From Clostridium sp. CAG:273 (lineage in GTDB: Bacteria > Bacillota > Clostridia > TANB77 > CAG-508), in contig FR901446.1 in NCBI GenBank assembly GCA_000438355.1, forward strand, positions 1 to 39,748: a stretch of 39,748 nt of DNA, read 5' to 3'. How positions within the stretch are numbered: the stretch's first letter is position 1; every line of letters begins with the position of its first letter. Made by a program: the position numbers and the translations under genes. The notes below the pieces were generated by a model that did no database searches, was not told the DNA's origin, and saw only the letters and a list, made by a program, of their open reading frames with translations. Shown piece after piece: positions 1 to 39,748 of the stretch.

Positions 1-1258
1 TTCCATTTTCTAAAAAATCATAAATTTTATTAAGTTTAGACTTTTCCATTTCTAATTCTTTTTTTGTATTAGTAATAGATTTTTCAAATATTTTATTATT
101 TTCAGATTTTAAATTATCTTTAAACTTATAATTTATTTTATAATTTTTAAGCCAAATTTTTAATGCTTCAATTATTTTATTTTCTACAATATAGAGTTTA
201 GAACTTATATTATCACATTTAGAATTAGAACACATAAGGATAGCAGGTTTGTTAGTTTTAGTATAAGGTTTTCTTTGCATAGGTTTGCCACATTTTTTAC
301 AAAATACTAAGCCAACTAAAGGATTTTGAATAATACTATTATGATTTACTTTAGGAGCGTTTTGCTTTCTTTTTTCTTGTACTAAGTTCCAAGTTTTTGT
401 ATCAATAATAGATTCATGTAATCCATCATAAATTTCGTAATTGTAATTACGAGGTCTACTAATAATAAGATGACCATTTTGAGTTTTCTTTTTTTGACAT
501 CTCCTATTCCAAACAATTTTTCCAATATATGCAGGATTAGATAAGATATCTTTAACAGAAGAAATAGACCACTCATCTGCAATTCTAGGTTTCAAATTTA
601 AATTATTTAATTTTTTTGCAATTGAGTTTATAGTAAAATTTTCAAATGCATATAATCTAAAAATTTCTTTAACAATAGGTGCTTCTTGGGGATTTATAGA
701 TAAGGTAAATCCTTTTGAATTTTTTAGTTTAACCCTATTATAACCAAAAGGAGCAATATTTCCAACATATTTTCCTTCTTGACACGAAAGTTGACGACCC
801 CTTTGAAGACGTCTATTTATAGTCTTATATTCTCTCCTAGACATAAATAAGCCAAATTCAAAATATTCTTCATCAAATTCATTATCTGGATCATATGTTT
901 TAACAGGAGTAATTATTTTTGTATGAGAGTATTTAAATGCTTTTAAGACTAATCCTTGATCTGCAGTATCACCACGAGCAAGTCTTTCTACCTCTACAAC
1001 CAATATACCAGTCCACATTTCATTTTCAACATCTTTTAGAAGTTTTTGCATTTCTTTTCTTTCACTAATTGTTTCACCACTTACAACTTCCCTGTATATT
1101 TTTCCAATAGTTAAGTTTCTTTTTTCAGCTAAAGTAGTTAAAATTTTTTCATGCCTTGCTAAAGTTTCGCCTTCTCCATATTTTTCGGATTCTATATCTT
1201 CTCTAGATTTTCTTAAATATATTGCATATATGCCATTTTGCACATTTACTACTCGCAT
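1..1258 (-). CDS. Large serine recombinase (N-terminal resolvase domain; C-terminus runs off the left window edge)
   Basis: Hand translation of the reverse strand from ATG 1258..1256 gives MRVVNVQNGIYAIYLRKSREDIESEKYGEGETLARHEKILTTLAEKRNLTIGKIYREVV..., the catalytic-serine N-terminus of serine recombinases. Further on (about 310..190) the same frame reads LVFCKKCGKPMQRKPYTKTNKPAILMCSNSKCDN, a zinc-ribbon-like Cys cluster typical of the large (phage-integrase/SpoIVCA-like) subfamily. The ORF is not in the track because the frame stays open to the window edge. Confidence 0.85.
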   Translation of the reverse strand, partial: MRVVNVQNGIYAIYLRKSREDIESEKYGEGETLARHEKILTTLAEKRNLTIGKIYREVVSGETISERKEMQKLLKDVENEMWTGILVVEVERLARGDTADQGLVLKAFKYSHTKIITPVKTYDPDNEFDEEYFEFGLFMSRREYKTINRRLQRGRQLSCQEGKYVGNIAPFGYNRVKLKNSKGFTLSINPQEAPIVKEIFRLYAFENFTINSIAKKLNNLNLKPRIADEWSISSVKDILSNPAYIGKIVWNRRCQKKKTQNGHLIISRPRNYNYEIYDGLHESIIDTKTWNLVQEKRKQNAPKVNHNSIIQNPLVGLVFCKKCGKPMQRKPYTKTNKPAILMCSNSKCDNISSKLYIVENKIIEALKIWLKNYKINYKFKDNLKSENNKIFEKSITNTKKELEMEKSKLNKIYDFLENG

Positions 1259-1332
1259 AATGAACTATAACATTATACGAACTCCTTTCTTTTAAGATTT
1301 AAAAAATTAAGGTTATATTTTATAGCAAGTTA

Positions 1333-1473
1333 CTATAAAGAAGTATATATTTTTTCTATTAAGTTGATTATGATATTATTTATATATTCTTTTTGATTAG
1401 CTGCATTTTCTACTATATAATCATCATAAAATTTTACTTTTGTATTTTCTAAAATATATTCGTCTATTATCAT
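1333..1473 (-). CDS. Small hypothetical protein (46 aa from ATG 1473; track ORF extends to 1521) just upstream of the recombinase gene
   Basis: Open frame MIIDEYILENTKVKFYDDYIVENAANQKEYINNIIINLIEKIYTSL lies on the recombinase strand and ends about 75 nt before its ATG. A GGGG patch a few nt upstream of ATG 1473 is a weak SD. No recognisable motif; it may be non-coding. Confidence 0.25.
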   Translation of the reverse strand: MIIDEYILENTKVKFYDDYIVENAANQKEYINNIIINLIEKIYTSL

Positions 1474-1609
1474 ACAAATCGCCCCATTTAACTTTATGAA
1501 AAAAACATAAAAAAATACCAAAATATTTAATTACAAAAGTAAATTCCAGTTTTAAAATAAATTTGGAATTTATGTTTTTAATTTATTCAATTGATAAAAC
1601 ATAAAAAAC

Positions 1610-1651
1610 AAGTTAGATGGTTTGAAAATTATCTAACTTATGTGATATAAT
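1610..1651 (+). promoter_or_regulatory. Sigma-A-type promoter with an overlapping perfect 9-bp inverted repeat (candidate operator) upstream of the hydrolase gene
   Basis: TTGAAA (1622..1627), 18-nt spacer, then TGaTATAAT extended -10 (1643..1651). AAGTTAGAT (1610..1618) and ATCTAACTT (1631..1639) are exact reverse complements and bracket the -35. Confidence 0.45.
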
Positions 1652-1688
1652 CCAAAAAAATATAAATAATATTGCAAAGGAGGACAAT

Positions 1689-2663
1689 ATGTGTACATGT
1701 ATAAATTTAAAAACAAAAGATAATTATTTTGGGAGAAATTTGGATTTAGAATATCGTTTTGATGAAAAAGTAGTTATTACTCCAAGAAACTATGAATTTA
1801 AATTAAAAAATAAAAAAAAAATATGTACTAAGTATGCTCTAATTGGAATGGCTACAACTTTTGAAGATTATCCATTGTATGCTGAAGCGACGAACGAAAA
1901 AGGATTATCTATGGCAGGATTATATTTTCCTGGAAATGCACATTTTTATGATGAGAAAGATGGTAAACTAAACTTAGCACCATATGAGCTAATACCTTAT
2001 TTTTTAGGAAATTATTCAAGTATAAAAGAAATAAAACAAGAATTAGAAATGTTAAATATTACAAATATACCATTTTCTGAGAACCTACCAACTACTGATT
2101 TACATTGGATGATGTGTGACAAAAACGAATGTATTGTTATTGAACAAATGGAAGAAGGTTTAAATATTTATGATAATCCACTCGGAGTGCTTACTAATAA
2201 TCCGCCATTTAATTATCACTTAGCCAATATTAATAATTATAGTAATTTAACTCCATATTATGAAAAAAGTAAATTTTCGGATAAAATAGAGTTAAAACAA
2301 TATGGTCAGGGAATGGGAGCAATAGGATTGCCAGGAGACAATTCACCTGCATCAAGATTTATAAGAGCTAGTTTTAATAAATTAAATTCAAATTGCAAAG
2401 ATGATGAGAAAAGTTCTATAACTCAATTTTTCCATATATTAGATTCAGTTGCTATGGTAAAAGGAACTACTATAACTAAAGAAAACAAGGATGATATTAC
2501 AACTTATTCTTGCTGTATAAATACAGATAAGGGTATTTATTATTATAAAACATATAACAACAATCAAATTGTGGCAATTAAAATGACAGAAAAAGAAAAA
2601 AATATGGACAAATTGTCAATTTATAATTTAATAGAAGAACAACAAATAAAATATGAAAATTAA
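1689..2663 (+). CDS. bsh: Choloylglycine hydrolase family protein (bile salt hydrolase / penicillin V acylase type Ntn hydrolase)
   Basis: The protein starts MCT.. (Cys2 N-terminal nucleophile). Motifs FGRNLDLEY, NEKGLSMAGLYFP, TDLHWMM, GVLTNNPPFNYH, GLPGDNSPASRFIR and GIYYYKTYNNNQI match the Clostridium perfringens CBAH-type family along the whole length. AGGAGG SD lies 7 nt upstream. Confidence 0.88.
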   Translation: MCTCINLKTKDNYFGRNLDLEYRFDEKVVITPRNYEFKLKNKKKICTKYALIGMATTFEDYPLYAEATNEKGLSMAGLYFPGNAHFYDEKDGKLNLAPYELIPYFLGNYSSIKEIKQELEMLNITNIPFSENLPTTDLHWMMCDKNECIVIEQMEEGLNIYDNPLGVLTNNPPFNYHLANINNYSNLTPYYEKSKFSDKIELKQYGQGMGAIGLPGDNSPASRFIRASFNKLNSNCKDDEKSSITQFFHILDSVAMVKGTTITKENKDDITTYSCCINTDKGIYYYKTYNNNQIVAIKMTEKEKNMDKLSIYNLIEEQQIKYEN

Positions 2664-2725
2664 AAAAAATAATAAGCTTAGATAAATGGAAATAAGTAAA
2701 AAATTATTAGTATTGACAACATTGT

Positions 2726-3205
2726 GGTACAGAAGAATTGGCACACTTAGAAATGGTTGGAACAATAGTGCATCAATTAACAGAAGGGCTTTGCCCAGAA
2801 GAAATAAAAGCAGCAGGATTAGGTGCATATTATACAGACCATGGGGTAGATGTATATCCACAGTCAGCAGCAGGAGTTCCATTTACAGCAGCATATATTG
2901 CAGCAAAAGGAGATCCTATAGCAAATCTTCAAGAAGATTTAGCAGCAGAACAAAAAGCAAGGGCGACATATGAAAAATTAATTGACTTATGTTGTGACGA
3001 CCCAGATGTTTTAGACCCACTTCGTTTCTTAAGAGAAAGAGAAGTAGTACACTTCCAAAGATTTGGAGAAGCACTTCGTGGAGTACAAGATAAACTAGCA
3101 GAAAAAAGATTTTTTATGAATGATACAAATATGGCTAACATGATGAGTAATAACTGTAATGGATGCAGTGATTGTAATAATGCAAATAATTGTGGATGCA
3201 ATTAG
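2726..3205 (+). pseudogene. cotJC: Manganese catalase / spore coat protein CotJC family, 3' fragment only (about 60 N-terminal residues missing)
   Basis: GTEELAHLEMVGTIVHQL..AAGVPFTAAYIAAKGDPIANLQEDLAAEQKARATYEKLI..LRFLREREVVHFQRFGEAL matches the central and C-terminal parts of CotJC-type Mn catalases. An in-frame TGA at 2714..2716 sits upstream. The only possible start is TTG 2738, which has no SD. The bsh stop is at 2663, so there is no room for the missing N-terminal helix. Confidence 0.8.
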
Positions 3206-3221
3206 ATTGAAATAATAAATA

Positions 3222-3262
3222 AAAGACTCTTATGTAATTTAAAATAAGAGTCTTTATTTATT
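3222..3262. terminator. Bidirectional intrinsic terminator between the convergent catalase fragment and thioesterase gene
   Basis: AAAGACTCTTAT (3222..3233) pairs perfectly with ATAAGAGTCTTT (3244..3255). The stem is flanked by an A-run and a T-run. Confidence 0.75.
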
Positions 3263-3265
3263 TGA

Positions 3266-4000
3266 TTAATATAATTTTACAATTGCATGTAATTGTTTAT
3301 TATCTAAACTTTTAATTGTTACATAATGAGCATTATCTATTTTTGAATATAGACATTTTACAGTGTCTCCTAATCGGATAGATGTTTTATACATAATTTC
3401 TAAATTATTACATTCTGGACTATTATAAACATCTTCAGGCAAAGCTTCATAAGCTAAATATAAATAATTTAAATTGTGCATATGCTTGTTTACATCAATA
3501 TCTCTTCTTTGAGTTTTATAAATATATTCAGAGAAATACTCTTTAGGCTCGATTAATTTTTTTATATCACTATTATCATCACTTGAAAAAACACTTTTAT
3601 CCTCTGGAAAATATTTATTAATTATTTCATCAGTTATAGTAGTAATGGTTTCTCTTTTTATATCTATTAAAGTCCATTTAGTTGTAGCAATACAAATTAT
3701 ATTATCATTTTTATCTAGTATTTCAAAATCACGTAATGTAGTAAACTTTTTAGAAGGTCTTGACCATGTACGAACTTTTATAATATCTGCATATTTTACT
3801 CTTTTTAAAATTTTAACTTTCCATGCTAAAAGAATCCAAGATAGACCTGTATTATTGATATCATTAAATCCATAACCTGCAACGTCTGAATGCTTGCAAG
3901 CAGTATCTTCTAATAAACTAAGAATTCCCATATTAGTAATAAAACCATTAGGTGCAACATGTGATACATCTATAGTATATTCTTTTTCAAAAAATGCCAT
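3266..4000 (-). CDS. Acyl-[acyl-carrier-protein] thioesterase
   Basis: 244 aa double hot-dog layout. The C-terminal half has RRDIDVNKHMHNLNYLYLAYEALP, which resembles the R.lDiD.N.HV.N..Y..w motif of bacterial/plant FatA/B-type acyl-ACP thioesterases. Confidence 0.8.
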   Translation of the reverse strand: MAFFEKEYTIDVSHVAPNGFITNMGILSLLEDTACKHSDVAGYGFNDINNTGLSWILLAWKVKILKRVKYADIIKVRTWSRPSKKFTTLRDFEILDKNDNIICIATTKWTLIDIKRETITTITDEIINKYFPEDKSVFSSDDNSDIKKLIEPKEYFSEYIYKTQRRDIDVNKHMHNLNYLYLAYEALPEDVYNSPECNNLEIMYKTSIRLGDTVKCLYSKIDNAHYVTIKSLDNKQLHAIVKLY

Positions 4001-4305
4001 TTAAAAACCTTCTTTCTCTATTTTTCGAAACAGATTATAGCATAAAAATATAAAAAATACAAATTGCGTGAAAATATATTTTTGTAGTATAATTATTATG
4101 TTTCTATACTAAAAGTGAAAATGAAATAATGCAAAATAATTAGAAATTGAATTTAATAACTATAATAACAAGCTAGATTATCTAATTTATAGATAAATGT
4201 ATAAAACAAAAAAATATAAAAACATAGAAATATAAAAAAAGATTGGAAAGTATAAAAATAAAATAATTTAGAAATTAAAAGATAAATAATGGAGATGAAT
4301 AATAA

Positions 4306-5187
4306 ATGAAAGAACTAAATAGTTGTACAATATGTCCACACAACTGTAAAATTAATAGAAATAATGGGCAAATAGGAAGATGTAGAAGCGGAGATAAAGT
4401 GAAAATTGCTTTAGCATCTGTACATAATTATGAAGAACCATGTATAAGTGATAAAAATGGCTCTGGAACAATATTTTTTAGTAATTGTAATTTAAGTTGT
4501 ATTTATTGTCAAAACTATAAAATAAGTCAATTAGGAAAAGGTTATGAACTATCTGTGGAAGAATTGGCGAATATTATGCTAAAACAACAAGAAAAAGGTG
4601 TAAATAATATAAACTTAGTAACACCAACAATGTATGTTTATCAAATAATAGAAGCTATAAAAATTGCAAGAAAAAGAGGATTAAAGATTCCAATTATATA
4701 CAATACAAATGGATATGAAAATGTTAAAACAATACAACACTTAAATGGATATGTAGATATATATTTGCCAGATTTAAAATATTACTCTAATGAGATATCT
4801 AAAAAATACTCTAAAATTGATAACTACTTTAAATATGCTACAGAAGCTATAAAAGAAATGTATAAACAAGTAGGGAGTCCAATATTTGATGAAAATGGAA
4901 TAATAAAAAAAGGATTAATAATAAGACATCTTGTTTTACCAAATCATTTGCAAAATAGCAAACATATATTAAAATGGATAAAAGAAAATATGCCAGAAGA
5001 TACATATGTTAGTGTGATGGCACAGTATTTTCCTACATATAAAGCAAAAGAAGATAATCTAATAAACAGAAAATTAAATAAAAAGGAATATAGAGAGATA
5101 GAAGAATTTTTATATACACTAAACTTAGAAAACGGTTATATGCAAGAACTTGGAGAACATGAAGAAGAATATGTACCAAACTTTTAA
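4306..5187 (+). CDS. Radical SAM protein, PflX-like (pyruvate formate-lyase activase-related)
   Basis: CNLSCIYCQNY is a CxxxCxxC radical SAM cluster. An N-terminal extra Cys motif CTICPHNCKINRNNGQIGRC is present. Length (293 aa) and layout resemble the COG1313/PflX family. Confidence 0.8.
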   Translation: MKELNSCTICPHNCKINRNNGQIGRCRSGDKVKIALASVHNYEEPCISDKNGSGTIFFSNCNLSCIYCQNYKISQLGKGYELSVEELANIMLKQQEKGVNNINLVTPTMYVYQIIEAIKIARKRGLKIPIIYNTNGYENVKTIQHLNGYVDIYLPDLKYYSNEISKKYSKIDNYFKYATEAIKEMYKQVGSPIFDENGIIKKGLIIRHLVLPNHLQNSKHILKWIKENMPEDTYVSVMAQYFPTYKAKEDNLINRKLNKKEYREIEEFLYTLNLENGYMQELGEHEEEYVPNF

Positions 5188-5316
5188 TTGGTAAAATAAA
5201 AATATAATTAATAGTAAAAAATATAAATATTTAAGAAATATTACGATATTTATGAATACCAAATTAAAATGTTTATAAATATTAAATTCTTTAGGTAAAA
5301 TTCAGATTTATGAAAT

Positions 5317-5420
5317 AGTAAATTTAAATATTATAGGTTTTAAATAAATATGTCACAAGTAAATTTAAGTAATATAGGCTTAAAATGGATATGTTACAAG
5401 TAAATTTAAATAAATTATTG
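5317..5420. repeat. About 2.4 tandem copies of a 41-bp AT-rich repeat upstream of thyA
   Basis: Unit A (5317..5357) is AGTAAATTTAAATATTATAGGTTTTAAATAAATATGTCACA. Unit B (5358..5398) is AGTAAATTTAAGTAATATAGGCTTAAAATGGATATGTTACA, identical at 34 of 41 positions by hand alignment. A third unit from 5399 shares the first ~15 nt. Confidence 0.7.
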
Positions 5421-5492
5421 AAAATAAAATTTACTTATGATAAATTTATAAAAGATTAATTGTAAAAAATATTGTTATTGGAGGAATAAAAT

Positions 5493-6350
5493 ATGACACA
5501 AGCAGATAAAAATTTTATTGAAACATGTAAAGAAATAATAGAACATGGATATTCTTCAGAAGGAACAGGAGTAAGAACTAGATGGCAAGATGGAGAAGAA
5601 GCAAATTATATTTCAATTGTTGGAGTTACAAATAAATATGATGTAGAAAAAGAATTTCCAATGATTACACTTAGAAATAACACAAAAACAGTAATAAATG
5701 CTATAGACGAAATATTATGGATATGGCAAAAAAAATCTAACAATATTAATGATTTAAATTCACATATATGGGACCAATGGGCAAATGAAGATGGATCACT
5801 TGGGAAAACATATGGATATCAATTAGGAAAAAAGTATAAATTTAAAACAAAAGAAGGTATACAAGAGATGGACCAAGTTGACTATGTTTTATATTTACTA
5901 AAACATGACCAAGCAAGCAGACGTATAATGACAAATCTTTTTAACCATGAAGAACTAAAGGACATGAACTTAGAACCATGTGCATATGTAACACAGTGGC
6001 TAGTAAAAGATGGAAAATTACATTTAATATTAAATCAACGTTCACAAGATATGCTAGCTGCAAATGGATGGAATACAATGCAATATGCAGCATTAATGCA
6101 TATGTTTGCCCAATGTGCAGGGTTAAAAGTAGGAACTTTAACACATAATATAGGAGATTGTCATATATATGATAGACATGTACCACTTGTAAAAAAATTA
6201 ATAGAAGCCAAGCCAATGGATGTAACACCAAAACTAATTATAAAAAATCCAACAAAAAATTTCTATGAATTTAAAGTGGAAGATTTTGAAATTGAAGGAT
6301 ATGATTATAACAAAGAAGTAAAAATAGGAAAATTTCCAGTAGCAATATAA
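5493..6350 (+). CDS. thyA: Thymidylate synthase (ThyA)
   Basis: The protein is co-linear with Bacillus ThyA-type enzymes: MTQ.DK.., EILWIWQKKSNNINDL, DQVDYVLYLLKHDQASRRIM, LEPCAYVTQW (catalytic Cys), NQRSQDM and NIGDCHIYDRH. GGAGG SD is present. Confidence 0.95.
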   Translation: MTQADKNFIETCKEIIEHGYSSEGTGVRTRWQDGEEANYISIVGVTNKYDVEKEFPMITLRNNTKTVINAIDEILWIWQKKSNNINDLNSHIWDQWANEDGSLGKTYGYQLGKKYKFKTKEGIQEMDQVDYVLYLLKHDQASRRIMTNLFNHEELKDMNLEPCAYVTQWLVKDGKLHLILNQRSQDMLAANGWNTMQYAALMHMFAQCAGLKVGTLTHNIGDCHIYDRHVPLVKKLIEAKPMDVTPKLIIKNPTKNFYEFKVEDFEIEGYDYNKEVKIGKFPVAI

Positions 6351-6458
6351 GAGAGAATGTAATATAAAAAATTAATAAAATATTAGATTGAATTAGTAAA
6401 ATAAAAATTAAAAACAAGTAAAATACATAAAAGCCAATAAAGAAGGAGATTAATTGTA

Positions 6459-6947
6459 ATGTTAAGTATTATAGTAGCTGTAGCAAACAATAATGTAATA
6501 GGAAAAGATAATAAGCTAATTTGGCATTTACCAGAAGATTTAAAGAGGTTTAAAGCTTTAACAACTGGACATACTATTATAATGGGAAGAAAAACTTTTG
6601 AGTCATTAGGAAGAGTATTACCAAATAGAAAACACATTGTATTATGTAATGATGTAAACTTAAATATAGAAAATGAAAATGTAGAAGTTTTATCGGATAT
6701 AAGTATGTTAGAAAAATATATAAACTCTGCTGAAGAAAACTTTGTTATAGGTGGGGCAACAATATATAAATTATTACTACCAAAAGCAAGTAAATTATAT
6801 ATAACAAAAATAAACCAAAACTTTGAAGGTGACGCATTTTTTCCAGAGATAAATCAAGAAGAATGGGAAATAGAATCTAAAGAGATTGGAATAAAAGACG
6901 AGAAAAATCCATATGATTATGAATATATAAACTATGTAAGAAAATAA
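6459..6947 (+). CDS. folA: Dihydrofolate reductase
   Basis: MLSIIVAVANNNVIGKDNKLIWHLPEDLKRFKALTTGHTIIMGRKTFESLG is the canonical DHFR N-terminus. The protein is 162 aa and lies immediately downstream of thyA. Confidence 0.93.
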   Translation: MLSIIVAVANNNVIGKDNKLIWHLPEDLKRFKALTTGHTIIMGRKTFESLGRVLPNRKHIVLCNDVNLNIENENVEVLSDISMLEKYINSAEENFVIGGATIYKLLLPKASKLYITKINQNFEGDAFFPEINQEEWEIESKEIGIKDEKNPYDYEYINYVRK

Positions 6948-6951
6948 TAAA

Positions 6952-6982
6952 AAGTCTATTCATTTTAAAAGTGAATAGACTT
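6952..6982 (+). terminator. Intrinsic terminator after folA
   Basis: AAGTCTATTCA (6952..6962) pairs with TGAATAGACTT (6972..6982), 5 nt after the stop. The downstream tail is T-rich but interrupted. Confidence 0.55.
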
Positions 6983-7124
6983 ACATATTTATTCATCTAC
7001 GCATTTATTATTCGCAAGTAGAGTTGCGAAAGACATTTACTACAATAATTATATGAAGTTTTACCTAGAATGTCAATATTATAGTGTTAATATTATTACA
7101 AAAATATATAAATCTATTCAATTT

Positions 7125-7727
7125 TTAATAAGCTATATTGCCTAGAGTAACTGCATATTGTTCGTAATTTGGCATATATGTACCAATCATTTTCCAAAAA
7201 TTTTTTGTACGAATTTTGTATTTTAAATGGCAGAATTCATGTAAAATAACATATTCTATAGTTTTTTCATCATATGCAACTATATCTGGATTAATTGTTA
7301 TAAAACTATTCTCTACATTGCAGTTAGCTAAAGATTTGTTTATTCTTTTTATTTCATAATCTTCTGGTGCTAATCCAGTTTCTATACGAACTTTTTCCAT
7401 AATTTTTTCTATTTCTGTTTCTGCAATTTTATCATACAATTTTTGTGTTAATACTTTTAATATTTGTTCTTCTTGAAATTTTTTATATTTGTTTGGAAGA
7501 ATAATTTCTAAAGTTTGATTTTTAACATTCATTGTAGGTACTTTTACATTTTTATAATATAAATTTATATTATGCTTTATACCTAAGATTTTAATAGTGC
7601 GAACATTGAAATTTACAGAATTACCTATAAAAATTGGATTATTTATAATAGATGCACAAACATTACTTTTTATAGTATTTGCAACGCTTCTAGATTTTGT
7701 AGTTGCTTTAATTTTTAATAAATTCAT
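7125..7727 (-). CDS. YgjP-like (DUF45 / M48-related) metal-dependent hydrolase
   Basis: The C-terminal HEFCHLKYKIRTKNFWKMIGTYMPNYEQ matches the HExxH..FW......P.Y signature of YgjP-type proteins. I prefer the start at ATG 7727 (MNLLKIK) because GGAGGT lies 6 nt upstream. The track ORF extends to 7808 without an SD. Confidence 0.75.
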   Translation of the reverse strand: MNLLKIKATTKSRSVANTIKSNVCASIINNPIFIGNSVNFNVRTIKILGIKHNINLYYKNVKVPTMNVKNQTLEIILPNKYKKFQEEQILKVLTQKLYDKIAETEIEKIMEKVRIETGLAPEDYEIKRINKSLANCNVENSFITINPDIVAYDEKTIEYVILHEFCHLKYKIRTKNFWKMIGTYMPNYEQYAVTLGNIAY

Positions 7728-7991
7728 ATTAATACCTCCAAACATTTGATATACGAACGACTGTTCTAAAACTATAAATATAATACAAAAAAATGTTCGT
7801 GTTGTCAATAGATTTTTTACAAAAATTTTAAAAAAGTTATATATGCTTAGAAACTGTAAGAAAGAAATTGCTAAATATATAAAAATGTAAAATTTATTGC
7901 TAATTTTTAATAATTTAAACTTTAAATAAGTATTATAAATTAAATTGTATAAATGTATTAAAAACAGAAAAAATAATATAGGGTGAATAAA

Positions 7992-8996
7992 ATGTTTATA
8001 CCGAATTTAATTTATTATGAAAAAGATGCATTAAATTATTTGTTAGGAAAAGAATTATTTGATAAATACAATGAAAAGAAAATTAAATTTATAGAGATAG
8101 AAAATCATAATAATATTGAGGAATTACGAACAAAAGAAAATAAAGAATTTGCTAATTTAAAAAGAAATTTAATTATAGGAATAAGAAAAACACATAAATT
8201 TGTTCCTAATTATAAAGTGTCAAATTATTTAGTGCCATATACATCTTCTGGTTGCACAGCAATGTGCTTATATTGCTATTTAGTTTGTAACTATAATAAA
8301 TGTTCATATTTGAGATTATTTGTTAATAGAGAAGAAATGCTTGATAAAATAAAAAGGGTTGCAAATAAAGAAGAAAAAGATTTAGTTTTTGAAATAGGGA
8401 GTAATAGTGATTTAATTTTGGAAAATACAATTACAAATAATTTGGTATGGACGATAGAAGAGTTTAAAAATAATCCAAAAGGATTACTAACATTTCCAAC
8501 TAAATTTGATATGGTAGACCCAATTTTACCATTAAATCATAAAGGAAAAGTAATTGCTAGGATGAGTGTTAACCCGAAAGAAATAATAAGAACAATAGAA
8601 ATAGGAACTTCACCATTGGAAAAGAGAGTACAAGCAATAAATAAACTTGCCGAAGCAGGTTATAAAATAGGTATTTTAATTGCACCTGTAATATTAGTGA
8701 AAAATTGGAAAATACAATATGAAGAATTGTTAAAATTTTTAGAAAATAATTTAAGTGAAAAAGCAAAGAAAAAAATATTTTTTGAAATAATATTTATGAC
8801 ATATAGCTATGTACATCGAATGATAAATAGTGAAGCATTTCCAACACTTGTTAATTTATATAACCAAGATATAATGACAGGTAGAGGAAAAGGAAAGTAT
8901 TGCTACAGACCAGATGTTAGAAAAGAGGCAGAAAAGGATATACTAGAACTTATGCATAGATATTTTCCAAATAATGAGATAAAGTATGTATCATAA
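7992..8996 (+). CDS. splB: Spore photoproduct lyase (radical SAM)
   Basis: MFIPNLIYYEKDALNYLLGKEL.. is co-linear with Bacillus SplB (..FVPQLVYIEPRALEYPLGQEL..). The CTAMCLYCY radical SAM triad, GTSPLEKRVQAINKLAEAGY and the C-terminal FPNNEIKY also fit. ATG 7992 is preferred over GTG 7983, which overlaps the SD (AGGGTGA). Confidence 0.9.
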   Translation: MFIPNLIYYEKDALNYLLGKELFDKYNEKKIKFIEIENHNNIEELRTKENKEFANLKRNLIIGIRKTHKFVPNYKVSNYLVPYTSSGCTAMCLYCYLVCNYNKCSYLRLFVNREEMLDKIKRVANKEEKDLVFEIGSNSDLILENTITNNLVWTIEEFKNNPKGLLTFPTKFDMVDPILPLNHKGKVIARMSVNPKEIIRTIEIGTSPLEKRVQAINKLAEAGYKIGILIAPVILVKNWKIQYEELLKFLENNLSEKAKKKIFFEIIFMTYSYVHRMINSEAFPTLVNLYNQDIMTGRGKGKYCYRPDVRKEAEKDILELMHRYFPNNEIKYVS

Positions 8997-9188
8997 GCAG
9001 AAAATTAGTTAATGAAAGGAAATAGTTTTAAAAGTATTGAAAAATAAAATTTAATATAGTAGAATAAATAATGTATATAGCAACACAAAACAAGCACAAA
9101 TAATGTTGAAAAAATGCGAAAAGAGTATTTCAAAATAAACAAAAAGAGGTACGCAAAAATGACAAAAGCTAAAACCGTTGAGACTGTA

Positions 9189-9208
9189 AGAGAGAGAGAG
9201 AGAGAGAG
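9189..9208. repeat. (AG)10 dinucleotide microsatellite in the leader upstream of the pilin-like gene
   Basis: Read directly: ten uninterrupted AG units occupy 9189..9208. Confidence 0.97.
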
Positions 9209-9312
9209 CTATACTTTACTAACATAGAGTATAGCTTAGTAAGATGTGGCAACAAAATTAATTTAATAAAAATCCAAGAAGGTAGAAATACCTTTATTGG
9301 TGTTATAAAAGA

Positions 9313-9347
9313 GACAGACTATAAATAAAAATAGCCTGTCATTTTTG
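9313..9347 (+). terminator. Intrinsic terminator / attenuator immediately upstream of the RBS of the pilin-like GLUG gene
   Basis: GACAGACTAT (9313..9322) pairs with ATAGCCTGTC (9331..9340), giving 9 bp and one mismatch, with an 8-nt loop. The tail ATTTTTG follows. The SD AAGGAGAGGAG begins about 10 nt later. Confidence 0.5.
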
Positions 9348-9374
9348 CATTTAAAAGAAGGAGAGGAGAACAAT

Positions 9375-12221
9375 ATGGAAGATAAAAAAGGAGATTTACA
9401 AAGTAATGGTGTGCTAAAACAAAACTTATTATTACAAACAAGTAAAAAGATAAACAGAAATCTAAATAAAAAAATAACAAATCAAAGAGGCATTACATTA
9501 TTAGCATTAGTTGTAACAATAGTTATTTTATTAATATTATCAGGAATAACAATAAGCAGTGTATTTGGGGATAATGGAATTATAGAAAAAAGTAAAATTG
9601 CAAAAAACGAAGTAGAAGTAGGAACAGTAAAAGAAGCTCTAAAACTATACTATTTAAGTAATGATATAGGACAAAAGGAACAAGATCCGGTAAATGGATT
9701 AATGCCAAAAGAAGAGATAACAGATGAAACTCTATTAAATATAATAATGGAAAACCAGGCAGGAATAGGAAACATAAAGCAGATAGAATATAGTAGATTA
9801 TATAAACTTGATTTATCAGTATTAGGAATTCCAAATATAGAAGAAAACAAATACTTTATGGATATAGGAACAAAAATAGTCTATATAAATAATGGAATAA
9901 AATTAAGTAAAGGCATAACATATGTATTAGAAGAAAAAGAAATATGGCCAGTATACTTAAGAGCAGAAGAAATAGAAGAAGGATTTAAATTAATAGCAAA
10001 TGTAGAAGATAATACAAATGTTAGAAACTATAACTTTTATATAGGCGAAGAACTATACAAAATAGTTTCAGGAAATGGAACAGAAGCACAAATAAATGTA
10101 ACAGATAAAGATTTTGGAGAATATGAATGTTATGTAAAAGTTAATAGAATGGGAGGAACGAGTGACAGTTCACCAAGCATTGTAGCAGAAAATTATTGTA
10201 TAAAAAATGCAAATGATATGGAAGTATTTAAAAATATGGTAAAAGAGGGAAATACATTTGCGGGAAAAAGAGTAAAGGTAGTAGCAGACATAGACTTAGG
10301 CGGAAGTAAGCAAAATAGAAATTGGGAGCCAATAGGAATAGAAGGAACAAGTTTTTCAGGCACATTAGAAGGAAATAATCATAAAATAAGTAATATATAT
10401 AATAAAGAGGTAAGCGGAAATTATCAAGGACTATTTGGAGTAGCACAAAATGCCACAATACAAAATATAATAATAGAAGGAGGACAAGTTCAAGGAAGGG
10501 AGTTTGTAGGAGGAATAATAGGAAATGGCAAAGGAACAAATATAATAGATTGTGAAAACCATGCACAAATAATAGCCCAAAAAGGAAATGTTGGAGGAAT
10601 AGTAGGAAGAATAGAAGAAAGTGGAAAAGTAGAACAATGTACAAATTATGGAAGTGTTAGTAGTAGTGGATATATAAATGATGTATTAGATACATTTATA
10701 GGAGGAATTATTGGTTCTTCATATAATGACATAATAATAACTGGCTGTATAAATCAAGGAAATATAACAAGTGAATATTCCGCAACAGGGGGAATTATAG
10801 GTGCAGCATTTGGAGATGGCAATAATAGTGTAAATAATTGTGAAAATAAAGGAACAATTCAAGTTACAGGAAAAAACATTAATAATGATGCAACTCTTGG
10901 AGGAGTGTTAGGTTATATTATAAATGGACAAGTAGATAATTGTAAAAATCAAGGAGAAGTAATAGGAGAAGGAAATAAAATCGGAGGAGTAATGGGCATA
11001 GCTGATGGAATAAATTTTGTAAGTTATTGCACAAATATTAATACAGTTACACAAAATAATGGGTTTGAAATAGGCGGAATTATAGGATTAAATAGTTTAG
11101 AGTCAAAAGTTTTTTATTGCACAAATAGTGGACAAATTAATGCAAATAGCTTTGAAGAAGAAACAGGAAATACTATAGCAGGGGGAATTATAGGAAATTC
11201 ACAAGGAACTATTAATGAATGCATAAATAATGGAAATGTGATAGCAAATGGAGCATATGTAGGTGGCATTGCAGGAAACACAATAAGCAGCATTACAAAT
11301 TGTCATAATGAAGGAATTATAACAGTTAAACAAAAGAATTCTGCTAAAAGAGTTTGTGTAGGGGGAATTTCAGGGCAGTTAGATACAGAAATTCTAAAAG
11401 AAGATGCAAAAATAGAAAACTGTTATAATATGGGGAATGTCTATGGAATAGGAATTGATGTAGCAGGAATTACAGCAATAAATATAGGAGGAACAATTAA
11501 AAATTGCTATAATACAGGAAGTGTTACTACCGAAACAGGAGTTGCAGGAGGAATTGTATCAGAATCTTTTAAAACTTCAGATGAAAGACTTCCAGTTATA
11601 GAAAACTGCTATAATACAGGAGCAGTAGAAGCAAAAGGAATAGTTGAGATGGAAGGATATATTGACTCTATTGCAGGAGGAATTGTAGCGGGAAACCATG
11701 GAATTACTAGAAAATGTTGGAACGAAGGTAAAGTTTATGGAATATCGGTAGTAGGAGGAATTGTAGGGACAAGTCTTAAAACAGTAACAGAGTGCTATAA
11801 TTTAGGAACTATAGAATCAAAAGGAAAAAATACCAATGGAGACTCTGTAGTAGGAGGAATTATAGGGAATTTAAACCAAAATGCAGATTTAAGTTATTGT
11901 TATAATAAAGGTATAGTGAGTGCAGACTATAATATGGTAGGAGGAATTGTAGGTTTTCAAGAAGCAAATTCAACAGTAAGTAATTCCTATAATACATTTC
12001 AAGTAGAGCAAAAACAAGAAAGTTCAATGCTAGTAGGAAGAACAGAAGGAACAGCTACTCTGAATAATTGTTATTATTTAGGAACAACTACATCAAATGA
12101 ATCCAGGACAGAAGCAGATATGAAAACACAAGCATTTGTTGATTTACTAGGTGGAAGTACCTATTGGAAATTAGATAGACAAAATCAAAATAATGGATTT
12201 ATTATTTTAAATTGGCAATAA
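9375..12221 (+). CDS. Large surface protein with a type IV pilin-like N-terminal hydrophobic segment and multiple GLUG-motif (GGIxG) repeats
   Basis: ATG 9375 lies behind the AAGGAGAGGAG SD (the track ORF starts at an upstream TTG). The N-terminus ..NQRGITLLALVVTIVILLILSGITISSVFGDNGIIEKSK resembles a prepilin leader plus hydrophobic helix but has Ala, not Glu, at +5. From about residue 380 there are about 20 repeats centred on VGGIIG/IGGIVG/AGGIVA with conserved Cys-x-N spacers (C.N.G), as in GLUG-motif proteins. Confidence 0.8.
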   Translation: MEDKKGDLQSNGVLKQNLLLQTSKKINRNLNKKITNQRGITLLALVVTIVILLILSGITISSVFGDNGIIEKSKIAKNEVEVGTVKEALKLYYLSNDIGQKEQDPVNGLMPKEEITDETLLNIIMENQAGIGNIKQIEYSRLYKLDLSVLGIPNIEENKYFMDIGTKIVYINNGIKLSKGITYVLEEKEIWPVYLRAEEIEEGFKLIANVEDNTNVRNYNFYIGEELYKIVSGNGTEAQINVTDKDFGEYECYVKVNRMGGTSDSSPSIVAENYCIKNANDMEVFKNMVKEGNTFAGKRVKVVADIDLGGSKQNRNWEPIGIEGTSFSGTLEGNNHKISNIYNKEVSGNYQGLFGVAQNATIQNIIIEGGQVQGREFVGGIIGNGKGTNIIDCENHAQIIAQKGNVGGIVGRIEESGKVEQCTNYGSVSSSGYINDVLDTFIGGIIGSSYNDIIITGCINQGNITSEYSATGGIIGAAFGDGNNSVNNCENKGTIQVTGKNINNDATLGGVLGYIINGQVDNCKNQGEVIGEGNKIGGVMGIADGINFVSYCTNINTVTQNNGFEIGGIIGLNSLESKVFYCTNSGQINANSFEEETGNTIAGGIIGNSQGTINECINNGNVIANGAYVGGIAGNTISSITNCHNEGIITVKQKNSAKRVCVGGISGQLDTEILKEDAKIENCYNMGNVYGIGIDVAGITAINIGGTIKNCYNTGSVTTETGVAGGIVSESFKTSDERLPVIENCYNTGAVEAKGIVEMEGYIDSIAGGIVAGNHGITRKCWNEGKVYGISVVGGIVGTSLKTVTECYNLGTIESKGKNTNGDSVVGGIIGNLNQNADLSYCYNKGIVSADYNMVGGIVGFQEANSTVSNSYNTFQVEQKQESSMLVGRTEGTATLNNCYYLGTTTSNESRTEADMKTQAFVDLLGGSTYWKLDRQNQNNGFIILNWQ

Positions 12222-12273
12222 AATTTTACAATAAATATTAAGAAAGAAATACTAACAATTTCTACACAAACAC

Positions 12274-12302
12274 TTGACAAATGAGTGAAAATGTTGTAAA
12301 GT
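12274..12302 (+). promoter_or_regulatory. Candidate sigma-A promoter of the ylxM-ffh operon
   Basis: TTGACA (12274..12279), 17-nt spacer, TAAAGT (12297..12302). Confidence 0.35.
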
Positions 12303-12356
12303 ATATTAGCATTACAAAAGTAGTGCTAATATTTTTTGTACTTAGGAAGTGATAAT

Positions 12357-12704
12357 GTGGAAGAAAAAGTTAAACTAAGTATGTTATGCCAAATATATGG
12401 CAAAATGCTAACTAAAAAGCAATATGAAATAATAAATGACTATTGCAATAACGATTTATCACTATCTGAAATAGCAGAAAATAATAGTATTACTAGGCAA
12501 GCAGTAAGAGATATAATTATGAAAGGGGAAAAGAAACTTTTCGAATTAGAAGAAAAGCTGGCATTTATGGAAAAGACAATGATACAGGAAAAACAGATTC
12601 AAGAAATATTAACAGAACTAAGCAAAATAGAAAATACATCATCAGACAAAAAAATAGCAAAAATTTTAAACCATATTAGCAAAGAATTAAGTTGTTTAGT
12701 TTAA
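12357..12704 (+). CDS. ylxM: YlxM/UPF0122 putative DNA-binding protein (sigma-70 region-4-like HTH) preceding ffh
   Basis: LCQIYGKMLTKKQYEIINDYCNNDLSLSEIAENNSITRQAVRDIIMKGEKKL is the YlxM signature. The position directly upstream of ffh is conserved. GTG 12357 is preferred because AGGAAG lies 7 nt upstream. Confidence 0.85.
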   Translation: MEEKVKLSMLCQIYGKMLTKKQYEIINDYCNNDLSLSEIAENNSITRQAVRDIIMKGEKKLFELEEKLAFMEKTMIQEKQIQEILTELSKIENTSSDKKIAKILNHISKELSCLV

Positions 12705-12728
12705 AAAACATATTAGGAGGAAAAAGTT

Positions 12729-14081
12729 ATGGCTTTTGAAGGATTATCTGCTAAGCTTCAAGAAGTTACAAGAAAATTAAGAGGCAAGGCAAGAATTACA
12801 GAATCAGATTTAAAAGAAATTTTAAGAGAAGTAAAACTTGCATTATTAGAGGCAGACGTAAACTATAAAATAGTAAAAGACTTTATAGCTACAATTCAAG
12901 AAAAAGCTTTAGGACAGGATGTGTTAAAATCTTTAACTCCAGGCCAACAAGTTGTTAAAATAGTAAAAGACGAGTTGGTAAATTTATTAGGTGGAGTTGA
13001 AAGCAAGGTAAACTTTACACCAAATCCTCCAACAATAATTATGTTAGTAGGTCTTCAAGGGTCTGGTAAAACAACGACAGCAGGAAAACTTGCTAATTTA
13101 TTTAGAAAAGAGGGTAAAAAACCATTACTTGTTGCGTGCGATGTTTATAGACCAGCAGCTATTAAGCAATTACAAGTAGTAGGAAGTCAACTAAACATAC
13201 CAGTATTTGCAAATGAAAACTCAAAAGATGTTGTGCATATTGCAAAACAAGCAATAAATACAGCTATAAGCAAATTAAATGACGTAGTAATACTAGATAC
13301 AGCAGGTAGACTTCATATAGATGAAGAACTTATGGATGAACTTAAAAATGTAAAAATTTCTGTGAAACCACACGAAATTTTGTTAGTTGTAGATAGTATG
13401 ACAGGTCAAGATGCTGTAAATGTAGCAACAGCATTTAACGAAAATTTGGGGATAGATGGAGTTGTACTTACAAAATTAGATGGTGACACTCGTGGTGGTG
13501 CAGCGCTTTCTGTCAAAAAGGTTACAGGAAAACCAATAAAATTTGCAGCAACTGGTGAAAAATTAAGTGATATAGAAGTATTCCATCCAGAAAGAATGGC
13601 AAGTAGAATTCTTGGAATGGGTGATGTACTTTCAATAATAGAAAAAGCAGAAGAAGCATTTGACTTGGAAGAAGCTGAAAAAATAGAAAAGCAGCTTAAG
13701 AAAAGAGAGTTTGACTTAGATGACTATTTAGTACAATTAAGGCAAGTAAAGAAAATGGGGTCTTTCTCATCTATTTTAAAGATGATACCAGGAATGGGTC
13801 AAATTAAGAACTTAAAAGTAGATGACAATGAGTTTAATAGAATAGAAGCAATTATATGTTCTATGACTGCAAAAGAAAGAAGAAACCCAAAACTTTTAAA
13901 TGGTAGCAGAAGGTTAAGAATTGCAAAAGGTAGTGGAACAACAGTACAAGAAATAAATAAATTCATGCAAACCTTTGAAACAACGCAAAAAATGATGAAG
14001 AAGTTACAAACAGATAAAGGCAGTATGAAAAAGTTAATGAAGGGTATTAACCCAGAAGATTTAAAAAACTTAAAATTTTAG
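12729..14081 (+). CDS. ffh: Signal recognition particle protein Ffh
   Basis: GLQGSGKTTTAGKLA (P-loop), DTAGRL and TKLDGDTRGG are the SRP54 GTPase motifs. The M-domain is Met-rich. Confidence 0.97.
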   Translation: MAFEGLSAKLQEVTRKLRGKARITESDLKEILREVKLALLEADVNYKIVKDFIATIQEKALGQDVLKSLTPGQQVVKIVKDELVNLLGGVESKVNFTPNPPTIIMLVGLQGSGKTTTAGKLANLFRKEGKKPLLVACDVYRPAAIKQLQVVGSQLNIPVFANENSKDVVHIAKQAINTAISKLNDVVILDTAGRLHIDEELMDELKNVKISVKPHEILLVVDSMTGQDAVNVATAFNENLGIDGVVLTKLDGDTRGGAALSVKKVTGKPIKFAATGEKLSDIEVFHPERMASRILGMGDVLSIIEKAEEAFDLEEAEKIEKQLKKREFDLDDYLVQLRQVKKMGSFSSILKMIPGMGQIKNLKVDDNEFNRIEAIICSMTAKERRNPKLLNGSRRLRIAKGSGTTVQEINKFMQTFETTQKMMKKLQTDKGSMKKLMKGINPEDLKNLKF

Positions 14082-14133
14082 ATTTTAATTTTTTATTTTT
14101 ATATAGATAGTATTTTTAGGGAGGTGAACTTAA

Positions 14134-14367
14134 ATGGTAAAAATAAGATTACAAAGACAAGGTGCAAAAAAAGCTCCATTTTATCATATAGTTGTTGCAG
14201 ATTCTAGAACATCAAGAGATGGAAAGATTATTGAAAAAATAGGAACATATGACCCAATGACAGATCCTTCTACAATAGTTCTTGACAAAGAAAAAGTAGA
14301 AAAATGGATTAAAAATGGTGCAAAACCAACAGACTCAGTAAAATCTTTAATAGAAAGAGCAAAATAA
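14134..14367 (+). CDS. rpsP: 30S ribosomal protein S16
   Basis: [41 protein letters not shown] is the canonical S16 sequence. Confidence 0.95.
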
Positions 14368-14392
14368 TAGTGTTTGAAAGAAAGGCAAAAAA

Positions 14393-14626
14393 ATGAAAGA
14401 AATATTAAATGTTATTTTAAATAACCTTGTAGACAATAAAGAAGATATAGAAATAGTAGTAACAGAAAAAGAAAATCATATAAATTTTAGTGTAAAAGTT
14501 GCTTCTACAGATATGGGAAAAATTATTGGAAGACAAGGAAAAACAGCAAAATCAATTAGAACACTTATGAAATCGCTAGCATCAAAGGAAAAGAAAACTG
14601 TAAGTATAGAATTTTCTGAAAAATAA
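14393..14626 (+). CDS. khpA: KH domain RNA-binding protein (YlqC/KhpA family)
   Basis: GKIIGRQGKTAKSIRTLM is the KH GxxG motif. The protein is 77 aa and sits in the conserved position between rpsP and rimM. Confidence 0.85.
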   Translation: MKEILNVILNNLVDNKEDIEIVVTEKENHINFSVKVASTDMGKIIGRQGKTAKSIRTLMKSLASKEKKTVSIEFSEK

Positions 14627-14635
14627 AGGAGTATT

Positions 14636-15145
14636 ATGAAGCAAGAGTATTTTGAAATTGGACAAATTGTAAATACCTTTGGAATTAAAGGAATAGTTAA
14701 AGTAAATGCTTATACAGATGATCCTTTAGAATTTGCGAACCTAAAAACAATTTTAATAGAGAAAAATAAGAAACTATTAGAATTTGAAATAGAAGAAGCA
14801 AAGCTTCATAAAAATCAAGTATTGCTTAAAATAAAAGGAATAGATGATATAAATGAAGCAGAAAAGTACAGAGGGTGTTTTATAAAAATTCCAAGAGAGA
14901 AAGCAAAAAAGCTTCCAAAAGATACTTATTTTATAGCAGATTTAATAGGATTACAAGTTTATACTGACAGTGGAGAATTACTTGGAAAAGTAGATGATAT
15001 TTATAATTCTGGTTCAGCAGATATTTATGTTGTAAAAGACGAACTAGGAAAACAAATACTTTTACCAGGAATTAAAGACGTTATAAAACAAATTGATGTA
15101 GATAATGAAAAAATAATAGTTCACTTAATAGATGGTTTAATATAG
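14636..15145 (+). CDS. rimM: Ribosome maturation factor RimM
   Basis: The N-terminal FEIGQIVNTFGIKGIVKV and the PRC-barrel C-terminus fit RimM, as does synteny with trmD. Confidence 0.9.
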   Translation: MKQEYFEIGQIVNTFGIKGIVKVNAYTDDPLEFANLKTILIEKNKKLLEFEIEEAKLHKNQVLLKIKGIDDINEAEKYRGCFIKIPREKAKKLPKDTYFIADLIGLQVYTDSGELLGKVDDIYNSGSADIYVVKDELGKQILLPGIKDVIKQIDVDNEKIIVHLIDGLI

Positions 15146-15154
15146 GGAGGCAAG

Positions 15155-15835
15155 ATGAAGTTTAGTGTTCTTACTCTTTTCCCAGATATGTTTTCACCTT
15201 TAAAACAAAGCATTATAGGAAAAGCAATAGAAGATAAAAAAATAGAACTGAACTTAATAAATATAAGAGACTTTTCAAAAGATAAGCACAAGAAGGTAGA
15301 TGATACACCATATGGTGGAGGAGCTGGAATGGTAATGAAAGCAGATGTTGTCTATGATGCTTATGAACATATAAAAGATGAAAAGGCTAAAGTTATATTT
15401 TTATCTCCTCAAGGAAAAACATTAAACCAAAATAAAGTAAAAGAACTAGCAACAGAAGAACATATTATACTATTATGTGGACATTATGAGGGAATTGACC
15501 AAAGAGTTATTGATGAAATAGTTGATGAAGAAATATCAATTGGAGATTATGTTCTAACAGGTGGAGAGTTACCTGCAATGGTATTAATAGATAGTGTAAG
15601 CAGATATGTAGAAGGAGTATTAAGTAAAGATTCCATAAAAGAAGAGTCATTTACTAATAACTTATTAGAATATCCACAATACACTAGACCAGAAATATTT
15701 CACGGAATTAAAGTGCCAGAAGTCTTACTATCGGGGCACCATGAGAACATAAAAAAGTGGAGAGAAGAGCAATCACTTAAAAATACTCTTCAAAAAAGAC
15801 CAAATTTATTAAAAAGAAAGGAGGATATTCAATAA
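15155..15835 (+). CDS. trmD: tRNA (guanine37-N1)-methyltransferase TrmD
   Basis: [50 protein letters not shown] and LEYPQYTRP are TrmD motifs. Confidence 0.95.
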
Positions 15836-16383
15836 TGGATATCATAAAATCAATAGAACATGAACAACTAAAAGATAAGATACCAGATTTGAAAGTTGGT
15901 GATACAGTAAGAGTACACCAAAAAATTAAAGAAGGTAACAGAGAAAGAATTCAAGTTTTTGAAGGAATTATTATAAAAAAACAAGGTGGAGGATTAAACG
16001 CTACATTTACAGTAAGAAAAATAGCTTATGGTGTTGGAGTTGAAAAAACATTTTTAATTCACTCACCATTAGTAGAAAAAGTAGAAGTAGTAAGAGTTGG
16101 TAAAGCAAGAAGAGCAAAACTATATTACTTAAGAGACAGAATTGGTAAAGCAGCTAAGACAAAAGAAGATATAGGTGCTAGAATTGAAACTAACGAAATT
16201 AGTGTAAAAGAAACTGTAGAAGCACCTGTTTCTGAAGAAGTTGCAACACCAGTAGAAGATAGCAAAGAAGAAGCACCAGCTGTAAAAGAGGAAACTCCAG
16301 TTGTTGAAGAAGTTGTAGATACAGTTAAAGAAGAAAAAGTTGAAACTGTAAAAGAAACTTCAGAAGAAAAAGAAAGTAAATAA
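15835..16383 (+). CDS. rplS: 50S ribosomal protein L19 with a ~69-aa acidic C-terminal extension
   Basis: The L19 core is present: ..[56 protein letters not shown]. The ATG overlaps the trmD stop (TAATG). An E/V/K/T/P-rich tail follows. Confidence 0.93.
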
Positions 16384-16418
16384 TATTTAAAGAAATAATT
16401 AAAATAAGAAATACGAAA

Positions 16419-16458
16419 ATAAACTTTGTTATATCAAATAGCAAGGTTTATTTTTTTG
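16419..16458 (+). terminator. Intrinsic terminator after rplS
   Basis: ATAAACTTTG (16419..16428) pairs with CAAGGTTTAT (16442..16451), including one G-U pair. Seven T follow. Confidence 0.7.
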
Positions 16459-16536
16459 TTGGGGTATTTTCTTATTCTATTACTTAAGACATTATCACAT
16501 TTTTTCATATACATAAAATAATTAAGAATTTTTATC

Positions 16537-16565
16537 TATTTTTTTTATTTTTAATGTGATATAAT
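16537..16565 (+). promoter_or_regulatory. Candidate extended -10 promoter for dnaE
   Basis: TGaTATAAT lies at 16557..16565. The -35 region is only T-rich. Confidence 0.35.
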
Positions 16566-16602
16566 GAGGTCGAAAAAAGTAGAATAATAAAGGGAGCAGA
16601 AA

Positions 16603-19600
16603 ATGTCAAATTTTGTACACTTACATATACATAGTGAATATAGTTTACTTGATGGAGCAAATAGAATAAAAGATTTACCAATTAGAGCAAAAGAGTTAGG
16701 AATGGATGCCATAGCTCTTACTGACCATGGTTCAATGTTTGGAACAATAGATTTTTACAAAGCATGTAAAGCAAATGGAATAAAACCAATAATTGGATGT
16801 GAAGTGTACGTGGCACCAAGAAGTAGGAAAGATAAAGATCCTAATTTAGATGCTAGATACAATCATTTAATTTTACTTGCTAAAAATAATGATGGATATA
16901 AAAACTTAGCTAAGCTTGTATCATTAGGGTATACAGAGGGATTTTATTATAAGCCGCGAATAGATAAGGAAACATTAGAACAATATCACGAAAATTTAAT
17001 ATGCTGTAGTGCGTGCCTAGCTGGTGAGGTAAATCAAGCAATATTAAAGAATAATATGGAAGAAGCAAAAAAAGTTGCTTTATGGTTTAAAAAATTATTT
17101 GGAGAAGATTATTACTTAGAAATACAAAATAATGGAATAAAAGAACAGGTATTAGTAAATCAAAAGCTAATAGAATTATCTAGAGAGCTAGATATACCAC
17201 TTGTTGCAACAAATGATGCTCATTACTTGAAAAGAGAAGATGCATACAATCATGAAGTACTATTATGCATACAAACAGGAAAGAAAATGTCTGATGAAGA
17301 CAGAATGAAATTTGAAACAGACGAATTATATGTAAAATCTCCAGAAGAAATGAGTGATTATTTTAAAAATGTTCCAGAAGCAATAGAAAATACTGTTAAA
17401 ATTGCAGAAAAGTGTAATGTAGAGTTTGAATTTGGACATACAATTTTACCTAACTACGATGTTCCAGAAGAATTTGAGACACACTATGATTATTTAAAAA
17501 AGTTATGTGATGATGGAATAAAAAATAGGTATGGCGAAAATCCAACTAAAGAAATATTAGAAAGAGCAGAATTTGAAATGAATGTTATAAACCAAATGGG
17601 ATATGTAGATTACTTTTTAATTGTTTGGGATTATATACATTATGCAAAAACTCATAATATTCCAGTTGGACCTGGACGTGGTTCTGGAGCAGGTTCCATT
17701 GTAGCATATGCAATAGAAATAACAGACATTGACCCAATAAAGTATGGATTGATTTTTGAAAGATTTTTAAATCCAGAAAGAATAAGTATGCCCGATTTTG
17801 ATGTTGACTTTTGCTATGAAAAAAGAGACCAAGTTATAGACTATGTTTGTAGAAAATATGGTCATGACCATGTGTCTCAAATTATTACATTTGGAACTAT
17901 GTCTGCAAGGATGGTAATACGCGATGTGGGAAGAGTTTTAGATGTACCATATGCAGAAACAGATAAAATAGCAAAAATGGTTCCAAACGAATTGCATATA
18001 ACAATAAAAAAAGCAATGGAACAAAATAGAGAATTAAGAGATTTATACGAACAAAACTCAGACATGAAAAAAATGCTAGATATTGCTATGGCTTTAGAAG
18101 GAATGCCAAGACAGGCGTCAACACATGCATGTGGAATTGTTATTACAAAAGACCCGGTTGTAGATTATGTTCCACTTTACAGAAGAGATGATATAATTTC
18201 AACACAATATATAATGACAACATTGGAAGAGCTAGGACTTTTGAAAATGGACTTTTTAGGACTTAGAACTCTTACTGTTATTCAAGACACAATAGAGCTA
18301 GTTAAAGCAAATAGAGGCATAGATGTAGAATTTGACAAAGATATGAATGATTCTAAAGTATATAAATTATGGCAAGATGGAAACAGTGTTGGAATATTCC
18401 AATTTGAAAGTCAAGGTATGACTAACTTTATGAAGGAATTAAAACCAGACTGCTTAGAAGATATTATAGCTGGGGTTTCATTATATAGACCTGGACCAAT
18501 GGATCAAATACCAAGGTATATCGCAAATAAAAAAGATCCAGAACATGCTGTATATACACATCCTGCATTAAAACCAATATTAGAGGTTACATATGGTTGT
18601 ATGGTATATCAAGAACAAGTTATGCAAATAGTTAGAGACTTGGCAGGGTATTCTTTAGGTAGAGCAGACCTAGTAAGACGTGCCATGGGAAAGAAAAAAC
18701 TAGACGTAATGGCAAAAGAAAGAGAAAATTTTATACATGGGCAAGTAGATGAAAACGGAAATATAATTATAAAAGGTTGTGTAAGAAACGGTATAGATGA
18801 GAAATCTGCAAATAAAATATTTGATGAGATGGCAGAATTTGCAAAATATGCATTTAATAAGTCACATGCAGCATGTTATGCAGTAGTTGCTTATAGAACA
18901 GCTTATTTAAAGGCATATTATCCTGTAGAATTTATGGCTGCAATGCTTAATAGTTTTTTAGGAAATTTAGATAAAATACCAGCATACACAGAAGAATGTA
19001 AAAGACTAAATATACAAATTTTAAAACCAGATATAAATAAAAGTTATACTAAATTTACTGTAGATGGAGACAAAATAAGATTTGGACTGGGAAGCGTTAA
19101 AAATGTTGGTACATCAGCTGTTGATGAAATAGTAGCAGAAAGAGATAGAAATGGACAATTTAAAGATTTTACAGATTTTTGTGAAAGAATACAAGAAACA
19201 AATGTAAATAAAAAATGTATAGAAAGTTTAATAAAAGCAGGTGCATTTGATGAATTTAATGAAACTAGAAGAACATTAATGGAGTCATTTGAAAGCATTT
19301 TGGACACCATAACAAGCAGTAACAAAAAAGAACTTGAAGGTCAAGTTAATATGTTTGATTTAGGTGGTAGTGATTCAAAAGAAATGAAATATACATTTAA
19401 AGAATTTCCGGAATATAGTAGAAAAGAGCTTTTATTTATGGAAAAAGAAATGCTTGGACTATATATTTCAGGTCATCCATTAGATAATATAAGACATCAA
19501 ATAGAAATGCAAACAAATATAAATTCTTTTCAAATGAGACAAATGGAAAATACAGATGAGATTGGAGATGAAATTAGACAAGAAATAAAAGATGGGCAGA

Positions 19601-20076
19601 TGGTAAAATATGCAGGAATAATTACAAAAATAAAGAAAAAGTATACAAAAAATAATAAACTTATGGCATTTCTAACAGTGGAAGACTTATATGGACCAAC
19701 AGAAATAATATTGTTTGAAAGTGCATATCAAAATTGTGCTAATGTACTAATGGAAGATAATATTGTTTTGGTAAATGGGAGATTGAGTGTAAGAGAAGAC
19801 GAGGAAACAAAAATAGTTGCAAATCAGATAACAGAATTTGCAACAAAAAAGAAAAGTATATTTATATTAGATGTTACCTCATTAGATGAAAAAACAAAAG
19901 TAAAACTAAAGGGAGCAATAAAATTTTTTACTGGAGATAGAAATAATATGCCTTTGGAAATTATAAATAATACTGTAAAAAGTATGGCAGGAGGAATATA
20001 TATAACACCAGAAATTCTTAAGGAATTTCAAGAATTAATAGGTACAGAAAATGCCAAAGTAGAGGAGGTGGAATAA
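16603..20076 (+). CDS. dnaE: DNA polymerase III alpha subunit, DnaE type
   Basis: The PHP domain start is FVHLHIHSEYSLLDGA. The polymerase core has GPGRGSGAGSIVAY and PDFDVDF. HhH and OB regions are present. Total length is 1157 aa. Confidence 0.95.
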   Translation: MSNFVHLHIHSEYSLLDGANRIKDLPIRAKELGMDAIALTDHGSMFGTIDFYKACKANGIKPIIGCEVYVAPRSRKDKDPNLDARYNHLILLAKNNDGYKNLAKLVSLGYTEGFYYKPRIDKETLEQYHENLICCSACLAGEVNQAILKNNMEEAKKVALWFKKLFGEDYYLEIQNNGIKEQVLVNQKLIELSRELDIPLVATNDAHYLKREDAYNHEVLLCIQTGKKMSDEDRMKFETDELYVKSPEEMSDYFKNVPEAIENTVKIAEKCNVEFEFGHTILPNYDVPEEFETHYDYLKKLCDDGIKNRYGENPTKEILERAEFEMNVINQMGYVDYFLIVWDYIHYAKTHNIPVGPGRGSGAGSIVAYAIEITDIDPIKYGLIFERFLNPERISMPDFDVDFCYEKRDQVIDYVCRKYGHDHVSQIITFGTMSARMVIRDVGRVLDVPYAETDKIAKMVPNELHITIKKAMEQNRELRDLYEQNSDMKKMLDIAMALEGMPRQASTHACGIVITKDPVVDYVPLYRRDDIISTQYIMTTLEELGLLKMDFLGLRTLTVIQDTIELVKANRGIDVEFDKDMNDSKVYKLWQDGNSVGIFQFESQGMTNFMKELKPDCLEDIIAGVSLYRPGPMDQIPRYIANKKDPEHAVYTHPALKPILEVTYGCMVYQEQVMQIVRDLAGYSLGRADLVRRAMGKKKLDVMAKERENFIHGQVDENGNIIIKGCVRNGIDEKSANKIFDEMAEFAKYAFNKSHAACYAVVAYRTAYLKAYYPVEFMAAMLNSFLGNLDKIPAYTEECKRLNIQILKPDINKSYTKFTVDGDKIRFGLGSVKNVGTSAVDEIVAERDRNGQFKDFTDFCERIQETNVNKKCIESLIKAGAFDEFNETRRTLMESFESILDTITSSNKKELEGQVNMFDLGGSDSKEMKYTFKEFPEYSRKELLFMEKEMLGLYISGHPLDNIRHQIEMQTNINSFQMRQMENTDEIGDEIRQEIKDGQMVKYAGIITKIKKKYTKNNKLMAFLTVEDLYGPTEIILFESAYQNCANVLMEDNIVLVNGRLSVREDEETKIVANQITEFATKKKSIFILDVTSLDEKTKVKLKGAIKFFTGDRNNMPLEIINNTVKSMAGGIYITPEILKEFQELIGTENAKVEEVE

Positions 20077-20078
20077 AG

Positions 20079-20309
20079 GTGAATTTAAATTACAACGATG
20101 CAGAACAAAAAAATGAATATGTTACTAAAAAGACATTTGTTATTACAACTGTAATATTATCTATAGCATTAATAATTGTAACAATATTTTTACTATTTTA
20201 CTTTAACAGTAAACTACAAAAAACAGTAGAAAGTTTAGAAATAAAAGATGATTTAACATTAATACAAAAGGAAGATAATAGCTGGATAAATAATGTAAAT
20301 GTTGAGTAA
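20079..20309 (+). CDS. Small single-pass membrane protein, translationally coupled to dnaE
   Basis: GTG start lies 2 nt after the dnaE stop, with GGAGGAGGTGG just upstream. There is one hydrophobic helix (FVITTVILSIALIIVTIFLLFYF). No recognisable family. Confidence 0.45.
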   Translation: MNLNYNDAEQKNEYVTKKTFVITTVILSIALIIVTIFLLFYFNSKLQKTVESLEIKDDLTLIQKEDNSWINNVNVE

Positions 20310-20428
20310 ATTATAGTAAGAATAGAATAAAATTGAATATAAAGTACAAACACAAAAATTTAAAAATAAATGCAGATTGTAAAAGTAAAATATAACTAAA
20401 AAATAAATGTAGAATAATTTGAAAAATA

Positions 20429-20457
20429 TTGACAGTATACATAATATATGATAAAAT
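20429..20457 (+). promoter_or_regulatory. Sigma-A promoter of the FN3-repeat protein gene
   Basis: TTGACA (20429..20434), 17-nt spacer, TAAAAT (20452..20457). Confidence 0.5.
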
Positions 20458-20484
20458 GTTGTCGGATTAAAAAGGAGGGATTTT

Positions 20485-22302
20485 ATGATGAAACATAAAA
20501 ATATTTCGATTGTTTTTATTTCATTATTAATCATAGCAATTCTACTAATGATGAGTCCAAGAATGCTAGCATACACAATCCCAGCAGTAGAAAATTTAAA
20601 AGTTGAATATACTGATGGAACAGCAAACTTAAGCTGGTCAAGTGTAACAAATGCTGATGGATATGAAGTTTTTGTTAATATTCCAGGTTATGGTTATGCT
20701 AATATTGGTTCAGTATCTGAAAATAAAGTTTCTGTAATAGGAATTTCAGAAGACACAGCATATTCTGTAAAAGTAAGAGCTTATGAATATGTAAATAACA
20801 TAAAAGAAGTTGGAAACTTTTCTAATGAAGTAGACTTTGATACAAACAAAGAAGCGGATTTAGATAGAGTAACAGGTGTAAAAGTAGAAACAACAGGAAA
20901 TATTGCAAAAGTAGAATGGAATGCTGTTTCAGAAGCAACTGGTTATGAGGTATATGTAGACATACCAAATTATGGATTTTTAAAAATTGGTAATGCAACA
21001 ACAAATTCAGCAGTATTAATGGGATTCCAAACAAATGGAAAATATGCTGTAAAAATAAGAGCTTTTAAAGGAACAAATGGAAAAGATGGTTATGGAGAAT
21101 TTTCGTCATCAAAAACATTTTATATAAATAGTGAAGACCTAGATGATGACAAAAAAGAAGAATTAGACCAAGTTAAAGATTTAGAATATAACTTAGAAAA
21201 AGATAAAGTATATTTAAATTGGTCTAAAGTAAAAGATGCAGACGAATATATTGTTTATATATCAATAAATGGTGGTAACTACAGTGAAATAGGAAGAGTT
21301 ACAGGAAGAGAAGCAACAATAAATGATTTAAGAGAAAATACTACATATAAAGTAAAAATCGCAGCATATAATAAACATGATGATGTTTATGGAAAAGAGT
21401 CTAATGTTATAACTTTTAAAACAGACAAAAGTTTTGAAGAAGAAATAGAATTAGACAAGGTAAGAAATTTATCTGTAGATATAGATGGAAATAGAGCTTA
21501 TTTAGATTGGTCTAAAGTAAAAGATGCAGACAAATATGAAATTTATTTATCTAAAAATGGAAAAGCATATAGTTTAGCAGGAACAGTAACAAAAAATAGT
21601 GCAACAATTTCAGATTTAGACTATAACACATCATATAAAGTAAAAGTAAGAGCATATAATGAAAAATATGATGAATATGGTACATATTCAGACATAAAAA
21701 GTTTTAAAACAGAAGAAGATGACACAATAGAAGTTGGAAAAGTAAAAAATATAGATATAGATGTAAATGGAAACAGAGTAGATTTAGATTGGTCAAAAGT
21801 AACTAATGCAGATGAATATGAAGTTTATTTATCTAAAAATAGTGGATCTTATGACTTAATTGGTACAGTAAAAAATAATAATGCAACAATTTCTAATCTA
21901 TCATATAATACATCATATAAAATAAAAATAAGAGCATATAATAAGAAATATGATGAATATGGTGCGTATTCAGATATAGAAAGCTTTAAAACAGAAAAAT
22001 ATAATAGTAGTATAAACAACGAAGAAGTTGGAAAAGTAAAAAATGTAAATGCAAGTGTAACAGGAAGTACAGTATATTTATCTTGGAAATCTGTGCCAGG
22101 TGCAGTAAAATATGAAATACAATTTACAGTACCAGGATACGGAGGAGCTACATCAATATGGTCAGAAGGACCAGGCAGAACAATTTCTGGATTAACAAAT
22201 AAAACATCAAATTATACAGCAAGAGTAAGAGCATATAAATATGTAGATGGACGTTTAGTGCCAGGAGAATATTCAGATGTAGTTAGATTTAAAGGAAAAT
22301 AA
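20485..22302 (+). CDS. Secreted protein with six tandem fibronectin type III-like domains
   Basis: An N-terminal signal peptide (KHKNISIVFISLLIIAILLMMSPRMLA) is followed by six units of about 94 aa. Each has the pattern ..L.WS.V..A..YE.Y........IG......A.I..L...T.Y.VK.RAY, i.e. an FN3-like W/Y/RAY core. No LPXTG or other anchor is visible. Confidence 0.8.
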   Translation: MMKHKNISIVFISLLIIAILLMMSPRMLAYTIPAVENLKVEYTDGTANLSWSSVTNADGYEVFVNIPGYGYANIGSVSENKVSVIGISEDTAYSVKVRAYEYVNNIKEVGNFSNEVDFDTNKEADLDRVTGVKVETTGNIAKVEWNAVSEATGYEVYVDIPNYGFLKIGNATTNSAVLMGFQTNGKYAVKIRAFKGTNGKDGYGEFSSSKTFYINSEDLDDDKKEELDQVKDLEYNLEKDKVYLNWSKVKDADEYIVYISINGGNYSEIGRVTGREATINDLRENTTYKVKIAAYNKHDDVYGKESNVITFKTDKSFEEEIELDKVRNLSVDIDGNRAYLDWSKVKDADKYEIYLSKNGKAYSLAGTVTKNSATISDLDYNTSYKVKVRAYNEKYDEYGTYSDIKSFKTEEDDTIEVGKVKNIDIDVNGNRVDLDWSKVTNADEYEVYLSKNSGSYDLIGTVKNNNATISNLSYNTSYKIKIRAYNKKYDEYGAYSDIESFKTEKYNSSINNEEVGKVKNVNASVTGSTVYLSWKSVPGAVKYEIQFTVPGYGGATSIWSEGPGRTISGLTNKTSNYTARVRAYKYVDGRLVPGEYSDVVRFKGK

Positions 22303-22321
22303 AATATTTTTATTAAAAAGC

Positions 22322-22350
22322 TTGATATTTATATAAATATAGGATATAAT
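22322..22350 (+). promoter_or_regulatory. Sigma-A promoter of the rimP-nusA-infB operon
   Basis: TTGATA (22322..22327), 17-nt spacer, TATAAT (22345..22350). Confidence 0.55.
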
Positions 22351-22372
22351 AGTTAAAGCATAAGAGTTTAAG

Positions 22373-22400
22373 AAGAGTGGGAACAAATCCCACTCTTTAG
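22373..22400 (+). terminator. Strong hairpin with a poor U-tract in the rimP-nusA leader (leaky terminator / attenuator)
   Basis: AAGAGTGGGA (22373..22382) pairs perfectly with TCCCACTCTT (22388..22397) around a 5-nt loop. The tail is TAGTCTT. The hairpin lies downstream of the promoter above and about 10 nt before the rimP SD. Confidence 0.5.
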
Positions 22401-22422
22401 TCTTAATAGGAGGAATTTGTAA

Positions 22423-22887
22423 ATGCCTAAAATAGAGGAAAATGTAGAAACCCTAATTATGCCAATTATAGAAGATTTGGGATATATTTTATATGATGTA
22501 CAATATGTAAAAGAAGCAAAAGATTATTATCTTAGAGTTTTTATTGATAAAAAAGAAGGAATATCTTTAGAAGATTGTGAAAAAGTAAACAATGCAATAA
22601 CAGATATTTTGGACGAAAAAAATTATATAAAAGATCAATATTTTTTAGAAATATCTTCACCAGGAATTGAAAGAATATTGAGAAAAGAAAAACATTTAGA
22701 AGATAATATTGGACAAAAAGTTTGTGTAAATTTATTCAAACCAATTGAGAAAGAAAAACAATTAATAGGTACTTTACAAAAATTTGATAAAGATAGTCTT
22801 TATATTAGCTGTAAAGATAGTGAAGGAACAATTAAAATAGAAAGAAAAAATATAAGTTTAATAAAAACAGTGTATGAATGGGATTAA
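22423..22887 (+). CDS. rimP: Ribosome maturation factor RimP
   Basis: 154 aa. LEISSPGIERILRKEKH is the RimP motif. The position upstream of nusA is conserved. Confidence 0.9.
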   Translation: MPKIEENVETLIMPIIEDLGYILYDVQYVKEAKDYYLRVFIDKKEGISLEDCEKVNNAITDILDEKNYIKDQYFLEISSPGIERILRKEKHLEDNIGQKVCVNLFKPIEKEKQLIGTLQKFDKDSLYISCKDSEGTIKIERKNISLIKTVYEWD

Positions 22888-22908
22888 ATTAAGAAGGGAG
22901 TAATAAAA

Positions 22909-24033
22909 ATGAAAAAAGTAGTAAAGAAAAATACACCAGCAATTGACTCTACTGAGCTAATAATAGCAATGGAAGAGTTAGAAAAGGATAATGGTATACC
23001 AAAAGATTACTTACTAGAATCTATAGAAACAGCATTAGTTACAGCATATAAAAGAAACTTTGATTCAGCAGAAAATGTTAAAGTTACAATGGACAGAGAA
23101 ACTGGTGAAATTCATGTGTATGCAGAAAAAGATGTAGTAGAAATAGTAGAAGATCCACAATTACAAATAAATTTACAAGATGCTAAAAACATAAATAAAA
23201 ATTTAGAAATAGGAGACAAAGCAGAAGTAGAAATAATACCTAAAAATTTTGGTAGAATAGCTGCACAAACTGCAAAACAAGTTATAGTACAAAAAATTAG
23301 AGAAGTTTCAAGAAATGTTTTATTTAATGAATTTAATGAGAGAAAAGGCGAAATTGTTTCAGGAATTGTACAAAAGGCAGATGGAGGAGTTGTAGTATTA
23401 GATTTAGGAAAACTAGAAGGTGTAATGACTGTAAAAGAACAAGTTCCTACAGAAAAATATAGAGTTAACGATAAAATAAGAGCATATATATTAGATGTAG
23501 AAAGAGGAATAAAGGGAGCACCACAAGTTATGGTTTCTAGAACATCACCAGAATTTGTTAGAAAGTTATTTGAATTAGAAATTCCAGAAATATATGAAGG
23601 TGTTATAGAAATAAAGAGCGTATCTAGAGATCCAGGAAGTAGAAGTAAAATAGCAGTATATTCTCCAAACGAAAATATAGACCCAGTTGGTTCTTGTGTA
23701 GGTCAAAAAGGAATAAGAATTCAAAACATTATAAACGAGTTACATGGAGAAAAAATAGATGTTATAGAATGGAACGAAGATCCATCAATATTTATTTCTG
23801 CAGCATTACTTCCAGCACAAGTTATGGCAGTAGATATAAAAGAAGAAGAAAAATTTGCTCAAGTTATAGTTCCAGATGACCAATTATCTTTAGCAATAGG
23901 AAAAGCTGGTCAAAATGCACGTTTAGCTGCAAAACTTACTAATTGGAAAATAGACATAAAGAGTGAAAGCCAATTTAGAGAAATAATGATGCAAGCTCAA
24001 AATGAGCAAGAAAGTACAGAAAATGAAGAATAA
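22909..24033 (+). CDS. nusA: Transcription termination/antitermination factor NusA
   Basis: The S1 domain (GEIVSGIVQK..) and two KH domains (CVGQKGIRIQNI, AIGKAGQNARLAAKLTNWKIDI) are present. Confidence 0.96.
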   Translation: MKKVVKKNTPAIDSTELIIAMEELEKDNGIPKDYLLESIETALVTAYKRNFDSAENVKVTMDRETGEIHVYAEKDVVEIVEDPQLQINLQDAKNINKNLEIGDKAEVEIIPKNFGRIAAQTAKQVIVQKIREVSRNVLFNEFNERKGEIVSGIVQKADGGVVVLDLGKLEGVMTVKEQVPTEKYRVNDKIRAYILDVERGIKGAPQVMVSRTSPEFVRKLFELEIPEIYEGVIEIKSVSRDPGSRSKIAVYSPNENIDPVGSCVGQKGIRIQNIINELHGEKIDVIEWNEDPSIFISAALLPAQVMAVDIKEEEKFAQVIVPDDQLSLAIGKAGQNARLAAKLTNWKIDIKSESQFREIMMQAQNEQESTENEE

Positions 24034-24069
24034 TATATTAAAATAAAAATACATATAACAATAAGGAAA

Positions 24070-24339
24070 GTGATGTATTTGAAAGCAATACCAGAAAGAA
24101 CATGCATTGGATGCAATGAAAAGAAACAAAAAAAAGAGCTAATAAGAATTGTAAAAGATAAAGAAGGAAATATAAGCATTGACGAAATAGGAAAATCAAA
24201 TGGTAGAGGTGCATATATTTGTAAAAATATAGAATGCTTAGAAAAAGCTATAAAATCTAAGAAATTAGAAAGAAGTTTAAAGACAAAAATTGATTTACAA
24301 ATTTATGAAAGTTTAAGAGGTGTAATGATTGGTAAATAA
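24070..24339 (+). CDS. ylxR: YlxR (DUF448) RNA-binding protein
   Basis: PERTCIGCNEKKQKKELIRIV....GRGAYIC is the YlxR signature. The start may be ATG 24073 rather than GTG 24070. Confidence 0.85.
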   Translation: MMYLKAIPERTCIGCNEKKQKKELIRIVKDKEGNISIDEIGKSNGRGAYICKNIECLEKAIKSKKLERSLKTKIDLQIYESLRGVMIGK

Positions 24340-24652
24340 TACTAAAGTTTTAAGACTAATAGGGTTAGCTATGAGGGCTGGTAAAGTAAAATTTGGAAGT
24401 GACAGTTGTATGGAAGCAATTATTCAAAATAAAATTAAAGTATTATTAGTTGCTAAAGACGCATCAGAAAGGACCAAGACAAATTTTAAAAGATTATGCC
24501 ATGATAAAAATATACCAATATATGAGGAATTTGAAGAGTATGATTTAAGTCATGCAATAGGTAAACAAAATAAAGTAATAATAGGAGTATGTGATGATAA
24601 TTTTTCAAAAGAAATTATAAAAATTCTAAGTGGGGGTGAGGTTATTGGATAA
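24329..24652 (+). CDS. ylxQ: L7Ae-family ribosomal-protein-like protein YlxQ
   Basis: [44 protein letters not shown] matches the YlxQ/L7Ae fold family. The position between ylxR and infB is conserved. The TTG start is uncertain. Confidence 0.8.
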
Positions 24653-27608
24653 GGTAAAAATATATGAATTAGCAAAAAAATTAGATATTGCAAGTAAGGA
24701 TTTAGTGAATAAAGCAAAGGAATTAGGGATTGATGTAAATAGTCATTTAAGTTCTATAACTATGGATCAAGCAGAAAAACTGGAAAAGAACCTAAAGGGA
24801 ATAAGCAATAATTCTAATAAGCAAGCAAAAGAAGAGAAAATAAAAAAAGAAGAAAATAAAAAGGAAACTAAGCCTGTTATTATTAGAAGAGAGGTAATTA
24901 TTTCTGACGAAGAAGAACAAAAAAGAGAGGACGAGAAAAGAAAACAAAATAGCAGAAAAGATGTTGGTTTTGTTGAAAGAAAATCTCACCAAGATTACAA
25001 CATAGTATATCGTAATAAGCCACAAAAACCACTTACAGTAAGTGAATTATTTGGCTTGGGCAAAAAGGAAGAGAAAAAAGAAGAACCTCCAAAAAAAGAA
25101 GAAATAAAAAAAGAGGTAAAAGTAGAAGAAAAAACTACAGATGTAAAGAAAGAAATTGTTAAAGAAGAAAGTAAAACTAATGTTGCTACTAATGTAGAGA
25201 CAAAAGCTACAACAGTTGTAAAGGAAAATAAAAATCAAGTAAATAATCAAAATAATAATTATAAGAATAACCAAAATAGCAATTATAAAAATGGTCAAAA
25301 TACAAATAATTATCGCAATAATCAAAGAGAAAATAATTTTCATAATAATACAAATTATCATGGAAATCAAAATAATAACTACAGAAATAATGCTAATGGT
25401 TATCGTGATGGAAATGGACAAAATAGATTTAACAATAGAAACAATCAAAATGGACAAAATAAGTTTGGAAATGGAAATGGTCAAAGACAAAACTTTAACA
25501 AATCACAAAGGCCTTTAGATAGCAAAGGAATAGATAGAAATATTAAAGATATAATGTCAACAGAAATTGTAGAAAAAGAAAATCAAAGAGACTACAATAA
25601 TAGAGCTATCGATAAAGCTAAAAGCAATCGCTATGAAGAAAAAAATAAAAAAGCATCACGCTCTAAAAAAGGTGATTTTGACGAATTTGATAGTGGTAAA
25701 CTAAACAAGTTGAAACAAGAAGACAGACTATCACATATGTTTACAGAACAAGATGGTGGAATGCTAGATTATTACGATTTAACAACTGCTAGAGGAAAGA
25801 GAAATAAGAAAAAAATTCAAAAAGACGAAGAAAGGAATAAACAAAAAATATTTGAATTAAAAGAAATTACTATTCCGGATAATATAACAGTAAAAGATTT
25901 AGCAATAGAATTAAAGAAAACAAGTGGCGAAATTATAAAAAAATTATTTAATTATGGAATAATGGCTACAATTAATAATACTGTAGATTTTGATACAGCT
26001 TATTTAGTAGCAAGTGAATTTGGTGTAACAGCTAAGAAAAAAGAAGAAATAAAAGAAGAAGATATCTTATTTGATGATTCTGAAGATAAGGAAGAAGATT
26101 TAAAACCAAGACCACCAGTTGTTGTTGTTATGGGACACGTTGACCATGGTAAAACATCACTTCTAGATGCTATTAGAAAAACTAATGTTATAGAGGGAGA
26201 AGCAGGTGGAATTACACAACATATAGGTGCTTATAAAGTAAATATAAATGGAAGAGAACTTACTTTCTTAGACACTCCAGGACATGAGGCATTTACAAGT
26301 ATGAGAGCTAGAGGTGCTCAAATTACAGATATAGCAATACTTGTAGTTGCAGCAGATGATGGTGTTATGCCACAAACTATAGAAGCTATTAACCACGCAA
26401 AGGCTGCAGAAATTCCAATTATAGTTGCTGTAAATAAAATAGACTTACCAGGAGCCAATATAGATAGAATTAAACAACAATTAATGGAATATGAACTAGT
26501 ACCAGAAGAATGGGGCGGAGATACAATTTTTGTACCTATTTCTGCAAAAAAACATTTAAACATAGAAAATTTACTAGAAATGGTTTTATTAGTTGCAGAT
26601 ATGAAAGAATTAAAAGCAAATCCTAATAAACAAGCGAAAGGAGCTGTTATAGAAGCAAGATTAGATAAAGCAAAAGGACCTATCGCATCTATGTTAGTAC
26701 AAAGAGGAACTTTAAATATTGGAGATACTATAGTTGTAGGTAAATCTATAGGAAAAATAAGAGCAATGAAAAATGACAAAGGACAAAAGGTAAAAGCAGC
26801 AGGTCCATCTACACCTGTTGAAATCATGGGATTAACAGATGTTCCAGAAGCAGGAGATACTTTCTATGAAGTAAAAGACGAAAAAACAGCTAAACACTTA
26901 ATAGAAAGAAGAAAACGCCAAGAAAGAGAAGAACACTTAAATAATGTAAACAAAGTTACATTAAGTAATGTATTTGAAAAAATGGCAAGTGAAAACTTGA
27001 AACAACTTAATATTATAGTAAAAGCAGATGTACAAGGTACTTCAGAAGCTTTAAAACAATCATTAGAAAAATTATCTAATGATGAAGTAAAGGTAAAAGT
27101 TATACATTATAGTGCAGGAGCTGTTACAGAATCAGATGTACAACTTGCAAAAGCTGCAAAAGCTATTATTATTGCATTTAATGTACGTCCTACATCAACA
27201 GCAAAAGAAATGGGAGAAAGAGAAGAAGTAGAAGTAAAACAATATTCTGTAATATATCAAGCTATTGAAGATGTAGAAGCTGCTATGAAGGGAATGCTAG
27301 ACCCTGTATTTGAAGAAAAAGTTATAGGGGAAGCAGAAGTAAGACAAACATTTAGAGTATCTAGTGTTGGAACAATTGCAGGATGTTTTGTACTTAATGG
27401 AAAAGTAGAAAGAAATGCAGGAGTAAGAGTAATAAGAGAAGATGTTGTTATACATGAAGGAAAACTTGTTTCATTAAAGAGATTTAAAGATGATGTTAAA
27501 GAAGTTACAAAAGGATTTGAATGTGGACTTCAAATAGAAAACTATAATGACCTAAAAGAAGGAGATAAAATAGAAGTTTTTGTACAAGAGCAAGTAAAAC
27601 AAGTATAA
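24645..27608 (+). CDS. infB: Translation initiation factor IF-2 with a long K/E-rich and N/Q/G-rich N-terminal region
   Basis: The N-terminus (M)[20 protein letters not shown] is typical of IF-2. The G domain has [20 protein letters not shown] and NKID. The C-terminal domains are conserved. TTG 24645 lies behind a GGGGGTGAGG SD. The track start at 24630 is probably too early. Confidence 0.95.
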
Positions 27609-27683
27609 ATAAACATTGATAAAATAAATAATAATTCAAGCAAGCATAAATAATAAGTAAAATAAGCATAATAATATAATAAT

Positions 27684-27737
27684 AAGTAAAACTATAAAAG
27701 ATACAAAAATATAAACAAAAATTTTATAGTTTTACTT
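27684..27737 (+). terminator. Perfect 16-bp AT-rich hairpin after infB (possible terminator or processing site)
   Basis: AAGTAAAACTATAAAA (27684..27699) and TTTTATAGTTTTACTT (27722..27737) are exact complements with a 22-nt loop. No clean U-tract follows. Confidence 0.4.
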
Positions 27738-27847
27738 ATATTAAAATATAATGACAATGCTATAAAAATATTATATAAATACTAAAAGTTCAACGAAATA
27801 TATTTATTATGTCTATAATATTTTAGAATTGTTAGAAAGGATAAAAA

Positions 27848-28255
27848 ATGTCTAAAGATAATACAAGACTAAATAGAATTAATGAAGAATTAAAAAAAGA
27901 AATAAGTCATGTAATTACATTTGAGCTTAAAAATGCTAATATAACAGGATTAATAAGTGTTACAAAGGTAAAAATAACACCTGACTTAAGATTTGCAAGA
28001 GTATATGTTAGTTTGTTAAACTCAAAAAGTAAAATAAAGACTATGGAGGGTCTTCAAAGTGCATCAGGCTATATAAGAGGACAAATAGCTAAGAAAATAA
28101 ATTTGCGTGTTACCCCAGATTTACAGTTTGAATTAGATGAATCTATGGAGTATGGGGAAAAAATGGATAAAATAATAGCAGATGCAATAAGAAAAGACAA
28201 AGAAATTATAGAAAATAATAAAAATATTGATTTAGATGCTGGAAAACAAGAATAA
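27848..28255 (+). CDS. rbfA: Ribosome-binding factor A
   Basis: R.NRINEELKKEISHVI...L....ITGLISVTKVKITPDLRFARVYVS is canonical RbfA. Confidence 0.92.
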   Translation: MSKDNTRLNRINEELKKEISHVITFELKNANITGLISVTKVKITPDLRFARVYVSLLNSKSKIKTMEGLQSASGYIRGQIAKKINLRVTPDLQFELDESMEYGEKMDKIIADAIRKDKEIIENNKNIDLDAGKQE

Positions 28256-28306
28256 TTAGTGATACAATTCAAAAGAGTAAAGAAATAAAAGTGAGGAGAA
28301 TTTGTA

Positions 28307-29257
28307 ATGACTTTAGATAATATTAAAGAAGAAATAGATAAAGCGGAAAAAATTGTTATATTAACACATGAAAATCCAGATGGTGATGCTATAGGAAGTG
28401 GATTAGCAATGTATAATGCACTAAAAGAATATGGCAAAAATCCAGATATAATTATTCCAGAATACTCAAGAATATTTAAGTTCTTGCCAGGTACAGACGA
28501 AATAAAAACAGAAAGTGATATAGAACAATATGATTTAGCAATTTCTTTAGATTGTGCAACTATAAAAATGTTAAATGGTTTTGCAAAATATTTTGAAAAT
28601 GCTAAAATGAAAGTTAACATAGATCACCATGGAACAAATACTATGTTTGGAAACTATAATTACGTAAATCCAGCAGCGCCAGCATGTGCACAAATATTGT
28701 TAGTAGTTTTAGAGTATTTTGGAATAGAAATTACAAAAGATATAGGAACATGTATATTAACAGGAATTATAACAGACACGGGAGGCTTTAGATATGAAGG
28801 TGTTACAGCAGACACTTTTGAGTTTGTATCATGGCTTTTAAATAAAGGTGTAAATGTGTCTAAAATATATAAAAAAGTTTTACAAACTAAAACTAAAGCA
28901 AATTTTGAATTAACAAAACTTGCAACAGAAAGAATTGAATTTTTTGAAGATGGAAAGGTCTCTTTTACATATATAACAAAAGCAGATGAAAATGCTGTAA
29001 ATGCAGGTCAAGGAGACAAAGAAGGAATTGTAGAAATAGGAAGAGATGTTGAAGGCGTAGAAGTTTCTGTATTTGTAACAGAATCTAATAAAGGAATAAA
29101 ATGTTCTTTGCGTTCAAATGAATATGTAAATGTTTCAGATATTTGTTTAGCATTTGGCGGTGGAGGACATATAAAAGCAGCAGGATGTACAATACAAGGT
29201 TGTACAATAGAACAGGCAAAAGAAAAAATATTAAGACAAATTAAAACAGCATTATAA
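28307..29257 (+). CDS. nrnA: DHH/DHHA1 phosphoesterase NrnA (oligoribonuclease / pAp phosphatase)
   Basis: THENPDGDAIGS, LDCA, NIDHHGTN, GIITDTGGFRY and FGGGGHIKAAG are DHH motifs I-IV plus the DHHA1 GGGH. Confidence 0.85.
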   Translation: MTLDNIKEEIDKAEKIVILTHENPDGDAIGSGLAMYNALKEYGKNPDIIIPEYSRIFKFLPGTDEIKTESDIEQYDLAISLDCATIKMLNGFAKYFENAKMKVNIDHHGTNTMFGNYNYVNPAAPACAQILLVVLEYFGIEITKDIGTCILTGIITDTGGFRYEGVTADTFEFVSWLLNKGVNVSKIYKKVLQTKTKANFELTKLATERIEFFEDGKVSFTYITKADENAVNAGQGDKEGIVEIGRDVEGVEVSVFVTESNKGIKCSLRSNEYVNVSDICLAFGGGGHIKAAGCTIQGCTIEQAKEKILRQIKTAL

Positions 29258-29276
29258 TTATAGTTTTAGGTGCAAA

Positions 29277-30203
29277 ATGGATGGAATTATATTAATAAAT
29301 AAAGAAAAAAAATATACATCACATGATGTTGTAGCAAAGGTAAAAAAAATATTAAAAGTAAAAGTGGGACATACTGGAACATTAGACCCTAATGCAACTG
29401 GTATATTACCACTTTTATTAGGCAATGCCACAAAAATTTCAAAATATTTAATAAATCATAATAAAGAATATATTGCAGAATTAAAACTTGGAGTAAAAAC
29501 AGACACTGCAGATGGAGAAGGTAAAGTAATTGCAGAGAAACAAGTTAATTTAGAAGAAATATTTGAAAATATAAATGAAAGTATACAACAAATTTTAAAT
29601 AGTTTTGTAGGAAAGACTTTACAAAAACCCCCAATGTATTCTGCAATTAAAGTAAATGGAAAAAAATTATATGAATATGCAAGAAAAAATGAGAAAGTTG
29701 AAGTAAAATCAAGACAAATCGAAATATATAAAATGGAATTAATTAAATTTGATTTAAAAGAAAATGTAATCAAATTTAAAGTAAGATGCTCAAAAGGTAC
29801 ATATATAAGAACTTTATGTGAAGATATAGCAGAAAAATTAAATACATATGGATACATGAAAGAACTACAAAGAACAGAAGTTGGAGATTTTAAAATAGAA
29901 AACGCAATTACTATAGGTGAATTAGAAGAATTAGTAAATGAAAATAAGTTAAAAGATAAAATAAATGAAGAGACATTAAATATTGTAAATAGTAAAGATA
30001 GGAAGTATTTTATTAAAATTGAAGAATTGTTTATGGACAAAAATATAATCAATTTAGACGAAGACTTATTAAATAAATTTTTAAATGGTGTAATGATTAA
30101 AAATAACAATATTGATGGGATTTATAGAATATATAATAAAAATAATTATATTGGATTAGGAGTTAATAAAAATCAAAAATTAAAAAGAGATGTAATAGCC
30201 TAA
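29277..30203 (+). CDS. truB: tRNA pseudouridine(55) synthase TruB
   Basis: GIILINKEKKYTSHDVVAKVKKIL..KVGHTGTLDPNATGILP includes the catalytic Asp. PPMYSAIKVNGKKLYEYAR and GTYIRTL are also present. Confidence 0.93.
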   Translation: MDGIILINKEKKYTSHDVVAKVKKILKVKVGHTGTLDPNATGILPLLLGNATKISKYLINHNKEYIAELKLGVKTDTADGEGKVIAEKQVNLEEIFENINESIQQILNSFVGKTLQKPPMYSAIKVNGKKLYEYARKNEKVEVKSRQIEIYKMELIKFDLKENVIKFKVRCSKGTYIRTLCEDIAEKLNTYGYMKELQRTEVGDFKIENAITIGELEELVNENKLKDKINEETLNIVNSKDRKYFIKIEELFMDKNIINLDEDLLNKFLNGVMIKNNNIDGIYRIYNKNNYIGLGVNKNQKLKRDVIA

Positions 30204-30333
30204 ATTTAAATATATCATAAAATTAAAATAAAATCAAATAAAGAAAATGCATAAATTATATTCAAATAAGCATAATAAAAAGAGATAAACAAAGATAAAT
30301 TTAAAATTTTAACATAAATAACAAAAAATAAGA

Positions 30334-30362
30334 TTGAAAATAATTTAAATATATGATAATAT
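30334..30362 (+). promoter_or_regulatory. Sigma-A promoter in front of the structured RNA
   Basis: TTGAAA (30334..30339), 17-nt spacer, TGaTAATAT extended -10 (30354..30362). Confidence 0.5.
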
Positions 30363-30393
30363 ATAAATACATTAAGAATAGTAAATTAATATT

Positions 30394-30578
30394 TCCCTGC
30401 GCGGTGCGTGTAGACTGGAATTTTAGAACCAACAAACTTAAAACGGGAGTCCGCCTTTGAATGTGGCGTGTATGCTTGTTATTTTAATGAGAAACCCAGT
30501 AGCATTCAACAAGACACCCACCTGTGAAAACAGGTCCTTAAAATTTCATTCATCTTACGGCTGAGGTGGGGATTTTTT
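30394..30578 (+). ncRNA. Unassigned structured RNA (stand-alone ncRNA or riboswitch-like leader), about 185-210 nt
   Basis: This is a sharp G+C island. By hand count there are about 80 G+C in 30391..30580 against about 21 in the preceding 190 nt. It contains several complementary segments, listed in the findings. It ends in a GC-rich stem plus T6. The + strand is chosen because of the upstream promoter and the T-run. Confidence 0.55.
30517..30578 (+). terminator. Intrinsic terminator closing the structured RNA
   Basis: CCCACCT (30517..30523) pairs with AGGTGGG (30564..30570). The tail GATTTTTT follows. The intervening region is an unusually large 40 nt. Confidence 0.55.
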
Positions 30579-30580
30579 AA

Positions 30581-30609
30581 TTTACTTTTTATGTAAAGTA
30601 TGGTATAAT
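30581..30609 (+). promoter_or_regulatory. Possible second promoter between the RNA terminator and the small ORF
   Basis: TGgTATAAT extended -10 (30601..30609) with a weak -35 TTTACT (30581..30586). This could be chance in AT-rich DNA. Confidence 0.3.
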
Positions 30610-30644
30610 AAATGATATAATAAATTTATAAAGGAGTGCTTACA

Positions 30645-30998
30645 ATGAAATGCATCCAGATGACTAAAGTAGATGACAGCAAAATTCTTACCCAAAGCGT
30701 TATGAAATTCCTTACAAAACAAGTTGCGAAAGAATTTGACAACGCTGAGGCATGCGTAACAAAAGTACGGAAGAAAAGTATTGACACAGTTGATGTTTGG
30801 CAATTAATAAAAGCCAACGACAGCACTTACCATATTGTTTATATTCTTTTAGGATATAACATAAGTAAATGCGAAATGACTGAAGAAGCAATACTAAATT
30901 CTCCTAAAATTTTGGAGCTGCATGAAGTATTACAACCAAGTGAAGTAGACATAGTAAAGTTTTATTTTCAGGAGGTATGCAAAACAAAAATAAAATAG
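30645..30998 (+). CDS. Hypothetical 117-aa protein with atypical codon usage
   Basis: ATG 30645 lies 8 nt behind an AAAGGAG SD. The frame is open to TAG 30996..30998 and a GC-rich terminator follows 11 nt later. C/G-ending and rare codons (GCC AAC GAC AGC ACT TAC CAT at 30813..30833; CGG at 30768) contrast with neighbouring genes. I recognise no motif. Confidence 0.6.
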   Translation: MKCIQMTKVDDSKILTQSVMKFLTKQVAKEFDNAEACVTKVRKKSIDTVDVWQLIKANDSTYHIVYILLGYNISKCEMTEEAILNSPKILELHEVLQPSEVDIVKFYFQEVCKTKIK

Positions 30999-31009
30999 CA
31001 TTCTAAAAG

Positions 31010-31034
31010 GCGGACCATTTGGTCCGCTAATTTA
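31010..31034 (+). terminator. Intrinsic terminator after the small ORF
   Basis: GCGGACC (31010..31016), loop ATTT, GGTCCGC (31021..31027), then TAATTTATT. Confidence 0.75.
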
Positions 31035-31102
31035 TTACAAAAAGTTTGTTGATATGTACTAGATATTATGTTATATTAAAAATGATAAAAGGTAGGAAAA
31101 TT

Positions 31103-32038
31103 ATGAAATTGCAAGAATTAATTCAAAATAGCAAACATGAACTAGATAGTTTAAATATAGAAGAGGCAGATATAAAGTTAAAAATATTAATAGAATATGT
31201 TTTTAAAATTTCTAAAGAAAAACTAATTCTAAAATATAAAGATGAAATAAACAATAAAAAAGTTGAAGAATTTAGAAATTTATTAAAAAAGTTGGAAAAT
31301 GGAATTCCAATTCAATATATTATTAATAATCAAGAGTTTATGGGACTTAATTTTTACGTGGACGAAGATGTGCTAATACCACAACCAGATACAGAAGTAT
31401 TAGTAGAAGAAGTAATAAAATATTGTAATGAACTTAGAAATAATGAACCAGAAGATAAAGAAACTAATAAAGACTACAAAGAAAATATAGAAAAAGAACC
31501 TATAATTAATAAAGAAGATAAAAATATAAACAAAAAAACAATTAAAATTCTTGATTTATGCACAGGAAGTGGAATAATTGGGATTTCAATTTACAAATAT
31601 TTGGAAAATGTGGAAATATATGCTTCAGATATAAGTCAAAAAGCTTTAAATATAGCAGAAAAAAATACAAATCTAAATAATGCAAAAATAAATTTTATAA
31701 ATTCAGATATGTTTGAAAATATACATATAAAAGATTTTGATATAATTGTTTCAAATCCACCATATATAGAAAGTAAAGTAATAAAAAGTTTAAGCAAAGA
31801 AGTACAAAATGAGCCAAAACTTGCATTAGACGGAGGAGAGGATGGACTAAAATTTTATAGGAGTATATTAGAAAATGCAAAGGACTATTTAAGAAAAAAT
31901 GGAGCTATATTTTTAGAAATTGGATATGACCAAAAAGAAAAGATAGAAGAAATTTTAAAAAGTTATAAAATTTACAAGGAAACGAAATGTATAAAAGATT
32001 TTGGTGGAAATAATAGAGTTATTATTATAAAAAAATAA
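31103..32038 (+). CDS. prmC: Peptide chain release factor N5-glutamine methyltransferase PrmC (HemK)
   Basis: IPIQYIINNQEFMGLNFYVDEDVLIPQPDTE, ILDLCTGSG (SAM motif), IVSNPPYI (NPPY) and EPKLALDGGEDGL are present. I prefer ATG 31103 (MKLQELIQ) behind AAGGTAGGA; the track start at 31046 has no SD. Confidence 0.88.
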   Translation: MKLQELIQNSKHELDSLNIEEADIKLKILIEYVFKISKEKLILKYKDEINNKKVEEFRNLLKKLENGIPIQYIINNQEFMGLNFYVDEDVLIPQPDTEVLVEEVIKYCNELRNNEPEDKETNKDYKENIEKEPIINKEDKNINKKTIKILDLCTGSGIIGISIYKYLENVEIYASDISQKALNIAEKNTNLNNAKINFINSDMFENIHIKDFDIIVSNPPYIESKVIKSLSKEVQNEPKLALDGGEDGLKFYRSILENAKDYLRKNGAIFLEIGYDQKEKIEEILKSYKIYKETKCIKDFGGNNRVIIIKK

Positions 32039-32177
32039 TGTTAAATTAAATAAAGTAAAATGGAATTAGATAAAAATAAATTAAATGATAATAAATACCA
32101 AATATAAAAATAAGTATTTTTAAAGAAAGGAGCATATGGTGTGTTTAAATTATTAAATATATCATATAAGTAATAAA

Positions 32178-33047
32178 ATGTCATTTTCATCAGATGTAAA
32201 AGAAGAATTAAGTAAAATAAGTAATTTACCAAATAAAGATGAAGTAAAAGCAGAGCTAATAGGTTATTTATTAACTTCTAATATAGATATACAAAAACAA
32301 ACTTTAAGGTATTCTACAGAAAGTCAATATAATATAAATAGATTTGGAAAATTGCTTAGCAATTTAGGCTATATAGATTATAAGATAGAAATACAAGGAA
32401 AAGTATATTCAATTACTGTAAAACAATTAGAAATGGACGAAATTAATTATAAAGAAAATAACATTTATTTAGCCACTTTAGACAAAATCTTTAATAAAGA
32501 GAACTTAGAAAAAGCATTAGTAAGAGGATGCTTTATGGGAAGTGGATCTATAAATAATCCAAAAAATAAATACCATATGGAGATATTATTCAGTTTAGAG
32601 AAAAATGCAAAGTTTATATTAGAAATATTAAATAAATATAATATAGAATTTAAAATATTAGAAAACAATAGTACATTATATTCAAAAGATGGAGAGGAAA
32701 TATCTAAGTTTCTAGCTTTCATTGGTGCAAATTTCTCTGTTTTAAAATTTGAAGATATTAGAGTTTTTAGAGAAATGAGAAATAACGTCAATAGGCTAGT
32801 AAATTGCGAAACAGCAAATATTAATAAAATAGCTACTGCAGCAGCAAAGCAAATAGCGGCAATAAATAAAATAAAGAAAATGGGAAAATTTGATAGTTTG
32901 CCAGACAATCTTAAAGAAATAGCAGAAGTTAGAGAAAAAAATCCAGATATGTCTTTACTAGAATTAGGAAAACTTTTGCAAACACCAATAGGAAAATCTG
33001 GAGTTAATCATAGATTAAAAGCTATAGAAAAAATTGCAGAAGAGTAG
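32178..33047 (+). CDS. whiA: DNA-binding sporulation/cell-division regulator WhiA
   Basis: MSFSSDVKEELSKI.., a LAGLIDADG-like middle region (LVRGCFMGSGSINNPKNKYHMEI) and a C-terminal HTH (..LLELGKLLQTPIGKSGVNHRLKAIEKIA) match WhiA. Confidence 0.9.
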   Translation: MSFSSDVKEELSKISNLPNKDEVKAELIGYLLTSNIDIQKQTLRYSTESQYNINRFGKLLSNLGYIDYKIEIQGKVYSITVKQLEMDEINYKENNIYLATLDKIFNKENLEKALVRGCFMGSGSINNPKNKYHMEILFSLEKNAKFILEILNKYNIEFKILENNSTLYSKDGEEISKFLAFIGANFSVLKFEDIRVFREMRNNVNRLVNCETANINKIATAAAKQIAAINKIKKMGKFDSLPDNLKEIAEVREKNPDMSLLELGKLLQTPIGKSGVNHRLKAIEKIAEE

Positions 33048-33063
33048 GAGTGAATTTATAGAA

Positions 33064-34230
33064 ATGAAAGATATAGGAATTTATGTACATATTCCTTTTT
33101 GTAAGCAAAAATGTTACTATTGTGATTTTATCTCGTATGTAGGAAAAGAAAAATTAGTAGAAAAGTATATAAACATATTAATTAAAGAAATAACAGATGT
33201 TGCAGAAGGAAATAAACTTGACTATGAAAGTGGAATGGATGATTTATTTAAAGTGAATACAATTTACATAGGAGGAGGAACTCCATCTTTTATAGATAGT
33301 AAATATATTGTAAATATTATAAAAATAATAAAAGAAAAATTTAAATTAGACGAAAATGTAGAAATAACTTTAGAAGTAAATCCAGGTACAGTAAACAAAG
33401 AAAAGCTTGAAGATTATTTTAAAATAGGAATTAATAGATTAAGTATTGGTTTGCAATCTACAAATAATAATTTGCTTAAGGAAATAGGAAGAATTCATAC
33501 ATATGAAGAATTTTTAAATACATATTCCTTAGCAAGAAAAGTAGGTTTTAATAATATAAATGCAGATTTAATAATAGGTTTGCCAAAACAGACTATAGCA
33601 GATGTAGAAAACTCAGTAAATGAACTAGTAAATTTAAAATTAGAGCATATTTCTGTATATTCATTAATTCTAGAAGAAGGAACTATGCTAGAAGAATTGG
33701 TAAGAAGCGGCAAACTAAAACTTCCAGAAGATAAAGAAGAAAGAAATATGTATTGGAAAGTAAAAAATATATTAGAGAAAAATGGATATAACCATTATGA
33801 GATATCAAACTTTGCAAAGCATGGAAGTGAGTCAAAACATAATTTAGATTGTTGGAAACAAAAAGAGTATGTTGGATTTGGAGTAGCAGCCCATTCTTAT
33901 ACAAATGGTGTAAGATATTCTAACATAGAGAATATAGAAGAATATATAAAAAATTATGAGGAAGGAAAAGAAGAAGATAATTTTGTATTTCATGAAAAGC
34001 AAACACATAATATGAAAGTAAAAGAATATATGATGTTGGGATTAAGAAAAATAGAAGGAGTATGTATACAAGAATTTAAAGAAAAATTTGCAGCAAATCC
34101 TATATTTGTTTTTAAATCAGAATTAGAAAAGCTAGTAAACGAAGAACTACTAGAAGTAAATGGAGATTATATAAAATTAACTAATAAAGGACTAGACTTA
34201 GCAAATTTAGTTTGGGAAGAGTTTGTATAG
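33064..34230 (+). CDS. hemW: Radical SAM heme chaperone HemW (HemN-like, coproporphyrinogen oxidase family)
   Basis: GIYVHIPFCKQKCYYCDF (CxxxCxxC), IYIGGGTPS, NRLSIGLQS and a C-terminal HemN_C-like region are present. The position upstream of hrcA is conserved. ATG 33064 is preferred (AGGAGTG upstream). Confidence 0.87.
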   Translation: MKDIGIYVHIPFCKQKCYYCDFISYVGKEKLVEKYINILIKEITDVAEGNKLDYESGMDDLFKVNTIYIGGGTPSFIDSKYIVNIIKIIKEKFKLDENVEITLEVNPGTVNKEKLEDYFKIGINRLSIGLQSTNNNLLKEIGRIHTYEEFLNTYSLARKVGFNNINADLIIGLPKQTIADVENSVNELVNLKLEHISVYSLILEEGTMLEELVRSGKLKLPEDKEERNMYWKVKNILEKNGYNHYEISNFAKHGSESKHNLDCWKQKEYVGFGVAAHSYTNGVRYSNIENIEEYIKNYEEGKEEDNFVFHEKQTHNMKVKEYMMLGLRKIEGVCIQEFKEKFAANPIFVFKSELEKLVNEELLEVNGDYIKLTNKGLDLANLVWEEFV

Positions 34231-34262
34231 AAAAATGAAGTCACGGAAAATTCACACAATTT

Positions 34263-34289
34263 TTAGCAATATGTATTGACAATTGCTAA
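34263..34289. promoter_or_regulatory. Degenerate second CIRCE-like inverted repeat overlapping the hrcA promoter -35
   Basis: TTAGCAATA-N9-AATTGCTAA has the same 9-9-9 geometry and the same outer TTAGCA/TGCTAA hexamers as CIRCE. The N9 contains most of the TTGACA -35. Confidence 0.4.
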
Positions 34290-34304
34290 AATTGGTTATA
34301 ATAT
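34276..34304 (+). promoter_or_regulatory. Sigma-A promoter of the hrcA-grpE-dnaK-dnaJ operon
   Basis: TTGACA (34276..34281), then a 17-nt spacer to TAATAT (34299..34304). Alternatively a 15-nt spacer to TATAAT (34297..34302). Confidence 0.5.
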
Positions 34305-34312
34305 ATATAAAG

Positions 34313-34339
34313 TTAGCAGTCAAATAATATGAGTGCTAA
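34313..34339. promoter_or_regulatory. CIRCE operator (HrcA binding site)
   Basis: TTAGCAGTC-AAATAATAT-GAGTGCTAA compared with the consensus TTAGCACTC-N9-GAGTGCTAA. It lies between the promoter and the hrcA start. Confidence 0.9.
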
Positions 34340-34355
34340 AATAAGGTGATAATAT

Positions 34356-35363
34356 ATGTTAAATCCAAGAAAAAGAAAAATTTTACAAGCAATTGTAGAT
34401 GAATATATTAATACAGCAGAGCCAGTAAGTTCTGGAAGTATCGTTCAAAAATATGGGTTAGATTTTAGTAGTGCAACAATAAGAAATGAAATGGCAGATT
34501 TAGAAAAATCAGGGTATATTGAAAAAACACATACTTCAAGCGGTAGAATTCCATCTGCATTGGGTTATAGGTTATATGTAAACGAATTAATAAAAGATGA
34601 TAATATAAGTTTAGAAGAAATAAAATATATACAGTCAAAGTTATCAACAAAGGTAAATGAAATAGAAGATTTAACAAAAATAACTAGCCAAACTTTATCA
34701 GAGGTAACACACTATACATCTGTTGCAGTTGGACCTAGAGCAGAAGAGCAAAAAATACAAGAAATAAAATTTGTTTTGTTGGGAACAAGAATGCTCATGG
34801 CAGTTATTTTAACAGATACAGGAATGGTAAAAGAGACAATAATAAAATTTGACGAAGATATAAATGAAGAACAAGTAGAAACTTTAAACTATATTTTTAA
34901 TAATAAATTAAAAGGTAAACTTTTAGAAGAAATAAATCAACCACTAAAACAATATATACTTTCGCAGATGGATTATAGTGTAAAAGTTATAAAACCTGTA
35001 TTAGAGCAACTAAATAAAGTAGTAAATGAAAATAATGATAAAATATATTTAGATGGAGCAAACAGAATATTTGATTTACCAGAATTTAAAAGTTTAGATG
35101 TGGCAAAAAGATTTATTAACCTTATTGACACAAAAGAAATTGTACTAGACTTATTAAATACTGGATTTGCTAATGATATTAATGTTTATATAGGAGACGA
35201 AAGTAAAAATAAAGAGCTACAAGACTTTAGCATAGTAACATTTAGGCATAAATATAAAAATAAAGATTTAGGAACAATAGGAATTATAGGACCAAAAAGA
35301 ATGGACTATTCAAAAGTAATTTCTGTTATGAAATATATCAGCAAAAAGCTAAATGAAAAGTAA
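34356..35363 (+). CDS. hrcA: Heat-inducible transcription repressor HrcA
   Basis: RKRKILQAIVDEYINTAEPVSSGSIVQKYGLDFSSATIRNEMADLEKSGYIEKTHTSSGRIPS is the canonical HrcA N-terminus. Confidence 0.95.
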   Translation: MLNPRKRKILQAIVDEYINTAEPVSSGSIVQKYGLDFSSATIRNEMADLEKSGYIEKTHTSSGRIPSALGYRLYVNELIKDDNISLEEIKYIQSKLSTKVNEIEDLTKITSQTLSEVTHYTSVAVGPRAEEQKIQEIKFVLLGTRMLMAVILTDTGMVKETIIKFDEDINEEQVETLNYIFNNKLKGKLLEEINQPLKQYILSQMDYSVKVIKPVLEQLNKVVNENNDKIYLDGANRIFDLPEFKSLDVAKRFINLIDTKEIVLDLLNTGFANDINVYIGDESKNKELQDFSIVTFRHKYKNKDLGTIGIIGPKRMDYSKVISVMKYISKKLNEK

Positions 35364-35383
35364 TTTGAAAGGTGGTATAACAA

Positions 35384-35923
35384 TTGGGTGAGAATAAAGA
35401 AGAATTAAAAAATAATGCTAATGTAGAAAAGGAGCAGGCTAAAGAAAATAATATGGAAAAAGTAGATGAAATTATAGAATTAAAGAAAAATGTAGCAAGC
35501 ATGAAAGCAGAAATGGAAGAAAAAGATGATAGATATAAAAGAATAATGGCAGAATTTGAAAATTATAAAAAGAGAAGTGCTAAAGAAAGAGAAACATTAT
35601 ATGAATCAATAATTTCAGAAATTGTATCATCATTTTTACCAGTATTAGATAATCTAGAAAAAGCAGTAGCTGCTGAAACAAAAGACGAAGAATACAAAAA
35701 GGGAGTAGAACTTATGTATCAACAGTTTAAAGATGTTTTGGGGTCAAAAGGAGTTAAAGAAATAGAAACAGTTGGAAAAACATTTGACCCAGAATTACAT
35801 GAAGCTGTAAGTTTAGTAGTAGATGAAAACTTAGGAGAAAAAGAAATTAAGGAAGAATTTAGAAAAGGTTATATGATAGGAAATAGAGTTATAAGACACT
35901 CTATGGTTATAGTAGCAAATTAG
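35384..35923 (+). CDS. grpE: Nucleotide exchange factor GrpE
   Basis: RIMAEFENYKKRSAKE, LPVLDNLEKA, FDPELHEAV and R.GY..G.RVIRHSMV are GrpE motifs. TTG start lies behind AAGGTGG. Confidence 0.92.
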   Translation: MGENKEELKNNANVEKEQAKENNMEKVDEIIELKKNVASMKAEMEEKDDRYKRIMAEFENYKKRSAKERETLYESIISEIVSSFLPVLDNLEKAVAAETKDEEYKKGVELMYQQFKDVLGSKGVKEIETVGKTFDPELHEAVSLVVDENLGEKEIKEEFRKGYMIGNRVIRHSMVIVAN

Positions 35924-36111
35924 AAAAGGAAAAATATACTTATATATAATTTTAAAAAGAACCTAAGATAAAAATTCAATATTATTAAATAAATTGGATG
36001 CAAAATTAGAAGATAGTTTTTAATTTTATATAAGTAATAAGAACGGGCGAGGATATTGCTTATATATTTAATATAAAATTTGTTAAATTCGCCGAAACTT
36101 TTGTTATATAA

Positions 36112-38001
<1,890 letters not shown>

Positions 38002-38056
38002 TACTTAAAAAATATAATTTATTATAAATAAAAATATAAGCAAGAAAAACAAAATG

Positions 38057-38157
38057 AAAAAATAATGTTTTGACAGCAGTTTAAAAACAGAAATGTTTGG
38101 GAAAAAGAGTTTCTAATAAAGCAATAGAAAATTCACTGTTGCGAAACATTATTTTTT
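38057..38157 (+). terminator. Long-range hairpin with U-tract between dnaK and dnaJ (partial terminator / processing element)
   Basis: AAAAAATAATGTTT (38057..38070) and AAACATTATTTTTT (38144..38157) are exact complements. The stem can extend inward by about 8 imperfect pairs (TGACAGCAG / CACTGTTGCG). The 3' arm itself supplies the T-run. Confidence 0.45.
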
Positions 38158-38193
38158 CTGCTATTAATACTGCAATACTTTAGGAGGAACGAA

Positions 38194-39351
38194 ATGGCAG
38201 AGAAAAAAGATTATTATGCAATTTTAGGAGTGGAAAAAACTGCAAATGATGATGAATTAAAAAAAGCATATAGAAAATTAGCAAAAAAATATCATCCAGA
38301 TGCAAATCCAGACAATAAAAAAGAGGCCGAAGCTAAATTTAAAGAAGTTAATGAAGCATATGAAGTCTTATCAAATCCGGATAAAAGAAGAATGTATGAT
38401 CAATTTGGTACAGCTGATCCACAAAGTGGATTTGGAGGGGCAGGTGGTCCATTTGGAAATGGTACATATACATATTCTACAAGTGGATTTGATGGATTTA
38501 GTGACTTTGGAGATTTAGGAGATATTTTCTCATCTTTTTTCGGAGGTGGCTTTGGAGGTAGAAACCAAAGAAACAATGGACCTCGTAAAGGAGCAGACTT
38601 AAGATATGACTTAGAAATAAGCTTTGAAGAGTCTTTTTTAGGAACAGAGAGATATATAAATATTAGTAGAAATGAAACTTGCGAAACATGTCATGGTGAG
38701 GGAGCTAAACCAGGAACACATGCAGAAACGTGTCCGATTTGCCATGGAACAGGACAAATTAAACAATTGCAAACTACTATTTTAGGTCAAATGCAAACGA
38801 TGAGAACATGTAATAATTGTCGTGGAACAGGAAAAGTAATAAAAGAACCATGCGAAACATGTAAAGGAAAAGGCACAGTTAGAAAACAAGTTAAGCTAAC
38901 AGTAAAAATTCCAGCAGGAATAGATGATGGTCAAACTGTTGTATTACGTGGAGAAGGTGAACCAGGAGAACAAGGTGGACCAAAAGGAGATTTATATATT
39001 AATGTACATGTAAAAAAACATAGTATATACACAAGAAGTGGAGATAATGTACTTTGTGATATACCAATTACATTTACACAAGCAACACTAGGAGCAGATT
39101 TAAAAATACCTATGGTTGATGGAAAACAAGAAATATATAGAATACCTGATGGAACACAATCTGGTACGAGATTTACCATAAGAAATAAAGGTTTTAAAAG
39201 TATAAATGGAAACTCATATGGAGATTTTGTATTTACAGTGCAAGTACAAGTACCAAAACGCTTAACAAAAGAACAGCGTGATATATTAACAGAACTTGCA
39301 AAAACAATGAATGAGCAACCACCAGTAAAGAAAAGAGGACTATTTGGCTAA
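38194..39351 (+). CDS. dnaJ: Molecular chaperone DnaJ (Hsp40)
   Basis: The J domain is DYYAILGV...[14 protein letters not shown]-rich linker follows. Four CxxCxGxG zinc-finger repeats are present ([32 protein letters not shown]). Confidence 0.97.
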
Positions 39352-39411
39352 AACGTTTAATAATTAAATAAAATAATAAAAATTGGTGAATCTAGTTATG
39401 AATTGAAACTA

Positions 39412-39450
39412 AAAAATAGGATTAGAGTTTAAATCTAATCCTATTTTTTA
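39412..39450 (+). terminator. Intrinsic terminator after dnaJ
   Basis: AAAAATAGGATTAGA (39412..39426) pairs with TCTAATCCTATTTTT (39434..39448), and further T follow. Confidence 0.8.
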
Positions 39451-39669
39451 TGTGTATAATATAATGTTAACGTTAAAATGTAAAAGAAGCAAGTTTGAAA
39501 AAAATTAAACAATTTAAATTAAAACATAAGATTTAATAATGACAAAAATGGAATAAAAAGGAAATGAAATCGATAAAAATAAAATATTCTCATTTTGAGA
39601 TTATTTAGAGCTATAAGACTTACAGGAAATGAGAAAAATTAAAAAATAATAAAAAAAATTCAAAAAATA

Positions 39670-39698
39670 TTGACTAAAAATTATAAAAATGATACTAT
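39670..39698 (+). promoter_or_regulatory. Candidate promoter reading out of the right window edge
   Basis: TTGACT (39670..39675), 17-nt spacer, TGaTACTAT (39690..39698), preceded by an A-rich UP-like tract. Confidence 0.3.
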
Positions 39699-39748
39699 TC
39701 TTTTATAAAATAATACAAAGTTTTACAAAATATTTTAAAATATTTTGT

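Follow-up and report, generated by a model that had tools for sequence, protein, structure and literature searches.

Here, we show that the spore-coat gene cotJC of Clostridium sp. CAG:273 is split by an integrative island, the right-hand end of which lies in the window (the whole 39,748-nt stretch of contig FR901446.1 analyzed here). Positions 1-2725 of the window are the right-hand 2.7 kb of this 12.9-kb island, which is inserted within codon 65 of cotJC. We put the probability that cotJC is split in this way and that the island retains the capacity for precise excision at roughly 80%. The arrangement is of a known kind, and cotJC has already been cited as an integration target; a preprint (bioRxiv 10.1101/2021.11.22.469490) names it as such, crediting Abe et al. 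2013. In the literature searched, no element of the island's composition, host or attachment site was described. Removal, by a serine recombinase, of an element that interrupts a sporulation gene is a textbook example of programmed DNA rearrangement; to our knowledge, almost all of the cases studied are remnants of prophages, found in Bacillus and in a few clostridia. The island has only four genes, belongs to an abundant uncultured gut lineage, and varies between strains within one species. The features of the window that bear on this are as follows:

1-1257, minus strand: large serine recombinase, first 419 codons, identified by Pfam; the gene runs past the left window edge
1333-1473, minus strand: conserved 46-aa open reading frame (ORF) (MIIDEYILENTKVKFYDDYIVEN...) directly upstream of the recombinase gene, candidate recombination directionality factor
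1622-1651, plus strand: promoter match of the sigma-70 type ahead of the hydrolase gene (TTGAAA, 18 nt, TATAAT, with TG); a consensus match only
1689-2663, plus strand: choloylglycine (bile-salt) hydrolase, 324 aa, cargo (Pfam CBAH, E 3e-101; NCBIfam)
2710-2761, plus strand: attR, from the comparison of attR, attL and attB
2726-3205, plus strand: 3' part of cotJC (Pfam and Mn-catalase matches, DNA homology), undamaged in all 17 interrupted contigs

The 3' part of cotJC in the window comprises codons 62-220 and the stop codon and starts with GTEELAHLEM. A preliminary description of this DNA had noted that the gene begins abruptly at 2726 without its N-terminus, and the profile comparisons agree: the match to Pfam Mn_catalase covers profile positions 62-197 of 284 (E 9.4e-32), and solved Mn catalases align only from their residue 62-63 on. 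In-frame stops lie just upstream of 2726, including the TGA pointed out in that description, four codons ahead of GGT. The same description had proposed that the window holds the right junction of a recombinase element splitting cotJC. Consistent with this proposal, DNA homology between an intact cotJC locus and the window starts exactly at 2726 and amounts to 96% across the gene and its downstream flank. The 5' piece of cotJC, predicted to lie farther to the left, was found in all ten long contigs (64-218 kb, each 99.86-100% identical to the window), in which the attL core is located 10,162 bp to the left of window position 1. The distance between attL and attR is 12,888-12,898 bp in these 10 contigs, giving an island of ~12.9 kb. 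In the interrupted locus, the 5' piece encodes 68 aa and is followed by attL, and both pieces of the gene match PF05067 (Mn_catalase). The domains of CotJA and CotJB, which had likewise been expected beyond the left edge, were detected upstream of cotJC, and in the same-species loci L011 and L094 cotJA-cotJB immediately precede the 5' end of cotJC. L011 has an uninterrupted cotJABC, shares the right flank of the window with 98.5% nucleotide identity over 4.2 kb, and represents the conspecific empty site. A search of genome contigs with full-length CotJC returned only intact loci, all from other species. We also considered a 3-kb mini-element in which the 5' piece would be located between the protease gene and the recombinase gene; this arrangement was rejected, the piece being absent there and lying beyond the protease gene.

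Joining the two pieces by in silico excision of the island gives an in-frame, uninterrupted CotJC of 220 aa; relative to the intact allele P0001, it has four substitutions and one 3-aa indel. Neither stops nor frameshifts were present in the 3' pieces (17 of 17) or in the 5' pieces (8 of 8, over the portion within the loci). The 3' piece is represented by three alleles in the 17 interrupted contigs, the sole polymorphisms being two non-synonymous singletons, and when polymorphism was used to look for selection on the two halves of the gene, the numbers from these 17 contigs were too few to show or exclude constraint. Separately, P0123, a short entry in the database, results from frameshifted read-through of a cotJC allele that is itself intact.

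attL and attR share a core of roughly 20 bp. In attR, the element arm (2710-2725) is followed by this shared core (2726-2745; GGTACAGAAGAATTGGCACA) and then by the gene arm. The attP site rebuilt from the two element ends is a 52-bp imperfect palindrome, symmetric at 17 of 26 positions, with its dyad center between 2735 and 2736; such a palindrome is typical of a large serine recombinase. From the sequence of these sites, the crossover dinucleotide is predicted to be GA at 2735-2736, in codon E65. The related element in L117 independently narrows the exchange to GAA, in agreement with the attP center. The attB junction reads AATGACATAGG[A/T]ACAGAAGAATTGGCACACTTAGAAATGG, and the attP junction reads CAACATTGTGGTACAGAAGAATTGG[T/C]ACATTAATGATGTCAATAG.

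The island has four gene calls, and the gene order across the locus is cotJA-cotJB-cotJC5'-attL-[M26 metalloprotease; recombinase; 46-aa ORF; bile-salt hydrolase]-attR-cotJC3'. The leftmost island gene encodes a secreted M26 metalloprotease (IgA1-protease family) of 3108 aa. The large serine recombinase, correctly recognized from the window as lying to the left of cotJC, is encoded on the minus strand from 1257 past the left edge; it is 519-524 aa long where it is complete (L001 and L107-L116) and has the three Pfam domains Resolvase (PF00239), Recombinase (PF07508), and Zn_ribbon_recom (PF13408). Its residues 9-508 align with residues 18-524 of SprA/YokA of SPbeta (9dxh; E 6e-45), and its YLRKSRED motif corresponds to YLRRSRQD in SprA. 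Of two island genes scanned against PHROGs, only the recombinase gene gave a match (PHROG 95, integrase, E 4e-98). The recombinase has a dN/dS of 0.16 compared with L117, an 81%-identical relative. We infer that this SprA-like recombinase performs the exchange between attL and attR. Two other elements inserted at this cotJC site carry a homologue of the 46-aa ORF in the corresponding place (47 aa with 77% identity in L117; 48 aa in L118), and the dN/dS of the ORF compared with L117 is 0.18. The 46-aa ORF has no match in Pfam, NCBIfam, PDB or PHROGs and no detectable similarity to known factors; the L117 homologue has a single weak PHROG match (E 0.053) of unknown function. We regard the 46-aa ORF as a candidate for the directionality factor that would permit excision.

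The hydrolase gene ends at 2663, as described previously. Its product is of the CBAH family and scores 435 bits against the NCBIfam bile_salt_hydro equivalog, above the cut-off of 350. The promoter match upstream of this gene agrees with the consensus at 11 of 12 positions, has an extended −10, and is the best in window positions 1-3400; no good sigma-70 match was found immediately upstream of the recombinase module. The bile-salt hydrolase and the 3108-aa M26 enzyme are plausible gut-colonization factors. There are no transfer or conjugation genes among the four island genes and no recognizable origin of transfer, and the island gene list contains no phage structural, lysis or replication genes.

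Among known systems, gin in gerE of Bacillus cereus ATCC 10987 documents that small non-phage intervening elements exist whose target gene is rebuilt by a serine recombinase together with a small factor (GirC and GirX; PMC5595907). Like the island, gin is of non-phage nature, splits a small mother-cell gene, has short identical flanking cores, and uses a serine recombinase; gin needs the additional small factor GirX, and the island has a candidate for such a factor. However, gin is the larger element, spanning 28.6 kb and carrying 31 genes and three recombinases, against 12.9 kb, four genes and a single recombinase in the island. Moreover, excision of gin during sporulation has been demonstrated, whereas that of the island is a prediction. 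The cargo of the island suggests gut adaptation. SPbeta in spsM of B. subtilis (SprA and SprB; PMC4191935, PMC5499854) resembles the island in that it divides a gene for an envelope or coat component that recombination of attL with attR can make whole again, and SprA is the sole strong match of the island recombinase in solved structures, aligned over the full length. SPbeta differs in being a 134-kb active prophage with a different target gene and host clade, and no similarity between SprB and the 46-aa ORF was detected. The skin element in sigK (SpoIVCA; directionality factor CD1234 in C. difficile, PMC5025042) is also a large serine recombinase element in a mother-cell gene. However, skin derives from a prophage and splits the gene of an essential regulator, whereas the island is neither prophage-like nor large, with its four genes, and interrupts a gene for a coat protein, the loss of which is probably tolerated. 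SCC elements (Ccr) and the accretion of integrative and conjugative elements (ICEs) and islands offer a possible parallel, in which unrelated cassettes with related recombinases likewise share one attB and form tandem arrays. CcrB is the top NCBIfam match of the island recombinase, although at 95 bits against a Ccr cut-off of 900, and SCC elements target the end of orfX, whereas the island targets the inside of a sporulation gene. Unlike the ICE/Tn5397-like class, the island has neither type IV secretion nor conjugation genes.

In B. subtilis, cotJ is expressed in the mother cell (sigmaE) and cotJC is dispensable for spore formation. In C. difficile, mutating cotJC-type catalase genes causes no major coat defect (PMC11222575). 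For elements with this class of recombinase in mother-cell genes, excision in sporulation has been found repeatedly (PMC4191935, PMC5595907, PMC5025042), and a general argument for such intervening elements has been put forward (PMC6957869). Given that none of its genes serves transfer, the island in our view most likely persists by acting as a gene-intervening element of the gin/skin type. According to this model, the island would supply growing cells with bile-salt hydrolase and protease. In the mother cell, it would be cut out when cotJC is needed: the SprA-like recombinase would carry out the exchange at the central GA, with the product of the 46-aa ORF as the directionality factor enabling excision, and thereby restore the 220-aa cotJC. 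By analogy with SprA/spsM, SpoIVCA/sigK and GirC/gerE, we tentatively propose that excision is timed to the need of the mother cell for cotJC, a proposal to which we give rather less than an even chance. The preliminary description had suggested a skin-like element; the interruption of cotJC and the presence of a recombinase stood, but mother-cell-specific excision is at this point a hypothesis. Neither the 46-aa ORF nor the recombinase gene is preceded by a match to simple patterns of the sigmaE/sigmaK-type consensus, which may not be the consensus of this clade. Exact and family-degenerate patterns for attP, the junction of the excised circle, gave 0 matches in one metagenome collection, the JGI contigs; this result is weak evidence, as it is informative only if the species is represented there.

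An alternative to which we assign just under even odds is that the island is an ordinary mobilizable island, which uses the conserved cotJC as its attB and inactivates cotJC in carriers, without any link to sporulation; its excision would be rare or would serve transfer, e.g., when carried with an element encoding a type IV secretion system (T4SS) after tandem accretion. Such a T4SS-carrying element occupies the same cotJC site as the island, with proteins 100% identical between two host species, and one 64-kb contig (L009) contains the island and the T4SS-carrying element in tandem. We considered L009, in which the hydrolase gene is followed by T4SS genes, as an excised circle of one large conjugative element. 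This reading was rejected: the same contig runs on into the 5' piece of cotJC, so that the two elements lie in tandem on the chromosome. Because the T4SS-carrying element shares the site and forms this tandem, selection for mobility alone could keep the recombinase intact. Many other elements also use this position: of the best 120 N-terminal CotJC fragments, 59 stop directly behind GTEE, and the foreign sequences that follow are of at least 25 kinds. In addition, the 5' piece of cotJC has a +1 frameshift in L117, and the recombinase is frameshifted in L118-L120; some relatives thus tolerate a cotJC that stays split for good. The failure to find a sigmaE/sigmaK motif upstream of the recombinase module points in the same direction. 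On the other hand, the island has neither transfer genes nor an origin, yet its recombinase and small ORF are intact and under purifying selection; no contig of the lineage has a damaged half of cotJC; and the repeated finding of excision in sporulation for this recombinase class in mother-cell genes argues for a sporulation link. The ordinary island and the gene-intervening element are compatible readings and do not exclude each other; SPbeta is both a mobile and an intervening element.

We consider it improbable that the island is a dead, immobile remnant next to a two-piece cotJC pseudogene that is too young to have decayed. Diversity within the lineage is very low, with the 17 copies of the 3' piece falling into only three alleles, and for this reason the lack of disabling mutations is weak evidence; decay is also visible in the related elements in L117 and L118-L120. 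Against a dead remnant, the recombinase and the small ORF are intact with the dN/dS values of 0.16-0.18 given above, and the arms of the attachment sites are intact and symmetric. Moreover, strains of a single species differ in whether they carry the island, and this polymorphism, together with the part that its junction plays in the tandem array, points to recent recombinase activity. An assembly artefact, or a frameshifted gene with its N-terminus hidden in another frame or lost to misassembly, has a negligible probability: identical junctions recur in at least 20 independent assemblies, and the 5' piece of cotJC is on the same contigs. The preliminary description had named, as an alternative, that the LLVLTTL stretch left of 2726 was frameshifted catalase sequence in a decaying pseudogene. 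This is refuted for this lineage, as the stretch is the element arm of the attachment site; this arm forms an inverted repeat with the opposite end of the element and is conserved in a related element.

A broader reading, which we regard as less likely than not, is that the cotJ operon of these gut Clostridia offers several docking sites to cargo cassettes moved by recombinases and that the 12.9-kb island has become a domesticated developmental switch. Growing cells would express the bile-salt hydrolase and the IgA-protease-like enzyme, and the mother cell would remove the island and any other resident elements, thereby rebuilding cotJC. If so, a spore-coat gene would be a safe harbor for gut-adaptive genes that move between strains. 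Independently of this reading, the island comes with a compact, fully defined recombination unit comprising the recombinase, the candidate 46-aa factor, the 52-bp attP and attB, and this unit might serve as an integration tool. The several sites in cotJB and cotJC, with their many and sometimes tandem elements, are a natural system for asking whether elements prefer sporulation genes as landing sites because a terminal cell allows the interrupted gene to be repaired. We observed at least four insertion sites, three in cotJC (GTEE, YYTDHG and EDLAA) and one in the last codons of cotJB, and some strains hold two or three elements at once.

The window holds the 3′ piece of cotJC to the right of genes for a hydrolase and a large serine recombinase, as follows:

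2726-3205, plus strand: cotJC 3′ piece, reading GTEELAHLEMVGT... to a stop
1689-2663: CBAH-family hydrolase gene (Pfam CBAH family and NCBIfam)
1333-1473, minus strand: 46-aa ORF, directly upstream of the recombinase gene
Start at 1257, running off the window's left edge, minus strand: large serine recombinase gene
Beyond the window, left of the recombinase gene: protease of 3108 aa (signal peptide; dockerin domain; two N-terminal regions of the M26 IgA1-metalloendopeptidase type; HETGH motif)

The Pfam Mn_catalase match of the cotJC fragment begins at profile position 62 (E 9.4e-32), solved manganese catalases align to it from their own residue 62-63 on, and in-frame stops lie just before 2726. 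The hydrolase scores 435 bits, above the NCBIfam bile-salt-hydrolase equivalog cut-off of 350. Because its statements on the missing N-terminus, the stops, the adjacent hydrolase and the recombinase on the left all check out, the preliminary description of a split cotJC is accurate.

The empty site, i.e. an uninterrupted cotJC, is present within the same species. Of the full-length homologues, P0001 (217 aa) matches the fragment best, at 96% identity; it is encoded at locus L011 in the order glgP-pyk-cotJA-cotJB-cotJC-thioesterase-radical SAM-thyA-dfrA, and the genes to the right of cotJC are the same as in the window. Since the right flanks are 98.5% identical across 4.2 kb, L011 and the window represent one species; their DNA homology has its left limit exactly at window 2726. 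No cotJC-like sequence is present between the recombinase gene and its large left neighbor. The 5′ piece had been placed beyond the left edge, and a look-up of the window's exact recombinase (P0261) recovered it in ten long contigs (64-218 kb; different samples) that match the window at 99.86-100% identity across the 2.7-11.2 kb compared. All ten have the order cotJC3′-hydrolase-recombinase-3108-aa protein-cotJC5′, in which the product of the 5′ piece has 68 aa and ends in ...LNDIGTEEL(V/A)H-stop. The core-to-core distance in these contigs (12,888-12,898 bp) places the attL core 10,162 bp left of window position 1. As anticipated, the two pieces are joinable in frame: the conspecific 5′ part and the window's 3′ part gave in silico an uninterrupted CotJC of 220 aa with four substitutions and one 3-residue indel relative to P0001.

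The expected short core common to both junctions was also found, with attB for comparison:

attB (L011): AATGACATA GGTACAGAAGAATTGGCACAC TTAGAAATGG
attL: AATGACATA GGAACAGAAGAATTGG(T/C)ACAT TAATGATGTCAATAG
attR (window 2717 onward): CAACATTGT GGTACAGAAGAATTGGCACAC TTAGAAATGG

Based on these sites, the stretch left of 2726, where a weak similarity in another frame had been considered as possible catalase sequence, is non-catalase. The attP rebuilt from both element arms (GTATTGACAACATTGTGGTACAGAAG followed by AATTGGTACATTAATGATGTCAATAG) is a 52-bp imperfect palindrome (symmetric positions 17/26) with its center, between window 2735 and 2736, at the dinucleotide GA. In L117, a related element in another species, the host and element arms share a GAA and diverge on either side of it, so the exchange falls within codon E65, in agreement with the dyad center of attP. 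Large serine recombinases are expected to have such an architecture, which is also summarized in PMC5595907.

The 12.9-kb island has four genes (protease, recombinase, 46-aa ORF and bile-salt hydrolase), among which there are no phage or conjugation genes. The sole strong match of the recombinase among solved structures is SprA/YokA of SPbeta (full-length alignment, E about 1e-45). The region's best match to a sigma-70-type promoter, a putative one, precedes the hydrolase gene. The 46-aa ORF has equivalently placed counterparts in L117 (77% identity) and L118, two other elements at the cotJC site, and its dN/dS versus L117 (0.18) is near that of the recombinase (0.16), arguing that it is a real gene evolving alongside the recombinase. 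We propose it as a candidate directionality factor; similarity searches gave no resemblance to any known directionality factor. The only strong ribosome-binding site before the recombinase gene (AAAGGAG; window 1258-1300, minus strand) has a spacing that suits a two-codon mini-ORF (ATG TTA TAG) and not the recombinase start, and the recombinase ATG, 12 nt past the mini-ORF, is without an evident site of its own, a layout suggesting that recombinase translation may be low or coupled. At locus L109, three direct copies of a GGCTAAAA(A)TTTTAGTTAAA-like sequence (21372, 21332 and 21298; 34-40 bp apart) lie just inside attL, ahead of the promoter of the protease gene, and may be binding sites. In L112 (8582-9555; one sample), the hydrolase gene falls into two calls of 271 aa and 50 aa, so this cargo is disrupted in that strain.

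The GTEE site of cotJC is an insertion hot spot. Among the best 120 N-terminal CotJC fragments, 59 break off directly after GTEE and are followed by foreign tails of at least 25 kinds, and 40 end after YYTDHG, where the foreign tail VGLE(S/Y)IQKEF is conserved (P0125, P0127, P0128, P0159, P0170, P0193 and others). A T4SS-carrying element integrates at the same GTEE core as the island:

L094: 3288-13321
L097: 10184-20219
L099-L106
L009: 11038-20975

Among the genes in its covered left part are metK, DUF3560, coupling protein, pilin, TrbL, PrgI, a VirB4-like ATPase, an M23 peptidase, a sortase and a SpaA-type protein. From L009, we predicted a chimeric 5′ product ending in ...GTEEYAHKEDA-stop; exactly this product (72 aa) exists in the protein collection, confirming the prediction, and the contigs encoding it carry cotJA-cotJB and the left end of the T4SS element. 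The proteins of this element are 100% identical between two host species, which argues for recent movement between them. In L009/L111 (a 64,040-bp contig), a chromosomal tandem array runs from cotJC5′ through the 12.9-kb island to a hybrid site, composed of the island arm, GGTACAGAAGAAT and the T4SS element's arm, and on into the T4SS element itself; this layout implies that a half-native site took part in recombination, the way site-specific accretion proceeds.

Further elements occupy the operon. In L003 (11245 onward) and L107 (1-8288), a second element (HTH_36, DUF4313, MT-A70, three DNA methylases, ParB_N) lies within a window-type cotJC 3′ piece after ...GATTTAGCAGCAGA (EDLAA), so cotJC is in three pieces there. 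L097 holds, besides the T4SS-carrying element, a 5.9-kb element (4040-10000) in the last codons of cotJB (between ...EEPWP and WEG) with RadC, a 705-aa protein, small ORFs and a different 534-aa large serine recombinase. The 6.9-kb island relative of L117 (3084-10120), at the same cotJC site, has an 81% identical recombinase, a 47-aa ORF and cargo different from the island's (AAA_18, MatE, GNAT, RhuM); its cotJC 5′ piece has a +1 frameshift, reading GACCGGA in place of the expected GACGGA (GATGGA in L011). In a third species (L118-L120, 10383-12018), the recombinase of the GTEE-site element is frameshifted in the zinc-ribbon region in three independent samples, and the cotJ locus is in an inverted chromosomal context versus the window.

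We assign a probability of roughly 0.4 to excision of the island during sporulation, as with skin. The recombinase is SprA-like, and the target would be a mother-cell coat operon, as the cotJ operon of B. subtilis is known to be. Neither half of cotJC is disrupted anywhere in this lineage. Suzuki et al. (PMC6957869) argued that the need to rebuild the gene is what maintains small intervening elements, and this argument is applicable to the island. Moreover, the island is without self-transfer ability; nevertheless, its recombination unit is intact. However, simple patterns, which may not be those of this clade, found no sigmaE/sigmaK consensus upstream of the recombinase module; the attP junction was not found in JGI metagenome contigs; and the sole polymorphisms of the 3′ piece in 17 interrupted contigs are two non-synonymous singletons. 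The frameshifts in the 5′ piece of L117 and in the recombinases of L118-L120 also count against sporulation-linked excision, since they indicate that a permanently split cotJC is tolerated in some relatives. Finally, the site shared with the T4SS element gives a mobility-based reason to keep the recombinase; that the island is simply mobilizable has close to an even chance, and developmental excision and mobility are not mutually exclusive. It is improbable that the island is a dead remnant.

Among described systems, gin in gerE (PMC5595907) comes closest: like the island here, it is non-phage and carries a serine recombinase, and its small factor would have a counterpart in the 46-aa candidate. 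According to a passage in bioRxiv 10.1101/2021.11.22.469490, which cites Abe et al. 2013, cotJC is already an integration target. With these precedents, the island adds to a known class of elements, in which it is set apart by being very small, by carrying gut-related cargo, by being present in some strains of one species and absent from others, and by the surrounding multi-site, multi-element use of the cotJ operon.

Elsewhere in the window, the large gene at 9345-12221, which follows the spore-photoproduct-lyase gene on the right, differs among strains (versus L001, L004, L006 and L112), with products of 948, 819, 810 or 794 aa and a faint Glug match present or absent; it is a hypervariable surface-protein locus.

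Follow-up and report, generated by a model that had tools for sequence, protein, structure and literature searches.

A 6S (SsrS) RNA gene between truB and prmC in an uncultured low-G+C Clostridia bacterium

The 6S (SsrS) RNA is a widespread bacterial small RNA that sequesters RNA polymerase as an open promoter mimic, and among its members structure is usually better conserved than sequence. In E. coli, the 6S gene ssrS is followed immediately by ygfA in the same orientation. At the active site of the holoenzyme carrying the housekeeping sigma factor, 6S RNAs imitate an open promoter, and the synthesis of a product RNA (pRNA) on the 6S template refolds the RNA and frees the enzyme (PMC8876501, PMC9670815, PMC12005410). 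The pRNA of B. subtilis 6S-1 (bsrA), which belongs to the 6S-1 type of the Firmicutes, starts at C40 (PMC8876501) and reads 5'-GUUCGGUCAAAACUA (PMC12005410); its precursor carries an 11-nt leader, whose removal by RNase J1 leaves function unaffected (PMC10578484). The two systems differ in the 3' strand of the central bubble, for which a hairpin in the free RNA has been reported in B. subtilis 6S-1, whereas the strand in E. coli 6S is unstructured when free and forms an extended 9-bp hairpin only after pRNA synthesis (PMC8876501). Outside the family, the Ms1 RNA of Actinobacteria is a structured, polymerase-binding RNA with a 6S-like rod (PMC9130861); it associates with core polymerase rather than with the holoenzyme.

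We analysed a 39.7-kb stretch of DNA (hereafter the window) from an uncultured low-G+C Clostridia bacterium, in which a G+C-rich structured RNA is encoded on the + strand at 30391..30576, between truB and prmC. With a probability of roughly 0.96, this element is a 6S (SsrS) RNA gene, and no result spoke against that assignment. Comparison of the whole window with all 4227 Rfam families, each at its own gathering threshold, resulted in a single match, to RF00013 (6S/SsrS), with a score of 98.6 bits relative to a gathering score of 46.4 (E = 8.8 × 10−19); the match is untruncated and spans positions 1-187 of the 187-position model. Projecting the Rfam consensus structure onto the window sequence showed canonical bases in 44 of its 51 pairs, and the RNA, with a length of 186-189 nt, folds into a rod composed of a closing stem, a large central bubble and an apical arm. 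In a permissive scan of 30250..30700 (E ≤ 10) there was no competitive second family, the runner-up being Prevotella-2 with 25 bits against a cut-off of 72. Riboswitch, T-box, leader, raiA and ROOL families gave no match either in the window at the gathering threshold or in 30250..30700 at E ≤ 10; the raiA motif, which an earlier note on this DNA had put forward as a class that would also fit, lacks a match even at the permissive local setting. Ms1 likewise differs in this respect, as the RNA described here matches no Rfam family other than 6S.

The earlier note had headlined the element as an orphan RNA, listing 6S RNA among candidates that it could neither confirm nor exclude, and had proposed a search against all Rfam models, in which a confident hit would mark the element as known rather than novel. 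The search returned exactly such a hit, to 6S RNA, and none to raiA, ROOL or the riboswitch families; the element is therefore of a known kind, which standard Rfam annotation would label, and does not represent an orphan RNA class. The outcome is a clean negative, in that an apparent candidate for a new RNA class turns out to be a standard 6S RNA. The gene is real and functional-looking, yet ordinary; at the same time, the truB-6S-prmC locus, together with its conserved promoter and predicted pRNA, is now documented for a poorly sampled lineage of uncultured Clostridia. The features of the locus are collected in Table 1.

Table 1. Coordinates of the features of the 6S locus in the window, with the evidence for each.
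Feature	Position	Strand	Evidence
-35 element TTGAAA of the 6S promoter	30334..30339	+	Promoter scan; identical and at fixed spacing in 7/7 copies examined
Extended -10 element TGATAATAT (TG-n-TAATAT)	30354..30362	+	Promoter scan with TG flag; invariant in 7 copies examined
Predicted 5' leader of the primary transcript, ~20 nt	30369..30390	+	Inferred from -10 position and promoter geometry
6S (SsrS) RNA gene (extent of the Rfam match)	30391..30576	+	RF00013, 98.6 bits; homologues with 95-109 bits at the same spot in relatives
Closing stem, 5' strand (pairs with 30556..30572)	30394..30410	+	Single-sequence fold, consensus fold and Rfam alignment; one compensatory change in L145
Helix on the closing-stem side of the bubble, 5' strand (pairs with 30538..30551)	30413..30426	+	Both folds; invariant in 10/10 aligned copies
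Central bubble, 5' strand, 18 nt unpaired	30427..30444	+	Unpaired in the single-sequence, consensus and Rfam structures
Predicted pRNA template start, C43; predicted pRNA 5'-GUUGGUUCUAAAAUU	30433	+	Position and similarity to the B. subtilis 6S-1 pRNA
Apical (terminal) arm, including helix UUGAAUGU/GCAUUCAA (30457..30464 with 30502..30509) and apical hairpin (30475..30491)	30445..30519	+	Both folds and Rfam
Central bubble, 3' strand, 18 nt, with hairpin ACCUGU/ACAGGU (30520..30525 with 30530..30535)	30520..30537	+	Pair probabilities 0.995-0.999; consensus fold
3' strands of the P2 helix and closing stem	30538..30572	+	Folds and Rfam alignment
U6 tract directly after the closing stem; likely transcription stop	30573..30578	+	Read from the sequence; T-rich run in all homologues

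Structured RNAs in A+T-rich genomes typically have a high G+C content. The window contains 27% G+C overall, and a recount found 20 G+C in 30201..30390 versus 80 in 30391..30580, close to the approximately 21 and 80 of the earlier note, whose quoted sequence strings were all recovered where it had placed them. The value of 80 is the maximum for any 190-nt stretch of the window and is reached by 0.05% of such stretches (mean 52 ± 10). A G+C content so sharply above that of the flanks would also fit a dispersed repeat, a MITE or a segment taken up from a donor richer in G+C. We regard such an origin as exceedingly improbable: a self-search of the 39.7-kb window found no second copy of the element, only chance matches of 10-11 nt, the Rfam match is single, the position between truB and prmC is constant across lineages, and a profile built from the 6S alignment finds nothing in unrelated loci. 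Matches to the core motif CACCCACCTG-N4-8-CAGG among the viral contigs listed were rejected as noise because the same profile finds nothing 6S-like in those loci.

The folding of the RNA is strand specific, with a free energy of −52.5 kcal/mol on the + strand (z = −2.33; 1 of 200 shuffles as good) and an unremarkable fold on the − strand (z = +0.11). The fold of the single sequence and a consensus fold computed independently from 10 homologues agree on the 6S rod and on the hairpin in the 3' strand of the bubble, and the closing stem has pair probabilities of 0.97-0.99. Two of the helices that had been read by eye are real, namely TTGAATGT/GCATTCAA, which sits in the apical arm (pair probability 0.83-0.99), and ACCTG/CAGGT, which is the 3'-bubble hairpin (0.99). 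Two others, ACTGG/CCAGT and CGCC/GGCG, have pair probabilities of 0.0 and ~0.01, respectively, and are attributed to chance complementarity because perfect complements of these lengths are abundant in shuffled sequences (~18 of 5 bp and ~70 of 4 bp per sequence). This result bears directly on the reading of the element as a structured non-coding RNA of a new, orphan class, possibly with a pseudoknot in which ACTGG/CCAGT crosses TTGAATGT/GCATTCAA. The G+C island, the promoter and the U-tract on which that reading drew are real, and the RNA is strongly conserved; however, the 6S model matches from end to end at twice its gathering score, and ACTGG/CCAGT remains at chance level and appears in neither fold, so that we consider a new class extremely unlikely and reject the pseudoknot and the alternative folds that had been suggested with it.

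As a 6S RNA, the element is closest in kind to B. subtilis 6S-1, with which it shares the Rfam family, a length of ~190 nt and the same rod, a likeness judged from the pRNA sequence in the literature and from the Rfam alignment; with E. coli 6S it has in common the family and the central bubble, and would share open-promoter mimicry and the role of pRNA template. By homology, the RNA would bind the sigma-A RNA polymerase holoenzyme as an open promoter mimic, and, as is characteristic of the family, would accumulate as growth slows and dampen sigma-A-dependent transcription. When nucleotides return, the polymerase would copy the 5' strand of the bubble, with a predicted start at the C at 30433 and a product RNA of 5'-GUUGGUUCUAAAA...; this pRNA would remain paired with the 6S RNA and open the adjacent helix, upon which the 6S RNA would refold and the polymerase would be released. 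The predicted pRNA is read off AAUUUUAGAACCAAC, the stretch ending at C43, and by analogy would begin 5'-GUUGGUUC; comparison of the predicted 5'-GUUGGUUCUAAAAUU with the pRNA of B. subtilis 6S-1 showed identity at 10 of 15 positions. In its predicted initiation with G, opposite a C, the pRNA resembles that of B. subtilis 6S-1 and differs from that of E. coli, which starts with A at U44.

Constrained folding, in which the template was masked for pRNAs of 9-16 nt, opened the adjacent helix. In the 6S RNAs of B. subtilis and E. coli, this helix, next to the bubble, goes by the names P2 and downstream helix (PMC8876501), and by analogy with those RNAs 30413..30426/30538..30551 is predicted to unwind during pRNA synthesis. 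No stable 'central bubble collapse helix' was predicted after masking over the same range of pRNA lengths, and the collapse helix of B. subtilis 6S-1 is thus without a predicted counterpart here; the distal 5' bubble, which would form one, is the most variable segment of the RNA. The hairpin in the 3' strand of the bubble (CCUG/CAGG), with 5-6 bp, is predicted to be pre-formed in the free RNA, as in B. subtilis 6S-1 and unlike in E. coli 6S. In the folding models, the RNA is thus 6S-1-like in this respect.

Upstream of the RNA, the sequence TTGAAA-17-TAATAT with an upstream TG (30334..30362) matches 9 of 12 consensus positions. Promoter-like sites are common in this A+T-rich window (12 found versus 7.0 ± 2.6 in shuffles), so that the match of a single site is weak when taken alone; nevertheless, because the hexamers are invariant and their distance is constant in seven copies, with the −10 element always ending 28 nt ahead of the Rfam 5' end, a sigma-A-type promoter TTGAAA-17-TGATAATAT ahead of the 6S RNA is credible. 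The promoter sequence read by the earlier note is present where stated and was kept at a constant distance in 7/7 copies. From the position of the −10 element, the primary transcript probably starts near 30369 and carries a leader of ~20 nt, which may be trimmed; a short leader ahead of the mature 5' end would parallel B. subtilis 6S-1 and is plausible, although it would be longer than the 11 nt of that RNA.

At the 3' end, transcription probably terminates through the closing helix together with the U6 tract. The sequence GGUGGGGA (30565..30572) pairs with the 5' end of the RNA (30394..30401) to form the 6S closing stem, and a terminator scan called no classical hairpin terminator at 30517..30578. 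Of the 'GC stem plus T6' that had been described across this interval, the T6 stands, while the stem does not act as a local terminator hairpin: the candidate CCCACC/GGTGGG, uncalled by the scan, has a pair probability of 0.0, and its strand belongs to the closing stem. Also discarded was a 9-bp pairing between leader and trailer that had been spotted by eye (GUAAAUUAA at 30381..30389 with UUAAUUUAC at 30577..30585), which is lost in L137 and L139; its 3' half, UUAAUUUAC, runs into the −35 element of the gene that follows. Judged from its sequence, with its own conserved promoter, U-tract end and strand-specific fold, the element is the stand-alone, structured, non-coding RNA gene on the + strand that the earlier note had described.

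Relatives of the locus were collected from one TruB protein search, which provided a gradient of homologues whose contigs were fetched by exact protein (loci are labelled L). More than 300 assembly blocks contain a TruB protein identical to that of the window, and in six contigs of the same species (L007-L012) the whole intergenic region is 100% identical to that of the window. A full-length 6S RNA with 95-109 bits was found downstream of truB in nine further distinct loci (L133, L134, L135, L137, L139, L141, L143, L145 and L148), providing the homologues whose retrieval had been suggested as a check. Every contig that has the order infB-rbfA-nrnA-truB and covers the region after truB (L133, L134, L135, L137-L145 and L148) carries the 6S RNA within this score range, and the contig of L136 ends 43 nt into it. 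In L146 and L147, with TruB ~60% identical, truB lies in another operon, priA-def-fmt-truB-tsaE, with no gap after truB, and no 6S RNA was found near it. A TruB-based scan of species-representative genomes gave only six matches, all in uncultured Clostridia assembled from metagenomes (TruB identity of 50-59%), and none of these six has a 6S RNA near truB, either at the gathering threshold or at E ≤ 1. The truB-6S synteny is thus kept within the clade and lost in more distant relatives, the same pattern as reported for 6S RNA in lactic acid bacteria (PMC8414754). The genomic context differs from that of B. subtilis 6S-1.

We then compared the conservation of the RNA with that of its surroundings. 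Across 10 aligned 6S copies, the mean column identity was 95%, with identities to the window copy of 87-99%, while truB DNA was 74-81% and the upstream spacer 58-75% identical in five of the six lineages measured (both 94% in the same-species L133); the 6S RNA is much better conserved than its flanks. Outside the same-species copy, the PrmC and TruB proteins were 55-76% identical and NrnA 67-96%; NrnA identities as high as 96% indicate that the clade is less deep than TruB alone suggests. Judged against TruB and PrmC alone, an identity of 87-99% for the 6S RNA seems high. The near-invariance of the RNA over its whole length and its closeness to prmC in some lineages are the mildly unusual traits of an otherwise ordinary gene. 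Extra constraint on this near-invariant RNA beyond polymerase mimicry, for example from a second binding partner or from entry into prmC-whiA by regulated read-through of a weak terminator, is a speculation that we consider unlikely.

The distribution of changes along the RNA follows its predicted anatomy. The block 30407..30436, comprising the predicted pRNA template and the adjacent helix, is invariant in the 10 copies, and includes 30427..30436 of the 5' bubble; the core of the 3'-bubble hairpin (CCUG/CAGG) is also invariant. Variable columns cluster at 30437..30441 and 30444 in the distal 5' bubble, at 30478..30489 in the apical loop, at 30527 and 30530 in the loop of the hairpin, and at both ends of the RNA. 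Scored against the Rfam structure, 86.5% of the alignment cells were paired, versus 35-48% when the 3' partners were slid by 1-3 columns. The same structure showed two compensatory pairs, a number reached by 85 of 500 shuffles, in an alignment in which power to detect covariation is low because the sequences are nearly invariant within the clade (87-99% identical). The consensus fold showed three, namely the change from C30402-G30563 to U-A in L145 and two in the apical hairpin in L141. At the other variable paired positions, one-sided changes keep the pair (G-U to A-U or A-U to G-U), except for a few pairs at helix ends. Covariation within the clade is consistent with the 6S structure but weak; at the level of the family, covariation already enters the covariance-model score, which carries the structural evidence.

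The gene directly downstream in the same orientation, which is ygfA in E. coli, is here prmC or an ORF of 117 aa. The latter (30645..30998, + strand) measures 116-119 aa in relatives, belongs to no Pfam or NCBIfam family, and has alignable homologues in the same slot of L133, L137, L139 and L143, with the blocks LLGYN and INSP shared by eye. The slot between 6S and prmC varies, being occupied by the 117-aa ORF in some lineages and by an unrelated 365-aa ORF in L134 (4578-5675), and empty in L135, L141, L145 and L148. As prmC starts only ~24 nt after the RNA in L145 and ~61-68 nt after it in L135, L141 and L148, transcripts from the 6S promoter could conceivably run on into prmC-whiA. This arrangement, with co-oriented genes closely downstream and some read-through into prmC conceivable, would be in keeping with a cis-regulatory leader or riboswitch for the 117-aa ORF or prmC. 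Such a role is very unlikely, however, in view of the absence of any match to a leader or riboswitch family even at E ≤ 10, the U-tract in which the RNA ends, and a 6S model that accounts for its full length; moreover, the identity of the next gene, be it the 117-aa ORF, the 365-aa ORF or prmC, makes no difference to the RNA, and the 117-aa ORF has a strong promoter of its own (TTTACT-17-TATAAT with TG at 30581..30609, matching 10 of 12 positions), together with the ribosome-binding site AAAGGAG.

In the window, the 6S RNA gene is preceded by rbfA, a DHH/DHHA1 phosphoesterase gene (nrnA-like) and truB, and is followed by the 117-aa ORF, prmC, whiA and hemW. The wider neighbourhood is a housekeeping block, comprising ffh, rimM, trmD, rplS, dnaE, rimP, nusA and infB, then hrcA, grpE, dnaK and dnaJ; no tRNAs were found in the window. 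A spore photoproduct lyase is encoded at 7983..8996 (+; SPL family, 240 bits), and an ORF of 155 aa at 2738..3205 (+) aligns with the Mn_catalase (CotJC-type) profile, 284 positions long, only at 67-197, and represents either a truncated gene or one with a misplaced start or a frameshift. The lyase and the CotJC-like fragment fit the sporulating, Clostridia-like genome that the earlier note had assumed. IF2 (24630..27608, +) is unusually long, with 987-992 aa and ~410 residues ahead of the IF2_N domain, and relatives keep this length (958-987 aa). Two putative surface proteins are encoded within the housekeeping block, one of 958 aa with GLUG motifs (9345..12221, +) and one of 605 aa with fibronectin type III repeats (20485..22302, +).
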